A stretch of 64,000 nucleotides of DNA, from assembly GCA_963717935.1 (NCBI GenBank), contig CAVQXP010000004.1:1472001-1536000 (forward strand), read 5' to 3'. Under the pieces are notes generated by a model. It was not told where the DNA came from. It did no database searches and saw nothing but the letters and a program-made list of their open reading frames with translations. Numbering within the stretch: position 1 is the stretch's first letter; each line of letters begins with the position of its first letter. Source of the stretch: Candidatus Eiseniibacteriota bacterium. GTDB taxonomy: Bacteria > Eisenbacteria > RBG-16-71-46. This document shows positions 1 through 64,000 of the stretch, piece by piece. The position numbers and the translations under genes are program-made.

Positions 1-1
1 C

Positions 2-1411
2 AACGCCGTCAGCCTGATCCTCGGGCTCGGCTACATCACGGGGCTGCGGTTCTCGGCCATCATCTGTGCCGGCGGGTTCTTCTCCGCCCTCATCGTGGTG
101 CCGCTCATCTACCACTTCGGGCAGCACATTCCGGCACTCATGATCCCGCCGTCCCCGTTGCCCGGTTTCAGCACCTTCATCCCCGAGATGAGCGCGAACG
201 AGATCTTCCGTCTCTATGCCCAGCGCATCGGCGTGGGTGCCATGGCGGGGGCGGGGATCATCGGCATCATCCGGGCCCTGCCGACCATCGTCCGGGCCTT
301 CTCGCTGGGCTTCCAGCAGGTCTTCCAGCCCCACGCGCACGCCGACAGCGTGCCCCGCACCGACCGCGACTTCAAGATGAGCACGGTGCTGGGCGGGATC
401 GTGCTGTGCGCCATCGCCATCGGCCTGTTCTTCTACGTCCTGCTGAGCAAGGGCGATCCCGCGGTGGCCTCGAAGGCGCCGCAGATCGCGCTCACCGGGC
501 TGGCGATCGCCTTCATCTTCGCCTTCCTGTTCACCACCGTCGCCGCGCTCGCCACGGCGATGACCGGCAACAACCCGATCTCCGGCATGACACTGGTCAC
601 GCTCATCATCGGATCGAGCGCGCTGGTCGCGGTCGGCCTGCAGGGCGAGTTCGGCAAGTACGCCGCGATCGTGATGGGCGCGGTGGTCTGCACGTCGCTC
701 TCGATGGCCGGTGGGTTCGTCACCGACCTCAAGGTGGGCTACTGGCTGGGCTCGACGCCGCGCAATCAGCAGATCTCGAAGGTGATCGGGACGCTGTTCG
801 CGGCGGTCGGTGTGGCGCTGACGGTGCTGCTGATCCACAAGGCCTACGGGCACGCCGACCCGGCGACCGGCAAGTTCATCTCCGGGTTCATGAACACGGC
901 GATCGTGCCGGCGCCGCAGGCCAACCTGTTCGCGACCATCCTGGGCGGCATCTTCGACAAGGCTCCGGTCACCTGGCTGCTCTACTCGGTCGGGCTGGTG
1001 CTCTCGCTGCTGCTCGTGATGATGGGCATCCCGCCGCTGGCGTTCGCGATCGGCATGTACCTGCCGCTGCAGATCAACACGCCGCTCTTCATCGGTGGCC
1101 TGATCTCGCACTGGGTCGGCAAGTCCAGCAAGGACCCGAAGCTCTCGGAGGCCCGGTCCCAGCGGGGCACGCTGCTGGCGAGCGGCTTCATCGCGGGCGG
1201 GGCCCTGATGGGGGTCGTGGGCGCCCTGCTCAACCTCATCAGGACGAAGATCCCGAACCCCGAGGTGCCCGGGGACTTCAAGGCGCTGGCCATGCTGGTC
1301 GACCTGAAGGTCCCGGATCACTATGCGACCGCGGCGCAGGTCATCTCGATCGTGATGTTCGTCGGGCTCTGCCTGTTCCTGTACCTCGACTCGCGGCGCG
1401 CGAAGGCGTAG
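2..1411 (+). CDS. OPT-family oligopeptide transporter (5' truncated by window edge)
   Basis: Frame is open from position 2; many TM segments; NNPISGMTL, DLKVGYWLG, PAPQA and GMYLP motifs. Confidence 0.9.
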   Translation, partial: NAVSLILGLGYITGLRFSAIICAGGFFSALIVVPLIYHFGQHIPALMIPPSPLPGFSTFIPEMSANEIFRLYAQRIGVGAMAGAGIIGIIRALPTIVRAFSLGFQQVFQPHAHADSVPRTDRDFKMSTVLGGIVLCAIAIGLFFYVLLSKGDPAVASKAPQIALTGLAIAFIFAFLFTTVAALATAMTGNNPISGMTLVTLIIGSSALVAVGLQGEFGKYAAIVMGAVVCTSLSMAGGFVTDLKVGYWLGSTPRNQQISKVIGTLFAAVGVALTVLLIHKAYGHADPATGKFISGFMNTAIVPAPQANLFATILGGIFDKAPVTWLLYSVGLVLSLLLVMMGIPPLAFAIGMYLPLQINTPLFIGGLISHWVGKSSKDPKLSEARSQRGTLLASGFIAGGALMGVVGALLNLIRTKIPNPEVPGDFKALAMLVDLKVPDHYATAAQVISIVMFVGLCLFLYLDSRRAKA

Positions 1412-1427
1412 CGACCACGATCATCCA

Positions 1428-1461
1428 GCCGGCCGCGGTCCCCCCGGGGGCCGCGGCCGGC
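1428..1461. terminator. GC-rich hairpin between convergent genes
   Basis: gccggccgcggtc...ggccgcggccggc inverted repeat; no U-tract. Confidence 0.5.
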
Positions 1462-1609
1462 GCTCGTGGCGCCGGGTGCGCGGTCCGCGCGGTAGCCTGA
1501 GATGACGGCGGCGGAACTTGCACGGACCGGAGGCCGGCCGAGTACGGGCACGCTCGCGACCCACCCTCGGTGGGTGCCCGGGCCCATGCAGGCTCCGCCG
1601 CGTGCGGGG

Positions 1610-2104
1610 CTACTTCTCCTTCGTCCCCTCGAAGTGGCCCGTGGAGCGGTTCTTCCTCACGTCGTCCCAGTCGAAGCAGCACCCGTTCATGACGACGTAG
1701 ACGCCGTGCGGCAGGGTCTGGACGAAGGCGAGCGCGCTGCCGAGATTGAAGAGCCCGTCGGAGCTGCCGAAGGTGTAGGGCACCATGGCGCCCGTGAGCA
1801 CGATCGTCTTGTCCCTGATGCGCTCACCGAGGTAGCGGGCGGTCTCGGTCATCGTGTCGGTGCCGTGGCTGATGACGATCCGCTCGCGGGCGGACTCGGC
1901 GCAGCTCTTCAGGATCACCTCCCGGTCCACCTCGCTCATCTCGGTGCTGTCGATCATCATCAGCGTACGGAGCTCGAGGTCCAGGCTGCAGCGGCCGAGC
2001 CGGAGCATCTCGCGGACGTGCGTGTCCTTGAAGAAGAGCGCCCCGGTGAGCTCGTCGTACTCCTTGTCGAACGTGCCACCGGTGACGAGAAAGCGGATTT
2101 CCAT
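1610..2104 (-). CDS. Asparaginase N-terminal-domain-only protein
   Basis: TGGT and HGTDTM motifs; AAGGAGGT RBS before ATG 2104; TTGACA upstream at 2154-2159. Confidence 0.85.
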   Translation of the reverse strand: MEIRFLVTGGTFDKEYDELTGALFFKDTHVREMLRLGRCSLDLELRTLMMIDSTEMSEVDREVILKSCAESARERIVISHGTDTMTETARYLGERIRDKTIVLTGAMVPYTFGSSDGLFNLGSALAFVQTLPHGVYVVMNGCCFDWDDVRKNRSTGHFEGTKEK

Positions 2105-2319
2105 GGCCCGGACCTCCTTCGTGGGGCTCTCAGTACCCACCGCCGGGCGCTCCTGTCAAGTGGCGACCGGCCGGGGCCGGGTTGCGGGCGGGCGGGCAGC
2201 GGTGGCAAACTGACGCTGAGGAAGCAGACTCTCGCTGGAGGAAGCTTCCGGCTGGACGCAGGCCCCAAGTGACGCGAGTGCAGTTTATCCCCCATCGATC
2301 GCTCGGGCTGGAGGTTGCG

Positions 2320-3051
2320 GTGGCAGGGAAGGTCGAGCTCTTTGGCGTGTCGGTCGATCTGTTGACGATCGATGAGACCGTAGAGCGTTGCCAGGAGCTG
2401 ATCGAGTCGCGACGTCCCGTCCAGCACGCCTTCATCAATGCGGCCGTGACCGTGATGATGGAGGACGTTCCGGGCTACCGCGAGATCCTCGCGGGCTGCG
2501 ACATCGTGAATGCGGACGGTCAGTCGATCGTCTGGGCGGCCCGGCTCCTGGGAGTGGCCTTGCCGGGGCGCGTGGCCGGCCCCGACCTGATGGATCGGCT
2601 CCTCGAGCTGGCGGAGTGCAGGGGGTACTCGGTCTACTTCCTCGGGGCCAGGGCCGAGGTGCTGAAGGAGTTCGAGATCGCCATGCTGAAACTGCACCCG
2701 CGCCTCCAGGTCGCCGGGCGGCACCATGGCTACTTCGACGATGATGCAGCGGTCGCCGACGACATCCGCGGATCCGGTGCCCGGCTCGTCTTCGTCGCGA
2801 TCTCCAGCCCCCGCAAGGAATGCTTCCTGTCGCAGAACCTCGCCCGGATGGGTCCCCTCTTCGCGATGGGCGTCGGGGGCAGCTTCGACCTGTGGGCAGG
2901 AAGGACGCGGCGCGCTCCCCATTGGATGCAGAACGCAGGCCTGGAGTGGCTCTTCCGCCTGATCCAGGAACCCCGCAGGATGTGGAAGCGCTACCTCATC
3001 GGCAATGCGAGGTTCCTCGGGCTGACCTTCAGGGCATGGTGGCGCTCGTAG
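2320..3051 (+). CDS. WecB/TagA/CpsF family glycosyltransferase
   Basis: ADGQSIVWA, RVAGPDL, GVGGSFD, RAP..MQ..GLEW.FRL.QEP.R motifs; start chosen at GTG after GGAGG. Confidence 0.9.
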   Translation: MAGKVELFGVSVDLLTIDETVERCQELIESRRPVQHAFINAAVTVMMEDVPGYREILAGCDIVNADGQSIVWAARLLGVALPGRVAGPDLMDRLLELAECRGYSVYFLGARAEVLKEFEIAMLKLHPRLQVAGRHHGYFDDDAAVADDIRGSGARLVFVAISSPRKECFLSQNLARMGPLFAMGVGGSFDLWAGRTRRAPHWMQNAGLEWLFRLIQEPRRMWKRYLIGNARFLGLTFRAWWRS

Positions 3052-3136
3052 CGCGGCAGGGTCCGGTGCGGAGGATGGTCGTCCTCGTGGCCGGGCGCGC
3101 GCGGCCACAGCCGCCGGTGAGGAGGCGAAGGGGCAT

Positions 3137-4240
3137 ATGCGCGTCCTGATGCTCACGGCCTTCCCCACGATCGGTGGCCCGCTGCCCAAGCTGGCCCCTC
3201 TCGTGGCGGACGGGCTTTCTCGCTGCGGCTGCGAGGTCGTGATCGAAGGATGGAGTACCCACCGCGCCGGTCGCGAGTCCCTGGTCGCGAAGCTGTTCGG
3301 GCGTTCCGCCGACCTGTTGCGGGTGCAGCGACGCATCCGGGAGTGGCGACCAGACGTCATCTACGTGGCGACGGCTCACAACTGGCCGGCTCTGCTGCGG
3401 GACGTGCCGCTTGCCCTGACGGTGGCTCGCGGCCGTCCGCCCCTGGTCGTGCATCTTCACGGCAGTGAATCCGATCGGCTCGGGACCCGCGGGAACGCGC
3501 TGTTCAAGGCGTGTTCGGCATACGTCGCACGGCGCTCCGCCGCAGTGCTCCTCCTCTCCACCGAAGAACAGCGCGAGTGGATGGCGTTCTTCCCGCAGGG
3601 GCGGTTCGAGGTGGTCGACAACCCATTCGTTCCGACCGCTGCTCGACCTGTGTCGGACACCGCTGCGGCCGCCGATTCCCGCCCGCCCGTTCTCCTCACC
3701 GTGGCCCGATTGATCGCGCAGAAGGGCGTATTCGACCTGCTGGACGCGTTCGCGACGGTGCATCGGCGACGGCCGGCCCGGCTGCTGATCGCGGGGACCG
3801 GGCCAGCCGCAGACGACCTGCGGCACCGGATCCGACTCCTGGGTCTTGACGGATCGGTCGATCTGCTGGGCTACGTCAGCGGCGTCGATCTGGACCGCGC
3901 TTACCGCGATGCCACGGTCTTCGTGCTGCCGACCTATTTCGCCGAGGGCTTTCCGCTGGCGGTCATGGAGGCCATGAGCTACGGACTCCCGGTCGTGACC
4001 ACCGCGATTCGTGGCTGCGCCGACCATCTGCGCCCCGGCGAGAACGCCGTGTTCGTGCCGGCGCGTGATCCGGAGACGCTGGCCCGCGAGCTCGAGAGGC
4101 TGCTCGACGACGACGCCTTGCGACGGCGTATGGGCGCGGCCAATCGCGACAAGGTCGCCGACTTCGCGCCGGACAGCGTCATGCCGCGCTATGCCGAGAT
4201 CCTGCGCAGCGTCGCGACGGGCAGGAAGGGTGGAGCGTGA
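3137..4240 (+). CDS. Glycosyltransferase family 4
   Basis: RL...KG and EGFPLAVMEAMSYGLPVV motifs. Confidence 0.9.
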   Translation: MRVLMLTAFPTIGGPLPKLAPLVADGLSRCGCEVVIEGWSTHRAGRESLVAKLFGRSADLLRVQRRIREWRPDVIYVATAHNWPALLRDVPLALTVARGRPPLVVHLHGSESDRLGTRGNALFKACSAYVARRSAAVLLLSTEEQREWMAFFPQGRFEVVDNPFVPTAARPVSDTAAAADSRPPVLLTVARLIAQKGVFDLLDAFATVHRRRPARLLIAGTGPAADDLRHRIRLLGLDGSVDLLGYVSGVDLDRAYRDATVFVLPTYFAEGFPLAVMEAMSYGLPVVTTAIRGCADHLRPGENAVFVPARDPETLARELERLLDDDALRRRMGAANRDKVADFAPDSVMPRYAEILRSVATGRKGGA

Positions 4241-4575
4241 ACCTCGGCGGGACCGCGGTTCTCACGGCTCGCGTGCCGCCGATCGGCGGGGAACTCGCGG
4301 GGGTGGGCGGGGGCGTGAGGCCGCGTCTCTGAGCGACGGTCCGGGCTAGTGCAGCACGACGCGCGTGGCGGCCTGACGGCCTGCCAGACGGGCACGCACG
4401 AGGTACGTGCCGGGAGCCGGCGCGGTGGCCGCCGCCGCGGGGCATCTACCTAGCCCGCGGCGGCCACTTGCAGCGCCTGGTGCGGATCGTGCGGCTGCGG
4501 TAGGGGATCGTCGACCTCTCCATCCCGCGTGGCCCGCTGGCTTCCGCCACGCGTTCGGGGCATCCTGCCTGCCCC

Positions 4576-5982
4576 ATGGCCGCTCCTTCCAGCATCCCGG
4601 CGCGCGTGCGCGCCCACCACCTGTTCCCGACGCGGGACGATCTGCAGCGCCTCTGGTCGCTGGCGGCGCCCGTCGTGGTGGTCCAGCTGGGCATGATGCT
4701 CATGGGGGTCGTGACCACCGTCATGGTGGGCCACGTCTCGGCCGCCGACCTTGCGGCTGCGGCACTGGGCAACCTCTGCGTCGTCTGGCTGACCCTCGGC
4801 GGCTGGGGCACGCTGATGAGCCTCGACCCGATCGTGGCGCAGGCGCACGGGGCGGACGATCGCGAGGGCGTGGCCCGCGGGGTCCAGCGGGGCCTGGTGC
4901 TGGCCACGGTGGCGGGGGTCGTGACCGCGCTCTTCTTCCTCCCGGTGCGGCCCGTGCTCATCCTCCTGCGCCAGCCCGCGGACGTCGTGCCGCTCGCGGC
5001 GCGCTACGTCGAGGTCTCGATCCCCGGGATCTTCCCGTTCTTCTTCTTCCTGGTGCTGCGGCAGAGCCTGCAGGCGATGGCGCGCATGCGCGCCATCGTG
5101 ATCACCATCCTGGGCGCGAACGCGCTCAACGCGGCGCTGGGGTGGGCGCTCATCTTCGGACACCTGGGCAGCCCGGCTCTGGGCGCGGTGGGAGCGGGGC
5201 TCGCCGCCACCGTGAGCCGTTTCGCGCTGGCGCTGGGCCTGCTCGCGCTCGCCTGGCGCGAACTGCGGCCGCTCCTGCTGCCCCTCCGGCGCGAAGCGCT
5301 CGATCGGGCCGCGCTCGCGCGCATGGCGCACCTGGGGTTCCCGATCGGCCTGCAGATGCAGCTCGAGTACGGGATCTTCGCCCTCGTGGCCCTGCTCATG
5401 GGCCGGCTCGGCACGGTGCCCATGGCGGCGCACCAGATCGCCCTCACCGTGGCTTCGGTCACCTTCATGGTGCCGCAGGGCATCGGCGGGGCGGCGGCCG
5501 TGCTGGTCGGGCAGGCCGTGGGCGCGGGCGACGGCGCCCGGGCGCGCCGGGCGGCGGCGGCTTCGCTCGGGGCCGGGGCCGTCTTCATGCTGCTCTGCGG
5601 CCTCGCGCTCACGACCCTCCCGGGGCCGATGGCGCGGCTCTTCTCCACCGAGGCCCCCGTGCTTGCCGTCGCCACGCTGCTCCTGCCCATCGCGGGGGTG
5701 TTCCAGGTCTTCGACGGGATCCAGGTGGTCTCGATCGGGGTCCTGCGCGGCGTGGGGGACACCCGTGCCCCCGTGCTCCTGAACGTGCTCGGCTTCTGGC
5801 TCATCGGGCTGCCGGCCAGCCTGTGGTTCGGCTTCGGGCTCGGCGGGGGCGCGGCCGGGCTGTGGTGGGGGCTCGTGGTCGGTCTCGTGGTGGTCGCCCT
5901 GTCCCTGCTGGCGCGCGTGCGCCAGCGGTTGAGGCGCTCGCTGGCCCGGGTCGTCGTGGACGGGGCTCCGGCGCCGGTCTGA
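4576..5982 (+). CDS. MATE family efflux transporter (NorM-like)
   Basis: About 12 TM segments; AAHQIA, FDGIQ....GVLRG.GDT and GLW.GL motifs. Confidence 0.9.
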   Translation: MAAPSSIPARVRAHHLFPTRDDLQRLWSLAAPVVVVQLGMMLMGVVTTVMVGHVSAADLAAAALGNLCVVWLTLGGWGTLMSLDPIVAQAHGADDREGVARGVQRGLVLATVAGVVTALFFLPVRPVLILLRQPADVVPLAARYVEVSIPGIFPFFFFLVLRQSLQAMARMRAIVITILGANALNAALGWALIFGHLGSPALGAVGAGLAATVSRFALALGLLALAWRELRPLLLPLRREALDRAALARMAHLGFPIGLQMQLEYGIFALVALLMGRLGTVPMAAHQIALTVASVTFMVPQGIGGAAAVLVGQAVGAGDGARARRAAAASLGAGAVFMLLCGLALTTLPGPMARLFSTEAPVLAVATLLLPIAGVFQVFDGIQVVSIGVLRGVGDTRAPVLLNVLGFWLIGLPASLWFGFGLGGGAAGLWWGLVVGLVVVALSLLARVRQRLRRSLARVVVDGAPAPV

Positions 5983-6010
5983 GCGCTCGCCGCGCTCGCC
6001 TAAGTAGTGC

Positions 6011-6039
6011 TTGCGCAAGGGAATCCTGACGGCTAACCT
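6011..6039 (+). promoter_or_regulatory. Putative sigma70 promoter for OPT-pepD
   Basis: TTGCGC-N17-TAACCT. Confidence 0.5.
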
Positions 6040-6183
6040 GCCTCGTTCCCTGGGGAGTCCCGTCCGGGACGGATGAACTCCCTGCTGTCGAAGAGCGCCC
6101 CACCGGCACTGGGTCCCGTGCTCCGGGATGGACCAGGCTCGCGCCGGCCGCCTGCCGCAGCTCGTTCGTATGGAGGAGCGACA

Positions 6184-8220
6184 ATGGAGGAGCAGAAGAG
6201 CAAGTCCTACGTCCCGGCCACCTCGACCATGCGGGAAGTCTCGATCAAGGCGCTGTTGATCGGCCTGGTCATGTGCGTGGTGCTGGGCGCGGCCAATGCC
6301 TACCTCGGCCTGAAGGCAGGGATGACCATCGCGGCCACCTACCCGGCGGCCGTCATCGGCATGGCGCTGCTCAAGGTCTGGAAGGGCACGATCCTCGAGG
6401 AGAACTACGCGCGAACCGTCGGGTCGATCGGCGAGTCGGTGGCTGCGGGCGCGATCTTCACGCTCCCGGCCTTCCTGATCGCGGGCGTGTGGACGGAGTT
6501 CTGGACCCCGCAGCACTACTTCGAGGCCAGCGCGATCCTGCTGATCGGCGGCATCCTGGGCATCCTCTTCGTCACCATCCTGCGGCGCGTGATGGTCGAG
6601 GACAAGGAACTCCCGTTCCCCGAGTCCGTGGCGGCGGCCGAGATCCACAAGGCCGGGCAGGGCGGACAGACCGGGGCGAAGTTCCTGTTCTACGCGATGG
6701 GCCTGGGCGCCCTCATCCAGGCGATGCGGTCGCTGAACGTCTTCGCCTCGAGCTGGGAGCGCTTCATCTCCTTCGCCGGGAAGAAGATCACGCTGGGCAA
6801 CGGCGCCTCGGTGCAGGCCGGCGGCGGCGCGCTCATCACGACGCCGGGCGTGAGCCCGGCCTACATGGGCGTGGGCTACATCATCGGGCCCAAACTCGCG
6901 GCGCTGAACTTCACCGGCGGGCTGCTGGCCTGGGGCCTGTTCGTGCCGCTGCTCCTGTATTTCAACGGGCCGCAACTCGCGGCCTCGCTGCAGGGCACGG
7001 GAGTGGACCTCGCCGCCCACGACACCTGGGTGACGATGGCCAACCAGGTCTGGCGCGGCATCGTGCGCCCGATCGCCATCGGCGGCATGCTCATGAGCGC
7101 GGCCTACACGCTCTTCCGCATGCGCAAGAGCCTGGGCTCGGGTCTGTCGCGCGCCATGGGAGACGTCAAGAAGGCCGCAGTCGGCAAGCACGACGTGGTG
7201 CGCACCGACCGTGACCTGCCCTTCAACTGGGTGTTCGTCGGCATCCTGCTCTGCATGATCGCGGTCTTCGCCATCTACCTCTACTTCACGCACCACGTCA
7301 CCGCGGCCCTGGTGGCCACCATCGTGATGGTCATCGCCGGCTTCTTCTTCTCCGCCGTCTCGGGAAACCTGGTCGGGCTGATCGGATCGAGCAACAACCC
7401 GATCAGCGGCCTGACCATCTCCACGCTCATCATCGCCGCGCTGCTGATGGTCGCGCTCGGCGTGAGCGGGATGCCCGGCGTGGCCGCGGTGCTCGGCGTG
7501 GCGGCGATCGCCTGCGTCACGGCCGCAGTCGCCGGCGAGATGCTGCAGGACCTCAAGGTCGGGCACATCCTGGGCGGCACGCCCTGGAAGATGCAGCTCG
7601 GCGACATGGTCGGCGTGGCGCTGGCCGCGGCCGTGATGTTCATCCCGCTCGTCATCCTCAATCAGGGTGACATCGCGATGGGCGGCACCGGGCTGGGCGG
7701 CAAGGCCTACCCGGCGCCCCAGGCCAGCCTGATGGCGATCCTGGCGAGTGGCATCGTCGGCCACGACATGGCCTGGCCGCTCATCATCGTCGGCATGCTG
7801 ATGGCCTTCGGTTTCATCCTGGTGCAGGTGAGGAGCCCGATGCTGGTGTGCGTCGGCATGTACCTGCCGCTCGAGACCTCGTTCGCCATCTTCGTCGGCG
7901 GGCTCATCAAGGGCGTCTTCGACAGCATCGCCAAGCGCCGCGGGTTCAACGAGGCGCAGACCATCCGGAGCGGCAACAACGGCACGCTGCTCGCCGCCGG
8001 CCTGATCGCCGGGGAGGCGCTCATCGGGCTGCTGTTCGCCGGGCTGGCGGTCGCGAATCTCAAGTACGACACGTGGCTGCCCGGGCTGTCGAACTTCTTC
8101 CCGGCGCCCTTCGGCGTCAGCCTGCTGGTGTTCCTGGTGATCGGCTGGGTGCTGATCCGCGTGCCGCTCGCGAACGCGGGGCGCCCGGAGGATCCGGCGC
8201 CGCCGAGCGCGATGGTCTAG
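6184..8220 (+). CDS. OPT-family oligopeptide transporter
   Basis: YLGLKAG, LPFPE, SNNPISG, DLKVGH, PAPQA motifs; GGAGGAG RBS. Confidence 0.93.
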   Translation: MEEQKSKSYVPATSTMREVSIKALLIGLVMCVVLGAANAYLGLKAGMTIAATYPAAVIGMALLKVWKGTILEENYARTVGSIGESVAAGAIFTLPAFLIAGVWTEFWTPQHYFEASAILLIGGILGILFVTILRRVMVEDKELPFPESVAAAEIHKAGQGGQTGAKFLFYAMGLGALIQAMRSLNVFASSWERFISFAGKKITLGNGASVQAGGGALITTPGVSPAYMGVGYIIGPKLAALNFTGGLLAWGLFVPLLLYFNGPQLAASLQGTGVDLAAHDTWVTMANQVWRGIVRPIAIGGMLMSAAYTLFRMRKSLGSGLSRAMGDVKKAAVGKHDVVRTDRDLPFNWVFVGILLCMIAVFAIYLYFTHHVTAALVATIVMVIAGFFFSAVSGNLVGLIGSSNNPISGLTISTLIIAALLMVALGVSGMPGVAAVLGVAAIACVTAAVAGEMLQDLKVGHILGGTPWKMQLGDMVGVALAAAVMFIPLVILNQGDIAMGGTGLGGKAYPAPQASLMAILASGIVGHDMAWPLIIVGMLMAFGFILVQVRSPMLVCVGMYLPLETSFAIFVGGLIKGVFDSIAKRRGFNEAQTIRSGNNGTLLAAGLIAGEALIGLLFAGLAVANLKYDTWLPGLSNFFPAPFGVSLLVFLVIGWVLIRVPLANAGRPEDPAPPSAMV

Positions 8221-8339
8221 GGATCGAACATAGGGAACCGCGAAGGATCTTCATCGGGAGGACGCGAGGGGGCGGGGCGCGTGACCGGGCGCCCCGGGTC
8301 CCTTCGCGCCTTCCCTGGACCCGAGAAAGGAGCTTGTCT

Positions 8340-9797
8340 GTGTCGAGCGCGATCGAAGGACTGAAGCCTGCCCTGCTCTGGAAGTACTTCGCGGAGATCT
8401 CGAAGATCCCGCGGGGCTCGAAGAACGAGGCGGCGATCACGAAGTACGTGCTGGGAGTGGCGAAGCAGCTCGGGCTCGAGGCCCGGGCCGACAAGTTCGG
8501 CAACGTGGTGGCGCGCAAGCCCGCCTCGCCCGGCCGCGAGCGGGTCCGCACCGTGGTGCTGCAGGGCCACCTCGACATGGTCTGCGAGAAGAACAAGGAC
8601 ACGGTGCACGACTTCCTCAGGGATCCCATCGTGCTCGTGCGCAAGGGCGACGTGCTGATGGCCGACGGCACCACGCTGGGGGCGGACAACGGCGTCGCGG
8701 TGGCGACCAGCCTCGCCATCATGGAGGACCAGAGCCTCGAGCACGGACCGCTCGAGTTCCTGTTCACCGTGGACGAGGAGACCGGTCTGACGGGCGCGAA
8801 CAACCTGGGCCCCGACTTCCTGACCGGCAAGACCCTGCTGAACCTCGATTCCGAGGAGGAGGGCGCGGTCTACGTCGGCTGCTCGGGGGGACGGAACACG
8901 GCGGCGCGCTGGGCCCTGACGACGGACGCGGCGCCGGCGGCGGCGGTGGCGGGGTTGCTCAAGGTCACCGGTCTGCGGGGCGGCCACTCGGGCCTCGAGA
9001 TCGACAAGAACCGCGGCAACTCGATCAAGATCCTGGCGCGCACGCTGTTCGCGCTCTCGGAGCTGGGCGTGCGGATGGCCTCGATCGAGGGCGGCAACAA
9101 GCACAACGCCATCCCGCGCGAGGCCGAAGCGCTGGTGTTCGTGCCGAAGAAGATCTGGCCGGTCGCCGCCGAGCTGGTGGCGAAGTGCCAGGCGACCATC
9201 CGGGCCGAGCTCGGCGTCGCGGACCCCGGCCTGAACCTGACGCTGACCGAGAGCAAGGGCGCGAAGCGCCGCAGCGTGTTCAAGAAGGCCGTGCAGATGA
9301 AGGTGCTGCAGACGCTGGTGGCCCTGCCGCACGGCGTCATCAAGATGAGCTCCGACATCCCCGGCCTGATCGAGACCTCGACCAACGTGGCCACCATCAA
9401 GTCCACGGCCAAGTCGATCGAGCTGGTGAGCAGCCAGCGCAGCTCGGTGGCCTCGGAGATCGACGAGATCTGCGACACGGTGCGCGTCATCCTCGAGCTG
9501 GGCGGCGCCACCGTGAAGCAGTCGGACGGTTACCCGGGCTGGAAGCCGAATATGGACTCCGAGGTGCTCAAGGTCGCCAGGTCCACCTACCAGGCGCTCT
9601 ACGGCAAGTCCGTCGAGGTGAAGGCCATCCACGCCGGTCTCGAGTGCGGCATCATCGGCGAGAAGTACCCCGGGATGGACATGCTCTCCTTCGGGCCGAC
9701 GCTCGAGGGTGTGCACTCGCCGGACGAGAAGATGCACATCAGCACGGTCGAGAAGTACTGGGACTTCCTGATGGGCATCCTGAAGAACGTGAAGTAG
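8340..9797 (+). CDS. pepD: Aminoacyl-histidine dipeptidase (M20)
   Basis: QGHLDMVCEK, TTLGADNG, DEETG, GGHSG, IHAGLECG, HSPDE; GTG start after AAAGGAG. Confidence 0.93.
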   Translation: MSSAIEGLKPALLWKYFAEISKIPRGSKNEAAITKYVLGVAKQLGLEARADKFGNVVARKPASPGRERVRTVVLQGHLDMVCEKNKDTVHDFLRDPIVLVRKGDVLMADGTTLGADNGVAVATSLAIMEDQSLEHGPLEFLFTVDEETGLTGANNLGPDFLTGKTLLNLDSEEEGAVYVGCSGGRNTAARWALTTDAAPAAAVAGLLKVTGLRGGHSGLEIDKNRGNSIKILARTLFALSELGVRMASIEGGNKHNAIPREAEALVFVPKKIWPVAAELVAKCQATIRAELGVADPGLNLTLTESKGAKRRSVFKKAVQMKVLQTLVALPHGVIKMSSDIPGLIETSTNVATIKSTAKSIELVSSQRSSVASEIDEICDTVRVILELGGATVKQSDGYPGWKPNMDSEVLKVARSTYQALYGKSVEVKAIHAGLECGIIGEKYPGMDMLSFGPTLEGVHSPDEKMHISTVEKYWDFLMGILKNVK

Positions 9798-9816
9798 CGA
9801 GGAACGACGCGCGTCC

Positions 9817-9846
9817 CCGGCCCGGGTCAGGTCCGACCCGGGCCGG
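9817..9846 (+). terminator. Hairpin after pepD
   Basis: 12-bp inverted repeat ccggcccgggtc/gacccgggccgg. Confidence 0.45.
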
Positions 9847-9914
9847 CCGCGCGAAGGCCCGGGCGCCGGGCGGTCGCACGCCGCGGCCCCGGACCGCCGA
9901 GCGGAGCGTGTGCG

Positions 9915-10634
9915 ATGACGCGGAGCCCTGCGAAGGTCGGACCCTTCATCCTGTCCGTCGCGCTGGCGCTGCTCGCTGCGGATGCCCGAGCCGTGCCGAA
10001 GGCGGCGCCTTCCGTCGAGGACCTGCTCGCCGCCCGGGCGAGCTACCCCGCCCACTGGTGGGCGGCGGCTCCGCAGGAAGGCGCTTCCGACTGGGAGGTC
10101 CTGCCGCAGGCGGCGGGGCCCGGCGAGGTGATCGTCTCCAAGCGCAACGAGCTGGGCCTGCTTTCCAACTTCGCGCCGACCCCGTTCACCTTCCGCGACA
10201 GGCGCTACGCCAGCCTCGAGGGGTTCTGGCAGATGATGCTCTACCCGGAGGGCCCCGGCGATCCGCGGGCGCGCTTCCCCGGGCTGGAGTGGGCGCACAC
10301 CCGCGAACAGGTGGCCCAGATGACCGCCTTCGAGGCGAAGCGGGCGGGCGAGCAGGCGGAGCGGAACATGGAGCGCATGGGGATCGGCTGGGTGACGTTC
10401 GAGGGACGCCGCTTCGCCTACCGCCCGGAGCGGCCCGGCAGGCACTGCCGGCTCGTCGTGGCGGCCATGCGCGAGAAGGTGTGGCAGAACCCCGAGGTGA
10501 AGAGGGTCCTGCTCGCGACTGGAGGTCTGACTCTCAAGCCCGACCACCGCCAGGAAGCCGATGCCCCGGACGCCTGGCGCTACTGCGAGATCCTCATGAG
10601 GATCCGGGCGGAGCTGCGGCAGAGAGCGCGCTGA
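9915..10634 (+). CDS. NADAR/YbiA-like protein with predicted signal peptide
   Basis: LSNF..TPF, Y.SLE..WQ, EAK..G, M..K..QNP....LL.TG and ILM.IR..L resemble NADAR; hydrophobic N-terminus ending ARA. Confidence 0.6.
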   Translation: MTRSPAKVGPFILSVALALLAADARAVPKAAPSVEDLLAARASYPAHWWAAAPQEGASDWEVLPQAAGPGEVIVSKRNELGLLSNFAPTPFTFRDRRYASLEGFWQMMLYPEGPGDPRARFPGLEWAHTREQVAQMTAFEAKRAGEQAERNMERMGIGWVTFEGRRFAYRPERPGRHCRLVVAAMREKVWQNPEVKRVLLATGGLTLKPDHRQEADAPDAWRYCEILMRIRAELRQRAR

Positions 10635-10677
10635 GCGAAGTGGCGGCCAGTCAGGTATCTCGAAAGGGTCGAGTCGC

Positions 10678-11232
10678 ATGTTCTCCTCCATAGAAGCCGA
10701 TCGCGTGGTCCTGCGCCGTCTGGAGCCATCCGACGCGGAGGTGGTGTTCGGCTACCGGGCCGATCCGGAGGTCTGGCGCTATCAGAACTGGGTGCCCGCG
10801 TCGGTCGACGAGGTCCGGGCGTTCATCGAGTCCCTTGCCGGGCTCGAGCCGGACTCCCCGGGCAGGTGGTTCCAGGTGGGGATCGAGCTCCGCGAGTCGG
10901 GGGAGCTGGCCGGCGATTGCGGCATCCACGTGTCCGCGTCGGACCCCCGGCAGGTGGAGATCGGGATCACGCTCGCGCCGTCGCATCAGCGCCGCGGGCT
11001 CGGCTCCGAGGCGCTCCGGGCGCTCCTGGGCTACCTGTTCTCGGTGCTCGGCAAGCACCGCGTGTTCGGCTCGGTGGATGCCCGCAACGAGGCGTCCCTG
11101 GCGCTCCTGCGACGGGTCGGCATGAGGCAGGAGGCTCACTTCGTCGAGAACTGCTGGTCCAAGGGCGAGTGGACCGACGACGTGGTGTTCGGGATGCTCG
11201 ATCGGGAATGGGTGGCGACCCACGGCGCCTGA
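10678..11232 (+). CDS. GNAT acetyltransferase, RimJ/RimL type
   Basis: EIGITLAP..QRRGLGSEA and N.AS..LL.R.GM..E. Confidence 0.88.
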   Translation: MFSSIEADRVVLRRLEPSDAEVVFGYRADPEVWRYQNWVPASVDEVRAFIESLAGLEPDSPGRWFQVGIELRESGELAGDCGIHVSASDPRQVEIGITLAPSHQRRGLGSEALRALLGYLFSVLGKHRVFGSVDARNEASLALLRRVGMRQEAHFVENCWSKGEWTDDVVFGMLDREWVATHGA

Positions 11233-11384
11233 CTCCCGGCCGGAGCCGGCCGCCGTAAGCCCGTGTCCGCCGCCCCCCCGACTCGCATGCGACCCCTGCC
11301 CTGCGGTAACGTAACCTCGTCGGACCGTGTACCGGGGTGGTCCACGTCCCGGGTCCTCGCGAACCCACTGTCGGGAGGCTCACC

Positions 11385-12653
11385 GTGATCCAAGGTGTCG
11401 CGAAGTTCTTCCGCTCGCTGCGCGAGTACCACGCGTCCTTCTGGACGGCGAACCTCTCGGAGCTGTTCGAGCGCGTCGCCTTCTACGGGATGGCGACCAT
11501 CCTGGTCCTCTTCCTGACGAAGTCGCGGGGGTTCTCGAATTCCCTGGCCATCTACGTCGGGGGCTACTTCGGGCTCTTCACCTACGGGCTCGCGGCATTC
11601 TCGGGCTTCCTCGCCGACCTGCTGGGCTACCGCCGGGCGATGCTCTCGGCCTACGCACTGCTCGCAGTGGGCTACTTCCTGGTGGTGACCGTGCACGGCA
11701 CGGTGCCCATCCTGGGCGCGTTGCTGCTGATCGCCTTTGGCGCGTCGCTCATCAAGCCCTCGATCACGGGCACGGTGCAGAAGGTCTGCACCGAGCCGCA
11801 GCGGGCGCTGGGCTTCTCGATCTACTACACGCTGGTCAACGTCGGCGGCTTCATCGGTCCCAACCTGGGCGGTCAGATCCGCGACCGGATGGGGGTGGAG
11901 CCGGTGTTCTTCTGCAGCGCGGGCGCTGCGGCCCTGGCCTTCCTGCTGGTCCTGTTCGCGTTCCGCGAGCCGGTGGCCGCGGCCGGCAGGGAAGCCCGCA
12001 AGAGCTTCGGCGCGTTCCTCGGGGACTTCGGCCGCGTGCTGATCAACTGGCGGCTCATGACGCTGATCCTGCTGGTCGCGGGGTTCTGGAGCATGTTCTT
12101 CCAGTTCTACGGGCCGTTGCCGCTCTACCTGACCGATGACCTCCATACTTCGACCCGGGCGCTGGGCTTCGTGATCTCGCTCGACGCGCTCGCGATCGTC
12201 TGCCTGCAGGTGGTGGTCGGCTACTTCGTCCGCAACCTCGTGGCGGGGCGGGCCATCTTCCTGGCTGCCCTGGTCGCCGCGGCGGGCATCGCCTTCATCG
12301 GCCTGGCCCCGTCGATCTGGGTCGTGGGGGTCGGGATCCTGATCTTCTCGGTGGGCGAGATGATCTACTCGGCGCACTTCTACCGCTATCTCGGCAGCAT
12401 CGCGCCGCCCGACCAGGTAGGCATGTACATGGGCTTCGCGTTCCTGCCGATCGCGCTGGGTTACTTCCTGGCGGGAGTGATCGGTGGACCGGCCTACGAC
12501 TTCTTCAAGAACACGCTTCACAAGCCGCAGCTCATGTGGTTCGCCTTCGCGGCCGTCGGCGTGGTCTCGGCCTTCGGCCTGCTGTTGATGACCACGCTGC
12601 TCAAGGGCGGGGCCGGCGACCGTCCGGCGGCGAGCGGGACCGGGGCGGCCTGA
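11385..12653 (+). CDS. MFS transporter, POT/PTR peptide-transporter-like
   Basis: ELFER.AFYG (ExxERxxxY) and FSIYY..VN.G motifs; about 12 TM. Confidence 0.85.
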   Translation: MIQGVAKFFRSLREYHASFWTANLSELFERVAFYGMATILVLFLTKSRGFSNSLAIYVGGYFGLFTYGLAAFSGFLADLLGYRRAMLSAYALLAVGYFLVVTVHGTVPILGALLLIAFGASLIKPSITGTVQKVCTEPQRALGFSIYYTLVNVGGFIGPNLGGQIRDRMGVEPVFFCSAGAAALAFLLVLFAFREPVAAAGREARKSFGAFLGDFGRVLINWRLMTLILLVAGFWSMFFQFYGPLPLYLTDDLHTSTRALGFVISLDALAIVCLQVVVGYFVRNLVAGRAIFLAALVAAAGIAFIGLAPSIWVVGVGILIFSVGEMIYSAHFYRYLGSIAPPDQVGMYMGFAFLPIALGYFLAGVIGGPAYDFFKNTLHKPQLMWFAFAAVGVVSAFGLLLMTTLLKGGAGDRPAASGTGAA

Positions 12654-12654
12654 G

Positions 12655-15330
12655 TTGCACCCGCTCGACCGCATCTTCAGGCCCCAGCGCATCGCGCTGA
12701 TCGGCGCCTCGCAGAACCCGAAGAGCGTCTCGGGCACGGTGCTCAAGAACCTGGTCGGCTCGGGCTTCCGCGGGGTGGTCTACCCCGTGAACCCCGCGCA
12801 CGAGTCGGTGCTCGGCGTGCAGTGCTGGCCGGGCCTCGGTGACCTGCCGCGCACGCCGGACTTGGCCGTGATCTGCTCGCCGGCCGGCGAGGTGCCCGAC
12901 GTGGTGCGGGCCTGCGGGGAGGCGGGCATCCGCGGCCTGGTCATCATCTCGGCGGGGTTCCGCGAGACCGGGCCCGCGGGCGCGGCGCTCGAGCAGCGCG
13001 TGCGCGCCGAGATGCGGCGCTTCGACGGGATGCGCGTGCTGGGGCCCAACTGCCTGGGCTTCATCGTCCCGGAGGCGAGCCTCAACGTCACCTTCGCGCA
13101 CGGCATGCCGAAGGCCGGCAGCATCGCCTTCATCTCGCAGTCGGGCGCGCTCTGTACCTCGGTGCTCGACTGGGCGCTCGAGCAGGGGCTGGGCTTCTCG
13201 CACTTCGTCTCGGTCGGCAACCTGCTGGACGTGGACTTCGGCGACCTCATCGACTACCTGGGCGAGGACGAGAGCACCCGCTCCATCCTGCTCTACATCG
13301 AGTCGCTGACCAACGCGCGCAAGTTCCTGAGCGCCGCGCGGGCCTTCGCCCTGGGCAAGCCGATCGTCGCCTACAAGGCCGGCCGTTTCCCCGAGTCCGC
13401 GAAGGCCGCCGCCTCGCACACCGGCGCGCTGGCCTCGGAGGACGAGGTCTTCGACGCCGCGTTCGCGCGCGCCGGCGTAGTGCGCGTCTACGAGATCGCC
13501 GACATCTTCAACGTCGCGGGGCTCGTGGGACGCTACCGCAGCCCGGCCGGCCCGCGGCTGGGCATCGTCACCAACGCCGGCGGGCCCGGCGTGATGGCGA
13601 CCGACGCCCTCATCGCGCGGCGCGGCGCGCTGGCGGACCTCGCCCCGGCGACGATCGCGGCCCTGGACGAGAACCTGCCGCCCGCCTGGTCGCACGGCAA
13701 CCCCGTGGACGTGCTGGGCGACGCCAACTCGAAACGCTACGCGAAGGCCGCCGAGATCGTGGCGGCCGATCGGGGCGTGGACGCGGTGCTGGCCATCCTC
13801 ACGCCCCAGGCCATGACCAACCCGACCGCGACCGCGATGGAGCTGGGCGCCCTGGCGGGGAAGGTGAAGAAGCCCGTGCTCGCCTCGTGGATGGGCGGGG
13901 CCGGCATGCGCGAGGGCGTGCAGGTCCTGGCTCGCGCCGGCGTGGCGACCTACGACACGCCCGACGAGGCGGTGCAGGCCTTCATGACGCTGGTCACCTA
14001 CGCGCGGAACCTGGAGACGCTGTACGAGACGCCCCGCGACATCCCGGTCGAGTTCCCGCTCGACCGGCAGGCGCTCAAGTCGCGCTTCGCCTCGCTGGTG
14101 CCGGCCGAGGGCGACACCCTCTCCGAAGCCGCGTCGAAGACCGTGCTCGAGGCCTACGGCATCCCGGTCGCGCGGCCCGTGCCGGCGGCGGGCGCGGACG
14201 AGGCCGTGCGGGTCGCGGCGGACCTGGGCTACCCGGTGGTTCTCAAGCTCGACTCGCCCGACATCACCCACAAGAGCGACGTGGGTGGCGTGGCGCTGGA
14301 CCTGGAGAGCGCGGACGAGGTGCGCGCGGCCTACGAGCGCATCGTCGCCGGGGCACGGCGGGCGCGGCCCGAGGCGCGCGTCGCCGGTGTGACCGTGCAG
14401 CGCATGGTGCACTCGCGCGACGGGCTCGAGCTGATCGTCGGCGCGCGTCAGGATCCGGTGTTCGGGACCGTGATGCTGGCCGGCATGGGAGGTGTCGCCG
14501 CCGAGGTGCTGCGGGACCGGTCGCTGGGATTGCCGCCGCTCAACGAGCGGCTCGCCCGCCGCATGCTCGAGTCGCTGCGGGCCTGGCCGCTCCTGCAGGG
14601 CTACCGCGGGCGGCCCGGCGTGAACCTGGACCGGCTCATCGAGGCCCTGATGCGCGTTTCGTACCTGGTGGCCGATCACCCCGGGATCAAGGAGCTCGAC
14701 GTCAACCCGCTGCTCGCCACGCCGCACGAGGTCATCGCGCTCGACGCGCGCATCATCGTGGATCGCGAGCGGCTGGCGCACCCGGGGAAGCCGTACTCCC
14801 ACCTGGCGCTGCGGCCCTATCCCGAGGAGCTCGAGCGCCACGTCTCGCTCCCCGACGGCGAGCGGCTGCTGCTGCGGCCCATCCGGCCCGAGGACGAGCC
14901 GCACTGGATGGCGATGCTGGCCGCCTGTTCGCGCGAGACCCTCTACATGCGCTTCCGCTACATGTTCCAGTGGGCTACCCACGAGGCCGCCATGCGCTAC
15001 TGCTTCACCGACTACGACCGCGAGATCGCCATCGTGGCCGAGCGCGAGGGTGGCGAGCCGCGGTTGGTGGGTGTGGGGCGGCTCGTGGCCGAGCCCGAGC
15101 ACGAAGCCGCCGAGTACGCCGTGCTGGTGAGCGATGCCTGGCAGAACCGGGGCCTGGGCGGCGTGCTGACCGACGCCTGCGAGGAGATCGCGCGCGGCTG
15201 GGGTCTCAAGCGCATGGAGGCCCAGACCACCGCCGACAACGCGCGCATGCTGGCGCTGTTCAAGAAGCGCGGCTACACGGTCGAGCCCGACGAGGAAGGG
15301 CTGATGAAGGTGACGAAGGAGTTGCGGTAG
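12655..15330 (+). CDS. Acetate-CoA ligase (ADP-forming)-like / GNAT fusion (Pat/PatZ-type protein lysine acetyltransferase)
   Basis: GPNCLG, SQSGA, SHTGALA, NPVD, HKSDVGGV, then C-terminal GNAT (WQNRGLG); TTG start. Confidence 0.88.
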   Translation: MHPLDRIFRPQRIALIGASQNPKSVSGTVLKNLVGSGFRGVVYPVNPAHESVLGVQCWPGLGDLPRTPDLAVICSPAGEVPDVVRACGEAGIRGLVIISAGFRETGPAGAALEQRVRAEMRRFDGMRVLGPNCLGFIVPEASLNVTFAHGMPKAGSIAFISQSGALCTSVLDWALEQGLGFSHFVSVGNLLDVDFGDLIDYLGEDESTRSILLYIESLTNARKFLSAARAFALGKPIVAYKAGRFPESAKAAASHTGALASEDEVFDAAFARAGVVRVYEIADIFNVAGLVGRYRSPAGPRLGIVTNAGGPGVMATDALIARRGALADLAPATIAALDENLPPAWSHGNPVDVLGDANSKRYAKAAEIVAADRGVDAVLAILTPQAMTNPTATAMELGALAGKVKKPVLASWMGGAGMREGVQVLARAGVATYDTPDEAVQAFMTLVTYARNLETLYETPRDIPVEFPLDRQALKSRFASLVPAEGDTLSEAASKTVLEAYGIPVARPVPAAGADEAVRVAADLGYPVVLKLDSPDITHKSDVGGVALDLESADEVRAAYERIVAGARRARPEARVAGVTVQRMVHSRDGLELIVGARQDPVFGTVMLAGMGGVAAEVLRDRSLGLPPLNERLARRMLESLRAWPLLQGYRGRPGVNLDRLIEALMRVSYLVADHPGIKELDVNPLLATPHEVIALDARIIVDRERLAHPGKPYSHLALRPYPEELERHVSLPDGERLLLRPIRPEDEPHWMAMLAACSRETLYMRFRYMFQWATHEAAMRYCFTDYDREIAIVAEREGGEPRLVGVGRLVAEPEHEAAEYAVLVSDAWQNRGLGGVLTDACEEIARGWGLKRMEAQTTADNARMLALFKKRGYTVEPDEEGLMKVTKELR

Positions 15331-15581
15331 AAGGGGTTGGCCGCGAGCCATCTGCCCGTGTCCCACGGAGGGGAGGACGGTCCCCGGCACGATCGCGGAG
15401 CCCGGGACGCGTTCGGCGCCCGCCAGCAGGCGTCGGGCGGATTGTCGCGTATCCGATTGGCCTTTCCGTGGCTCCCGCCGTAGGAATCCCCCGTGCGGGT
15501 TCTGCTGCCCTCGCCCCTGGCTGCGCGCCGGAGACGGTCGCGCGGGCCGGGTCGTCTCCAACCCATTTCGAGAGGTCCGAC

Positions 15582-16983
15582 ATGGAAGGAAGTCGCCTGC
15601 GAGCGTCACTCCGCGGCCTGGCTTTCGGGCTCGCGCTGCTGGCGGTCGTCGCCGCGCCGCGCGGGCTCTGGGCCGCCGGCGCGCTGAGCGTCCCCTACAC
15701 CACCTTCACCCTGCCCAACGGGCTCAAGGTCATCCTGCACGAGGACCACGCGCTGCCCATCGTCAGCGCGAACATCTGGTACCGCGTGGGATCCGGCGAC
15801 GAGAAGCCGGGGCGGACCGGCTTCGCCCACCTGTTCGAGCACATGATGTTCATGGGCTCGCAGAACGTGCCGACCGGGGACTTCGACCGGCTGCTCGAGG
15901 CCGCGGGGGCCGACAACAACGGCTCCACCACCGAGGACCGCACCAACTACTACGAGGACGGCCCTTCGAACTCCCTGGCGCTCATGCTCTACCTGGACTC
16001 GGACCGCATGGGCTTCCTGACGCCCGAGATCACCGCGGAGAAGGTGGAGCTGCAGAAGGGCGTGGTGCAGAACGAGCGCCGGCAGTCCTACGAGAACCGG
16101 CCCTACGGGCTCGCCGAGGAGAACATCCTGAAGCGCCTCTATCCGCCCGACCATCCCTACCACTGGCCGGTCATCGGCTCCATGGCCGACCTGCAGGCCG
16201 CCTCGCTCGAGGACGTGCAGGACTTCTTCCGCTCCTACTACACGCCCAACAACTCGGTGCTGGTGATCGCCGGGGACATCGATCCGGCCCAGACCCGCCG
16301 GCAGGTGGAGCGCTGGTTCGGGGACGTCCCGCGCGGCCCGAGGTGGTGCGTCGCCCGCCGCCGCCGGTGAAGCTCGAGGCCGACGTGTTCGGCTGCTGGA
16401 GGACCGGGTGCAGTTGCCGCGCGTCTATGACGTGTGGCACTCGGGGCGCCTGTTCGGCCCGGATGACGCGGCCCTCGACGTCCTGAGCCAGATCCTGGGC
16501 GGCGGCAAGTCGTCGCGCCTCTACCGGCGGCTGGTCTACGAGCTGCAGATCGCCAATCAGGTGGTGGTCTACAACGACGCCGGTAAGAGGGACGGCAAGC
16601 TGATGATGTTCGCCACCGCCACGCCCGGCCACGCGCTGGACGAGCTGCAGCGGGTGATCGACGAGGAGTTGGGGCGGCTCGCGCAGACGGGTCCGACCGA
16701 GCGCGAACTGCAGCGGGTCAAGAACGGCGTCGAGGCGCAGTTCCTCGACGGCATGCAGCAGGTGGGCGGGTTCACCGGCAAGGCGAACCAGTTGAACCAC
16801 TATGATTTCTTCGTCGGCACGCCGGACTACTTCAACCAGGACCTCGAGCGCTACCAGAAGCTGACGACCGCCGACATCCAGCGCGTGGCCCGGGAGTACG
16901 TGACCGGCGCGCACCGGGTGGTGCTCAGCATCGTGCCGCAGGGCAAGACGGAGCTGGCGGTGACGGAAGGGAGGCAGCCATGA
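15582..16983 (+). CDS. M16 zinc peptidase, catalytic subunit (two apparent 1-nt deletions near 16340 and 16391)
   Basis: Signal peptide; TLPNGL and HLFEH (HxxEH); reading continues in shifted frames to SSRLY...; ORF track splits it. Confidence 0.85.
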
Positions 16984-18445
16984 ACTCGCTCGTCACGAAC
17001 CTCGTGCGGCGCGTCGTTGCGGCGTGCATCGGGCTCGCGCTGGTCGTGGGAGCGGGGTTCGCCGCGGACGCGCCCCTCGACCGCACGAAGCCCCCGACGC
17101 TCGGCCCGCTCAAGCCGCTGAAGGTGCCCGTGGTGCAGACGCAGACGCTCGCCAACGGGCTCCAGTTGGCGGTCGTCGAGATGCACGAGGTCCCGGTCGT
17201 GGACTGCCTGCTGCTCGTGCGGGCCGGCGCGGCCTACGACCCGCAGGGGAGCCCCGGGCTCGCCACCTTCGTCGCGGGCATGCTCGACGAGGGCGCCGGC
17301 AAGCGCAGCGCGCTGGAGATCTCCGAGGAGGCCGACTACCTCGGGCGCGCAGTTCGGCACGGGCGCCGGGATGGAGAACGCGCAGATCGAGCCTGCACGT
17401 TCCCAGGGCGCGCCTGGAGGCGGCGCTCGACCTGATGGCCGACGTCGCACTGCGGCCGGCGTTCCCCGATTCGGAGATCGCCCGGCAGCGGGAGCTCCGG
17501 AAGAACAGCATCCTCCAGCTGCGCGACCAGCCCACGGCCATGGCGCCCCTCGCGCTCCATGCCATCCTCTTCGGTGCGGCGCACCCGTACGGACACTCGC
17601 AGGTGGGGAACGAAGCCTCGACGGCGGCGCTGGACCGCGCCCGGGTCACGCGCTTCTACGAGACCCATTACCGCCCGGCGAACGCGAAGCTCCTGTTCGT
17701 GGGGGACATCACCCCGGCCGAGGCCCGGAAGCTCGCCGAGGCCCGCTTCGGCGGCTGGTCGAAGGGCGAAGCGCCAGCCCCGCGGACGGGCGTCGTCGCG
17801 CCGCCGGCCGGACGCACGTTCTACCTCGTGGACAAGCCGGGGGCGCCGCAGTCGGTCATCATGATCGGCAACGTCGGCGTGCCGCGCTCCACGCCGGACT
17901 ACTATGCGTTGCGGGTGATGAACAACCTCCTGGGAGGGTCGTTCACCTCGCGGCTCATGCAGAACCTGCGCGAGCTGCACGGCTACACCTACGGTGCGCG
18001 CTCGTACTTCGACATGTACCAGCAGGCCGGGCCGTTCCGCGCCGCGTCCTCGGTGCACACGGCGAAGACCGACAGCGCGCTGATCGAGTTCTTCCGGGAG
18101 TTGCGCCGCATCCGCGACGAACCGGTGCCGGCGGAGGAACTGGCCAAGTCGAAGGCCTACATCGCGCTCGGTCTGCCGGGCGAGTTCGAGACCACGCAGG
18201 GGGCGGCCGGCCGGTTCCTCGACCTGCTCGCCTACGATCTCCCGCTGGATTCCTACGACTCGTTCATCGAGCGGATCCAGGCCGTGACGGCCGAGGACGT
18301 GCAGCGGGTGGCGAGGCAGTACATAACCCCGGACCAGTTCACGGTGGTGGTGGTGGGCGATCGCAGCCAGATCGAGGCCCCCATCAAGGCCCTGAACGAG
18401 GGGCCGGTCGAGCTGCGCGACCTGTGGGGGCAGCCGGCGCAGTAG
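16980..18445 (+). CDS. M16 peptidase-like non-catalytic subunit (two apparent 1-nt insertions near 17344 and 17389)
   Basis: LANGL, HPYG, LGGSFTSRL..NLRE.HGYTYG; no HxxEH; ATGA overlap with upstream gene. Confidence 0.85.
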
Positions 18446-18621
18446 CGCGTCGAGGACCGCGGAGCGCAGACGCGCCGTGGTGGCCGAGCGCATGGTGCCT
18501 CTGCTCGGCCACTACGGTGCGCGAGCCCCGCGGTCCGGGCGCTCGCAGGGAAGACGACGGCCCGGGATACCCAGACGCTCGCTGCCCGGGTCCCGTGCGC
18601 CGTCACCAGAAGCCAGAGCGT

Positions 18622-18658
18622 GGCCCCGTAGCTCGGATGGATAGAGCAGCGGTTTCCT
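18622..18658 (+). pseudogene. 5' half of tRNA-Arg(CCU); no recognisable 3' half
   Basis: GGCCCCG-TA-GCTC-GGATGGATA-GAGC-A-GCGGT-TT-CCT gives acceptor 5' strand, D-arm with GG and A20, and anticodon CCT; no TTCGA T-loop follows. Confidence 0.7.
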
Positions 18659-18743
18659 GACCATGGGCTGAGGCGGCCGCCTCCCGGACGCACGAAGGCC
18701 CCGCGGCGCCAGCCGCAGGGCCTTTGCGCAATGACCGCCCCCG

Positions 18744-19991
18744 CTACATCCCGTACTTCTCGATGATCTGCTGCTTGTTGAGTCCCAGGATGCCGTACTT
18801 GGCGCCGACCTTCTTGAACGCCGCGATGCCCTTGTCGAGGTGGTGCTGCTCGTGCGCGGCCGAGAGCTGCGTGCGGATGCGCGCCTGCGCCTTCGCCACG
18901 ACCGGGAAGAAGAAGCCGACGACGTAGATGCCCTCGGCGAACAGGTCGCGTGCCACGTCCTGCGCCAGCTTGGCGTTGTAGAGCATCACCGGCACGATCG
19001 GGCTCTCGCCCTTCTTGATGTCGAAACCGGCCTCGGTGAGGAGCTTGCGCCAGTAGGTGGTGTTCCACTCGAGCTTGTCGCGCCGCTCGGTGGTGGCCGA
19101 GATCAGGTCCAGCACCTTGAGCGCGCCCTCGACGATGACCGGTGCCACGGTGTTCGAGAACAGGTAGGGCCGCGCCCGCTGGCGGCACATCTCCACCAGC
19201 TCGCGCCGTCCGCTCACGCAGCCGCCGGAGGCCCCGCCGAGGGCCTTGCCGAGCGTGGTGGTGATGATGTCGATCCGGCCGACCACGCCGCAGTGCTCGT
19301 GCGTGCCGCGGCCGGTCTTCCCGATGAAGCCCGAGGAGTGCGAGTCGTCCACGAACACCATGGCGTCGTACTTCTCGGCCAGCGCGACGATCCCGTCGAG
19401 CTTGGCGATGTCGCCGTCCATCGAGAAGACGCCGTCGGTGATGATCATGCGGAAGCGCTTGTCCTGGTGCTCGACGAGCTTCTCCTCGAGGTGGCCCAGG
19501 TCGGAGTGCTTGTAGGTGTCCTGCATCGCCTTGCACAGCCGCATGCCGTCCACGATCGAGGCGTGCACGAGGCGGTCGGAGATCATCACGTCCTGATCGC
19601 CCAGGATGGCCTCGAACACGCCGGCGTTGGCGTCCATGCAGGAGGGGAAGAGCAGCGTGTCCTCCGTGCCGAGGAACGCGGTCAGCTTCTGCTCCAGCTC
19701 GCGGTGGATGTCCTGGGTGCCGCAGATGAAGCGCACCGACGACATGCCGTAGCCGCGGTGGTCGAGCCCCTTGTGCGCGGCCGCCACGACCTCGGGGTGA
19801 CTCGAGAGGCCGAGGTAGTTGTTCGCGCACAGGTTGATGACCTTGTGGCCGCCGCTGCCGACCGGGAACTCGACCTCGATGTCGGCGCCCTGCGGCGAGT
19901 GGATGAAGCGCTCCTCCTTGAACAAACCCTGCTCGCGGAGGCCTTTCAGCTCGGTCTGGTAGTGCTCGCGGACCCTGTCGGCATAACCCAT
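18744..19991 (-). CDS. kbl: Glycine C-acetyltransferase-like alpha-oxoamine synthase
   Basis: NLCANNYLGL, SVRFICGT, DGVFSMDG, DDSH, TLGKALGG (PLP lysine), ARIRTQ. Confidence 0.88.
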   Translation of the reverse strand: MGYADRVREHYQTELKGLREQGLFKEERFIHSPQGADIEVEFPVGSGGHKVINLCANNYLGLSSHPEVVAAAHKGLDHRGYGMSSVRFICGTQDIHRELEQKLTAFLGTEDTLLFPSCMDANAGVFEAILGDQDVMISDRLVHASIVDGMRLCKAMQDTYKHSDLGHLEEKLVEHQDKRFRMIITDGVFSMDGDIAKLDGIVALAEKYDAMVFVDDSHSSGFIGKTGRGTHEHCGVVGRIDIITTTLGKALGGASGGCVSGRRELVEMCRQRARPYLFSNTVAPVIVEGALKVLDLISATTERRDKLEWNTTYWRKLLTEAGFDIKKGESPIVPVMLYNAKLAQDVARDLFAEGIYVVGFFFPVVAKAQARIRTQLSAAHEQHHLDKGIAAFKKVGAKYGILGLNKQQIIEKYGM

Positions 19992-19994
19992 GGC

Positions 19995-20249
19995 TCAGCC
20001 CTTCTGCTGGAAGCGGGTGACCAGCGCGGCGATGCTGTTGACGTTGTCGAAGGCCTGCGGGCTGGCGTCGGCGTCGGGGATCTTGATGCTGAACTTGCGC
20101 TCGAGGAAGCGCTTGAGCGAGACCATCGAGAAGGAGTCCACGATGCCGCCGGTGATGAGCGGTGAGGCCTCGTTGATGACGCGGTCGTCATCCTCCTCGA
20201 GGTACTCCTTCTTCACGTAGTCGAGGATCAGCTGCTTGAGCTCGTCCAT
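19995..20249 (-). CDS. Acyl carrier protein
   Basis: 84 aa, acidic N-terminal region, GIVDSF phosphopantetheinylation motif. Confidence 0.85.
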   Translation of the reverse strand: MDELKQLILDYVKKEYLEEDDDRVINEASPLITGGIVDSFSMVSLKRFLERKFSIKIPDADASPQAFDNVNSIAALVTRFQQKG

Positions 20250-20301
20250 GGGTCTCTCCTGTGGGTTTGGGGCGCGGCCCGCGGGTCGCGGGTCTGTGCG
20301 T

Positions 20302-22005
20302 TCAGTCGTCCATCACGGTGGAGATGTCGCCGACCGGCTCGCCCCACTCCTGGGCCCGCAGGATGCGGCGCACGATCTTGCCGCTGCGGGTCTTGGGGAG
20401 GGCGTCCACGAACTCGATCTCCTGCGGCATGGCCAGCGGCGAGAGCCGCTTGCGGATGAAGTTCATGATCTCCAACTCGAGGTCCTCGTCCGCCTGGAAG
20501 GTGGGCTTGACCACCACGAAGGCCTTCACCACCTCCATGTTCACCGGGTCGGGCTTGGCGACCGCGGCCGACTCGGCCACGGCCGGGTGCTCGAGCAGCG
20601 CCGACTCGATCTCGAACGGGCCGACCAGGTGGCCGCCGGTGTTGATGACGTCGTCGTCGCGGCCCACGAACCAGAAGTAGCCGTCGGCGTCGATGCTGGC
20701 GCGGTCGCCCGTCAGGTACCAGCCGTTCTTGAACTTGTTCTCGTAGGCGGTGGGGTTCTGCCAGTAGGAGCGCATCATCGACGGCCAGCCGGGCTTGAGC
20801 GCGATCAGGCCGACGCTGCCGGGATGGCCGACCGGCTCGTAGGTGCGCGGATCGAGCACCGTGGCCGTGATGCCGGGGAAGGGCTTGCCCATCGAGCCGG
20901 GCTTGATCGGCATCCCGGGGAAGTTGGTGATGACCATGCAGCCGGTCTCGGTCTGCCAGTAGGTGTCGTGGAACATGATGCCGAAGGCTTCCTTCGACCA
21001 GAGCACGGCCTCGGCGTTGAGCGGCTCGCCCACGCTCGCCAGGTGGCGCAGCGCGGAGAGGTCGAACTTGCGCGCGGCCTCGGCGCCCTCGCGCATGAGC
21101 AGGCGGATGGCGGTGGGGGCGGAGTACCAGACGCTCACGCGGTGCTTCTGCATGAAGGCGTACCAGCGCTCGGCGACGAAGCCCGAGTCGAGCACGACCT
21201 GGGTGACGCCGTTGGCCCAGGGCCCGATGATGCCGTAGGAGGTGCCCGTGACCCAGCCGGGGTCCGCATTGCACCAGTAGACGTCCTCCGGCTTGAGGTC
21301 GAGCACCCACTTGCTGGTCAGGTACTGCGAGACCAGCGAGGAGTGCACGTGCTGCGCGCCCTTGGGCTGCCCCGTCGTGCCCGAGGTGTAGTGCAGCACC
21401 GAAGGCGTCTCGGCGAGGGCGGGGTAGGCCTCGAACGACTCGACTCGCGGCTCCTGGTCCAGCGCCAGCGGCACCTCGCGCGCCTGCAGGGGCGGGCCCT
21501 CGGCGCCGTCCACCACGATGATGTGGCGCAGCCCGGGCAACGAGTCGCGGATCTTGCGGACCTTGGCCACGTGCTTGCGCTGGGTCAGGATGGCCGCGGT
21601 CTGCGCGTTGTCGAGGCGCGTGTGCAGCGACTCGTCGCCGAAGGCCGAGAACAGCGGCTGGACGATCCCGCCCATCTTGAGCACGCCGAGGAAGCCCAGG
21701 TAGAGCTCGGGGATGCGGTCCATGAAGAGGCAGATGCGCTCGCCGGGCTTCAGTCCCAGCCGCTGCAGGTAGGCCGCGATCGTGTTGGAGAGCACGCGCA
21801 GGTCGTCGTAGGTGTAGGTGCGCGCGTCGCCTGAGCCGCCCTCCCAGATGAGGGCGGGTTTCGCGGCCGACCCGAGCTGGCAGATGCGGTCGCTGCAGTA
21901 CCAGCCGATGTTGATGGGGTCGCCCCGGCGCCAGCCCAGCTCCTTTTCGGCGTTCGCCCAGTCGAACTGCTTCAGCCGCTCCTCGTACGAGTTCGCGTCG
22001 CTCAT
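20302..22005 (-). CDS. Acetate-CoA ligase-like adenylate-forming enzyme
   Basis: [31 protein letters not shown]; start overlaps acpS stop. Confidence 0.9.
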
Positions 22006-22418
22006 GTGCTGCGTCCTCTCTCCAACGGTGGGGGGTGCACGGAGGTTTCGAGGACCACGGCGGCGGCCGCCAGGTCCCGGGTGTGCGTGAGTGAGACGAA
22101 CAGGCTGCCGGCGAGGCGATCTCCGGCCAGTGCCGCGAGCCGGCCGTGCAGCGTCAGGCGTGGTGCGCCCGATGGCGCGCGCCGCACCTCCACTTCGCGC
22201 CACGAGGCGCCGTCACGATGCCCGGCGCCCAGGGCCTTGAACGCGGCCTCCTTGGCCGCGAAACGCGCGGCGTAGTGCCGGGCCGGGAAGCGCTCGGCCT
22301 CGCAATCGGCGATCTCGCCGGGGGTGAAGAGCCCGGCGACGAAGTCCCGCGGGTCACGCCGGAGTTCCCGCTCCATGCGCGCCACCTCGAGCACGTCCAC
22401 GCCGATCCCGACGATCAT
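22002..22418 (-). CDS. acpS: Holo-ACP synthase (4'-phosphopantetheinyl transferase)
   Basis: [22 protein letters not shown]. Confidence 0.92.
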
Positions 22419-22629
22419 CGCTTTCCGGTCCCAGCCCTGCCGGGCCCGCTCCCTGGTACGAAAATACCCTCACACGACCATCCGCCCACGCAGGCGCGGG
22501 CGGGTCGGCTGGACATGGTGGCCCGGCCGGGCGGGGGAGTCAAACCGACCCCGGGACCCGCCGACGCGCCGGACGGGAGCCGCGAGGATTTCCTTCTCAC
22601 GTGGCCGCCGACTTCCTAGAATGGAGCCC

Positions 22630-23622
22630 ATGCCCGCGAATCTGACGCCCCAGTACCGTGAAGCCGAGGAGCGCTTCCGCGAAGCCGGGACCCACGAAGA
22701 GAAGCTGGTCGCGCTGCGCGAGATGATGGCGCTCCTGCCCAAGCACAAAGGCACGGAGAAGCTGCAGGCCGATCTCCGCCGCCGCCTCGCGAAGCTTGAA
22801 GAGGAGGCCGAGCACGGTGCCCGGGGCGGTGCGCGCCGCGTCGACCCCGGGCATGTGCGCCGCGAGGGCGCGGGGCAGTGGGTCCTGATCGGACCGCCGA
22901 ATGCCGGCAAGTCGGCGCTGCTCGCCGCCCTCACGCACGCGCATCCCGAGGTGGCGCCGTATCCCTTCACCACGCACGCCCCGCAGCCGGGCATGATGCC
23001 TTTCGAGGACGTGCAGGTGCAGCTCGTGGACACGCCGGCCGTGGCCGCGCAGCACACCGAGCCCTACATGGCGAACCTCGTGCGCAACGCCGACGGTGTG
23101 CTGGTGGTGCTCGACCCCACGGCGGACGACCTGGGGGAGTCGCTGGCCGCCTGCCACGGGCTGGTCGAGCGCGCTCGGGTGTGGCCGCGCGCGAAGCCCC
23201 TGCCGCCCGACGCCTCGCCGCTCCTGGTGGTGCGCCCGGTCCACGTGGTCCTCAACAAGTCCGACCTCGACGGCGATGGCACGTTCGCGACCCTGGCGCG
23301 CGAGTCGGTCGGGGATGAGCTGCCCGTATTCTTCATCTCCGCCGAGCACGGCCACGGGCTCGAGGAGCTGCGCGGGCGGCTCTTCGGCGACCTCGGCCGC
23401 ATTCGCATCTACGCCAAGGAGCCGGGCAAGAAGCCGGACTTCGCGCGGCCCTTCGTGCTGGAGGCCGACGCGACGGTCCACGACCTCGCCCGCGTGGTCC
23501 ACAAGGAGATCGCCGAGAACCTCCGCTTTGCGCGCATCTGGGGTCATGCGCGCTTCGGCGGCCAGCAGGTGGACCGCGACCACGTGCTGGCCGACCGGGA
23601 CGTGGTCGAACTGCACGCCTGA
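22630..23622 (+). CDS. OBG/DRG-like GTPase with C-terminal TGS domain
   Basis: MPANL, PKHKGTEKL, GPPNAGKS, YPFTT, NKSD, TGS-like tail (ARIWG, HVL.D.DVVELH). Confidence 0.85.
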   Translation: MPANLTPQYREAEERFREAGTHEEKLVALREMMALLPKHKGTEKLQADLRRRLAKLEEEAEHGARGGARRVDPGHVRREGAGQWVLIGPPNAGKSALLAALTHAHPEVAPYPFTTHAPQPGMMPFEDVQVQLVDTPAVAAQHTEPYMANLVRNADGVLVVLDPTADDLGESLAACHGLVERARVWPRAKPLPPDASPLLVVRPVHVVLNKSDLDGDGTFATLARESVGDELPVFFISAEHGHGLEELRGRLFGDLGRIRIYAKEPGKKPDFARPFVLEADATVHDLARVVHKEIAENLRFARIWGHARFGGQQVDRDHVLADRDVVELHA

Positions 23623-23723
23623 CGCGTGGTCCGGAGCCGGACGCGGCGTCCGGTCATGGTGATGATGACCCGGCGCCCGCGAGGCCGCGGGGACGCCGGG
23701 TCATCTCTGTCGCGCTCTGGCGC

Positions 23724-26480
23724 TCAGTGCCCGCGCAGGTCCTCGAGCAGCTCGCGCTCGACCGCCGGCAGCTGGTGCACGGGCTGCCACGTGGCGATGC
23801 TCGCGCGGAAGGTCCACTCGGGGGGCGCGCGGTTCGCGATGCGCTCCCGGACCGGCGCCCACGCGGCGGCGGCGGCCGCCGCGTTCCCGGCGCGCTGCTC
23901 GGCGCCGCCCAGCACGATGCGCGCGAGGTCCGACCACGGGCCCCACTCCAGCGCCCGCCCGGCGTGCGACCGCGCGGCCGCGACCTCTCCGGTCCGCAGC
24001 GCGAGCAGTCCGCGCAGCGCCTCGGCGGTCGGATCGCCTTCGTCGAGCAGTCTCGCCTCGTCGAGTTGTCCACGGGCCGCGTCGGGCCGCCCCGCGCGCA
24101 GCAGGTCGAAGGCGTAGTCGCAGCGCAGGTCCACCACGCCGGTGCGCAGCCGCACGGCCTTGTCGTACTCCGCGAAGGCATCGTCCCAACGTCCTGCCAG
24201 AGCCAGACTTGAGGCGCGGGCCCGCAGCCCCTCCGGGCTGTCGGACTGGCGCGCGAGAACCGAGTCGGCCGCCGCCAGCGCCGCGGCCGCGTCTCCACGG
24301 ACCCACGCCAGGCGCGCGATCTCGAGGTCCACGAGACGACGGTCGTCGTCGCGCACGTCGGAGCGCATCTTCGCGGCCAGCGCGAGCGCGGAGTCGAGCC
24401 CGCGGCCCCCGTGCCAGGTGGCTTCGGCCGCCTCCGCCACGATGGCACCGCTGGCCGGCAGGGTTGCGAGCGCCCGGTCGGCGGCGGCCAGCATCTCGGG
24501 GCCGCGGTTGCCAAGGTCGAGCGCGCGCGTGAGTGACAGCAACGCGTACTCCTCGTCGGACTTCAGGGTCAGTGCCCTCTGGTAGAAGGGCACGGCCTGG
24601 TCCACCTCGCCGCGCCAGAGGCGATCGTCACCCGCGTTGACGTAAGCCACCGGGTAGCTCGCGTTCACGTCGGTCAGGGCCATGAGCCGCTCGACGAGCG
24701 CCTTCAAGTCGGCGTCCTTGCGCTCGAGCCGGCTGAGCACCTCGGGGCGCGGGTCGTAGGCGTCGCGATCCACGGAGAGCAGGGCATTGGCCCCTTCGGC
24801 GAGGTACTCCTCCACGGCGACGGCGGCGTAGCGGGAGATGAACGCATCGTGGGTCACCTCGTCGCGCGCCTTCGTCCTGCGATAGAGGTCCTGGATCTCC
24901 CGGGACTGGTCCGCCGTGAGCACCGCATGAACCTGGTGGGTCAGCTCGTGCAGGACGGTGTTGTACCTGGCGAAGATCGTCGCCTCGACGTCCTCGATGC
25001 CCGTGACCGTGTGGTAGCCGCCCGAGCCGCGCACGTCGTCCCAGAGGCGCGAGTCGTAGCTGATGCGCTGGTCCTTGAGCGTCTCCTGTCCCGGGACCTC
25101 CGAGAGCAGCATGTACATGGGCTTGATGTAGAAGTCGGCTCCGCCCGCGAGCAGCACGGGGATGAACCGCTGCCAGGGCGCGATGGACAGGGCCACGCGC
25201 TTCTGGTGGCGCGGTGAGAGCGACTTCCAGTTCACGACGAAGCGCTCGATGCCCGCCACCTCGGGCACGGGCGCGGCGGCCAGTCGCGCCTCGTAGCCGG
25301 GGCGGTGCACGTCCACGTCGAAGCGCTGGAACTGGAGCGCCTTGGCGAGGATGGCGTGGCCGCGGCCGTACTCGGGGCAGATGTGGAGCGCCGCGAAACA
25401 CCGGTCGCGCGCGGCGTCGAAGCGGCCGTCCTCGAAGTCGAGCGAAGCCAGCCGCGCGAGCGGGTCCACCCAGCCGGGATGCGCACGGCACACGGCCTCG
25501 TACGCGACGCGCGCGCCGGGGCGGTCGCCGGCGCCGAGCAGGCTGTCGGCGCGGGCCAGCACGCGTCGTCCGGCCGCGTCCGCGAAGGCGTGCGGGTAGG
25601 CGGCGTACAGTTGCGTGTAGTTCCTGCGCACGGTGTAGCCGTTTCCCCGGAGGTAGTGCGCCATGTCGGAGTAGGGGTTCAGCAGGGTGCCCCACTCGGC
25701 CGCGCTGATCGCCTCGTCGGTGCGCCCGACCCGCAGCAGCGCCTGAGCCAGGACCGTCATGGCGTCGCCGCAGGCGTTCGCCCCGACCGCCCTGAGCGCG
25801 GCGGCGAGCGCGCCGTCCCAATCCCGACGCCCGAACCTCACCTGCGTGAGCCCGATCAGGGCCGTGTCGCGGGCGGCTTGGACGTAGCGGCGCCCGGCGG
25901 CCTGCTTCGGCTGCGGTTGTCCGGTGCGCTCGAGCGCGCGGGAGTAGCAGGACTCGGCCCGCGCGAACCGCATCAGACCGCAGGCCAGGCGGCCCGCGGC
26001 GAGCAGGTCGGGGATGCTGGCGTGTTCGGCGGGCGTGGTGAGCGCGCCGCGGGTCAGCGAGTCCACTCGCGCCACGTCGTCGTGCGCGAAGAGCCAGGCG
26101 AGGACGGCCTCGCGCTCTTCCTGGGTCGGATCCGGCTGCGCGGCGATGTTCGCGAACAGCGGCGCGGCGGTGACGAAGTCCTGGCGGGCGAGGAGTGCGC
26201 GCGCCTTCACCACCGTCTCCTCGCGCGCCTCGCCCGTGAGGCGCGGCAGCGATCGGCACGCCTCGTCGATCCTGCCCGTGGCGAGAAGCAGCCGGAGCCG
26301 CCCGGGCGTCACGGGGCCCCTGGCCTGCGTCTCGAGCTGCGCGAGCCGCGCCCGGTACTGCGCCGCCACCGGCGCGAAGAGCCCGGTGTCCGCGGGGGCC
26401 TGGGCCCGCGCGTTCGCGGAAAGCGGGAGTGCCGCGGCAGTGCACATGGCCACGGTGCCGCACAGCAACGCGATCCTCAT
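23724..26480 (-). CDS. Exported TPR protein with central zincin-like domain
   Basis: Signal peptide; TPR-like repeats; VLHELTH followed by EEYLAEG. Confidence 0.7.
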   Translation of the reverse strand: MRIALLCGTVAMCTAAALPLSANARAQAPADTGLFAPVAAQYRARLAQLETQARGPVTPGRLRLLLATGRIDEACRSLPRLTGEAREETVVKARALLARQDFVTAAPLFANIAAQPDPTQEEREAVLAWLFAHDDVARVDSLTRGALTTPAEHASIPDLLAAGRLACGLMRFARAESCYSRALERTGQPQPKQAAGRRYVQAARDTALIGLTQVRFGRRDWDGALAAALRAVGANACGDAMTVLAQALLRVGRTDEAISAAEWGTLLNPYSDMAHYLRGNGYTVRRNYTQLYAAYPHAFADAAGRRVLARADSLLGAGDRPGARVAYEAVCRAHPGWVDPLARLASLDFEDGRFDAARDRCFAALHICPEYGRGHAILAKALQFQRFDVDVHRPGYEARLAAAPVPEVAGIERFVVNWKSLSPRHQKRVALSIAPWQRFIPVLLAGGADFYIKPMYMLLSEVPGQETLKDQRISYDSRLWDDVRGSGGYHTVTGIEDVEATIFARYNTVLHELTHQVHAVLTADQSREIQDLYRRTKARDEVTHDAFISRYAAVAVEEYLAEGANALLSVDRDAYDPRPEVLSRLERKDADLKALVERLMALTDVNASYPVAYVNAGDDRLWRGEVDQAVPFYQRALTLKSDEEYALLSLTRALDLGNRGPEMLAAADRALATLPASGAIVAEAAEATWHGGRGLDSALALAAKMRSDVRDDDRRLVDLEIARLAWVRGDAAAALAAADSVLARQSDSPEGLRARASSLALAGRWDDAFAEYDKAVRLRTGVVDLRCDYAFDLLRAGRPDAARGQLDEARLLDEGDPTAEALRGLLALRTGEVAAARSHAGRALEWGPWSDLARIVLGGAEQRAGNAAAAAAAWAPVRERIANRAPPEWTFRASIATWQPVHQLPAVERELLEDLRGH

Positions 26481-26643
26481 GACGGTTCCCTCGGGGTGGG
26501 CGTTCCGGGTGTCCCGGCGCGACGGCGCCAATCTAGGCGCGCGTCCCGGACAGCGTCAACGGGCACGGGGCGCCCGTCCCTCGAAGCGCGGCGCTCGTGG
26601 TTTCCGTGGCCGCCGGGCCGGGCGCTCTGCTAGTCTGCCGGAC

Positions 26644-28023
26644 ATGAAATCCTCTCTGCGTGCAGTCCCGTTGCTGGTGCTGGCCTGCGCGCTCGCGGCC
26701 TCGTCCGCGAGCCCGGCCCGCGCAGCCGCCGGCTCGAAGCCGGCCCGGAACGCCGCCGCTGGACCGCGGATGGTGCTGCCCTTCGTCCAGGACGACTACA
26801 CGCGGGCGCTCGCCGAGGCGCGTGCCCGCAAGGTGCCGCTCTTCATCGAAGCCTGGGCGCCCTGGTGACACACCTGCCGGTCGATGAGGGCCTTCGTCTT
26901 CACCGATAGGTCCCTCACGCGGCACGCCGGGCGGTTCGTCTGGCTCGAGATCGACATCGAGAAGAAGCAGAACGCGGCCCTGCGCAAGCAGCTCGGGGTC
27001 GTGGCACTGCCCACCTACTTCGTCATGGACCCGGCCAGCGAGCGGGTGGCGCTGCGCTGGGTGGGTGGCTTCACCGTCGCGCAGCTGGACCGGCTCCTCG
27101 AGGACGGTGTCGCGGCGGTCCGCGACCGGGCGACGACGAGCGGCCCGGGGGCGGCGCTCGCGCGGGCCGACCGTGCCTACGGTGAAGGTGAGGACAGCCT
27201 GGCGGTCCTCGCGTACCGCGAGGCGCTGGCCCAGGCCCCGCCGGGCTGGCCGCAGTACTCCCGGGTGGTCGAGGCGCTGCTCTTCGCGCTCGATCGCACC
27301 GGGGACTACGCGGCGGAGGCGGAACTCGCTCGCGAGGCCTACCCGCGGCTCAGGGGAACGGCATCGGGCGCGACGGTGGCGGGGAGCGGGCTGGGTGCGG
27401 CGCTCTCGTTGCCCGACTCCGCGCCGGAGCGCGGAGTCCTCGTCGGCGCGTTCGAGGCCGGGGTCCGCGAGGTGCTCGCGGACACGGCGCTGGGCATCGC
27501 GGCCGACGACCGGTCGGGCCTCTACATCGCCCTGCTCGATGCCCGCCAGAACGCGAAGGACGAGGAGGGGGCGAAGCGCGTCGCGACGGAGTGGTCCGCG
27601 TTCCTCGACGGCGCGGCCGCCCGCGCGAAGACCCCCGAGCAGCGCACGGTGTTCGATTCGCACCGGCTCTCGGCCTATCGCGAGCTGGGCCAGACCGAGC
27701 GCGCGATCCCGATGCTGGAGGCCTCCGAGCGGGATCTGCCCGGGGACTACAATCCGCCGGCTCGGCTCGCCGCGGCCTACCTGTGGATGAAGCGCTGGGA
27801 CGAGGCTCTGGCCCCTTCGGACCGGGCGCTGGCGAAGGCCTACGGGCCGCGCAAGCTCGGCATCTACTCGACCCGTGCGGACATCTTGAGCGGCAAGGGA
27901 GACCGGGAGTCGGCGCGCAAGACGCTCGAGGAGGCGATCGCCTACGCGAGCGCTCTTCCGCCCGGGCAGCGCTCGGAGAGCGCGATCGCGGGGCTCAAGA
28001 AGAAGCTCGAAGCGCTGAAGTAG
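26644..28023 (+). CDS. Exported thioredoxin-fold/TPR protein with in-frame UGA (candidate selenoprotein, UxxC)
   Basis: Signal peptide; WAPW-TGA-HTCRSM in one frame (TGA 26866-26868); ALPTY cis-Pro loop; C-terminal TPR-like helices. Confidence 0.8.
26872..26911 (+). promoter_or_regulatory. Putative bacterial SECIS hairpin
   Basis: acct/aggt, cggt/accg and gatgag/ttcgtc stems; GGCC apical loop begins 20 nt after UGA. Confidence 0.55.
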
Positions 28024-28048
28024 CCGTCGTTCGCATCGCAAGGACGCT

Positions 28049-28078
28049 CTGCGGCCGCCCCTCGACGGGCGGCCGCAG
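28049..28078. terminator. Hairpin between convergent genes
   Basis: ctgcggccgccc/gggcggccgcag 12-bp inverted repeat. Confidence 0.55.
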
Positions 28079-28080
28079 CG

Positions 28081-28998
28081 TCAGGTGGCGGGGTCGGCCG
28101 ACGGTGGTGGCGCGCTCAGCGCGGCGACGGCGATGCCCGCCAGGATGAGCACCGCGCCGCCGAGCTCGAGTGGGGTGGGGACCTCGTGGAGCAGGCCCCA
28201 GGCGAGGGCGCTCGAGCCCACGGGCTCGCCCAGGAGCGCGATGGCCACGAACGACGCGGGCAGGTAGCGCAGCGCCCAGTTGAAGCTCGAGTGCCCGAGC
28301 AACTGGGGCACGAGCGCGAGCAGCGTGAGCCATAGGTAGGTGGCGGGCGCCAGGCCGAACAGGCTTCGCCCCGTGGCCGTCAGCGCGACCACGAGCACCA
28401 CCGCGGCCATGCCGTAGACCACGAAGACGTAGGGCACGAGCGCGAGCCCCGCGCGCAGGCGGCGCCCCACCATGAGGTAGCCGGCCATCATCCAGGCACC
28501 CGAGAGCGCCATCAGGTCGCCCAGCAGTGCCCGCCCCGCCGGGCCCGCGACCGCGCGCGTCCCGCCGGCGTCGCCGAGTCCCACGATGACGCCGCCTGCC
28601 AGCGCCAGCGCGATGCCGAGCGCGAGCCGGCGCGTGAGCGGCTCGCGCAACACGAGAGGCGAGAGCAGTCCCACCCAGAGCGGCGTGGTCGTCACCAGCA
28701 CCACGGATCTCGCCACCGTGGTGCGCTCGAGCGAGGCGATCCAAAGCGCGAAGTGGGCCGCGAGGAAGATGCCCGCCAGCGCCGCGAGCCGCAGGTCCCG
28801 TGCGGTCAGCCGGGCCAGCGTCCCGCCGTGGCGCGCGAGCGCGAACGGGGCGAGCGCCAGGGTCGCGAACACGAGGCGCCCGGCGGCGATGGTGAGGGAG
28901 GAGGTGGCGGGCTGGGCGTAGCGGATGAGGATCGAGGCCGTCGAGACGGCGACGATCCCCCCCAGGAGGACCAGCAGTTGCACCGGCCGGGCGCGCAC
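28081..28998 (-). CDS. EamA/DMT family transporter
   Basis: About 10 TM; HF..W..SL..T.VA, GH..FNWAL, LLGEP motifs. Confidence 0.88.
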   Translation of the reverse strand: MRARPVQLLVLLGGIVAVSTASILIRYAQPATSSLTIAAGRLVFATLALAPFALARHGGTLARLTARDLRLAALAGIFLAAHFALWIASLERTTVARSVVLVTTTPLWVGLLSPLVLREPLTRRLALGIALALAGGVIVGLGDAGGTRAVAGPAGRALLGDLMALSGAWMMAGYLMVGRRLRAGLALVPYVFVVYGMAAVVLVVALTATGRSLFGLAPATYLWLTLLALVPQLLGHSSFNWALRYLPASFVAIALLGEPVGSSALAWGLLHEVPTPLELGGAVLILAGIAVAALSAPPPSADPAT

Positions 28999-29098
28999 GG
29001 GCTGATTATCCGTGATTTCCCGCGGGTGCGCGACCGGATGTAGGATGCCCTGCCTTCCGCCGACCCTGGCGCGAGCGCGAAACAAAGGACGGTCCCGG

Positions 29099-29743
29099 AT
29101 GAAGCGAGCCCTCGTACTCGTCGTCTTCCTCGGCGTGACCGCGTCGTGGCTCGCCGGCTGCAGCAGCCCGAAGAAGAACGGTGGGGGCCAGGCGGCGGTG
29201 CCCTCGGACATCGCCAGCGCGCACGGCGACGCGGGATCGGGCGGAGGCGTGCCCCCCGAGAGCGCGCCGCCGTCGAGCGGCTCGCCGACCGTGGCCGCGG
29301 GGCTCACCTGGACGCTGCCCGCGGGCTGGACCGTCGAGACGCCGCGCTCCATGCGGGTCGCGACGTACTCCATCCCCGCTGCGTCAGGCGACGCCGAGGG
29401 GGCCGAGTGCGCCGTGTACTACTTCGGCGCCGGCCAGGGCGGTGGCGTGGACGTCAACCTCGAGCGCTGGATCGGGCAGTTCCAGCCCGCGACCCGGTCG
29501 AAGCGTTCGACCAGGAGGGTGAGCGGCGTCCAGGTGAGCCTGGCAGACGTGTCGGGCTCCTACACGGCGCATGGTGGCTCGATGACCCGGCCGCGGGGCG
29601 GCACACCCGGCTGGCGTCTGCTCGGCGCCATCGCCGAGGGCCCGCAGGGTGCGGTCTTCTTCAAGCTCGTGGGCCCGGCGAGGACCGTCGCCGCTGCGAG
29701 CGAGGACTTCGACACCCTGGTCGGCTCGCTGAAGCAGGAGTAG
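29099..29743 (+). CDS. Hypothetical lipoprotein
   Basis: Lipobox LAGC; W..P.GW, SMR.A, GG....N..RW..QF, FFKL.GP. Confidence 0.7.
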   Translation: MKRALVLVVFLGVTASWLAGCSSPKKNGGGQAAVPSDIASAHGDAGSGGGVPPESAPPSSGSPTVAAGLTWTLPAGWTVETPRSMRVATYSIPAASGDAEGAECAVYYFGAGQGGGVDVNLERWIGQFQPATRSKRSTRRVSGVQVSLADVSGSYTAHGGSMTRPRGGTPGWRLLGAIAEGPQGAVFFKLVGPARTVAAASEDFDTLVGSLKQE

Positions 29744-29768
29744 GGGGCGGGCCTCCGGGCCGAACCCC

Positions 29769-29977
29769 TCAGCCGATCACGGCCTCCGCCTCGATCTCCA
29801 CCTTCCAGCGGGGATCGAGGAGCCTGGCCACGACCACCATGGTGGCCGCCGGGCGCACGTCACCGAACACCTCGCCGTGCGCCCGGCCGATCGCCTCCCA
29901 GTCCGCCGCGTTCGTCATGTACATGCGCGTCCGCACGACGTGCCGCGGCCCGGCGCCGGCGGTGGGACGTTCGAGGG
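29769..29977 (-). pseudogene. RidA-family C-terminal remnant
   Basis: VVRTRMY, WE.IGRAHGE.F...RPA.TMV, VEIEAEA; N-terminal half absent. Confidence 0.7.
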
Positions 29978-31243
29978 CTACGGCGTCTTCGGGATCGCTG
30001 ACGTGAGCACCTCGGGATCGCCGCTCGTGACCAGCACGTCGTCCTCGATGCGGATGCCGCCGAAACCGAGCAGCGTGTCCACCTTCGCCCAGTTCACGGC
30101 GTCGCGGTAGCGCGAACGGCGCTCCGGATCCTTCAGCAGCGCCGGGATGAAGTAGATCCCCGGCTCGACCGTGATGACGTGGCCGGGCTGGAGCGGGAAG
30201 TCGCAGCGCAGGAAGGCGAGCCCGAAACGGGTGCTGCGCTTGCGCCCGGGCAGGTAGCCACTCGCATCGCGCACCCCGAGCCCCACCAGGTGGCCGAGCC
30301 CGTGCGGGAAGAACAGTGCGTGCGCGTCCTGCTCGACCAGGGAGTCCGGCGAGCCGCGCAGGATGCCGAGCCCGACCAGGCCCTCGGCCAGGTCGCGCGC
30401 GACCGCGAGGTGGACATCGCGCCACTCCGTGCCTGGCCGGCAGCGCCCGATGCCGCGTACCTGCCCGTTCAGCACGACCCCGTAGAGCTCGCGGAAGAAC
30501 CCGCCCTGCGTGCCAGCCTGGTAGGTGCGCGTGACGTCGCTGGCGTAGCGGCCGATCTCGGCGCCGGCGTCGATCAGCACGTTGTCGCCCTCGCGCACCA
30601 CGCGGACGCCGGGCGTGAAGTGCAGCACGCCGGAGTTCGAGCCCGCGCCGACGATGGTGCCGAAGGCGGTGCGCTCGCCGCCGTTCCGGAAGAACTCCGC
30701 CTCGAGCTCGACCTGCAGATCGCGCTCGGTCACGCCCGGGCGGATCAGTTGCCGCACCGCCGCGAAGCCCGCGGCAGTCGCGGCCGTGGCGCGGCGCATG
30801 CGCTCCAGCTCCACCTCGTCCTTGGGCCGGATCGCCTGCTGCAGCTCTTCGCGCGCCCTGGCGGTAACCGCCGCGTCCGCCGCCACGTCAGGAAGCGCCA
30901 CACCCAGCATGGCGATACGGCGCCCGCGGCGCGCCTCCAGCCAGGCCGGGAAGCGCGACAGGGGCGTGCCCTCGGCGTCCGTGCGGCCCTCCCAGACGCG
31001 CTCGTCCTCGGTCACGTCCGGCACGAAATCGGTCCAGCCCTCCTTCGGGTCGAAGGCCACGACGCCGCCCTCGCATTCACGGTCCGCGAGGTAGACGTAC
31101 TCGGAGTGCGAGAGGAAGGGGTAGGTCTGGTCCTGCCCGCCCGGGATGGAGACCGGGTGTCCGGCGCCGACCAGGACGACTTCGTCGGACAGTCCCCAGG
31201 CGGCGGCGACGCGGGCGCGGCGGCGTTCGAGGTAGGTGGTCAT
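29978..31243 (-). CDS. Xaa-Pro aminopeptidase (M24B)
   Basis: IDAG, SDVTRT, HGLGH.VG, TVEPG.YF, GGIRIEDD. Confidence 0.9.
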   Translation of the reverse strand: MTTYLERRRARVAAAWGLSDEVVLVGAGHPVSIPGGQDQTYPFLSHSEYVYLADRECEGGVVAFDPKEGWTDFVPDVTEDERVWEGRTDAEGTPLSRFPAWLEARRGRRIAMLGVALPDVAADAAVTARAREELQQAIRPKDEVELERMRRATAATAAGFAAVRQLIRPGVTERDLQVELEAEFFRNGGERTAFGTIVGAGSNSGVLHFTPGVRVVREGDNVLIDAGAEIGRYASDVTRTYQAGTQGGFFRELYGVVLNGQVRGIGRCRPGTEWRDVHLAVARDLAEGLVGLGILRGSPDSLVEQDAHALFFPHGLGHLVGLGVRDASGYLPGRKRSTRFGLAFLRCDFPLQPGHVITVEPGIYFIPALLKDPERRSRYRDAVNWAKVDTLLGFGGIRIEDDVLVTSGDPEVLTSAIPKTP

Positions 31244-31551
31244 CCACGGCACTCCATCGGGATCGGGGTGAGAGGGAAGGAGCGCGCGTGTCCCGTCCCC
31301 GCGCGCCGGTCCGGTCATGGTCGGGGCTGTTGCGGTGCTCAGGCCTCCAGGGCTCCGTGGGCCCGGTCGTGTTCCTTTCGGGGTCGCGGGCACGAACCCG
31401 GGCCGGCGCGACCCGCTGCCTTCTTCCGGGTGCGGCGAGAGCGTAATCCCGGCAAGGCCGGTGCGCCAGCGCCCCGCCCGCGCGCATGCCGGTCACGCGC
31501 TGGAACGGACCCGGGGACGGGCGTAGGCTGCGCCGCGAAAGGAGACCGGTC

Positions 31552-32880
31552 ATGGGTATCCGTGAAGACGGCGCCGCCACGCTGGAATGGGTCGCGCGCT
31601 ACCTCGAGCGCGTCGGGGATCTGCCGGTGCTGGCGCAGGTCGAGCCGGGCGAGATCCGCTCACGCCTGCCCGCCGCCCCGCCCGAGCAGGGCGAGCCGTT
31701 CGCGGCCGTGCTGCGCGACCTCGACGAGGTCCTGCTGCCCGGCGTGACGCACTGGCAGCACCCGCGCTACTTCGCCTATTTCGCGAACACGGCCTCCGAT
31801 CCCGGCATCCTCGCGGAGCTGCTCGCGGCGGCGCTCAACTCGGTGGGCTTCCTGTGGCGCACCGGGCCGGCGCTCACGGAGCTGGAGCTGGTGGTGCTCG
31901 ACTGGCTCGCCCAGCTCCTCGGGCTGCCCTCCGGATGGCACGGCCACATCGAGGACACGGCCTCGACCTCCACCTTCGCCGCGCTCGTCGCGGCGCGCGA
32001 GGCGGCGCCCGGACGGCGCGTCGTGGTGTGCTCGGCGCAAGCGCACTCCTCGGTCGAGAAGGCCTGCCGCATGGCGGAGCTCGAGCTGCGCATGGTCCCC
32101 GTGGACGCGGCGTACCGCATGCGAGCGGACGCGCTCGACCTCGCGGGGGCGTGCGCGGTGGTCGCGACGGTCGGCACCACCTCCACGACCTCGGTGGATC
32201 CGGTCCCCGCGATCGCGGACGCGTGCGGGCGCGCCGGCGTGTGGCTGCACGTGGACGCGGCCTACGCGGGCTCGGCCATGGTCTGCCCGGAGTTCCGCTG
32301 GGCCTTCGCCGGGGTGGACCGCGCCGACTCGCTGGTGGTGAACGCGCACAAGTGGCTCTTCACGCCCATGGACTGCTCGTGCTTCTGGAGCCGCAGGCCG
32401 GAGGCGCTGCGGCACGCCTTCAGTCTGGTGCCCGAGTACCTGCGGACGACCGACACCGCCGAAGTGAACCTGATGGATTACAGCCCCGTCCTCGGCCGCC
32501 GCTTCCGCGCGCTCAAGCTCTGGGCGGTGCTGCGCTGTCACGGGCGCGAGGGATTGCAGGCGCTCATCCGCGAGCACGTGCGGCTCGCCGCGCTCTTCGA
32601 GGGCTGGGTGCGCGCGACGGCCGGTTGGGAGGTCTGCGCCCCGCGGCCCTTCTCGGTGGTCTGCTTCCGGCGTGAGGGCAGCGACGAGGAGAACGCCGCC
32701 CTGCTCGAGCGCGTGAACCGCACCGGCGAGGTCTTCCTCTCCGCCACGAAGCTCGAGGGGCGCACGGTGCTGCGGCTGGCGATCGGCAACGCCCGCACCA
32801 CCGAGGCGGACGTGCAGCGGGCCTGGGAGGTGCTCCTGCGGGAGTCGGGGGAGGGCCCCGGCCCCGAGGGACGGCCCTGA
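31552..32880 (+). CDS. PLP-dependent group II (aromatic L-amino acid-type) decarboxylase
   Basis: THWQHP..FAYF, AHSS.EKA, HVDAAYAG, NAHKW, LGRRFRALKLW. Confidence 0.9.
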   Translation: MGIREDGAATLEWVARYLERVGDLPVLAQVEPGEIRSRLPAAPPEQGEPFAAVLRDLDEVLLPGVTHWQHPRYFAYFANTASDPGILAELLAAALNSVGFLWRTGPALTELELVVLDWLAQLLGLPSGWHGHIEDTASTSTFAALVAAREAAPGRRVVVCSAQAHSSVEKACRMAELELRMVPVDAAYRMRADALDLAGACAVVATVGTTSTTSVDPVPAIADACGRAGVWLHVDAAYAGSAMVCPEFRWAFAGVDRADSLVVNAHKWLFTPMDCSCFWSRRPEALRHAFSLVPEYLRTTDTAEVNLMDYSPVLGRRFRALKLWAVLRCHGREGLQALIREHVRLAALFEGWVRATAGWEVCAPRPFSVVCFRREGSDEENAALLERVNRTGEVFLSATKLEGRTVLRLAIGNARTTEADVQRAWEVLLRESGEGPGPEGRP

Positions 32881-32906
32881 GGGGGGCCGGCCCCGTGTCC
32901 ACGTGG

Positions 32907-33461
32907 CTACGACGCCGCGCTGCTGTGGTCGTGGACCACGCGCCAGCCCGCGTCAGGGAACCAGCGCAGCCAGAGCGTGAACAACCCGTGCGGCTCGCCG
33001 TCCTTCAGCTTCAGGCTCCACCCGCCGCGCACCAGCGCCTGGCCCCGTGCCGCAACCGTCACGTCGTGCAGGTCGAAGACGAGCGTGCCCATCTCGTGTC
33101 CTTCGGACTGGTAGCGCCTGCGGTAGCGGTCGAGGGTCACCTGCCAGCCGTGGGAGAGGTTCCCGCCCGAGTAGAAGGTGAGCGAATCCGACTTCCAGTA
33201 GCCCTTCATGAAACCTTCGAGGTCGCCGCGGTTCCAGGCGGCCACCTGCGCATCGAGCAGGCGCCGCACGGCCGCCGGGTCCTGGTCCTCGGGGACCACG
33301 CACATCGTCGGGGCCAGGGGCGGCGGCACGGGCGCCACCAGGGCGCGCAGGAGGGAGTCGCTCGGGCTGGCGCTTCCGGCCGCCCGCAGCGGCCCGGCCG
33401 GGGCCGCTGCCAGGGCGAGGACGACGAGGACGAGCGGGGCCAGGCGCGATCGATCGGGCAT
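32907..33461 (-). CDS. Exported NTF2-like (DUF4440/YybH-type) protein
   Basis: Signal peptide; Q..AWN.GD..GFM.GYW and W.V.HDHSS. Confidence 0.75.
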   Translation of the reverse strand: MPDRSRLAPLVLVVLALAAAPAGPLRAAGSASPSDSLLRALVAPVPPPLAPTMCVVPEDQDPAAVRRLLDAQVAAWNRGDLEGFMKGYWKSDSLTFYSGGNLSHGWQVTLDRYRRRYQSEGHEMGTLVFDLHDVTVAARGQALVRGGWSLKLKDGEPHGLFTLWLRWFPDAGWRVVHDHSSAAS

Positions 33462-33729
33462 CGGTCATTCCTCCAGGGTCCGTGAGGGTGCCCGGAATGT
33501 GCGCCCGGCGCGGCCCCGTGGCAAGCGGCGGGAGGCCTTGACTCGCGCGGGAGCGGCGGGTTCTCATCCGCGCTGCTCCCGGCGCCCGGGAGGCGCCCGC
33601 GACGCCAGTCATTTCGCGCCCGTCGTGCAGGACCGCGTCATCCACACCGAGATGCGCCTGCGCGTGGAGCGCCTGCTCCCGGCCGAGCTGATGAGCCGCC
33701 CGCCCGGCGTCTCGCACGAAAGGTCCGAC

Positions 33730-34830
33730 ATGAACGGCCGCCCGCCGCTCCCCGCCTCCGCCACGCTCTTCGAGCCCCTCGCGCTGCGCTCCGTGACGCT
33801 GCGCAACCGCATCGTGCTCTCGCCCATGGCCCAGTACTCCGCCGAGGATGGCATGGCGAACGACTGGCACTTCGTCCACTACGCCAGCCGCGCCGCAGGT
33901 GGACTGGGCGCCGTCGTCGTCGAGGTGACGGCCGTCTCTCCCGAGGGGCGCATCTGCCCGGGGGAGCTGGGCCTGTGGAAGGACGAGCAGGTCGCCCCGC
34001 TCGCTCGTCTCGCCGCCCTGATCGCGGCGCAGGACGCGGTACCGGGCATCCAGATCGGGCATGCCGGGCGCAAGGCCTGCATGGCGCGACCGTGGGAGGG
34101 GGGTGGCGCCGTGCCGCTCGACCGGGGTGGTTGGATCCCACTCGGGCCCGGGACGGAGCCGTTCGGCCCGGCGTACCCCACGCCCCGCGCCCTGACACCC
34201 GCGGACCTCGAGGCCGTGCCCGGGGCCTTCGCTGCTGCGGCGCGGCGCGCGCACCGTGCCGGCTTCCGGCTGCTCGAGATCCACGCCGCGCACGGCTACC
34301 TCCTGCACCAGTTCCTCTCGCCGCTCGTGAACCGGCGCACCGACGGCTACGGTGGCCGGTTCGAGAGCCGCGCGCGCCTGGCGCTCGAGGTCACGCGCGC
34401 CGTGCGCGCCGCGTGGCCCGCGGACCTGCCGCTGTGGTCTCGCATCTCGGCGACCGACTGGGCAGCGGGGGGCTGGGACGTGGACGAGGCGGTGCGGCTC
34501 GCAGGCCTGCTGCAGGACGAAGGCGTGGACCTCGTGGACTCCTCGAGCGGCGGGGTCGTGGCGCACCAGCGGGTCCCCGCGGCGCCCGGGTTCCAGGTCC
34601 CCTTCGCCGAGCGCATCCGGCGCGAGGCGCGCGTGCGCACCGGCGCGGTGGGGCTGATCACCGAGCCCGCGCAGGCCGATGCCGTCCTGCGCGCGGGGCA
34701 GGCGGACGTCGTGCTGCTCGGCCGCGTGATGCTGCGCGATCCCTATTGGCCGCTGCACGCCGCACAAGCCCTGGGCGTCGAGGGGCCGTGGCCGGTGCAG
34801 TACCTCAGGGGGGCTCCCGAAAGGGCGTGA
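33730..34830 (+). CDS. NADH:flavin oxidoreductase (Old Yellow Enzyme, YqjM/NamA type)
   Basis: NRIVLSPM.QY, Q..HAGRK, HAAHGYLLHQFLSP..N.RTD.YGG. Confidence 0.92.
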   Translation: MNGRPPLPASATLFEPLALRSVTLRNRIVLSPMAQYSAEDGMANDWHFVHYASRAAGGLGAVVVEVTAVSPEGRICPGELGLWKDEQVAPLARLAALIAAQDAVPGIQIGHAGRKACMARPWEGGGAVPLDRGGWIPLGPGTEPFGPAYPTPRALTPADLEAVPGAFAAAARRAHRAGFRLLEIHAAHGYLLHQFLSPLVNRRTDGYGGRFESRARLALEVTRAVRAAWPADLPLWSRISATDWAAGGWDVDEAVRLAGLLQDEGVDLVDSSSGGVVAHQRVPAAPGFQVPFAERIRREARVRTGAVGLITEPAQADAVLRAGQADVVLLGRVMLRDPYWPLHAAQALGVEGPWPVQYLRGAPERA

Positions 34831-34848
34831 CGCGCTCGCGTCACGCCC
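34823..34848. terminator. Inverted repeat at end of oxidoreductase gene
   Basis: gggcgtgacgcg-ct-cgcgtcacgccc. Confidence 0.4.
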
Positions 34849-35058
34849 CGGGGGCGTCGCGGACCCCGCGGGAGTGGCGGGCGTGGACCGCCGGCGTGGC
34901 CGCCGGCTGGAACCGGGCGGGTCGGCGGAACGACGTGCCCGGGTGAGGACCCGTTGCGGAGGCCGCTCCGGGCGCGTAGGCTGCCGGCTCGGGGTCGCAG
35001 CTGTGGTTCGGGTGGGCGCGGCCTGACGTGCGCGTCACCCCTCTCGCGAGGAGACGCA

Positions 35059-36624
35059 ATGCCCGATCGCTCTCGTGAGGATCCGTGCAGCGGGGAGGAA
35101 CTGGCTGCGCAGCGCGCGTTCCTGCGCCAGGTCATCGACCTGAACCCCTCCTTCATCTTCGCCAAGGACCGCGCGGGCCGCTTCACGCTCGTGAACCAGG
35201 CCGTGGCGGACAACTACGGCACCACGGTGGAGGCCCTGATCGGGAAGACCGACGCCGACTTCAATCCCGACCCCGAGGAGGTCGAGCACTTCCGGCGCGA
35301 CGACCTCGAGGTGATGGACACGCAGCGCGAGAAGATCGTCCCCGAGGAGATCATCACCGACGCCTCCGGCCGGCAGCGCCATCTGCACACCATCAAGCGG
35401 CCGATCGTCGGCCCGGACGGGACGGCGAACCAGATGCTGGGCGTGGCCACCGACATCACGGCGCGCAAGCGGCTGGAGGAGCAGCTCGCGCAGGCCCAGA
35501 AGATGGAGGCCGTCGGCCGCCTGGCGGGCGGCGTGGCCCACGACTTCAACAACCTGCTCACGGTCATCCTCGGTTCGGTCGAACTGCTGCTCGACGGGCT
35601 GGAGCCGGGGCATCCCGTGCAGCCCAACGCCGAGGAGATCCGCAGGGCCGCCGAGCGCGCGGCGATGCTGACCCGGCAACTGCTCGCCTTCAGCCGCAAG
35701 CAGGTCCTCCTGCCCGTCGTGCTGGACCTCGACCGCGTCGTCCTGGACGGCACCCGCATGCTGCGCCACCTGATCGGCGAGGACATCGAGCTGATCACCC
35801 TCATCGAGGCGTCCGGTGCGAGCGTGAAGGCCGACCCGACCCAGCTCACCCAGGTGATCCTCAACCTGGCGATCAACGCCCGCGACGCGATGCCCCACGG
35901 CGGCACCCTCACCGTGCGCACCACCACCACCTCGTTCGACGAGGCTTACGCGGCCACGCACCCTGGCGTCGCGCCAGGGGACTACGTGACGATCGCGGTG
36001 ACCGACACCGGGCACGGGATCGCCCCCGAGGTGCTCCCGCACATCTTCGAGCCGTTCTTCACCACCAAGCCCGCGGGGCTCGGCACCGGGCTCGGCCTGG
36101 CGACCTCGTACGGGATCGTCGAGCAGAGCGGCGGCCACATCATGCTGGAGAGCGAGCCGGGCCGCGGGACGACGTTCTTCGTTCATCTGCCCCGGGTGGG
36201 GGACGCGGCCGGGGAGCCGGGTTCGCGGACCGCCGGGTCGCGCGGTGGCCAGGAGACCATCCTGCTCGTGGAGGACGACGAGATGGTCCGCATCGTCGCC
36301 TCGATCAGCCTGCGGGCGAAGGGCTACCAGGTGATCGAGGCCGCGAACGGGCAGGAGGCCCTGGCCCTGGCCGCGGCGCACAGCGGCCCCATCCATCTGC
36401 TCGTCACCGACGTGATCATGCCGCAGTTGGGGGGGATGGAGCTGGCCGCGCGCCTGGCGCACACGCGCCCGGACACCCGGGTGCTCTACACCTCCGGGTA
36501 CACCCATGATCCGGTGGTGCTCCAGGGTGCCAGCGGGGCCGAGAGCGCCTTCCTGCCCAAGCCCTACGTGGGGGAGATGCTCGCGCGCCGGGTCCGCGAG
36601 TTGCTGGAGAATCCCGCCCGGTAG
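35059..36624 (+). CDS. Cytoplasmic PAS hybrid histidine kinase with receiver domain (CckA-like)
   Basis: PAS domain, AHDFNN H-box, FEPFFTTK, GTGLGL, receiver LLVEDD...TDV.MP. Confidence 0.92.
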   Translation: MPDRSREDPCSGEELAAQRAFLRQVIDLNPSFIFAKDRAGRFTLVNQAVADNYGTTVEALIGKTDADFNPDPEEVEHFRRDDLEVMDTQREKIVPEEIITDASGRQRHLHTIKRPIVGPDGTANQMLGVATDITARKRLEEQLAQAQKMEAVGRLAGGVAHDFNNLLTVILGSVELLLDGLEPGHPVQPNAEEIRRAAERAAMLTRQLLAFSRKQVLLPVVLDLDRVVLDGTRMLRHLIGEDIELITLIEASGASVKADPTQLTQVILNLAINARDAMPHGGTLTVRTTTTSFDEAYAATHPGVAPGDYVTIAVTDTGHGIAPEVLPHIFEPFFTTKPAGLGTGLGLATSYGIVEQSGGHIMLESEPGRGTTFFVHLPRVGDAAGEPGSRTAGSRGGQETILLVEDDEMVRIVASISLRAKGYQVIEAANGQEALALAAAHSGPIHLLVTDVIMPQLGGMELAARLAHTRPDTRVLYTSGYTHDPVVLQGASGAESAFLPKPYVGEMLARRVRELLENPAR

Positions 36625-36727
36625 GATGGGCCCGCCGGATCCACCGCCACCTCCCGGCCCTCCAGCTCATCCAAAGATCTCTGAGTCTGCTCGCAGTCCG
36701 TCCGGGCCGCTCCGGAGGAGACCCGTG

Positions 36728-37417
36728 ATGCCCCGTCCACTTCCGCTCGCGAGCCGCAGGGGCGCGGGCGCCGCGTCCGCGCTGGTCCTCATCCTCCTGC
36801 TCGGCCTCCCGGGCCCATCGCGGCCGGCGGCGGCGGCCGCGACCCCCCTCAAAGGACGGAGAGCCATGACCGAGCACCGTACCGAGACCGCGACCCTCGC
36901 CGGCGGCTGCTTCTGGTGTCTCGAAGCCGTGTTCGAGCGGTTGAAGGGCGTCGAGCGCGTCGTGTCGGGATATTCGGGCGGCAGTGTGGCCGGTCCCACC
37001 TACGAGCAGGTCTCGACCGGCGCGACGGGCCACGCCGAGTGCGTGCAGGTCACGTTCGACCCCGCGGTGCTCCCGTACCGCGATCTGCTCCGCATCTTCT
37101 TCGCCTTCCACGATCCGACGACGCCGAATCGCCAGGGCCCCGACGTGGGCACGCAGTACCGCTCGGCCGTCTTCTGGCGCGACCCCGGGCAGCAGGCCAC
37201 CGCCGGGCAGGTGATCGCGGAACTCGCGAGGAGCGGGGCCTTCGATGCGCCCATCGTGACCGAGGTCGTCCCCTTCACGGTCTTCTACCCCGCCGAGGGC
37301 CACCACCAGGGCTACTACGACCGGAATCAGGCCCAGCCCTACTGCCGCGTCGTGATCTCTCCCAAGGTGGCGAAGCTGAGGAAGCTCTACGCGGACCGGC
37401 TCAAGGCGCCGAAGTGA
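36728..37417 (+). CDS. msrA: Peptide methionine sulfoxide reductase A with possible export signal
   Basis: GGCFWC, GHAE, RQGPDVGTQYRS, YC; GGAGGAG RBS before 36728; alternative start at 36866. Confidence 0.92.
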   Translation: MPRPLPLASRRGAGAASALVLILLLGLPGPSRPAAAAATPLKGRRAMTEHRTETATLAGGCFWCLEAVFERLKGVERVVSGYSGGSVAGPTYEQVSTGATGHAECVQVTFDPAVLPYRDLLRIFFAFHDPTTPNRQGPDVGTQYRSAVFWRDPGQQATAGQVIAELARSGAFDAPIVTEVVPFTVFYPAEGHHQGYYDRNQAQPYCRVVISPKVAKLRKLYADRLKAPK

Positions 37418-37575
37418 GGGGACTCCGGAGTCCGGCGCCGCGCTCGGGCGGGCGAAGTCGCCCCGGGCGCGCTCGGACTGGCCGGGCCGGGCCGACCCAC
37501 GGAGGGCCGGGGGGCTGTCCGCCCCCCGGCCCTTCACGCTCCAGCACGATCTTCCGGGTACGACCAGGGCAAGAC

Positions 37576-38910
37576 CTACATCTTGCGACGGCTGCGTCGG
37601 TCGCCGGCGTTGATCTTCTTGCGCCGGCCATGGTCGGCCCCATCCGTTGCTCCGCTCACGACCCGCGCGGCCGGGATGCGAACGGACGACGCCCCGCCCC
37701 GGTGCGGCCCTGAAGAGCGGCCGGTGCCGTGGGTGCGCGAGGTGTGCGAGTGCCCGCCTCGATCGGACGGCTCCACCACCGACCGACGCTTGTAATCGAA
37801 GCCATCGAGGGTCACGCGTGGCACCCGGATGCCGAGGAAGTGCTCGATCGCGGCCACCTCCTCGTGCTCCTCGGGGCTCGCCAGCGTGAACGCGTCGCCC
37901 GTGGCGTCCATGCGCCCGGTGCGACCGATGCGGTGGACGTAGTCCTCGGGCGTGCGGGGCACGTCGTAGTTGATGACGTGCGTGATGTCGTCCACGTCGA
38001 TGCCGCGCGAGGCGATGTCGGTGGCGACCAGCACCCCGACCCGGCCGCGCTTGAAGTCGCTGAGAGCCCGCTCGCGCTGGCCCTGGCTGCGGTCGCCGTG
38101 GATGACCGCCACGTCGCGGCCACGATTGCGCAACTGACGCGTCAACCGGTCGGCGCCGTGCTTGGTGCGAGTGAAGACGAGCACGCTGTGCTCCGGCGAG
38201 CGGCTCAGGATCTCCTCCAGCAGCGCCGGCTTGAGGTGCCGCGGCACGGGATAGAACGCCTGCTCGATGCCGGCGGCGGGGCGCGAGGGCGGCGCCAGGT
38301 CGAGCCGCTTCGGGTTGCGGAGCGCGTCCTTGGCCACGCGGTTGAGTTCCGGCGGCATGGTGGCGGAGAACATCAGCGTCTGCCGGTCCCTGGGCAGGAG
38401 CGCCAGGATGCGCTGGAGGTCGGGCGCGAAGCCCATGTCCACCATGCGGTCGGCCTCGTCCAGGACGAGCACCTCGACCTCCTCGAGGCTCACGCTGTGC
38501 CGTCCGTGCAGATCGAGGAGCCTGCCGGGGGTGGCGACCAGGAGCTCCACGCCCTCACGGCGCAGCAGGCGTTCCTGGGGGCCGATGGGCACGCCGCCGT
38601 AGACGGCGCCGACCCGCACCCCGGTGAAGCGCGCGTAGTCGCGCCCGCAGGCATCGACCTGCGCGGCCAGTTCGCGGGTTGGGACGAGCACCAGCGCGCG
38701 CAGCGCGCGGGGCCCTTCGAGCAGACGCACCAGGATGGGGAGCAGGAACGCGGCGGTCTTGCCGCTGCCGGTCTGTGCGGCGGCGACCAGGTCGTGTCCG
38801 GGAAGGATCAGGGGGATGGCCCGACGCTGGATCGGGGTGGGCTCGGCGTACCCGGCAGCGCGCACGCTCCGGGTGATGGGCTCAGGCAGCCCCAGTGATG
38901 CGAAAGGCAT
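37576..38910 (-). CDS. DEAD-box RNA helicase (RhlE-like)
   Basis: AQTGSGKT, PTRELA, DEAD, SAT, HRIGRTGR; basic tail. Confidence 0.95.
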   Translation of the reverse strand: MPFASLGLPEPITRSVRAAGYAEPTPIQRRAIPLILPGHDLVAAAQTGSGKTAAFLLPILVRLLEGPRALRALVLVPTRELAAQVDACGRDYARFTGVRVGAVYGGVPIGPQERLLRREGVELLVATPGRLLDLHGRHSVSLEEVEVLVLDEADRMVDMGFAPDLQRILALLPRDRQTLMFSATMPPELNRVAKDALRNPKRLDLAPPSRPAAGIEQAFYPVPRHLKPALLEEILSRSPEHSVLVFTRTKHGADRLTRQLRNRGRDVAVIHGDRSQGQRERALSDFKRGRVGVLVATDIASRGIDVDDITHVINYDVPRTPEDYVHRIGRTGRMDATGDAFTLASPEEHEEVAAIEHFLGIRVPRVTLDGFDYKRRSVVEPSDRGGHSHTSRTHGTGRSSGPHRGGASSVRIPAARVVSGATDGADHGRRKKINAGDRRSRRKM

Positions 38911-39080
38911 TCGGTCTCCTTGAAGCGGTGGTGAAACGAGTGTCTACGAGACGGTGCGTCACGCGCGGCCCGTCGCTGAGCACTCGATGGCTCCAAGCGG
39001 GCCTGATGGCGGGCGAATCACGCCGGGGGGCGGACGGCCACGGTGGCCGGGCCCTCGAAGCAGGGGGGTGGGCTATAAGC

Positions 39081-39108
39081 AAAAACCGCCAAGAGATGTC
39101 CTTGGCGG
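39081..39108 (-). terminator. Intrinsic terminator in helicase leader
   Basis: Minus strand ccgccaag-gacatct-cttggcgg-TTTTT. Confidence 0.75.
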
Positions 39109-39153
39109 AATCGAACGCTGACAGCACATCCACAAGCAACCCAAGACGAAGGC

Positions 39154-39182
39154 AGTATCGGCACTCCGGTGGCGAAACGCAA
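39154..39182 (-). promoter_or_regulatory. Putative sigma70 promoter for helicase leader
   Basis: TTGCGT-N17-GATACT on minus strand. Confidence 0.55.
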
Positions 39183-39548
39183 GCGACATCGACGCGAGGC
39201 CCGTAACGTGTTGGGGGGGCACGCTGCCGCCCCCCAGGCCGGCAGACTGGCAATCCCCGTGGCAACCGGGCAAGATGGGGCCCATGGCCCATCGGGCTGT
39301 GCGGAGGCGGTTCCGGTCCGGCGGGCGATGTCGAGGGAGCGTGCTTCTCGGGTCTCGGACTTGCCGGGCGCATCCGGCCGCTGGTCCGCCCGGCGACCCC
39401 CTGATGGAGAGGAGTCTCCCGTGCCGCTGAACAGAGCAGCGATCGCCGCGATCCTTTGGGTCCAGGCCGGCCACGGGTGCCCGGGTGTGGGCGAGTCCCG
39501 CCTGCCCGGGCCGGGCGAGCCGGTGCAGGTCGAGAGCGGTTGCGCGCG

Positions 39549-40484
39549 ATGAAGACGAACCTCAGGGACCGCTCGGTGCTGCCGCGCTACGCCTGGCTCT
39601 CGATCGCCGCGGCGGTCGTGACCATCGCTCTGAAGGCCGGCGCCTACTTCCTCACGGGGTCGGTCGGCCTGCTCTCCGACGCGCTCGAGTCCTTCGTCAA
39701 TCTCGCCGGGGCGATCATGGCGCTGACCATGCTGACCATCGCCAGCCGGCCGGCCGACGAGGACCACCCCTACGGCCACAGCAAGGCGGAGTACTTCTCC
39801 AGCGGGGTCGAGGGCTCGCTCATCATGGTCGCCGCCATCGGCATCGCCGTGGCGGCGGTCGAGCGGCTCCTCCATCCGAGGATCCTGGAGCAGGTCGGTC
39901 TCGGGCTGGGTATCTCGGTCATCGCCTCACTCGTGAACCTGGGAGTCGCGCTGGTCCTGCTGCGGGCCTCGAAGCACTACGACTCGATCACGCTCAAGGC
40001 CAACGCGCAGCACCTGCTGACCGACGTCTGGACCTCGGTCGGCGTGGTGGTCGGCGTGGGCGCCGTGGCGCTGACCGGCTGGCAGTGGCTCGATCCGGGG
40101 GTGGCGCTGCTGGTGGCCGCCAACATCGTCTGGACGGGCGTGCGGATCGTCCGCGACTCGGTGCTCGGGTTGATGGACACCGCCATGGTGCCCGAGGAGC
40201 AGGCCGCCGTTCAGGCCGCGCTGCAGCCCCACCTGCGGGACGGCGTGCAGTCCCACGCGTTGCTCACGCGTAAGGCGGGCGCGCAGCGCTTCGTCTCCCT
40301 GCACGTGCTCGTGCCGGGCGCCTGGACGGTCCAGCAAGGCCACGACCTGGTGGAGCGTATCGAGGCCGACATCCGCCAGGCGGTCCGCAACGTCACGGTG
40401 CTGACGCACCTGGAGTCGCTCGACGACCCCGCGTCCTGGGACGACGTGACCCTGGACCGCTCCGGCGGGCCCGCGGCGAAGTAG
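39549..40484 (+). CDS. Cation diffusion facilitator (FieF-like)
   Basis: [24 protein letters not shown]...E.IE, H.E. Confidence 0.92.
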
Positions 40485-40921
40485 CCGGAAGGCCCGCGGC
40501 TCCACGCCGCCGGTGGAAGGACCCCGCGGCTCGCGACCGCCCCGCGGCCGGACGACGTCACCTGGCCGGTGATGCGCCTCCGGCGCGGACAGGCGGTGGG
40601 GAGGCCTGGAGCTCCCGTCTTTGCCCCCCCGGGTCTCCGACGCCGCCCCCGGCCCCGCCGCCGGCCGCTGGGTGGTCCCACCCGAACCCTCTCATTTTGC
40701 ACTCAAGGTTTGCAGAATGCAGGCCGATACCCCCCCTGCGTGAGGGTTCTTTAGCCCAGCGCAGCAGTCGCCTGCGTACGGAACGTTCGGCACGCGTCAG
40801 AGCCAGGGACCCACAGCGGCGCACCGCCTTGATCCGCGGCACCTCGGTCCCGCGGAACCGGAGGATCCAGGTCTTGAGACCCATCGATTCGTGCCTGCTT
40901 CGCAGGTTCGCGGCGATCGCC

Positions 40922-43192
40922 ATGCTGACGTTGGTGGCTTTCGGATCTTCGCTGCCCGTTCCGCGTGCGGCTCTGGCCTCGGAGCGCAGCCCGGAGGAGT
41001 TGCGGCGCCTGGCGCAGCAACTCGGCTACACGCCCGAGCAGTTGCGCGCGGCGGCCCAGTCGCAGGAGGCGGCCGGCGCGGTCCCGAAGAGCGCGCCCAC
41101 GGTGTCCGCCTCGGCGGCGGCGCAGGCGCTCGCGCCGGAGACGTCGAGGCCCGACGCGCGCGGTCCGGCGCCCGCCCCGGCCACGCCGAACGACGCGCAG
41201 CCCTTCGGCTACGAGGTCTTCCGCTACGCGCCCACCACGTTCGAGCCGCTGGCCTACGGTCCGGTCGACCAGGACTACCCGATCGGCCCGGGCGACGAGC
41301 TGGTCCTCACCATGTGGGGCGACGCCCAGCTCGCGCTCACCGCGACAGTGAACCGCGAGGGCGCGATCGTCCTGCCGGACGTGGGGACGATCCCGGTCAA
41401 CGGGCTCACGTTGGAGGGGGCGCGCTCGCGCATCCGCGCGGTGCTGGCCCGCAGCTACGCCGGTCTGCGCGCGACCGGACCGGGCGCGACGCTCTCGCTC
41501 GATCTCTCGCTCGGCAAGCTGCGCTCGATCCAGGTGTTCCTGCTCGGCGAGGTGGTCAAGCCGGGCGGCTACACCGTGAGTTCGGTGTCGCGGGTGATCA
41601 ATGCGCTGTACGTGGCGGGCGGCGCGACTCGCCCCGGGTCGCTGCGTGACGTGCGCGTGATCCGCAACGGACAGGTCGCCGCGAGCGTGGACCTCTACCG
41701 GCTGCTGCTCACGGGCGACGCCGGGGACGAGACCCGGCTGCAGAACGGCGACGTCATCTTCGTGCCGCCGGTCGGGCGGCGGGTGAAGGTGAGCGGCCCG
41801 CTGCGTCGCAACGGGCTCTTCGAGCTGAAGGACGGCGAGGAACTGAGCGCGCTGCTGCGGATGGCGGGCGGCCCGCGGGCCGACGCCGACCTGTCACGCG
41901 CCCAGATCAATCGCGTGATGCCGCCGGAGCTGCGCGACAGCCTGCCGGGGCAGGACCGTCTTGCCCTCGACGTCTCGCTCGCGGCGGTGGCGGCGGGGCC
42001 CGGCGGCGACGTGCCGTTGTGCGACGCCGACGAACTGGTCGCGTACTCGATCGGGCAGGAGCGGCGCAACACCGTCACGATCTCGGGCTCGAGCGTGCTC
42101 AAGCCGGGCGTCTACGAGTACCAGCCGGGCCTGCGGCTGCGCGAGTTGGTGGCGCTGGCGGGCGGGCTCAAGCCGGAGGTCTTCCTGGGCCGCGCGCAGG
42201 TGACGCGCACCGCCGCCGACCGCACCCGCTCGGTGCTCCGCGTCGACCTGACGCGCGCGCTCGCGGGCGATCCCCGGGACGACCTGGCGCTCGAGCCGCT
42301 CGACGAGCTCGGCGTGCTCTCGAAGTGGGACGTCGAGGAGCGCGGGCGCGTCCGCATCGATGGCCTGGTGCGTCACCCGGGCGAGTACGAGTACCTCGAG
42401 GGCATGACGCTCGCCGACCTCGTGTTCCAGGCGGGCGGTCTGACGGACGACGCCCTGGCCCTGTCGGCCGAGCTCGCGCGGGTGGTCCTGCGGGCGCAGG
42501 GCCTGGAGATCGCGGACACGCTGCGGGTGCCGCTCGAGCGCACGCTCACGGCCGACTCGCGGGCCTCGGCGTTCGCGCTCGAGCGCTGGGACGCCGTGTT
42601 CGTGCGCCGCGACCCGGAGTACCGCGAGCAGGTGTTCGTGAGCGTGGACGGTGAAGTCCGGTTCCCGGGGCGCTATGCACTCACGCGCCGGGACGAGCGC
42701 GTCGCCGACCTGGTGAAGCGCGCGGGCGGCCTCACCGAGCTCGCCTACGCGCCGGGTGCCAGCTTCTCGCGCACCGGCGCCGACCGCCTCGCGATCGACC
42801 TGCCCGCGGTGCTGCGCGACCCGCGCAGTCCCTCGAACCTGGTACTGGAGGCCAGCGACGTGCTCCGGGTGCCGCGCTTCGCGCCGACCGTGACGATCGA
42901 GGGCGCGGTGTTCAACCCGGTGACCGCGCTCTACCGCGCAGGCGCGGGGGTGGGCTACTACGTCACCCAGGCCAACGGCTTCCGCCGGGACGCGGACAAG
43001 CGCCGCACGGTGGTGATCCAGGCGAACGGGAGTGTGCAGAAGGGCGGCACGCCGGGCCCGGGCAGCCGCGTGCTGGTGCCGGCGAGACCGGCCTCGGAGC
43101 AGAAGGACCACCTCAAGGACATCGTGAGCGTGATGGGCATCCTCGCGAGCGCCGCGACCACCGTCTACCTCGTCCACCAGGGTGCGAAGTGA
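40922..43192 (+). CDS. SLBB-domain polysaccharide export protein (Wza/KpsD-like)
   Basis: Signal peptide; Y.IGPGD, repeated G.V..PG.Y and AGG SLBB motifs. Confidence 0.85.
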   Translation: MLTLVAFGSSLPVPRAALASERSPEELRRLAQQLGYTPEQLRAAAQSQEAAGAVPKSAPTVSASAAAQALAPETSRPDARGPAPAPATPNDAQPFGYEVFRYAPTTFEPLAYGPVDQDYPIGPGDELVLTMWGDAQLALTATVNREGAIVLPDVGTIPVNGLTLEGARSRIRAVLARSYAGLRATGPGATLSLDLSLGKLRSIQVFLLGEVVKPGGYTVSSVSRVINALYVAGGATRPGSLRDVRVIRNGQVAASVDLYRLLLTGDAGDETRLQNGDVIFVPPVGRRVKVSGPLRRNGLFELKDGEELSALLRMAGGPRADADLSRAQINRVMPPELRDSLPGQDRLALDVSLAAVAAGPGGDVPLCDADELVAYSIGQERRNTVTISGSSVLKPGVYEYQPGLRLRELVALAGGLKPEVFLGRAQVTRTAADRTRSVLRVDLTRALAGDPRDDLALEPLDELGVLSKWDVEERGRVRIDGLVRHPGEYEYLEGMTLADLVFQAGGLTDDALALSAELARVVLRAQGLEIADTLRVPLERTLTADSRASAFALERWDAVFVRRDPEYREQVFVSVDGEVRFPGRYALTRRDERVADLVKRAGGLTELAYAPGASFSRTGADRLAIDLPAVLRDPRSPSNLVLEASDVLRVPRFAPTVTIEGAVFNPVTALYRAGAGVGYYVTQANGFRRDADKRRTVVIQANGSVQKGGTPGPGSRVLVPARPASEQKDHLKDIVSVMGILASAATTVYLVHQGAK

Positions 43193-44202
43193 GCGCGGCG
43201 CCCGAGACCGCGCCGGCCGTCCGCGGGCGTGTGCTGCTCGAGCCCGACGAGACGCCCGGCGCCGGGTTCGACTGGCGCGCCGCCCTGGCGCGGCTCTGGT
43301 CGCGGCGCCGGCGGCTGGCCGCGCTGGCGGCCGGCGGGGCCGTGGTGGCGTTCGCGCTCTCCTTCCTGCTGCCGCCGGTGTACGAAGCGAGCGTGACCCT
43401 GATGGAGGCGCAGAGCAGCAGCCTGGGCTCGGTGTCGCCCCAGCTCGGCATGCTGGAGGAGCAGTACGCCCTGCGCCTCGGCGCCCGCACGAGCGGGGTC
43501 AGCACCTACCCCGAGATCGTGCGCAGCCGCCAGTTGCTCACCCGCGTGCTCGAGCAGCGTTTCCCGACCGCGCGCCATCGCACGGTGCGGCTGCTGGACC
43601 GGCTGACCCGCCCCGCCCCGGCGGCCCGGCGCCTCGACCTCGGGGTGCGCCGGCTGCGGCGGCGGGTGGACCCGGCGCTCGACCGGCGCACCGGCATCCT
43701 CACCGTGCGCGTGAGCCTCGACGATCCGGTCCTCGCCGCGGGCGTCGCGACCGCGGCGTGCGCGGCGCTCCAGGACATCGTGGTGCACTCGATGAACACC
43801 CAGGCCGGTGCCAACCGCCGCTTCATCGAGGCGCGCGTGGCGGAGGCCCGGCGCGACCTGGCCCGGGCCGAGGACGCCCTGCGCGCGTTCCGCGAGAACA
43901 ACCTGCGCGGCAGTTCGCCGCGCCTGCTCACCGGGGAGGCGCGCCTGGTGCGCGAGATGCGCACCCAGGAGGAGATCATGCTCACTCTCACGCGCCAGTA
44001 CGAGATCGCGCGCGTGGAGGAACAGAAGAACGTGCCGGTCATCAACGTGCTGGACCCCGCCGTGCCGCCGGCCTTCCGCAGCGCGCCGCGGCGCAGCCTC
44101 CTGGCCGCGCTCGGACTGCTGCTCGCCCTGGCGTGCGGTGCCGCCTGGGTGCTGGCTCGGGAGCCCGCGCTCGCCAGGGCCGTGACCGGTGTGCGCGACT
44201 GA
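43189..44202 (+). CDS. Wzz/GNVR-type polysaccharide co-polymerase
   Basis: Two terminal TMs, coiled coil, VLDPA.PP...S.P.R. Confidence 0.8.
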   Translation: MSAAPETAPAVRGRVLLEPDETPGAGFDWRAALARLWSRRRRLAALAAGGAVVAFALSFLLPPVYEASVTLMEAQSSSLGSVSPQLGMLEEQYALRLGARTSGVSTYPEIVRSRQLLTRVLEQRFPTARHRTVRLLDRLTRPAPAARRLDLGVRRLRRRVDPALDRRTGILTVRVSLDDPVLAAGVATAACAALQDIVVHSMNTQAGANRRFIEARVAEARRDLARAEDALRAFRENNLRGSSPRLLTGEARLVREMRTQEEIMLTLTRQYEIARVEEQKNVPVINVLDPAVPPAFRSAPRRSLLAALGLLLALACGAAWVLAREPALARAVTGVRD

Positions 44203-45745
44203 GGCCGGCCCCGCGCTCGCCGAACGCGACGCCGCGGGGCGCTCGACTCGACGAGCGGGCACGGCTGCGGCCGTTCGCCTCCCCGACGCGGGGGCCGTCT
44301 CGGAGCCCGCGGGTGTCGGCCATGCGCGCGCCCGGCTCTCGGGCCACCTGGCCTGGAACCTCGGCGCCGACCTGGCCGCGCGGGGGGCTTCGCTGTGGCT
44401 GGCGTTCTTCTGCGCCCGCTTGCTGGGCGTCGCGGGATTCGGGCGCTTCAGCTTCGCCCTGGCCGCCGCGCAGTACGCCTGGCTCGTCGGCGACGCGGCC
44501 CTCAACGGCGGCTACGCGACGCGCGAGACCGCGCGCGACCGGGGTGCCACGCCGGGGCAGGCCGGGCTGTTCTGGAGCGCGCGCCTGGCCGCGGCGCTGG
44601 CCCTCACCGCGCTCTACCTGACGGTCGTCCTGTTCGTCCCCGGTGAGCCCGCGACCCGCCGGGCACTCGCTGCGGCGGCGATCTTCTTCCTGGCCTACGC
44701 CGCGTTCCCGGACTGGGCGCTGCGGGGCCTGGAGGACTTCCGCGGGCTCGCGCTGGGCAACGCCGTCTACGCCGTGAGCCTCATCGCCGCTACCCTGGTG
44801 CTGCTCCCGGCGCACCCGGACCCCGCGCTGGCGGTGGGGTTGTGGGGCGGGTGCTTCGCCCTCGCGGCACTGGCCACGCTGCCGCGCCTGACGCGCCGGG
44901 GCCTGCTGAGCCTGCGGCTGGCGTTCTCGGTGATGGCGTGGCGGCCCCATGTCCGGCGCTCGTCCATGTTCTCGCTGGGCTCGGTCGCCGCGATCGGCTA
45001 CACGCAGCTGCCCATCCTGCTCGCGGGTGTGCTGACCGGGCCGCAGGAGGTGGGGCTGTTCTCGGCCGGGTTCCGCCTGCTGCTGGCGTTCATCGGCGCG
45101 CTCATGATCCTGTGGTGGCCGCTGATGCCGGTGCTGACGCGCGAGCAACCGGGTTCCCCGGTGTTCCGCGAGGTGCTCGGCAGCTCGGCGGCGCTGGTGC
45201 TGGCGCTCAGCGTGCCGGTCGCGCTCGCGTTCACGCGTTTCCCCGCCGAGGTACTGGCCGCGCTCTTCGGCCGCGGCTACGTCGCGGGTGCGGCGGCGCT
45301 GGCGATCGGCGCGTGGGTGCTGCCCCTGTACGCGCTCACCGGCCTGCTCGAGCAGACCAGCCTCGCGCTCGGCCGTGAGCGCCTGCGCGCGAGGGTGGCG
45401 TGGACGACCCTTGGCGCGATGGGCGCGCTGGCGCTCCTGCTCGTCCCGCGCCTGGGCGCGGTGGGGGCGGCGTTGACCTCGGTGGCCGGCTTCGCGCTGG
45501 CGCTGGCGTTGTACGCAGCGCGGCTGCGCCGGCACGTCCAGCTCGGCGACGTGTTCCGCCCGCTGGTGCGCGTCGGCGCGGCCGGCAGCGCGCTCGCCCT
45601 GTTCTGGTTCGCCGCGCCGCGCCTGGCGCCGCTGCCCGTCTGGGTCTGGCTCGCGGCGGGCGCGGCGCTCTACGTTCCGCTCGCGCTCGGTCTCGGGTTG
45701 CTGCGGCTCGCGCCCGGGCTGACGTGGCCGCGGAGACCGCGATGA
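44189..45745 (+). CDS. Wzx-type flippase
   Basis: ARLLG...FG, many TMs, VG.FS, LG..GAA; start uncertain. Confidence 0.8.
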   Translation: MCATEAGPALAERDAAGRSTRRAGTAAAVRLPDAGAVSEPAGVGHARARLSGHLAWNLGADLAARGASLWLAFFCARLLGVAGFGRFSFALAAAQYAWLVGDAALNGGYATRETARDRGATPGQAGLFWSARLAAALALTALYLTVVLFVPGEPATRRALAAAAIFFLAYAAFPDWALRGLEDFRGLALGNAVYAVSLIAATLVLLPAHPDPALAVGLWGGCFALAALATLPRLTRRGLLSLRLAFSVMAWRPHVRRSSMFSLGSVAAIGYTQLPILLAGVLTGPQEVGLFSAGFRLLLAFIGALMILWWPLMPVLTREQPGSPVFREVLGSSAALVLALSVPVALAFTRFPAEVLAALFGRGYVAGAAALAIGAWVLPLYALTGLLEQTSLALGRERLRARVAWTTLGAMGALALLLVPRLGAVGAALTSVAGFALALALYAARLRRHVQLGDVFRPLVRVGAAGSALALFWFAAPRLAPLPVWVWLAAGAALYVPLALGLGLLRLAPGLTWPRRPR

Positions 45746-46836
45746 CCCGCCGGGCGCCGGAGCGGCGCGAGGCGGGCCGCGTGGTCCTGCAGCGGATCCC
45801 CCGCGGTCCGCTCCCGGAGCACCCGTTCGTTTCGGTCCTCGTGGCCGTGCGCGACGAGGAGCGCCACATCGCCCGGGCGTTGGAGGCCGTGTGCCGGCAG
45901 TCCTACCCGCGCGCCGCCGTCGAGATCCTGGTGGTGGACGGAGAGTCGGACGACCGCACCCGCGAGGTCGTCGCGGGTCTGGCCTTGCGGGACCCGCGCG
46001 TGCGCCTGCTCCACAATCCCCTGCGCCGCGTCGCCGGCGGACTCAACGTCGGACTGCGCGCCGCGCGCGGCGCCGTGATCGTGCGGGTGGACGGCCACTG
46101 CGTGATCCCGCCGGACTACGTCGCCGCCTGCGTGCGGAGGCTCCGCGCCGGCGAGGCGGACTGTACGGGCGGCCCGGTGCGCGCGGAGGGCGAGACGACC
46201 ATGGGGCGCGCCATCGCGCGGGCCATGAGCACGCCGTTCGGCGTGGGCGGGGCCGCCTTCCGCTGGGCGGACGCCGTGCGCGAGGTGGACCACTTGCCGT
46301 TCGGGGCGTGGCGACGCGAGGTGTTCGAGGTCATCGGCCCCTTCGACGAGACGCTGGTGCGCAACCAGGACGACGAGTTGAGCGATCGGCTGCGCCGGCA
46401 CGGCGGCCGCATCGTCATGGATCCCGCCATCCCGGTGCGCTACTTCAGCCGCACCCGCCTGGCCGGGCTGTGGCGGCAGTATCTCGGGTATGGCTTCTGG
46501 AAGGTGCGGGTCATCCGCAACCGCGGTGGCTGGCCCGCTTCGCCCCGCCACCTCGTCCCGGCGGTCTTCGTGTGCGCGGTGCTCGGCTCGCTCCTGGCCG
46601 CGGCGGGGACGCGTCACTGGCTGCTGCTGGCCGGCGTGCTGGGGCCCTACGCGCTGTTCCTGCTGGTCGCGACCGTGCAGTCCCTCGCCTCGCTCCGCGA
46701 CCGCGCGGCACTGCTCGTGCCGGGCGCGCTGGCGGCGATGCACGTGGCCTACGGCGTCGGGTTCCTCCTGGCGCTCGCCCGGCCGCCGAAGCCGGCGCCC
46801 TCCGCGACGCCATCGTCCGAGCGGCGGGCCGCATGA
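45742..46836 (+). CDS. Glycosyltransferase family 2 (ExoA-like)
   Basis: VVDG.S.D.T, VRVDGH, RNQD.E, QY..YG.W. Confidence 0.88.
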   Translation: MTRRAPERREAGRVVLQRIPRGPLPEHPFVSVLVAVRDEERHIARALEAVCRQSYPRAAVEILVVDGESDDRTREVVAGLALRDPRVRLLHNPLRRVAGGLNVGLRAARGAVIVRVDGHCVIPPDYVAACVRRLRAGEADCTGGPVRAEGETTMGRAIARAMSTPFGVGGAAFRWADAVREVDHLPFGAWRREVFEVIGPFDETLVRNQDDELSDRLRRHGGRIVMDPAIPVRYFSRTRLAGLWRQYLGYGFWKVRVIRNRGGWPASPRHLVPAVFVCAVLGSLLAAAGTRHWLLLAGVLGPYALFLLVATVQSLASLRDRAALLVPGALAAMHVAYGVGFLLALARPPKPAPSATPSSERRAA

Positions 46837-48305
46837 GCGTCGCGACCCTGCGCCCGGCACTCGCGCCGGCCCCGGCGCTGGCCTCGTATCCCCTGCGCGT
46901 CCTGGCGGTCGTGGTGTGGGCGGCGATCGCCCTGGCGCTCGCCCCCTGGGCGACGGACGCGTTCGTCTGGTGGAGCGGCGCGGGGCTGGCGCTGGTCGCG
47001 CTGTGGCCGTTCGCGCGCGCCCGGCGGCGCGGCCTGGACCCGGGCGACGCCCTGTGGTGCTTCCTGCTCTACTTCGTGCTCGCCATGCTGCTGCGGGGGG
47101 TCGGAGTCCTCACCTTCGTGGACAGCCCGTACCTGCGCGTGCTCGGCGATCCGCAGTCGGCGTCCTACCGCCAGTGGGCGGGATGGATGTTCTTCTACTC
47201 CGCCCTCGGCCTCGCCGCCCTGAACGCCGCCTACCACGCGCCCTCCGCGCGTCGCCGGGCCCTCGCCTGGCTCGAGCGCAGCGCGCTGCTGCGGGCGCCC
47301 TGGCGTGAGTCGCGCATCGTGCCCGTGGGCCTGGCGTTGCTCGGGATCGGCGCGATCGGCGCGATGCTGCGCCTGCACTCGCTCGGCGGATTCGCGAGCG
47401 CCGCGGCCGATCCGCTCGCCGCCAACCAGGGCGCGCTCGGGTACTTCTGGCAGATCGCGCTCACCGAGTTCGCGGTCGTGGGCTTCCACGTGCTCGTGAT
47501 CGGCGCGATGCTCCGCGGGGACCGGCGTCTGCCGTGGATCTGGCTCGGCCTCGGCCTTCTCCTGAGCGCGCCCCTCTACCTGATCAGCAGCTCCAAGGCA
47601 CTCCTCATCCGAGTGCTCTTCACTCCCATGCTGTTCTGGCACTTCCTGCGCAGGCCCCTGCGCCTGGGACACGTGTTCGGCTTCTTCGCCGGGTTCGTGC
47701 TGCTGTTCCCGCTGTTCTATGCCTACCGATCGCTCGGCATCGAGGGGCTCGACGGCGTGGGGCTCTATTTCGAGACCACCGATGCGCCGTGGCTCAAGTT
47801 CTACAACCGCGCCTACGACGCGGACAGCTTCATGCGCGTGCTGCATGCGACCGGCCAGGGCCTGGTGCCGCTCCAGTGGGGCCACAGCCTGCAGGACCTG
47901 TTCTTCTTCTTCATCCCGCGTGCGCTGTGGGCGGCGAAGCCGGAGAGCTTCGGCCTCGGCTTCGGCACGCTCTACATGCCGGAGGTCGAATGGGGGGGGT
48001 TGATGACGTACATGTCCCCGTCCCTGCCGGGCGAGCTGTTCCTCAACTTCCACGTGCCCGGCCTGCTGGCCGGCTTCCTCCTGCTCGGGTGGGGCCTGCG
48101 CGCGGCCGTCACACTGGCGCGCCGCGGGGGGCCGGGCGCGGTGCTGCTCTACGGCTACTTCTTCCTGGCGGCCGTGCACCTGGTCGAGGGTTCGATCGCC
48201 GCCCAGATCGAGTTCTTCCTCACCAGCGCCGTCCCGGCGCTCATCGCATTGTTGCTGTTGCGTGGGCGCTGCGCGCCCGGCGCACCCTCCAGGGAGTCCG
48301 CATGA
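46833..48305 (+). CDS. Putative Wzy polymerase
   Basis: Polytopic membrane protein; IPR.LW..KP and PSL.GE.F.NF; cluster context. Confidence 0.7.
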   Translation: MSVATLRPALAPAPALASYPLRVLAVVVWAAIALALAPWATDAFVWWSGAGLALVALWPFARARRRGLDPGDALWCFLLYFVLAMLLRGVGVLTFVDSPYLRVLGDPQSASYRQWAGWMFFYSALGLAALNAAYHAPSARRRALAWLERSALLRAPWRESRIVPVGLALLGIGAIGAMLRLHSLGGFASAAADPLAANQGALGYFWQIALTEFAVVGFHVLVIGAMLRGDRRLPWIWLGLGLLLSAPLYLISSSKALLIRVLFTPMLFWHFLRRPLRLGHVFGFFAGFVLLFPLFYAYRSLGIEGLDGVGLYFETTDAPWLKFYNRAYDADSFMRVLHATGQGLVPLQWGHSLQDLFFFFIPRALWAAKPESFGLGFGTLYMPEVEWGGLMTYMSPSLPGELFLNFHVPGLLAGFLLLGWGLRAAVTLARRGGPGAVLLYGYFFLAAVHLVEGSIAAQIEFFLTSAVPALIALLLLRGRCAPGAPSRESA

Positions 48306-49441
48306 CCGTCTCCGTGCAGCCCGGGCCCGCGGGGGCCACGCCGGCCGAGCCTTCGCGCATCCCGCCCCGGCGGATCCTGTTCGTCGGGCCGCTGGTGGAG
48401 GGCAGCACGACGCTCCAGCGCTGCCGGACGTTGCGGCGGCTGGGCCACGAAGTGCTCGCCGTGGACGAGTTGCCCGCGCCGTGGTCGAGGGTGGCGCTGA
48501 CGCTCCCGTACCGGGCGTTCCACCGGTTCGGCGGACCCCACGACCTCGCGGGCGTGAACCGCCAGATGCGTGCCGTGGACGCCGGTTTCGCGCCGCACCT
48601 GGTGTGGATCGAGAAGGGACTCGCCGTCGAGGCGGCGACCCTGCGCGCGCTCCGGGAGCGCTGGCCGCGGACCGTGATGCTCAACTACTCGGGGGACGAC
48701 ATGTTCAACCCGCGCAACCAGTCCCGGCGCTGGCGCGCGGGCCTGCGGCTCTACGACCTGCACGTCACCACCAAGCGTCACAACGTGCCCGAGCTTTGGG
48801 ATGCCGGTGCGCGTGACGTCTTCCACGTGGACAAGGCGTTCGACCCGCTGGCGCACCGGCCGATGCCCGTGACCCCGGAGGTCCGCGCGCGTCTCGGCGG
48901 CGACGTCGGCTTCGTCGGTTGGCCCGAGGCCAAACGGGCGGCCTCGATGCTCCACCTCGCCCGCCGCGGCGTGCCGGTGCGGATCTGGGGGCCCTGGGGG
49001 CGCTTGCGCTGGTCCCATCCCAACCTGCGCGTCGAGGGCCGGCCGCTGTGGAGCGACGATTACGCCAGCGCCCTGTCCGCCTTCCGTATCAACCTGTGCT
49101 TCCTGCGCAAGGTGAATCGCGACCGCCACACCACCCGCAGCGTCGAGATCCCGGCGTGTGGCGGATTCATGCTGGCCGAGCGCACCGAGGAGCATCGCGC
49201 GTTGTTCGAGGAGGACCGCGAGGCCGTGTATTTCTCGTCCGACGACGAGTTGCTCGAGAAGGTCCGCTGGTACCTGGCGCACGAAGACGAACGGGCGCGC
49301 ATCGCCGAGGCCGGCCGGCGACGCTGCTGGACCGGCGGCTACACCTACGAGCGGCGTCTCGAGGACGTCCTGGCCTACGTCGCAGTGCGCGACGGGGGAC
49401 CGGCGGGCGCGGTGGACCTGTCGTGCGCGGCGGAGGCCTGA
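48302..49441 (+). CDS. CgeB-like glycosyltransferase
   Basis: INLCFLRK.NRD.HT.RS.EIPACGGF.L.ERT.EH. Confidence 0.8.
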   Translation: MTVSVQPGPAGATPAEPSRIPPRRILFVGPLVEGSTTLQRCRTLRRLGHEVLAVDELPAPWSRVALTLPYRAFHRFGGPHDLAGVNRQMRAVDAGFAPHLVWIEKGLAVEAATLRALRERWPRTVMLNYSGDDMFNPRNQSRRWRAGLRLYDLHVTTKRHNVPELWDAGARDVFHVDKAFDPLAHRPMPVTPEVRARLGGDVGFVGWPEAKRAASMLHLARRGVPVRIWGPWGRLRWSHPNLRVEGRPLWSDDYASALSAFRINLCFLRKVNRDRHTTRSVEIPACGGFMLAERTEEHRALFEEDREAVYFSSDDELLEKVRWYLAHEDERARIAEAGRRRCWTGGYTYERRLEDVLAYVAVRDGGPAGAVDLSCAAEA

Positions 49442-49443
49442 CC

Positions 49444-50586
49444 ATGGCGCGCATCACGTACTTCTACCGCGAGATGTCCGAGTACATCCAGATCGACCTC
49501 GATCTGCTGCGCGAGCGCCACGACCTCACGGTCATCGAGTGCCGCTCGCGCTGGCCGCGGCCGCTGCGGCTGCTGCGGCTCGTTCGCTCGAGCGACATCG
49601 TGATGTCGTGGTTCGCGAGCTGGCACTCGCTGTTGCCGGCGCTGGCCTGCCGCCTGCTGGGCAAGCCCATGCTCGTGACGGCCGGCGGCTACGACACCGC
49701 CACGGGGACGGAGAGCGGCTATGGCGCCGCCCGCGGGTGGTTCAAGCGCCTGGTCACGCGGCTCACGATGCGGCTCGCGACGCGGCTGGTCGTGGTCTCG
49801 CAGTTCGCGCGGCGCGAGGCGCTGGCGGCCGGGGCCGACCTGGCCAAGCTCGTGGTCGTCCCGCACGGCCTGGAGCCCGCCCGCTACCTGGACCCGGGTG
49901 TGGCGCGCGAGGAGCTGGCGGTCACGGTGGGGGGCGTCAATACGAGCAACCTCACGCGCAAGGGGCTGGAGTCCTTCGTGCGGGCCGCCGCGCGGCTGCC
50001 GCAGCTGCGGTTCGTCGTGGTCGGCGCCTGGATGGACGGTGCCATCGACCGGCTCCGCGGGATCGCGACCCCCAACGTCACGTTCACCGGCCGCGTCTCG
50101 CACGAGGAGAAGGTCGCCTGGCTGTGGCGCGCGCGCATCGCGGTGCAGGCGTCGCGGCACGAGGCCTTCGGCCTCTCGCTGGCCGAGAGCATGCTCTGCG
50201 GTGCGGTCCCGGTCGTCACCGATGCGGGGGCGCTGCCGGAGGTTGTGGGCGACACGGGCGTCATCGTCGCCTCGCAGGACCCGGACGATCTCGCCGACGG
50301 CATCCGCAGGGCGCTCGGGCTCGGCCCGCACGCCGGCCAACGGGCCCAGGACCGCGTGCGGTCGCGCTTCACGATCGACCAGCGCCGGGCCCTGCTGCAC
50401 GACGTGGTCGGGCAGCAGGGCTCCGGCAGGGAGCCGAGCGCGGCAGGCGCGGGTCCTGCGGCGCGGCTCCCGGAGTCGCGGGGGCGGCCCGACCCCGCTC
50501 GCGTCGACGCGCGCAGCAGCGGAGCGCCGGGAACCAGGATCCGTCCGTCGAGGGAAGGAGGTCGTCATGTCAAGTCTCGCCTGTGA
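49444..50586 (+). CDS. Glycosyltransferase family 4
   Basis: RKG and EAFGLSLAESM.CG.VPV motifs. Confidence 0.85.
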   Translation: MARITYFYREMSEYIQIDLDLLRERHDLTVIECRSRWPRPLRLLRLVRSSDIVMSWFASWHSLLPALACRLLGKPMLVTAGGYDTATGTESGYGAARGWFKRLVTRLTMRLATRLVVVSQFARREALAAGADLAKLVVVPHGLEPARYLDPGVAREELAVTVGGVNTSNLTRKGLESFVRAAARLPQLRFVVVGAWMDGAIDRLRGIATPNVTFTGRVSHEEKVAWLWRARIAVQASRHEAFGLSLAESMLCGAVPVVTDAGALPEVVGDTGVIVASQDPDDLADGIRRALGLGPHAGQRAQDRVRSRFTIDQRRALLHDVVGQQGSGREPSAAGAGPAARLPESRGRPDPARVDARSSGAPGTRIRPSREGGRHVKSRL

Positions 50587-51820
50587 AGGAGGCCAGCCGG
50601 TCCGCCCGGACTACCTCGTCTTCGGCCGGCCGTTGATCGGCGAGGAAGAGATCGCCGAGATGGTGGACACGCTGCGCTCGGGCTGGATCGGGTTCGGCCC
50701 CAAGTGCCTGCGTTTCGAGGAGGCCTTCGCGCGCTACGTGGACGCGGACTACGCGGTGTCGGTGAACTCGGCCACGGCGGCCCTGCACCTCGCCCTGCTC
50801 GCGGCCGGCATCGGCCCCGGCGACGAGGTGATCACGACCCCGCTGACGTTCGTCGCCACGGCGAACGTCATCACCCACGTGGGCGCGATCCCGGTCTTCG
50901 TGGACGTGGACCCCGACACCCAGAACCTCGCTCCGGACCTGGTCGAACGAGCGGTCACGCGCCGCACCCGGGCCCTGATGCCGGTGCACATGGCGGGCTG
51001 GCCCTGCGAGATGGACGCGCTCGGCGCCCTCGCCGCGCGCCACGGGCTGACCGTGATCGAGGACGCCGCGCACGCGGCGGAGACCTGGTACCGCGGCAGC
51101 AAGGTCGGCTCGATCAGCCGTTTCACGGCCTTCAGCTTCTACGCCACGAAGAACCTCACCACCGGCGAGGGCGGGATGCTCACCACCGATGACGCGACCG
51201 TCATCGAGCGGCTGCGCGCGCTCCGGCTCCACGGTCTCGACAAGGACGCGTGGAAACGCTATTCCCCGGGCGGGTTCATGCCCTACCAGGCGCTCGAGCC
51301 CGGCTACAAGTACAACATGACCGACATGCAGGCCTCCCTCGGGCTGCACCAGCTCGCGCGGCTCGAACACTCGCTGGCGGCCCGGGAGCGGCTCTGGGCG
51401 ATCTACGACCAGGCCTTCGCCGAGGTCCCCGGGGTGCGGGTCCGTCCCCGGCTGGAGACCCTGGGCAGCCGCCACGCCCGGCATCTCTACACGCTCGAGC
51501 TCGACCTGCCGAACCTCGAGTGCGACCGGGGCCGCTTCATCAGCGCCCTGTCCGCCGAGAACATCGGCAGCGGCATCCACTTCGTGCCCGTGCACCTGCA
51601 TCAGCACTACCGCGACACCTACGGCACCCGGCGCGGCGACCACCCCCAGGCCGAGCGCATCGGCGACGCCACGCTCTCGCTCCCGCTCTCGGCGGCGATG
51701 AGCGAGGACGATGCGCGGGACGTGATCGCCGCGGTCACCAAGGTGGCGCGCCACTACGTCCGCCCGGCCGTGCACGCGGTCACCTGGGAGGCAGCCGAGG
51801 AGCTGCGCGAGGCCGCATGA
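50567..51820 (+). CDS. DegT/DnrJ/EryC1/StrS nucleotide-sugar aminotransferase
   Basis: NSATAALH, EDAAH, SFYATKN.TTGEGG, GYKYNM. Confidence 0.92.
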   Translation: MSSLACEGGQPVRPDYLVFGRPLIGEEEIAEMVDTLRSGWIGFGPKCLRFEEAFARYVDADYAVSVNSATAALHLALLAAGIGPGDEVITTPLTFVATANVITHVGAIPVFVDVDPDTQNLAPDLVERAVTRRTRALMPVHMAGWPCEMDALGALAARHGLTVIEDAAHAAETWYRGSKVGSISRFTAFSFYATKNLTTGEGGMLTTDDATVIERLRALRLHGLDKDAWKRYSPGGFMPYQALEPGYKYNMTDMQASLGLHQLARLEHSLAARERLWAIYDQAFAEVPGVRVRPRLETLGSRHARHLYTLELDLPNLECDRGRFISALSAENIGSGIHFVPVHLHQHYRDTYGTRRGDHPQAERIGDATLSLPLSAAMSEDDARDVIAAVTKVARHYVRPAVHAVTWEAAEELREAA

Positions 51821-52569
51821 GCCCGGACCGGGCCGGCGCGTGCGAGGCCGTGGCCGAGGACGCCCTCGGCCGCGTCGCGGGCGTGGACGTCGCCCCGCTT
51901 CCGCGAGCGCCGGCGCTGGCGCCCGGACGCGCGGCCGTGGGCCGCTACACGCCGGCCGGCGAGCTGGTGAAGGCCGTGAGCGATCGCGTGCTGGCGGCGC
52001 TCGGGCTGGTCCTCATCAGTCCGCTGCTCGCCCTGCTCGCCCTCGCGGTCCGGCTCGACTCGCCGGGGCCCGCCCTGTTCCGCCAGCCCCGGGTCGGCCG
52101 CGGCGGCCGGCGGTTCACCTTCTGGAAGTTCCGCGGCATGTACGTGGACGCCCGCGCACGCTTCCCGGAGCTCTACGACTACTCGTACTCGCAGACGGAG
52201 ATCCAGGAGCTGCGCTTCCACCCAGACCAGGACCCGCGCGTCACCCGGGTCGGGCGGTTCGTGCGGCGCACCAGCCTGGACGAGCTGCCCAACCTGATCA
52301 ACGTGGTGCTCGGCGACATGAGCCTGGTGGGCCCGCGGCCGGAGATCCCCGAGCTGCTGCCGTACTACGGGGACGCGGCGGCGGAGATCCTGAGCGTGCG
52401 GCCCGGCATCACGTCGCTCGCGAAGCTGGTCGGACGGGACGACCTCACCTTCGAGGAGACGCTCGCGCTCGACCGGCGCTACCTCCGCGAGCGCTCGCTG
52501 GCCCTGGACTTCCGGCTGCTGTTCGGCACCGCCCGGATGGTCCTGACCGGCCGTAGCGTGGGACACTGA
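51817..52569 (+). CDS. Small sugar (phosphoglycosyl) transferase
   Basis: [17 protein letters not shown]...[12 protein letters not shown]. Confidence 0.92.
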
Positions 52570-52676
52570 CCCGCGACGCGAAGACCCTGCGGATGGCGCG
52601 GCGGGCCAGACCGTCCCCGGCGATCGCCCGGAGCGCTGGCGGGGCCGAGACCGGCACAGACAGACGAGGAGGAAGC

Positions 52677-53360
52677 GTGGGACTTCGGGAAGACGTCGTA
52701 GGCTGGGACGTGGTGAACTGGTCCCGGGCGCTGGACTACTGGGAATCCAGGCTCGACCTCGATCCTGCCGGCCGTCGCGCATTGGAGCTTGGCTGCGGTG
52801 ACAACGGCGGCTTGTCGCTCTGGCTGGCGACGAAGGGCTACAGGGTCCTCTGCTCGGGATACCAGGGCGTCGAGGAGGCGGCTAGGGCCGCCCACAGAGC
52901 CTGCCGCGTCGAGAACCTGATCGATTACGAGACCATCGACGCGTGCGCGATCCCGTTTCGCGAGACCTTCGACCTGATCTGCTACAAGTCCGTCCTCGGT
53001 GGCATCGTGCGAGATGGTCCTCTGCAGGTCGGGCGCGACGTGATCGCCCAGGTCCTGCAGGCGCTGAAGCCGGGTGGCAAGCTGCTGTTCGCGGAGAACC
53101 TGACCTCCTCCAGGCTCCATCATGCCCTGCGGCAGAGGTGCGGCGCTGGGAGAAACCGTTGGAGATACTTCACCATCGAAGAACTGGTCGAGCTGCACGC
53201 GGGCTTCACCTCCTTCGAGTACGCGACCTTTGGATTCACGGGTTGTCTGGGACGCACCGAGAGGCAACGGAGACTGTTGGGCCGTCTCGACAGTCGTCTG
53301 CTCGATAGGGTGGTCCCGGAGAGATGGCACTACATCATGGCGGCCATCGCCACGAAGTAG
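52677..53360 (+). CDS. Class I SAM-dependent methyltransferase
   Basis: LELGCG, FDLI, LKPGG. Confidence 0.82.
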   Translation: MGLREDVVGWDVVNWSRALDYWESRLDLDPAGRRALELGCGDNGGLSLWLATKGYRVLCSGYQGVEEAARAAHRACRVENLIDYETIDACAIPFRETFDLICYKSVLGGIVRDGPLQVGRDVIAQVLQALKPGGKLLFAENLTSSRLHHALRQRCGAGRNRWRYFTIEELVELHAGFTSFEYATFGFTGCLGRTERQRRLLGRLDSRLLDRVVPERWHYIMAAIATK

Positions 53361-53434
53361 GGCATCGCGTCGCCTGCGGAGCTGATCAGGCGCGGCGCCA
53401 TCTCCTTCGAGGGGACACTCGCGCTCGACGGCGG

Positions 53435-54973
53435 CTACCAGCGCACGCGACAGCGCGTGGCGCCGAAGAAGCCGCTCGCGTCGCCGCCCTCCACGTGACC
53501 GGGTGCGCGTACGCGCGCATCGCCGGCGGTGAGGCCGAGCGTCAGGCCCGCGGCCGGCGACCAGTCGACCGAGGCCGCGATGCGCGCGTCCTGTTCGACC
53601 ACGCCGGAGAGCGCCAGCGGCGGCACCGGGCTGCCGGGGACGTGGAAGTCGCCCAGCACGGCCTCACCCCGGCGCGCCAGCGCGCCCTCGAGGGTGAAGG
53701 TCCAGTTCGCGTCCCGGTCCCACGCCAGCTGGCCGAAGAACTGCTCGGCATCGGGGCCGAGTGGATAGCCCGTCGGCAGGCCGTGGAAGACGAAGTCGTG
53801 GTGATGGTACGACGAGTAGGTGTAGCGGTAGACGCGCGAGTACTCGCCGCGCGCGCTCAGCGCGCCTCCGCCCTGCCGCCAGCGGGTGTGGACCCCGGTC
53901 TGCCAGGCGATCGAGAGCGGACGCTTCTCCGAGCTGAAGCTGATGTCGTCCACCGCGATCTCGCCATAGAGGCGCGCGCCGGGGCGCGCCCGCCACGTGA
54001 CGTCCGCGGTCCACATGACGTTGTTCTTGAAGGTCCCCTCGAGCGAGTCGGTGGGCAGGTCCGATGACTTGATCAGCCGCCTCTCGATCAGGCTGTAGGG
54101 GATCGTCGGCAGCAGGTAGAGCGGCGCGTTCGCGACGCCGTCGAAGCGCACGAGCTCGGAGAGCGCCAGGTCCAGGCTCGCGCCCGGCCGCACTTCGATC
54201 CGGTGTCCGGCGAGATAGGTCTCCGCCACCGGGTCGAGCGAGGCAAGGAACCACTCGAGCTGCAGCCGCCGGAGGAGCCGGGTGCGGAACTCGACGAAGT
54301 CGAACGCCTGCGCGCCGTCGGAGAGGCCCACGCCGCCCGTCACTCCCGGGCCCCAGCGCAGCCACGAATGCCCGAGCGTCACGGTCCCGAGCGGACCCTG
54401 GGCGCGCAGGTAGGCGCGGTCGAAGTAGGGGTTGACCTGGACGCCTTCGATGAGTCCGAAGTGCCGGCTGTCGACCGGATTGCCGTGCGGGCCCGGCGAC
54501 TTCGTCCCGGCGAACACGTCGGTGAACAGCAGCACGCTGCGGCCGAGCATCGCGGAAACCTGGACGCCCCCGCGGAAGTCACGCACGACGGAGTGACGGG
54601 CCCGGTCCTCCGCGAAGTCCGCGCGCAGGTAGGGCGAGACCTCGAGCGAGCCCTGGTCGTCCCGGACGTGGAGCATGGACTGACAGCCGCCGGGCCCCGG
54701 GGCGAGCTCGCGGCGCAGCCGGGCGACCGCCGGGTCGTCCTCCGCCTGGGGCGCGAGCGCGACGATCTCCTGCAGGAACGCGGCGAGGTCCGCACGGGTC
54801 CACGGGCGCGTCGCGTGGAACGCCGCACCGAGTCCATACGAAACCGCCACGTCCTCGAGGTCGCGGACGGTGCGCGACTCGACGGGGATCTCCTCGAGCC
54901 CGTGATATGCCGCGTGCGCCGGGAGGGCCGCGGCGAACAGCGCGACCGCGAGGGCCAGCAGGGACAACCGCAT
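53435..54973 (-). CDS. Capsule assembly Wzi-like outer-membrane protein
   Basis: Signal peptide; WGPG..GG..LSD.A, HR.E, G.PLGPD; terminal W. Confidence 0.7.
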   Translation of the reverse strand: MRLSLLALAVALFAAALPAHAAYHGLEEIPVESRTVRDLEDVAVSYGLGAAFHATRPWTRADLAAFLQEIVALAPQAEDDPAVARLRRELAPGPGGCQSMLHVRDDQGSLEVSPYLRADFAEDRARHSVVRDFRGGVQVSAMLGRSVLLFTDVFAGTKSPGPHGNPVDSRHFGLIEGVQVNPYFDRAYLRAQGPLGTVTLGHSWLRWGPGVTGGVGLSDGAQAFDFVEFRTRLLRRLQLEWFLASLDPVAETYLAGHRIEVRPGASLDLALSELVRFDGVANAPLYLLPTIPYSLIERRLIKSSDLPTDSLEGTFKNNVMWTADVTWRARPGARLYGEIAVDDISFSSEKRPLSIAWQTGVHTRWRQGGGALSARGEYSRVYRYTYSSYHHHDFVFHGLPTGYPLGPDAEQFFGQLAWDRDANWTFTLEGALARRGEAVLGDFHVPGSPVPPLALSGVVEQDARIAASVDWSPAAGLTLGLTAGDARVRAPGHVEGGDASGFFGATRCRVRW

Positions 54974-55073
54974 GGCGCGAACCATACGCGAACGACGGGG
55001 CCGCCGCCACAGCAGAGAGATGGCGCGATGCCCCCGCCGGGGGGGGCGATGGGGAGCGCGCCGCGCGGCCAGG

Positions 55074-56030
55074 CTAGATCACGATGGCGAAGGAGCCGTA
55101 TTCGTGGCTGTCGGGGTGCTCGCGGAACTCGCCGGTGGTGTACGAGAACGTGTAGCGGAAGCCGACGCTGCGCCAGCGGCTCGCGACGCCGAGCTGGGCC
55201 TCGCCCACGATGGGGACCCGCGTGACGTGCAGGCTCGGCCCGAACGTGCTGCCATCGAGGAAGAGGTTGCGCGCGACGGCGCGGCCCTCGGCGCGGGCGA
55301 AGACGTACAGGTCGAAGCGGCTGCGGGCGGAACCGGCCGCGGCGTTGCGCCACGGCCCGAAGTCGTCGGGGAGCGGCAGCCCGAGGCGCACGGTCCCGCC
55401 GGCGCCGGCCTCGGTGTGCACGTTGCCGAGCGTCACCCCCGCGTGCGGGACGAAGTCGGCATGCCGCCGGTAGCCCCACGGCCGGAGGCGCTCCTGGTAG
55501 GAGACGACGATCCCCGGCTCGCCGCGCAGCTGGTAGCGCCAGCCCTGCGGTGCGCGGACGCCGAGTTGGTGGTGCCACCAGCGCTGCACGTCCTCGGCGT
55601 ACGAAGCGGAGCCCGTGGTGCCGACCTGGAGCTCGAGGCTGCGCATCCGCCGCGCGTCGCGGCACGAGAGGGTGCCACCGGCGTAGAGCCATCCGGCATA
55701 CGGGCGGTCGCCGAGGACCAGCCCGCGCGCCGAGAGCGCGTCGGGCGTGTAGATCTCCTGCCCGAGCGAGAGTCCGAACTGACGCTCTGCCCCGCGCGCT
55801 GCGAACCCGGGCAGCCGGTCCGCGAGCCAGCGCGCTGGCGCGGGCAGCGCGTCGGGGGCACCGAAGAGATTCACGCGCATGCCCTGCGTGTAGTTCCGGT
55901 CGGTGGTCGCCGCTCCCGGGACGAAGCCGTCGGTGTCGTTGTCCCAATGGGTCTGCACTTCGGCGCCGGCGGGATCGAGCGGCAGACTGACCAGGGCGAG
56001 CAGGAGGGCGAGGCGAAGGTAGTGGCTCAT
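55074..56030 (-). CDS. LpxR-family lipid A deacylase
   Basis: DND, DR.YTQG, GQ.IYTP, DRPYAG.LY, GW..Q, RN.FLDG, T.EF. Confidence 0.82.
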   Translation of the reverse strand: MSHYLRLALLLALVSLPLDPAGAEVQTHWDNDTDGFVPGAATTDRNYTQGMRVNLFGAPDALPAPARWLADRLPGFAARGAERQFGLSLGQEIYTPDALSARGLVLGDRPYAGWLYAGGTLSCRDARRMRSLELQVGTTGSASYAEDVQRWWHHQLGVRAPQGWRYQLRGEPGIVVSYQERLRPWGYRRHADFVPHAGVTLGNVHTEAGAGGTVRLGLPLPDDFGPWRNAAAGSARSRFDLYVFARAEGRAVARNLFLDGSTFGPSLHVTRVPIVGEAQLGVASRWRSVGFRYTFSYTTGEFREHPDSHEYGSFAIVI

Positions 56031-56608
56031 GGCGTCCTGTGGTGCGGGTCCAGGTGTCCGCGCCGCGCTTTGGCGCGCCGCGGTGGGTCGTTTTCTGCTC
56101 ATTCCGATGTCATTGTCCGGCTTGGAGTTGCAGAGATACAAGAGACTTCACGTGAAGTGCGTCACCACCCACCGGCTGGGGCAGACGGCGCAGGGCCGCG
56201 AAGACGTGGAAGTACCGGCGCCGCGGCGGAATCGCCCCGCGCGGTGGGCTGGACGCCACGCGAGAGGGCGAGAAATGACCCGTCGCGGGGACCGTTGGGT
56301 CCGCTTGGAAGCTGCCCCCGCCCGGGCGCTCTGGCCGTAGGGCGCGGGAATGGCGACGTGCCGGAGGCCACCAGGTGGTGGCCCAGGTTCGGTGTCGCCG
56401 GGAACCTGAAAGTGCCGCTCGCGGTGCGCCGCGCTCGCAGCTCTCGCCGTCTTTCCGCTGCTCCGTGTCCCCCGCGGATTCGTGCCCTGTTGGAGCGAGG
56501 CGGCCCGGATGAGGTAGCATCCTCCCCGACGTGACACTGGCCGGGGCGTGTGAGCCCCCGCCGCTCCCTTCCTTGGAACCATCCTCCAGCCCAGAGCCGA
56601 GCCCTCCC

Positions 56609-58009
56609 ATGACTCCCGACACGCCTCCCATCGAGCCCACTCTGCCCTCCGATCCTGAAGAAGATGCCGCGGCCTCGGCCGAGTTCGCCCGGGCGCTCGA
56701 TGAATTCGAGCAGAGCAAGCGTTCCGCCGCGGTGGCGGCGCGTGCCGCAGCCGAGATCACCGTGGGCATGAAGGTGAAGGGCAAGGTCGTCTCGGTGGGC
56801 GAGGAACACACGCTCCTCGACTTCGGCGGCCGCAGCGAGGCCGTGGCCGAGACCCGGCACTTCCGCGCGGAGGACGGCACCCCGAGTGTCCAGCCCGGCG
56901 ACCTGATCGAGCTGTTCGTGGTGGAAGCCGGCGACCAGGTCGTGCTCGCGCCCTCGATCCGTGCCGACGCCCATGCGGTGCTGCGGCAGATGCGCGAGGC
57001 GCACGCGGCGGGCGTGCCCGTGAGCGGGCGCGTCACGGGCCTCAACTCCGGCGGGCTCGAGGTGGACCTGAGCGGCGAGCGCGCCTTCTGCCCGCTCTCG
57101 CACATCGAGTCCAGCTTCTGCGCCGACCCGTCGGTCTACGTCGGGCGCACGCTCGAGTTCCTCGTGACCTCGGTCGGCGACACGAAGGGCAGCGTGGTGC
57201 TCTCGCGCCGGCAGTTGCTGCGCCGGGGCGAGGAGGAGCAGGCGAAGAAGCTGGTGGCCTCGCTCAAGCCCGGCGACGAGCTGGATGGCACGGTGGCGCG
57301 GCTCGAGGCCTTCGGCGCGTTCGTGGACCTCGGCGGCGTGGACGGGCTGGTGCACGTCTCGGAGATCCGGCACGAGCGTGTCGGGCACCCCAGAGAGGTG
57401 CTGTGCCAGGGCGAGAAGGTGCACGTCAAGGTACTCCGCCTGGATACCGGCAAGGACGGCAGGCAACGGATCGCGCTCTCCATCAAGGCGACCGCGCCGG
57501 ACCCCTGGACCGGGATCGAGTCGCGCTACAGCGCCGGGATGCGCGTGATGGGCGTAGTCGCGCGGCTCACCGACTTCGGGGCGTTCGTCACGCTGGAGCC
57601 CGGCATCGACGGACTGGTGCATGTCTCCGAGGCCGCGCCCCAGCGCATCGCGCATGTGAAGGAAGTGCTGGCCGCCGGACAGACCATCGAGGCGGTGGTA
57701 CTGGGCGTGGACCCGGAGAAGAAGCGCGTCTCGCTCTCGATCAAGCGGACCGTCGAGGATTCGGCGCCGCCGGCCCCGGAGCGGACCCGCGAGCGGGCAC
57801 CGGAGCGGTCTCGTGAGCGGACTTCGGAGCGGCCCCGTGAGCGGGGCGCGTCCGCGCGCCCGTCCCAGTCCCGCGGGGCGCCGCAGGTGCAGCAGTTCCC
57901 GCCGCCGGCGCAACCCGGGGCGGAGCCGGAGTTGACCACGATGGCGCTCGCGCTGCGCGCGGCGATGGAGCGGGCGAAGCAGAAGCAGGAGGGCGGCGGC
58001 CGCTCGTAG
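56609..58009 (+). CDS. S1 RNA-binding domain protein (short RpsA-like)
   Basis: About four S1 repeats (FGAFVDLGGVDGLVHVSE, FGAFV.LEPGIDGLVHVSE). Confidence 0.85.
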   Translation: MTPDTPPIEPTLPSDPEEDAAASAEFARALDEFEQSKRSAAVAARAAAEITVGMKVKGKVVSVGEEHTLLDFGGRSEAVAETRHFRAEDGTPSVQPGDLIELFVVEAGDQVVLAPSIRADAHAVLRQMREAHAAGVPVSGRVTGLNSGGLEVDLSGERAFCPLSHIESSFCADPSVYVGRTLEFLVTSVGDTKGSVVLSRRQLLRRGEEEQAKKLVASLKPGDELDGTVARLEAFGAFVDLGGVDGLVHVSEIRHERVGHPREVLCQGEKVHVKVLRLDTGKDGRQRIALSIKATAPDPWTGIESRYSAGMRVMGVVARLTDFGAFVTLEPGIDGLVHVSEAAPQRIAHVKEVLAAGQTIEAVVLGVDPEKKRVSLSIKRTVEDSAPPAPERTRERAPERSRERTSERPRERGASARPSQSRGAPQVQQFPPPAQPGAEPELTTMALALRAAMERAKQKQEGGGRS

Positions 58010-58258
58010 AGGGCCGGCAGCCGCAATCCCGCGGCTCCGCTCGTCGAGCGTCGCATGCCACGCCGTCCCGCGGCCCGGCAGCCTCGTCTTGGCCTTCGTG
58101 CCGTGCTGCCCATCCTCACGGTGGGGAGCCAGGCGGCAGGCGCCGGGCCTGCGTGCGAATCGGCCCCGACTCTGCGATGATGCGGCGTCCAGAGGTCCGG
58201 TGAAACGATCGGGGCTGGCGCCCACCGTCGGCGGGCGAGCCCGGGAGGGGAGTACCAC

Positions 58259-58480
58259 ATGGCAGGGAACAAGAGACCCTCATTCCTCAAGCGGCAGAAG
58301 GAGCAGGCACGCCTCGCCCGCGCGTCCGAGAAGCGCGAAGCGCGGCGGGTGAAGAAGCACTCCAGGGGTATGGTGATCGAGGAGCTCGAAGCACCCGATT
58401 CGCTCGAAGCGCCCGACTCGCTCGAAGCGCCCGATTCGCCCGAAGAAGTCACGGAAGAGAACGGAGAGACCGCGCGCTGA
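58259..58480 (+). CDS. Small protein with basic N-terminus and acidic repeat tail
   Basis: GGGGAG RBS; 73 aa; KRQKE..R N-terminus. Confidence 0.7.
   Translation: MAGNKRPSFLKRQKEQARLARASEKREARRVKKHSRGMVIEELEAPDSLEAPDSLEAPDSPEEVTEENGETAR
58385..58438 (+). repeat. 18-bp tandem repeat x3 encoding LEAPDS
   Basis: ctcgaagc(a/g)cccga(t/c)tcg three times. Confidence 0.9.
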
Positions 58481-58542
58481 GCGGCCCCCGGGCCCCTCGC
58501 CGTCCCGCACCTCGGAATCACATCTCCAAGGAGGTCGTACCC

Positions 58543-60651
58543 ATGCGTATCTGGCTCGCCCTTGCCCTCGTCGCCCTGACCGCGCCGCCGGTCCGCGCCC
58601 AGTCGCCGGCAACGGACCCGTTGCCGGCGAATCCGCTGCTGTCCGAATGGAACACGCCTTTCGGCGTGCCACCGTTCAGCGAGATCAAGCCCGAGCACTA
58701 CCTGCCCGCCTTCAAGGTGGCCATGGCGCAGCAGATCGCCGAGGTCGAGGCCATCGCGAAGAGCCCGGCGGCGCCCACCTTCGCGAACACCATCGAGGCC
58801 CTCGAGGCTTCCGGCGGGCTGCTGGACAAGGTGGACGGGGTCTTCGGCAACCTCACCTCGGTCGAGACCAACGACGAGATGCAGGCGATCGACCGCGAGG
58901 TCTCGCCCATGCTGGCCGCGCACCAGGACGACATCCAGCTCAACGCGGCGCTCTTCCAGCGCGTCAATGCGGTGTGGGACTCGCGCGCGAAGCTCGAGCT
59001 CGCGCCCGACCAGGTCACGCTGCTCGAGGAGACCTGGAAGAGCTTCGTGCGCGGCGGGGCGCTGCTCCCGAAGGAGCAGCAGGAGCGCTTCCGCGCGATC
59101 AACGCGGAACTGGCCGGCCTCGAGGTCAAGTTCGGCGACGATGTCCTCAAGCAGACCAACTCGTACCGGCTCGTCATCGACGCGCCGGCCGATCTGGCGG
59201 GGCTCCCCGAGCGGGTCGTGGCGGGCGCGGCCGATGTCGCGAAGCAGGCCGGGCTCGAGGGCAAGTGGGTCTTCACCCTGCAGTCGCCGAGCATCTGGCC
59301 GTTCCTGCAGTACGCCGAGAATCGCGAGTTGCGCCGGCAGATCTTCGAGGCCTACATCAGCCGCTGCGACCACGGTGACGAGTTCGACAACAAGACGACG
59401 CTGGCCCGCACCGCTGCGCTGCGCGCCGAGCGGGCACAGTTGCTCGGCTACAAGACCCACGCCGACTTCGTCCTCGACCGGAACATGGCCAAGACGCCGG
59501 CCGGGGTCTACGGTCTGCTCGACCGGCTGTGGGGCCCCGCCAAGGCGGTCGCGGGCAGGGAGGCCGCGGACCTGCAGGCGGCCATCCGGGCCGACGGGAA
59601 GGACTTCACGCTCGAGCCGTGGGACTGGTGGTACTACACGGAGAAGGTGCGCATGGCGCGTTTCGACCTGGACGAGCAGGCGGTGCGCCCGTACTTCGAG
59701 CTGGACCGCGTGCGCGAGGGCGCCTTCTACGTGGCCAACCGGCTCTTCGGGGTCAGCTTCACGCCGTTGCCGGACCTCCCGGTGTACAACCCCGAGGTCA
59801 AGGCCTACGAGGTGAAGGACGCCGATGGCTCGCACCTGGCCGTCTACTACGTGGACTATCACCCGCGGGCCAGCAAGCGCGGCGGAGCCTGGTCGAACGA
59901 GTACCGCGGCACCTGGATCCGCGACGGCAAGTCGGTCCGCCCGGTCGTCGTCAACTGCGGCAACTTCTCGCGCCCGGCCGGCGATGCGCCCGCGCTGCTC
60001 TCGCTCGACGAGGTGGAGACCCTCTATCACGAGCTGGGGCACGGCCTGAACGCCATCCTTTCGAAGATACGCTACAACAGCCAGGGCAACGTGCCGCGCG
60101 ACTTCGTCGAGCTGTGCTCGCAGATCATGGAGAACTGGGCGACCGAGCCCGAGGTGCTCAAGGTCTATGCGAAGCACTACCAGACCGGCGAGGTCATCCC
60201 CGTCGAGCTGGTGAACAAGCTGAAGCAGGCCGGCAAGTTCAACCAGGGGTTCGTGACCGTCGAGTACCTGGCGGCCTCCTACCTGGACATGGACTGGCAC
60301 ACCCTGACCGAGCCGAAGGAGCAGGATGTCCTGGCGTTCGAGGACGCTTCGATGACGAAGATCGGGATGCCGAAGGAGATCGTGACCCGCTACCGCAGCC
60401 CCTACTTCCGGCACATCTTCTCGGGTGGCTACTCGTCTGGCTACTACTCCTACATCTGGTCCGAGGTGCTCTCTGCCGACGCCTTCAAGGCGTTCGAGGA
60501 GAAGGGCCTGTTCGACGGGGCCACGGCGCGCTCGTTCCGCACCAACATCATGGAGCGAGGGGCCAGCGAGGAGCCCATGACCCTGTACCGGCGCTTCCGC
60601 GGCCGGGAGCCCGCGGTCGAGCCCCTGCTGGAGAAGCGCGGGCTCAAGTAG
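58543..60651 (+). CDS. M3 family metallopeptidase (peptidyl-dipeptidase Dcp-like), exported
   Basis: Signal peptide; NPLL, KRGGAW, HELGH, DFVE..SQ..ENW, GYYSY.W. Confidence 0.92.
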   Translation: MRIWLALALVALTAPPVRAQSPATDPLPANPLLSEWNTPFGVPPFSEIKPEHYLPAFKVAMAQQIAEVEAIAKSPAAPTFANTIEALEASGGLLDKVDGVFGNLTSVETNDEMQAIDREVSPMLAAHQDDIQLNAALFQRVNAVWDSRAKLELAPDQVTLLEETWKSFVRGGALLPKEQQERFRAINAELAGLEVKFGDDVLKQTNSYRLVIDAPADLAGLPERVVAGAADVAKQAGLEGKWVFTLQSPSIWPFLQYAENRELRRQIFEAYISRCDHGDEFDNKTTLARTAALRAERAQLLGYKTHADFVLDRNMAKTPAGVYGLLDRLWGPAKAVAGREAADLQAAIRADGKDFTLEPWDWWYYTEKVRMARFDLDEQAVRPYFELDRVREGAFYVANRLFGVSFTPLPDLPVYNPEVKAYEVKDADGSHLAVYYVDYHPRASKRGGAWSNEYRGTWIRDGKSVRPVVVNCGNFSRPAGDAPALLSLDEVETLYHELGHGLNAILSKIRYNSQGNVPRDFVELCSQIMENWATEPEVLKVYAKHYQTGEVIPVELVNKLKQAGKFNQGFVTVEYLAASYLDMDWHTLTEPKEQDVLAFEDASMTKIGMPKEIVTRYRSPYFRHIFSGGYSSGYYSYIWSEVLSADAFKAFEEKGLFDGATARSFRTNIMERGASEEPMTLYRRFRGREPAVEPLLEKRGLK

Positions 60652-60781
60652 CGGGGAAGGGCGGAGAACGCGGCGGGGGCGGACGAATCCGGGTGGCCCC
60701 CGCCAGCATCTCATAGGAGTCGAACGGCCGCCGCTGGCCCGGTGGTCGCATGCCCACGTCTTCCCCCAGGGAGGAGGGCCG

Positions 60782-63035
60782 ATGTCCCTCGAGATCGCGC
60801 GGACGCTCTACGCGAGCATGCCCGGCCGCTTCGCGGAGGCTCGGAAGCGCTTCGGACGCCCCCTCACCTTCACCGAGAAGATCCTGGTGGCCCACGCGGA
60901 CGATTTCGCCGCGCAGGACTGGAGCCGGGGCCACGCCATGCTGGCCCTGCGTCCCGACCGGGTCGCCATGCAGGACGCCACCGCCCAGATGGCGCTGCTG
61001 CAGTTCATGCAATCGGGACGCGAGCGCGTGGCCGTCCCCAGCACGATCCACTGCGACCACCTGATCCGCGCCCGCACGGGCGCGGCGGAGGATCTGTCCA
61101 GGGCGCTGGGCGAGAACCGCGAGGTCTACGCGTTCCTCTCGTCGGCGGCGCGCAAGTACGGCATCGGGTTCTGGAAGCCCGGTGCGGGGATCATCCACCA
61201 GGTGGTGCTCGAGAACTACGCCTTCCCCGGCGGTCTGATGATCGGGACCGATTCGCACACCCCCAACGGCGGTGGTCTCGGCATGCTCGCGGTCGGGGTG
61301 GGCGGCGCCGACGCCGGCGAGGTCATGGCCGGCCTCGCCTGGGAGGTGCTCGCCCCGAAGCTCATCGGCGTGCGGCTGCGCGGCCGGCTCTCGGGGTGGA
61401 CCTCGCCCAAGGACGTCATCCTGCGGCTCTGCGGCCTGCTCACGGTCAGGGGCGGGACCAACCAGGTGCTCGAGTTCTTCGGCGAGGGCGCGGCCTCGAT
61501 CTCCTGCACCGGCAAGGCGACGATCACGAACATGGGCGCCGAACTGGGGGCCACGGGCTCGGTCTTTCCCTTCGACGGGAGGATGGAGTCGTACCTGCGG
61601 CAGACCGGGCGTGCCGGCCTCGCCGACCTCGCCGCTGCGAACCGCGCCCTGCTCGGTCCCGACCCCGAGGTCCTCGACGCCCCCGAGCGCTTCTACGACG
61701 AGATCGTGGACGTGGACCTCTCGGCGCTGGAGGCCCAGATCGTGGGTCCGCACACGCCGGACCTGACGCGGCCGGTGTCGCGCATGGGCGCCGACGCGAA
61801 GGAGCACGGCTATCCGGTCGAGTTGCGCGCGGCGCTCATCGGGTCGTGCACCAACTCCTCGTACGAGGACATGAGCCGCGCCGCGGCCGTGGCGCGGCAG
61901 GGGCTTGCCGCCGGGCTCCGGGCACGCATCCCGCTCTACATCACGCCCGGCTCGACCCGGATCTACGACACCGTCGAGCGCGACGGCATGCTCGACACCT
62001 TCCGCCAGATGGGGGCGACCGTGCTGGCCAACGCCTGCGGCCCCTGCATCGGGCAGTGGAGCCGCGCCGACGCCGTGCCCGGGCGCGTGGATTCGATCGT
62101 CTCGTCGTTCAACCGCAACTTCCCCGGGCGCAACGACGGGATGGCCGAGACCATGTCGTTCCTCGCCAGTCCCGAGATCGTCACCGCCCTGGCCTTCGCC
62201 GGTCGCCTTGACTTCGACCCGCTGAACGGCGCGCTCGAGACCGCGAGCGGGGCGCCGCTGCGCTTCTCCGCGCCACGGGGCGAGGAGCACCCCCCGCGCG
62301 GCTTCGCCGAGGGCGACGAGGGCTATGTCCCGCCCGCGGCCGTGGGCGAGAGCGTCGAGATCGAGCTCGCACCCGACAGCGAGCGCATCCGGCGGCTCGA
62401 GGCCTTCCCCCGCTGGGACGGGAAGGACTTCCGGGACCTCCCGGTCCTGATCAAGACGCAGGGCAAGACCACGACCGACCACATCTCGCCGGCGGGGGCG
62501 TGGCTGCGCTACCGCGGCCACCTCGACCGGATCAGCGACAACGTGTTCCTCGGTGCGACCAACGCCTTCGCGAGCGAACGGGGCCGGGGGACCGACGTCC
62601 TTGCCGGGGAGTCGGGTCTCGGCATCGCCGAGATCGCCCGGCGCTACAAGGCACAGGGGCTGGGCTCGGTGGTCATCGGCGACGAGAACTACGGCGAGGG
62701 CAGCAGCCGCGAGCACGCGGCCATGTCCCCGCGCCACCTCGGCGTGAAGGTGGTCATCGCGCGCTCCTTCGCGCGCATCCACGAGACCAACCTCAAGAAG
62801 CAGGGCATCCTCCCGCTGGTCTTCGCCGACGCGGCCGACTGGGAGCGGATCGAGCGCGACGACCGCGTCAGCGTCATCGGCCTGGCGGCATCTGGCTCCC
62901 GGGCGGCCCGTCCGCGTCGCGATCGTGAAGCCCGATGGCCGCAATCTCGAGTTCGAGACCCGGCACAGCCTCACCGCACGGCAGATCGACTGGTTCAGAG
63001 CCGGCTCGGCCCTGAACGCGCTCCAGCATGGTTGA
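60782..63035 (+). CDS. Aconitate hydratase, mitochondrial-like type (apparent +1 frameshift near 62890)
   Basis: DRVAMQDATAQMA, HCDH, GSCTNSS, CGPCIG, NYGEGSSREHA; C-terminus QIDWFRAGSALN lies in a shifted frame, stop at 63033-63035. Confidence 0.9.
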
Positions 63036-63053
63036 GAAAGGCCGGGACCCCCC

Positions 63054-64000
63054 ATGACGACCTTCGAGAAGCTGAAGCCTCCGGTGAACGGCGAGCGCAT
63101 CACCCTGGAGGCCGACGGCAGGCTGCGCGTTCCCGACCGGCCCGTGCTCCTCTTCATCGAGGGCGACGGCACCGGCCCCGACCTCTGGCGCGCCGCGGTG
63201 CGCGTCCTCGACGCGGCCGTCGAGCGGGCCTACGGTGGCCGGCGCCGGATCGAGTGGTTCGAGGTCTACGCGGGGGAGAAGTCGAACCAGGTCTACGGGC
63301 CCGGCACCTGGCTGCCCGAGGAGACGCTCGCGGCGTTCCGCGAGTACCGCGTGGGCATCAAGGGCCCGCTCACCACGCCCGTCGGGGGCGGCATCCGCAG
63401 CATCAACGTCGCGCTGCGCCAGCAGCTCGACCTCTATGTCTGCCTGCGACCGGTGCGCTGGTACCGCGGCGTGCCCTCGCCCGTGCGCAAGCCGCAGAAC
63501 GTGGACATGGTGATCTTCCGCGAGAACACCGAGGACATCTACGCCGGCATCGAGTGGGAGGCGGGCACCCCCGAGGTCGCGAAGGTCGTCGAGTTCCTGG
63601 TGCGGCAGATGGGCGTGAAGCAGATCCGCTTCCCCGGGACCTCGAGCATCGGGATCAAGCCCGTGAGCGAGGAGGGCACGAAGCGCCTGGTGCGCGCCGC
63701 CCTGCGCTGGGCGCTTGCCCACGGCCGCCGGAGCCTGACGCTCGTCCACAAGGGCAACATCATGAAGTTCACCGAGGGCGGCTTCCGCAGGTGGGGTTAC
63801 GAGGTCGCGAAGGCCGAGTTCGGCGCGCAGACCGTGTCCTGGGAGGAGTGCGGCGGGGACCCGCCGGCCGGGAAGCTCCTCGTCAAGGACGCCATCGCCG
63901 ACAGCTTCCTGCAGCAGATCCTGACGCGCCCGGCCGAGTACGACGTGGTCGCCACCACGAACCTGAACGGTGACTACATCTCGGACGCGCTCGCGGCCCA
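63054..64000 (+). CDS. icd: NADP-dependent isocitrate dehydrogenase (3' truncated by window edge)
   Basis: [46 protein letters not shown]; absent from ORF track. Confidence 0.93.

Follow-up and report, generated by a model that had tools for sequence, protein, structure and literature searches.

The locus described here raises the question of why a Kbl-like enzyme and an acetyl-CoA synthetase-like ligase should be encoded together with a small carrier protein and a phosphopantetheinyl transferase. The window (the whole stretch of DNA analysed, 64,000 nucleotides, C4:1472001-1536000) holds the four open reading frames in the same orientation on the minus strand, closely packed in the order AcpS, ligase, carrier, Kbl-like enzyme (18744-22418), with one further gene of interest nearby:

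22002-22418, minus strand: AcpS, type I 4'-phosphopantetheinyl transferase, 138 aa (PF01648, TIGR00516)
20302-22005, minus strand: AcsA-type adenylate-forming ligase, 567 aa counted from ATG (NF003313)
19995-20249, minus strand: dedicated carrier protein, 84 aa (GIVDSFS motif with Ser39)
18744-19991, minus strand: Kbl-clade PLP-dependent alpha-oxoamine synthase, 415 aa (TIGR01822)
12655-15330: Pat-type protein acetyltransferase, near the cassette

Our preferred reading, to which we give a probability of roughly 55%, is that acetate would be loaded onto the private carrier and that the Kbl enzyme would interconvert acetyl-carrier plus glycine and 2-amino-3-oxobutanoate. If this is true, a reaction of amino-acid metabolism that textbooks describe as CoA-dependent also exists in a form that uses a carrier protein.

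Layout and coding evidence

The acpS stop and the ligase start share an ATGA overlap, the ligase and carrier genes are separated by 52 nt containing an AGGAG-type site, and three bases (GCC) lie between the carrier stop and the Kbl ATG. Coordinates and junctions therefore bear out the preliminary description, made from the window alone, of four co-oriented and tightly packed genes with a four-base overlap and a 3-nt gap. Its further statements also held: the tdh matches of the genome lie outside the window, at C4:2053837-2054854, and no fatty-acid or polyketide genes were found among the 20 open reading frames scanned (4.5-36.6 kb of the window). The four cassette frames have a GC3 of 0.85-0.97 in a genome of roughly 70% GC, and so fit real coding sequence. 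A promoter and terminator scan found none on the minus strand.

Conservation of the cassette

The locus survey started from the carrier alone and, from 342 confirmed relatives, yielded at least 80 loci with the ligase-carrier-Kbl arrangement, all of them in MAGs and labelled as about ten phyla. The linkage noted in the preliminary description is conserved, far beyond chance. Kbl follows the carrier in 78/80 loci, and the remaining two end with their contigs 22 and 89 nt past the carrier. The ligase lies at most 400 nt upstream of the carrier in 70/80 loci, and four more have it at another position on the same strand. AcpS is found on the same strand in 50/80 (47 of 71 when only loci with sufficient sequence upstream are counted). 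Among relatives, all four genes are present in seven of eight loci, the eighth being interrupted by a contig end. The carrier-dependent form, if real, would be widespread, its range taking in Acidobacteriota, Gemmatimonadota, Zixibacteria, Calditrichota, Fibrobacterota, Aminicenantes and further groups that are mostly uncultured.

Two features of the survey count against a carrier-based pathway: 24 of the 71 loci with room for AcpS lack it, and in four a ligase is missing from the 7 kb upstream. In G050 and G045, moreover, carrier and Kbl stand alone in about 10 kb, showing that a neighbouring ligase is not universal. The open reading frames upstream in these ligase-less variants (Aminicenantes-type, G050, G045) matched no Pfam family, and no alternative loader could be named from them. 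Beyond the cassette, all-against-all clustering of open reading frames found no other neighbour shared by more than 9/83 loci, and the annotated flanking genes (glycosyl hydrolase, histidine kinase, Usp, Rrf2, ABC transporters) are lineage-specific.

Carrier protein and AcpS

The cassette AcpS was well above threshold for both of its families, with 63.2 bits against PF01648 (cut-off 25) and 86.8 bits against TIGR00516 (cut-off 59.8). A second AcpS-like match lies at C4:1157472, making the cassette AcpS an extra copy. The carrier, which had no Pfam match at E <= 0.001, is likewise distinct from the housekeeping AcpP encoded at C4:1309419 and, in contrast to it, has a basic/hydrophobic helix II. 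Its attachment motif is GIVDS(39)FS, with D38-S39 invariant in 27/27 cassette carriers, and identity between carriers of different phylum labels is 60-79%. The AlphaFold model (pLDDT 90.6) has three long helices, of which helix 39-52 begins at Ser39. Given this helical-bundle fold and the Asp-Ser at the start of helix II, the 84-aa protein is probably a phosphopantetheine carrier, with the modification itself predicted.

The solved structures closest to the model were PigG, PltL and DltC (TM 0.75-0.82) together with the carrier of glycine:[carrier protein] ligase (4h2u), the carriers of this group superposing with TM 0.67-0.82. As in PigI/PigG, PltF/PltL and DltA/DltC, in each of which a stand-alone ANL enzyme charges a small carrier that is itself a separate protein, the cassette pairs its carrier with an adenylating enzyme. 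Those systems charge their carriers with amino acids destined for secondary metabolites or teichoic acid, whereas the cassette combines an Acs-like adenylating enzyme with a downstream enzyme of primary metabolism.

By its top NCBIfam match, the carrier resembles a specialised lipid-pathway ACP (NF052616), with 57 bits against a cut-off of 130. This, like the high GC, raises the possibility of a long-chain pathway initiating sphingolipids, sulfonolipids or amino-lipids, with the same three-part logic of ligase, private ACP and alpha-oxoamine synthase. In Caulobacter and other Rhodobacteria, as PMC9386255 describes it, AasR loads the specialised ACP AcpR and is unable to acylate CoA, and serine palmitoyltransferase prefers acyl-ACP over acyl-CoA. 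The cassette likewise encodes a ligase, a dedicated ACP and an alpha-oxoamine synthase together, and the logic of channelling an acid into a single pathway is shared. The Rhodobacteria system handles long-chain fatty acids and serine with a FadD-like ligase, whereas the cassette combines an acetate pocket, a Kbl-type enzyme and an AcsA-like ligase, brings its own AcpS and lacks lipid genes. The comparison, already drawn in the preliminary description, is sound for the shared logic only and does not extend to homology or chain length. Serine palmitoyltransferase models scored far under their cut-offs (322 vs 640, 265 vs 500 and 223 vs 670), the ligase is Acs-like with a pocket-closing Trp, and neither a reductase nor a ceramide synthase nor any other lipid gene recurs near the cassette in the 83 loci. 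On the model scores and the Acs-type pocket we disfavour a long-chain pathway as highly improbable.

Kbl-clade enzyme

The Kbl-like protein scored 586.8 bits against TIGR01822 (cut-off 493), also passed the cut-off of NF005394 (460), and matched E. coli Kbl (1fc4) with 477 bits. In alignments the two enzymes share TLGKALGG, xHAS, VDDSH and ARIRTQ, which we take to be the PLP-lysine, the stacking His, the Asp/His of DDSH and the carboxylate-binding Arg, respectively. The cassette enzyme resembles the Tdh-Kbl system (E. coli kbl-tdh) in being a Kbl by sequence and in having a tdh in its genome. It differs by a short extension at the N-terminus, another of 13 aa at the C-terminus, an inserted EFPxG and DRLVH replacing DALNH. 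The genes around it also differ, encoding a private carrier, ligase and phosphopantetheinyl transferase instead of tdh.

The phylogeny called for in the preliminary description placed 27/27 cassette Kbls on one branch, with support of 100/100, as a clade of their own inside canonical Kbl. Identity to the window's enzyme, the single member of its family found in its genome, is 71-96% for cassette Kbls and 53-62% for canonical Kbls of the same class. Complex prediction for the Kbl dimer and the carrier gave weak support, with a score of 0.52 (runs 0.52, 0.56 and 0.50), which falls in the weak band, scores of 0.60 or less being those of just 18 of the 157 solved complexes plus both passing mismatches; the mark itself was attained by 116 of these 157 and by 2 of 215 mismatches. 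The best of three controls reached 0.01, the partner pLDDT was 84, and the runs shared at least 95% of contacts. Taken with the gene context, the changes in the clade suggest that, unlike in Tdh-Kbl, the thioester substrate may be bound to the carrier protein rather than being acetyl-CoA.

Ligase

The 567-aa ligase passed the model for acetate--CoA ligase (NF003313) narrowly, with 745.9 bits against a cut-off of 729, and matched the 572-aa AcsA-type acetyl-CoA synthetase PDB 9g79 with 566 bits. The A-motifs and the catalytic/acetylatable Lys (PKTRSGK) are conserved, and both Lys543 (the catalytic Lys609 in Salmonella/E. coli numbering) and the acetate-pocket residues V252/T253/V325/W350 are invariant in 27/27 cassette ligases. 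The pocket positions are presumably Val310, Thr311, Val386 and Trp414 in Salmonella/E. coli Acs numbering, and the pocket Trp of Acs closes the pocket down to acetate-sized acids. Because these four residues are invariant, a substrate other than acetate is unlikely, contrary to the earlier suggestion that the ligase might load another short acid.

The ligase departs from AcsA-type enzymes and Acs in three respects: Arg526 is lost, it is always encoded beside a carrier protein, and it occupies a separate identity tier, cassette ligases being at least 61% identical as against 47-49% for stand-alone AcsA-type enzymes and 36-42% for long Acs. Three conserved arginines, Arg191, Arg526 and Arg584, serve the CoA step of Acs according to PMC10455477. 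In cassette ligases this set is broken at Arg526, where Leu460 stands in 27/27 aligned sequences and in 86/86 motif-holding loci; the residue is Arg in E. coli Acs, in 4/4 stand-alone AcsA-type ligases and in PDB 9g79. The phosphopantetheine arm of a carrier lacks the 3'-phosphate of CoA. Arg584, which contacts this phosphate in Salmonella Acs (PMC10455477), is retained in 27/27 cassette ligases, and this counts against a carrier as acceptor. For the Arg526 equivalent of the M. thermautotrophicus Acs, it is reported that R528A could not be saturated with CoA and that R528K/Q lowered kcat 130- to 326-fold (PMC10455477). Arg191 was dropped as a CoA marker: it is Arg in 1/27 cassette ligases, and stand-alone AcsA-type enzymes, with Glu at this position, lack the Arg too. 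We propose that the protein is an acetate--[carrier protein] ligase; if true, the change of Arg526 to Leu would be a natural case of an acyl-CoA synthetase possibly turned acyl-carrier ligase.

A more conventional explanation is that the cassette encodes an ordinary acetyl-CoA synthetase and a CoA-dependent Kbl, with the carrier and AcpS kept for other purposes, for example as a regulator, an optional second acceptor or a carrier of other acyl groups. Both enzymes lie above the curated equivalog cut-offs of CoA enzymes, their catalytic residues align with those of E. coli Kbl and Acs, and the retained Arg584 fits as well. With no further Kbl or Acs in the genus, housekeeping roles would fall to the cassette enzymes, which could be plain CoA enzymes, and a Pat-type acetyltransferase, the usual regulator of Acs, is encoded close by. 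Set against this are a carrier gene lying between both enzymes in 70/80 loci and conserved at 60-79% identity, which is hard to explain without direct partnership, and the position of both enzymes in clades separate from the CoA enzymes of related genomes. The Arg526 to Leu change found in every motif-holding cassette ligase is, moreover, of a kind that cripples the CoA step in one studied Acs (PMC10455477). We therefore regard this explanation as unlikely, while according it more weight than any other alternative.

Threonine dehydrogenase and canonical kbl

The tdh of this genome lies about 560 kb from the cassette, is frameshifted in the assembly and belongs to the same orthologous group as the tdh of tdh-kbl operons. 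In sister genera tdh and kbl are adjacent; in this genus the tdh locus is collinear with that of genome G012 but without kbl, and no remnant of the gene was detected. Judged by this gene order, canonical kbl is cleanly deleted beside tdh in this genus. No other Acs was found in the genome either, and it would thus seem that the cassette replaces Kbl as the partner of the orphan tdh. The distribution elsewhere is similar: in 13/14 cassette genomes examined, the roughly 5 kb around tdh contain no kbl, and only one of 22 (G049) has a canonical-type Kbl (53-62% identity) alongside the cassette. The preliminary description had treated the module as detached from threonine dehydrogenase, a view that the deletion of kbl beside the distant tdh and the presence of tdh directly upstream of the cassette in 3/83 loci both contradict.

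A strong tdh was found in 17/22 cassette genomes, whereas four (G045, G049, G075 and G082) lack a strong zinc-type tdh and in a fifth, G039, the sole tdh is divergent and lies beside the cassette. These exceptions would be expected if the product were another alpha-amino ketone, made from a different small acid or amino acid as a signal or secondary metabolite of the pyrazine, aminoacetone or autoinducer type, outside threonine/glycine metabolism. The alpha-oxoamine synthase family does include signal synthases such as CqsA (98 bits to the cassette enzyme), and the cassette is self-contained with variable flanks. The invariant acetate pocket argues against such a product, as do the strength of the match to E. 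coli Kbl with its aligned PLP and carboxylate-binding motifs, the complementary distribution of cassette and canonical kbl, the deletion of kbl beside tdh and the three tdh-adjacent loci. Nor is any tailoring, export or regulator gene conserved beside the cassette in the 83 loci. We consider the aminoketone product quite improbable; given the orphan tdh and the tdh-adjacent cassettes, a carrier-bound version of the Tdh-Kbl threonine/glycine pathway is likelier than the aminoketone signal first suggested.

Two candidate correlates were rejected. A tdh match occurs in 128/153 genomes and is not discriminating, and homoserine dehydrogenase is found in 8/22 cassette genomes and in 55/131 others, showing no association. 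Homoserine dehydrogenase was not found in the window's own genome, which has threonine-synthase-like genes, and it occurs in 63/153 genomes of the class. This patchy distribution, unassociated with the cassette, neither supports nor refutes a biosynthetic direction.

Proposed mechanism

In the carrier-based reading that we prefer, the cassette AcpS would transfer phosphopantetheine onto Ser39 of the 84-aa carrier. The AcsA-derived ligase would then adenylate acetate and pass it to the carrier thiol, and the Kbl-clade enzyme would interconvert acetyl-S-carrier plus glycine and 2-amino-3-oxobutanoate plus holo-carrier. The unlinked threonine dehydrogenase may join this reaction to threonine, so that the cassette would form a self-contained module in which a private carrier protein replaces coenzyme A in the Kbl reaction. 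The logic of AcpS, ligase and Kbl acting on a carrier, first put forward in the preliminary description, is thus retained as the best-supported reading, shorn of the other short acid and the aminoketone signal. It is partly supported, by synteny, the Kbl clade, the acetate pocket, the loss of Arg526 and a carrier fold like that of the partners of adenylating enzymes.

A further, speculative possibility concerns direction. The ATP-driven ligase (yielding AMP and PPi) might keep a tiny carrier pool near fully acetylated, independent of the acetyl-CoA/CoA ratio, as a thermodynamic ratchet driving the unfavourable Kbl condensation; with Tdh in reverse, this would give homoserine-independent threonine from glycine and acetate. 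The patchiness of homoserine dehydrogenase in the class, and the failure to find it in this genome, prompted the idea, which we think rather doubtful. The evidence fits equally well with the mirror reading, in which threonine would be broken down and ATP recovered from acetyl-carrier by reversal of the ligase.

A parallel to the proposed loading step is CitC of citrate lyase (acetate:SH-acyl-carrier ligase), which uses ATP and acetate to acetylate the thiol of a carrier protein; its ligase family, prosthetic group and pathway are all unrelated to those of the cassette. In line with the preliminary description, we found no described system with this combination in the open-access texts searched. 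If true, our reading would carry the AasR/AcpR/Spt principle over from lipids with long chains to a C2 unit of primary metabolism. Since pipelines annotate the genes simply as acetyl-CoA synthetase and Kbl, metabolic reconstructions of these organisms might then assign the fluxes of acetate, glycine and threonine wrongly.

Matches in metatranscriptome-labelled data

Contigs of four metatranscriptome-labelled runs (two studies) align to the cassette with 90-99% likeness. Such libraries can hold DNA and a contig is not a transcript, so these matches are only consistent with expression in close relatives. Two of the contigs cross gene boundaries: one contig of X15 (735 nt) covers 19626-20353, from the start of Kbl through the carrier gene to the end of the ligase, and another of 2903 nt covers 20650-22419, with ligase and AcpS.

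Gene organization and distribution

The cassette occupies positions 18744-22418 of the window, where it comprises four intact genes:

22002-22418, minus strand: AcpS (open reading frame and family scan)
20302-22005, minus strand: ligase, 567 aa (open reading frame and family scan)
19995-20249, minus strand: carrier protein, 84 aa (open reading frame, ACP matches below threshold)
18744-19991, minus strand: Kbl-like enzyme, 415 aa (open reading frame and family scan)

The co-oriented, tightly packed arrangement reported in the preliminary description was borne out: an ATGA is common to the acpS stop and the ligase start codon, a 52-nt stretch carrying an AGGAG site lies ahead of the carrier gene, and the Kbl ATG comes three bases after the carrier stop. 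Third-position GC lies between 0.85 and 0.97 in the four reading frames, indicating that all of them are coding. In family scans, AcpS matched PF01648 and TIGR00516 (86.8, cut-off 59.8), the ligase matched acetate--CoA ligase NF003313 (745.9, cut-off 729) and the Kbl matched TIGR01822 (586.8, cut-off 493). The carrier gave no Pfam match in these scans and reached specialised ACP families below threshold only, the highest being NF052616 at 57 bits.

Close carrier homologues (E <= 1e-30) were found in 9 of 41 related genomes. All four genes were present in seven of the eight relatives' loci that we fetched, the eighth being interrupted by a contig end. A protein database search with the carrier returned 7679 matches at E <= 0.001, the best 120 of which are all at least 76% identical to it. 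Scanning one genome per species confirmed at least 342 carrier relatives, and in the best 80 of these the linkage that a synteny survey had been proposed to examine is largely kept. Here Kbl follows the carrier in 78 loci (the remaining two stop 22 and 89 nt past it), the ligase is found less than 400 nt upstream in 70 loci and at another place on that strand in 4 more, and AcpS occurs in 50, which corresponds to 47 of the 71 that extend far enough to include it. The same best 80 of at least 342 carry labels from Acidobacteriota (Thermoanaerobaculia, Terriglobales, Holophagae, Vicinamibacteria), Aminicenantes, Gemmatimonadota, Zixibacteria, Calditrichaeota, Ignavibacteriales, Fibrobacteraceae, Chrysiogenales, Fermentibacteria, Myxococcales and others. 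As comparison of neighbours found no additional gene common to more than 9 of 83 loci, the module is self-contained.

Six loci (L069, L099, L100, L101, L165, L166) hold carrier and Kbl alone, with no ligase within 5-7 kb, and the reading frames upstream in these variants match no Pfam family. Near-identical cassette Kbls occur under different phylum labels in L049/L050 (Zixibacteria and Ignavibacteriales) and in L069/L072 (Aminicenantes and Chrysiogenales), with tree branches of 0-0.02 within each pair, which reflects either a recent transfer or wrongly labelled bins. Overall, the cassette Kbl clade has a star-like shape and short inner branches. Among the matches listed, the closest cassette relatives of the window genome are MAGs labelled Acidobacteria/Thermoanaerobaculaceae.

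Features of the carrier protein, ligase and Kbl enzyme

The D38-S39 pair is invariant in cassette carriers, and in the predicted structure (pLDDT 90.6) helix II begins at Ser39. Its best superpositions are with PigG, PltL, DltC and the glycine:[carrier protein] ligase carrier, all of them partners of free-standing adenylating enzymes. A normal AcpP is encoded elsewhere in the genome (108 bits); its helix II is acidic, whereas that of the cassette carrier is basic/hydrophobic. The genome also has a second AcpS-like gene, making the cassette AcpS an extra copy.

The ligase matches the 572-aa acetyl-CoA synthetase 9g79 at 566 bits. Across the class, ligase identity is at least 61% for the cassette type, 47-49% for stand-alone AcsA-type enzymes and 36-42% for long Acs. 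Our alignment of cassette ligases included E. coli Acs and, from sister genera, four stand-alone AcsA-type ligases; it uses Salmonella/E. coli Acs numbering. The positions of Val310, Thr311, Val386 and Trp414, which we take to be the acetate-pocket residues of Acs, are invariant in all 27 cassette ligases, as is Lys609. At the Arg526 position, leucine is present in 27 of 27 aligned cassette ligases and in all 86 loci whose sequence includes this region of the gene (93 scanned); arginine is found there in E. coli Acs, all four stand-alone ligases and 9g79. PMC10455477 names Arg191, Arg526 and Arg584 as the conserved CoA-step arginines of Acs, and states that, among variants of the M. thermautotrophicus enzyme, R528A failed to reach saturation with CoA while R528K and R528Q lowered kcat 130- to 326-fold. 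The Arg191 position is uninformative in cassette ligases. Arg584 is kept in 27 of 27, which speaks against a complete loss of CoA recognition.

The cassette Kbl aligns with E. coli Kbl (1fc4) at 477 bits, catalytic motifs included. The phylogeny against canonical Kbl, the ordinary CoA-dependent enzyme, that the preliminary description had called for placed the 27 cassette Kbls on one branch of their own (100/100) within the canonical Kbls; the tree comprises 36 sequences, one row with a stop having been excluded. Cassette Kbls share extensions at both ends, short at the N terminus and conserved over 13 residues at the C terminus, together with an EFPxG insertion and, next to the PLP-stacking histidine, DRLVH instead of DALNH. 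Identity to the window protein across 153 genomes of the class, a tally that includes the unpublished, non-cassette genome G026, falls into bands of 71-96% (cassette type; 20 genomes and two fragments), 53-62% (canonical) and 37-46% (a third type).

Structure prediction for a Kbl dimer with the carrier scored 0.52 (runs 0.52, 0.56 and 0.50), against 0.01 for the best of three controls, with a partner pLDDT of 84 and at least 95% of contacts shared between runs. Of 157 solved complexes 116 reach the mark applied, and of 215 mismatches 2 do; only 18 of the solved complexes scored 0.60 or less, as did both passing mismatches. The prediction came without a reported interface and weakly supports a partnership.

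The main competing explanation is that both cassette enzymes are still CoA-dependent. In its favour are the equivalog scores of ligase and Kbl, the conservation of Arg584 and the fact that the genus has no further Acs or Kbl gene; we consider it unlikely, at somewhat better than one chance in five.

Link to threonine metabolism

The cassette Kbl gene is the single Kbl-family gene of its genome, and a genome search (93% complete) found no Acs-like ligase besides that of the cassette. The threonine dehydrogenase gene, tdh, lies 560 kb away. In sister genera tdh and canonical kbl are adjacent (for example G012, G098, G022, G092, G108, G024 and G124); compared with G012, the tdh locus of the window's genus is collinear on both sides, with the 1.2-kb kbl absent and no remnant of it detectable. 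No kbl lies within about 5 kb of tdh in 13 of the 14 cassette genomes that we inspected, the exception being G025, where a 43%-type Kbl adjoins it. Only one of 22 cassette genomes (G049) has a canonical-type Kbl (53-62% identity) besides the cassette, and a strong zinc-type tdh is present in 17 of the 22. Three of the 83 loci (L053, L096, L035) have tdh directly upstream of the cassette. Taken together, the sole Kbl, the kbl-less tdh loci, the tdh adjacency and the presence of tdh indicate that the cassette Kbl would do Kbl's job beside Tdh.

A second link of the cassette to threonine/homoserine metabolism is an alpha/beta-hydrolase-homoserine dehydrogenase fusion of about 770-800 aa in genomes G082 and G075 (L163 5613-7904, minus strand; L164 7126-9519, plus strand), which sits between cassette Kbl and ligase or directly after Kbl. 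Its hydrolase part is possibly a homoserine acyltransferase. The homoserine dehydrogenase domain PF00742 was not found in the window's own genome (93% complete), which has two threonine-synthase-like genes, and a search across the class turned it up in just 63 of 153 genomes. This points to either widespread auxotrophy or an alternative route. Since its patchy presence is not correlated with the cassette, it favours neither threonine formation nor breakdown.

Proposed reaction sequence

Based on these observations, AcpS would prime Ser39 of the carrier, and the ligase would make acetyl-AMP and hand the acetyl group to the carrier. The Kbl would then catalyze acetyl-carrier + glycine <-> 2-amino-3-oxobutanoate + holo-carrier, with Tdh connecting this reaction to threonine. 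We give the whole sequence, each step of which we infer, a probability of roughly 0.55. If the private carrier pool were fully acetylated, it could push glycine and acetate towards threonine; in the opposite direction, threonine could be broken down to acetate, with ATP recovered through reversal of the ligase.

The same logic of ligase, private ACP and synthase is described for AasR/AcpR/Spt in PMC9386255, where the ligase acylates its private ACP only and the synthase prefers acyl-ACP. The cassette differs in having acetate as the acid, an Acs-derived ligase and Kbl as the synthase. Full-text searches of open-access papers turned up no description of such a ligase-carrier-Kbl module, in agreement with the preliminary description, which knew of no system of this kind.

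Flanking genes, assembly quality and related loci

The cassette flanks are unrelated to it, with a divergent GTPase gene on one side and the following genes on the other:

12655-15330, plus strand: Pat-type protein acetyltransferase, 891 aa, with an ADP-forming acyl-CoA-synthetase-like part and a GNAT domain
about 15582-16983 and 16980-18445, plus strand: tandem M16 (insulinase-type) peptidase genes, each split over two frames

The assembly (3.0 Mb, 5 contigs, 93% complete) contains single frame changes that break both M16 genes, the second AcpS gene, tdh (intact in G004) and an exosortase-type ligase gene. This set of breaks outside the cassette suggests assembly indel errors rather than pseudogenes. 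In two studies, RNA-labelled libraries yielded contigs that extend over the cassette of close relatives and across its gene junctions, which is not proof of transcription.

The exosortase-type ligase belongs to a second ligase and carrier pair in the genome (G000:C2:99111-100825; L130, L172). It matches the exosortase A-associated acyl-CoA ligase family TIGR03098 in two frames (201 and 233 bits), short of the cut-off. The gene after it encodes a 90-aa ACP with 31% identity to the cassette carrier, and six relatives (L036-L041) have comparable pairs.

The PKTRSGK lysine of Acs is presumably the target acetylated by Pat enzymes; as the cassette ligase retains it, the Pat-type acetyltransferase may regulate the ligase. 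In G006 (L031) this acetyltransferase gene adjoins the cassette Kbl directly. In G017, a genome of a sister genus (L159 3129-5974), a stand-alone AcsA-type ligase gene (47.5% identical) adjoins an orthologue (76% identical) of the GTPase gene that flanks the window's cassette, suggesting that the cassette may have originated at an AcsA locus or displaced one.

Follow-up and report, generated by a model that had tools for sequence, protein, structure and literature searches.

An exported thioredoxin-TPR protein of Candidatus Eiseniibacteriota as a probable selenoprotein with two selenocysteine-specific RNA hairpins behind its UGA codon

When a TGA codon falls within the active site of a thioredoxin-like protein, it has to be asked whether it stops translation or encodes selenocysteine (Sec) and, in the latter case, which RNA element recodes it. 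This question is raised by a locus in the window analysed here, a stretch of 64,000 nucleotides from a Candidatus Eiseniibacteriota bacterium (assembly GCA_963717935.1, contig CAVQXP010000004.1, positions 1,472,001 to 1,536,000). The ORF listing contained two reading frames, 26014..26868 and 26884..28023, in the same plus-strand frame. Reading through 26644-28023 gave 459 residues and a sole TGA at codon 75, within FIEAWAPW-U-HTC, which bore out the original prediction of a shared frame. The coordinates of all features are collected in Table 1. Comparison of related sequences indicates that the TGA almost certainly encodes Sec as an active-site residue of an exported redox protein, and that 26644-28023 is very probably a selenoprotein gene. 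A probability of about 85% was assigned to the main reading, a selenoprotein gene recoded through Sec-specific downstream hairpins.

Table 1. Features of the locus, in window positions, with the evidence for each.
Feature	Positions	Strand	Basis
Putative selenoprotein gene, 459 codons and TAG stop (28021-28023), single in-frame TGA	26644..28023	+	Read-through translation
TGA read as selenocysteine (residue 75), N-terminal nucleophile position of CxxC	26866..26868	+	Homologue alignment; contigs of X1, X3 and X4
TGC codon, Cys78, resolving partner in U-x-x-C	26875..26877	+	C78 column invariant in 62-row alignment
Signal peptide, approximately residues 1-27	26644..26724	+	n-region MKSSLR, hydrophobic core, VLAC 12-15 (lipobox-like), ARA 25-27
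Thioredoxin-fold domain, residues 48-160, DsbD-gamma-like, U75-H-T-C78, cis-Pro P123	26785..27123	+	Pfam, PDB sequence matches, structure model
All-helical TPR superhelix, residues 167-458	27142..28017	+	Alignment, structure model, Foldseek, Pfam
Three-stem hairpin, loop GGGCCU; alternative fold that excludes hairpin 1	26872..26911	+	Fits canonical constraints; not Sec-specific
Hairpin 1, long and imperfect, core helix GAGGG/CCCUC, apical loop UUCACC, columns 10-59 after the TGA	26875..26924	+	Folding; Sec versus Cys comparison
Hairpin 2, GCCGGGCG-GUU-CGUCUGGC, 8-bp stem, G-first triloop 26934-26936, encodes AGRFVWL	26926..26944	+	Sec-specific pairing; codon use

Public gene calls mostly begin at Met81 and carry the label "TPR repeat protein". 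The splitting by gene callers that had been foreseen was evident in the databases, where 79 of the 120 best homologues are 376-393 aa long and cover residues 81-459 only. This stored truncated form conceals both the redox domain and the dependence on selenium. Homologues are common in metagenomes, with 3102 of 8000 scored candidates reaching E <= 0.001, and a phylum-wide search found the protein in 104 of 206 genomes of the candidate phylum, about half.

Related genomes supplied 50 homologous loci in which codon 75 was compared, and the anticipated correspondence of Cys and UGA was found at this one codon, which is TGA in 40 loci and Cys in 10; one of the Cys rows (L042) belongs to an unpublished genome (G038). 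Three paralogues of about 39% identity are part of the set, and each has TGA. In the phylum-wide search of 206 genomes, one TGA occurred in 79 of 105 codon-spanning matches, its position within the gene being verified in the 40 loci of the smaller set and not in all 79. The letters themselves could be checked in contigs of three independent public runs, X1 (7.3 kb), X3 (RNA library, 26651-26962) and X4. They span the TGA and both hairpins described below, and all retain the TGA, with zero listed differences across 26803-26956. The exact window sequence was absent from the public runs, with a best share of 0.23. A scan of named records yielded 3 Sec and 42 Cys forms, counts that are not usable as a frequency because the scan was biased towards Cys, one search pattern having been back-translated with a Cys codon.

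The selenium machinery was then located by a profile search of the genome, and selA, selB, selC and selD were all present with scores above the curated cut-offs: 71.3 bits for tRNA-Sec (cut-off 47, anticodon tca), 526.6 for selA, 308.1 for selB and 339.4 for selD. Compared with a congener, the selD copy of the source genome contains an additional base some 24 codons past its own Sec codon, which is either an assembly error or the mark of a broken selD. In the clade, selD is itself a selenoprotein gene, and its SECIS, a hairpin with a G-first triloop at a distance of 17 nt from the UGA, served as a positive control. Among the relatives, selA was detected in 54 of 61; of the 37 genomes with a Sec form, 6 (completeness 53-96%) gave no selA match. 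The idea that Cys forms belong to genomes without Sec use was rejected, as selA is present in 10/10 Cys-form and 31/37 Sec-form genomes.

The predicted architecture of an exported thioredoxin(UxxC)-TPR protein of 459 aa was recovered, with a signal peptide, a thioredoxin fold and a TPR superhelix. An n-region, a hydrophobic core and an AxA motif were recognized by eye at the N-termini of all 50 loci, and a lipobox-like motif in 7 of the 48 N-termini examined; residues 1-36 are disordered in the structure model (pLDDT 91.2, pTM 0.87). Residues 49-130 matched Pfam Thioredoxin_7 (PF13899) at 45.7 bits (cut-off 27), as did 62/62 members of the alignment, and PF13098 scored 23.4 bits, under its cut-off of 27. 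Sequence matches of this domain in the PDB were 2kuc (3.9e-10) and DsbD-gamma (about 1e-7). The placement of the TGA at the first Cys of a thioredoxin WCxxC motif proved correct, in that U75-H-T-C78 aligns with WCxxC, and P123 with the cis-Pro, of both 2kuc and DsbD-gamma; motif and P123 are invariant. In the model, a helix (76-85) follows a strand (66-71). The TPR region has invariant motifs of its own, namely DDRS (288-291), FDSHR (337-341), DYNPPARL (368-375) and YGPR (400-403). Its residues 347-435 match Pfam TPR models, which were found in 59/62 alignment members, and in Foldseek the superhelix resembles the TPR domains of LGN/CTPR.

From these features it is proposed that the signal peptide would carry the product across the inner membrane, and that the mature protein would consist of a DsbD-gamma-like thioredoxin domain packed against a superhelix of about 290 residues. 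Sec75 would be the attacking nucleophile, Cys78 would resolve the selenenyl-sulfide and the client would be held in the TPR groove. Genes for DsbD and a CcdA-like protein are present in the source genome, and this DsbD/CcdA system could supply the electrons; both substrate and electron donor are conjectured. A periplasmic thiol-disulfide reductase or isomerase is the function envisaged, at about even odds.

The closest solved relatives of the thioredoxin domain are DsbD-gamma and 2kuc, a putative disulfide isomerase (profile E-values of 1.1e-16 and 3.1e-10, respectively). The WCxxC and cis-Pro positions align, whereas both relatives have Cys in place of Sec and lack the TPR part, and DsbD-gamma is attached to a membrane domain. 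Bacterial UxxC selenoproteins of the thioredoxin fold are listed in PMC13188914 under PF00085 (Sec-thioredoxin), PF13098 ("thiol:disulfide interchange protein") and Trx7/PDZ NF041199. As given in its family passages, they share with the present protein the fold, Sec at the N-terminal CxxC position, Cys homologues, a SECIS in the coding region and a predicted role as thiol-disulfide oxidoreductases. They differ from it in that a signal peptide, Trx_7 and a TPR superhelix of about 290 residues with its own invariant motifs are found here. The row "thiol:disulfide interchange protein" is defined there by PF13098 alone, for which the present protein reaches 23.4 of 27 bits. The words "TPR" and "tetratricopeptide" are absent from the family passages of PMC13188914 and from the BSepDB main text. 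Among the NCBIfam 20.0 selenoprotein models none reached its cut-off, the best being seleno_TsoB (TsoB) with 30.7 of 805 bits.

The order of a thioredoxin domain followed by TPRs recalls the YbbN/CnoX chaperedoxins (3qou, 3qdn; PMC10998233), and JGI gives the name "thioredoxin-like negative regulator of GroEL" to some full-length Cys homologues. In contrast to these cytoplasmic proteins, the present one is predicted to be exported, and its TPR domain is about three times longer. Both structures were listed by Foldseek with a poor superposition (TM 0.19-0.30, rmsd about 25 A); for 3qou the values were E 1.3e-4, TM 0.19/0.30 and rmsd 25.5 A. YbbN/CnoX gave no family-level sequence match to the present protein. 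GroEL was excluded as a partner because it is cytoplasmic and the present protein is exported.

With respect to the recoding element, the original prediction had placed the SECIS in the three-stem hairpin of Table 1. This structure can be drawn, with a top stem pairing columns 18-22 with 29-33 and a loop that lies 19 nt past the UGA. It evaluates to -13.5 kcal/mol and agrees with all four published canonical bSECIS constraints, which include a distance of 16-37 nt from the UGA to the apical loop (legend of Fig. 2 in PMC13188914). The minimum-energy fold is not this structure but another, longer hairpin of -24.5 kcal/mol. Among 35 distinct Sec orthologues the lower stems were 60.7% paired; the top helix, made of invariant coding positions, was paired to 88% in the Sec forms. 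Hairpins within the canonical constraints were found in 38/40 Sec and 9/10 Cys forms, and the constraints were rejected as a means of telling the two apart. The presence of such a hairpin is uninformative, since the fits are nearly as frequent in Cys forms. Thus the drawn structure and its canonical fit stood, while its standing as the recoding signal gave way to a layout of two hairpins that is specific to Sec forms.

In the 90-nt minimum-energy fold of the window sequence (-38.0 kcal/mol), hairpins 1 and 2 lie side by side, a layout shared by the paralogues. Hairpin 1 begins 6 nt past the UGA, and 1 nt separates its end from hairpin 2. The loops of hairpin 1 differ between sequences, and hairpin 2 is nearly identical in orthologues and paralogues.

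Hairpin 2 was characteristic of the Sec forms. All eight pairs were present in 38/41 Sec versus 2/47 Cys forms and the GUU loop in 41/41 versus 21/47, and the energies were -11.5 +/- 0.8 and -2.4 kcal/mol, respectively. The stem was 99.0% paired in Sec forms, where 0 of 500 shuffles matched the paired share, the changes on both sides or the covariation score; in Cys forms it was 67.5% paired, with 263/500 shuffles. Pair probabilities were about 0.9 in Sec and 0.1 in Cys forms. The codons of this segment were also minority choices that fit the pairing. Its Gly codon is GGA or GGG in 41/41 sequences (GGA in 27/41), compared with 8% GGA and 60% GGC elsewhere in the same genes, GTC is used in 41/41 (42% elsewhere) and GCC in 40/41 (38% elsewhere). 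In four sequences a compensatory change from G68-C72 to A68-U72 takes place via Arg to Gln and TTT, a rare codon for Phe (3% elsewhere). At invariant residues the share of the top codon was 0.79 in hairpin 2, no higher than the 0.73 found elsewhere; the signal consists in the choice of codons and not in their constancy. A phylogenetically paired test with only five independent Sec/Cys contrasts placed hairpin 2 with Sec in about four and never the reverse (p = 0.125). For hairpin 1 the same test gave p = 0.5; for both hairpins it was consistent in direction and underpowered.

Hairpin 2 resembles the clade's own selD SECIS. When compared with the bSECISearch model, its loop of 3 nt (3-9), its stem of 8 bp (4-16 bp), its loop G and its energy (<= -7.5 kcal/mol) lie within range, and its spacing from UGA to loop lies outside 16-37 nt. 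In the terms of the E. coli fdhF-type consensus as summarized in that part of PMC13188914, it agrees with three of the four constraints, and its loop starts with G followed by U. It departs from a canonical SECIS in its distance from the UGA, 65 nt here and 62 nt in the paralogues, the gap being filled by a Sec-specific hairpin of about 50 nt. On this sequence evidence hairpin 2 is probably the core of the SECIS, with a predicted affinity for SelB. Rfam gave no relevant family across 26400-28200.

Hairpin 1 of the window had a minimum free energy of -24.5 kcal/mol (z = -3.0). Its mean pair probability was 0.5-0.76 in 37 Sec orthologues and 0.00 in the 10 Cys forms, its paired cells amounted to 77.1% versus 55.7%, the region folded to -28.8 versus -22.3 kcal/mol, and synonymous resampling gave z values of -1.56 versus -0.14. 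The paralogues fold like hairpin 1 despite their differing sequence. Covariation among orthologues was slight in a fixed register (77.1% paired, 76.2% in shuffles, 36/500). RNAalifold found almost no structure in the gapless 66-nt Sec alignment (-2.9), a near-null result attributed to shifts of the lower-stem register between sequences, and averaged pair probabilities were used in its place. The apical loop has no G in its first two positions, where the canonical bSECIS has one. A role as structural spacer is slightly favoured for this hairpin.

According to the proposed mechanism, the UGA would be decoded as Sec by the genome's SelB and tRNA-Sec, and the recoding signal would be a two-hairpin element inside the coding sequence. 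SelB would bind the stem-loop of hairpin 2, and hairpin 1, by folding about 50 nt away, would bring the base of hairpin 2 next to the mRNA entrance of the ribosome. With hairpin 1 folded out, the effective spacing from UGA to loop would shrink to about 15 nt, and to about 20 nt in the paralogues. According to a review, a position directly behind the UGA is obligatory for a bacterial SECIS; the most likely recoding hairpin here lies about twice as far away as the accepted 16-37 nt allow. The balance tips somewhat towards a distinct class of SECIS, in which a SelB-binding, G-first stem-loop 62-65 nt from the UGA is brought into range by a conserved spacer hairpin.

Other explanations of the locus were weighed. 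If the TGA were a true stop or a nonsense mutation, the locus would be a pseudogene or would encode an exported peptide of 74 aa and a TPR protein of 379 aa from the ATG at 26884, which is precisely the split given by gene callers, and the selD copy of the source genome does look frameshifted. Such a split would, however, sever the thioredoxin fold between its active-site residues, and 40 of the 50 loci retain the TGA, in sequences from several family-level groups and with identities as low as 39%. Upstream of it the sequence is conserved as protein, with A55, A59, A72 and W74 invariant; Met81, in alignment and model, is an invariant internal residue of helix 1, and two Sec-specific hairpins follow the TGA, all of which makes this explanation hardly credible. 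Nearly as improbable is a UGA read through without selenium, by near-cognate insertion of Trp or Cys or under a reassigned code. A C after UGA is a leaky termination context in E. coli, and the post-UGA codon of the orthologues begins with C. Against this, the genome uses TGA as an ordinary stop elsewhere, one case being the CPPC thioredoxin-like protein encoded at C4:309398; every homologue contains a single in-frame TGA, which always coincides with the redox Cys; the Sec machinery is complete; and the Sec-specific hairpins would be left without a role.

Two further possibilities accept the selenoprotein and concern the RNA. It is rather unlikely that SelB binds the apex of hairpin 1 and that hairpin 2 is accessory, for instance as a platform for stacking or a site of ribosome pausing. 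Hairpin 1 is indeed Sec-specific, the 30 nt between the UGA and its apex fall within the range of 16-37 nt, and about 12.6% of the selenoprotein entries in BSepDB have no canonical SECIS, so that non-G loops may exist; but its loop sequence varies between orthologues and paralogues where hairpin 2 hardly changes, and the clade's selD SECIS has a G-first triloop, as hairpin 2 does. Even less probable is that the three-stem hairpin is the functional SECIS. It combines a 6-nt loop, a 5-bp upper stem, a GG start and canonical spacing with a well-paired top helix, yet equivalent mini-hairpins occur in 9 of the 10 Cys forms, its best-paired part coincides with invariant codons, the paralogues have no counterpart, and it excludes hairpin 1, which is specifically stabilized in Sec forms and exceeds it in stability by 11-14 kcal/mol.

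Under the favoured reading, with hairpin 2 as the SelB-binding element and hairpin 1 as its spacer, the layout offers a natural test of the rule that places the bacterial SECIS directly behind the UGA. The loop G at 26934, the core of hairpin 1 and the 1-nt junction can be mutated and could separate linear from spatial distance in SelB delivery, a distinction that bears on the search methods for selenoprotein genes. Should the distant SECIS class be real, Sec insertion in bacteria would be governed by distance through space and not along the sequence, and a widespread family of exported selenoproteins would escape the SECIS search models now in use, probably together with part of the catalogued entries that have no canonical SECIS. 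The locus also gives an uncultured lineage with a Sec-containing selD an exported, presumably periplasmic thiol oxidoreductase that depends on Sec.

A second thioredoxin-like match with a TGA in the genome, C4:309398-309814, was considered as a selenoprotein and rejected, being a CPPC protein whose TGA is the stop codon. The scan for promoters and terminators returned none for the selenoprotein gene. The adjoining genes have unrelated functions, and these neighbours are retained in the closest relatives only, in 3/74 and 5/74 loci.

Read-through translation of the gene under study, with its TGA read as U, gave a protein of 459 residues, which bore out the original prediction of two open reading frames sharing one frame and a single TGA. 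The recoded residue, U75, was aligned with the first Cys of the thioredoxin WCxxC motif in the solved structures of 2kuc (a putative disulfide isomerase) and DsbD-gamma, as had been proposed, and the invariant P123 with their cis-Pro. It is considered, with a probability of about 0.93, that this is a real selenoprotein gene. The exact window sequence was not found in public runs, the best share being 0.23. Contigs from three of the runs (X1, X3 and X4) span the TGA, and no difference was listed over 26803-26956. The predicted splitting by gene callers was also found: 79 of the best 120 database homologues listed were calls of 376-393 aa under the name "TPR repeat protein", with a span of residues 81-459. 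This truncation is so uniform because the invariant Met81 offers an ATG start. Among the same best 120 listed, 40 full-length Cys forms carried the names thioredoxin family protein, DUF255 protein or thioredoxin-like negative regulator of GroEL. Nearest among the named records, at 84-87% identity, were Candidatus Eisenbacteria MAGs.

Positions and properties of the features discussed (window coordinates unless a genome and contig are named; columns are counted from the T of the TGA)
Feature	Position	Strand	Details
Candidate selenoprotein gene	26644-28023	+	TAG stop after residue 459
Open reading frames	26014..26868 and 26884..28023	+	Common frame
Recoded TGA	26866-26868	+	Sole in-frame TGA; residue 75, FIEAWAPW-U-HTC
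ATG of Met81	26884-26886	+	Start used by gene callers for the 379-aa form; internal, in helix 1 (C-R-S-M)
Hairpin 1	26875-26924	+	Columns 10-59; minimum-energy fold, longer than the originally predicted hairpin; -24.5 kcal/mol, z = -3.0
Hairpin 2	26926-26944	+	Columns 61-79; GCCGGGCG-GUU-CGUCUGGC, 8-bp stem, GUU triloop
Originally predicted hairpin	26872-26911	+	-13.5 kcal/mol
X1 contig			7.3 kb; 89 differences over 1353 bases
X3 contig	26651-26962		RNA library; such a contig is not proof of transcription
X4 contig	26860-26955		Zero differences
selD of the window's genome (G000)	G000:C4 ~1909290-1910210 (locus L018 ~1400-2340)		SG-U-ASKLGP; TGA at L018 1440-1442
Orthologues with one TGA and one TAG inside the match	G032:C96:2247-3572; G025:C152:9963-11324		
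Further W-U-Y-S-C paralogue	G148:C209:8302-9531		
Divergent neighbour	23724-26531	-	935 aa
Inverted repeat	28049-28078		Perfect, 12 bp, GC-rich; CTGCGGCCGCCC / GGGCGGCCGCAG, 6-nt loop

The four genes sought for the selenocysteine pathway, selA, selB, selC and selD, were all found in the window's genome, an assembly of 3.02 Mb in 5 contigs that is 93% complete. The tRNA-Sec scored 71.3 bits (cut-off 47) and was called by ARAGORN as tRNA-SeC with anticodon tca, while selA (526.6 bits), selB (308.1) and selD (339.4) were all over their curated cut-offs. In this clade SelD is itself a selenoprotein, with one in-frame TGA in the related genomes G004, G017 (two copies) and G001. These copies stay in one frame, and that of G019 is split. 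The selD of the window's genome, directly upstream of tRNA-Sec, has one base more than the G004 copy about 24 codons past the TGA, resulting in an apparent frameshift; because of this base the family match begins at model position 33. The extra base may be an assembly indel or a real frameshift. The clade's selD has a SECIS of textbook type (GGGUCC-GGC-GGACCU), with a G-first triloop 17 nt past its UGA, so the SelB of the clade would be expected to recognize small G-first loops.

When 61 related genomes were searched in six frames, 60 gave matches, and 50 loci were extracted (47 orthologues and three paralogues of ~39% identity). The active-site codon was TGA in 40 of them (Sec forms) and TGC or TGT in ten (Cys forms), the Cys/UGA correspondence anticipated in the original prediction. 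One Cys row, L042, from an unpublished genome (G038), was counted among the ten for the codon and both hairpins, and was omitted from the protein alignment, fold and tree. Phylum-wide, 104 of 206 genomes had a match at E <= 1e-60; the 105 matches spanning residue 75 comprised 79 with one TGA and 26 without, the TGA position being verified in the extracted loci only. In two orthologues (G032, G025) the additional TAG may indicate a broken copy or a match running past the stop.

A selA match was found in 54 of the 61 relatives, including all ten Cys-form genomes and 31 of 37 Sec-form genomes (the six others were 53-96% complete). Sec use is therefore clade-wide, and pathway loss does not explain the Cys forms. 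On a 46-row tree, built with the active-site column masked and without L042, two truncated rows (L063, L067) and one frameshifted row (L071), the Cys forms were scattered singly among Sec forms, requiring at least eight changes, five of them forced by well-supported branches. The simplest reading of these sequences, with the Sec-bearing paralogues as outgroup, would be repeated Sec-to-Cys replacement, on a tree whose root was not inferred and which does not contain the Cys forms of other phyla.

Three structures were weighed as the recoding signal. The hairpin originally predicted can be drawn and fits the four canonical bSECIS constraints, including a UGA-to-loop spacing of 16-37 nt, given in the Fig. 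2 legend of a 2026 review (PMC13188914). That part of the prediction stood; its role as the recoding signal was not supported, since hairpins meeting the constraints were found in 38 of the 40 Sec forms, and in 9 of the 10 Cys forms as well, and since its lower stems were paired in only 60.7% of cells. Its top helix is built of invariant coding positions. Hairpin 1 separated the two forms: the mean pair probability of its core helix was 0.52-0.76 in 37 Sec orthologues and 0.00 in ten Cys forms, with 77.1% versus 55.7% of cells paired. Its MFE over 66 nt was -28.8 kcal/mol (n = 40) against -22.3 kcal/mol (n = 10; Mann-Whitney p = 8e-4, for related sequences that are not independent). Synonymous-codon resampling gave a mean z of -1.56 for Sec and -0.14 for Cys forms, and -1.50 for the window's own sequence. 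Fixed-register covariation was weak among orthologues, the observed pairing being reached in 36 of 500 shuffles.

Hairpin 2 was compared in 88 distinct 132-nt stretches (41 Sec, 47 Cys) left from 94 after removal of L105 and L118 (frame lost) and collapse of duplicates. All eight pairs were formed in 38 of 41 Sec stretches (seven in the other three) against 2 of 47 Cys stretches; the GUU loop was present in 41/41 and 21/47, and the evaluated energies were -11.5 ± 0.8 and -2.4 ± 5.3 kcal/mol. In the 40 Sec sequences (24 distinct) 99.0% of cells were paired, and none of 500 shuffles matched the pairing, the five cells changed on both sides or the covariation score. The ten Cys forms reached 67.5%, equalled in 263 of 500 shuffles. 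Mean pair probabilities were ~0.9 (Sec) versus ~0.1 (Cys). The codons are the ones that pair and not those that these genes otherwise prefer, which places the signal at the RNA level: Gly is GGA or GGG in 41/41 (GGA in 27; elsewhere in the same 40 genes GGA 8%, GGC 60%), Val is GTC in 41/41 (elsewhere 42%) and Ala is GCC in 40/41 (elsewhere 38%). Pair G68-C72 became A68-U72 in four sequences through Arg-to-Gln combined with the Phe codon TTT, which is rare (3%) elsewhere. A further three Gln variants retain TTC, losing the pair. A weaker control, the commonest-codon share at invariant residues, did not stand above the value elsewhere (0.79 in hairpin 2, 0.73 elsewhere), and a phylogenetically paired test with only five independent contrasts gave about four as expected and none opposite (p = 0.125). 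Hairpin 2 is identical in the three paralogues despite 39% protein identity. It is also intact in two Cys forms (TGT, TGC), L028 (from G006) and L082 (a named record), in both of which hairpin 1 is stable; these hairpins resemble fossil SECIS elements, left behind where Sec was recently converted to Cys.

Over 90 nt the window sequence folds with both hairpins side by side (-38.0 kcal/mol), a layout shared by the paralogues, with hairpin 1 at columns 14-55. The loop of hairpin 2 lies 65 nt from the UGA (62 nt in paralogues), versus the canonical range; without the folded hairpin 1 the distance is 15 nt (20 nt in paralogues). A 2021 review (PMC8659212) holds that in bacteria the SECIS has to come directly after the UGA, and among the papers listed on SelB, SECIS and spacing there was none that described a distant bacterial SECIS. 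Hairpin 2 resembles the selD SECIS of the clade in its small G-first loop, unlike the hairpin 1 apex (UUCACC). Hairpin 2 is thus probably the SECIS core and would bind SelB, whereas hairpin 1 is, by a slight preference, a structural spacer folded out between the UGA and hairpin 2. These two assignments are the parts that merit experiment.

The claim of export was supported by an N-terminal signal peptide recognized by eye in all 50 loci (basic n-region, hydrophobic core, AxA site). A lipobox-like motif was present in 7 of 48 loci, VLAC in the window's copy; lipidation is therefore possible in that copy and not a family trait. The thioredoxin-TPR architecture was likewise recovered. In Pfam, Thioredoxin_7 covered residues 49-130, scoring 45.7 bits with a cut-off of 27, and TPR models covered 347-435; the AlphaFold2 model (62-row alignment, mean pLDDT 91.2, pTM 0.87) comprised a thioredoxin fold (48-160), helical repeats (167-458) and a disordered segment (1-36). 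By Foldseek, the helical part resembled generic TPR superhelices (LGN/Pins, designed CTPRs; TM 0.45-0.54). YbbN/CnoX (3qou, 3qdn) was matched, but with TM of 0.19-0.30. A search against solved structures gave no sequence relative for the C-terminal domain. Its invariant motifs in the 62-row alignment (DDRS 288-291, FDSHR 337-341, DYNPPARL 368-375, YGPR 400-403), with D338, R341, Y369, N370, R374, G401 and P402 retained in the paralogue, suggest a specific binding surface. The window's genome carries genes for a complete DsbD and for a CcdA-like protein, and has five Thioredoxin_7 domains, with a TGA only in that of the U75 protein. The likeliest function, to which we give about an even chance, is that of a periplasmic thiol-disulfide reductase or isomerase, in which a client would be held in the TPR groove; such a protein would be a chaperedoxin analogue outside the cytoplasm and not a member of that family.

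No NCBIfam selenoprotein model came near its cut-off for the 459-residue protein. Many Trx-fold UxxC families are covered in the 2026 review, and the terms TPR and tetratricopeptide were absent from the parts of it consulted, table rows included, and from the sections seen of the main text, as distinct from the supplementary family list, of the BSepDB paper (PMC13326102). Full-text literature searches found nothing joining selenoprotein with Eisenbacteria, or selenocysteine, tetratricopeptide and UxxC.

The paralogues form an exported Trx-TPR subfamily with the motif W-U-Y-S-C (L068, L069 and L070 from G036, G025 and G048, and a copy in G148), which shares the active-site TGA and the arrangement of the two hairpins, with no change in hairpin 2; the genomes bearing it hold both paralogues. 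The genes adjoining the selenoprotein gene are unrelated and conserved in the closest relatives only. The only Pfam matches of the divergent neighbour are to TPR models, and an HExxH-like motif (HELTHQVH) in mid-protein may mark a hidden metallopeptidase-like domain. The inverted repeat sits between the convergent ends of the selenoprotein gene and an EamA transporter gene, and was passed over by the terminator scan because it has no T-run.
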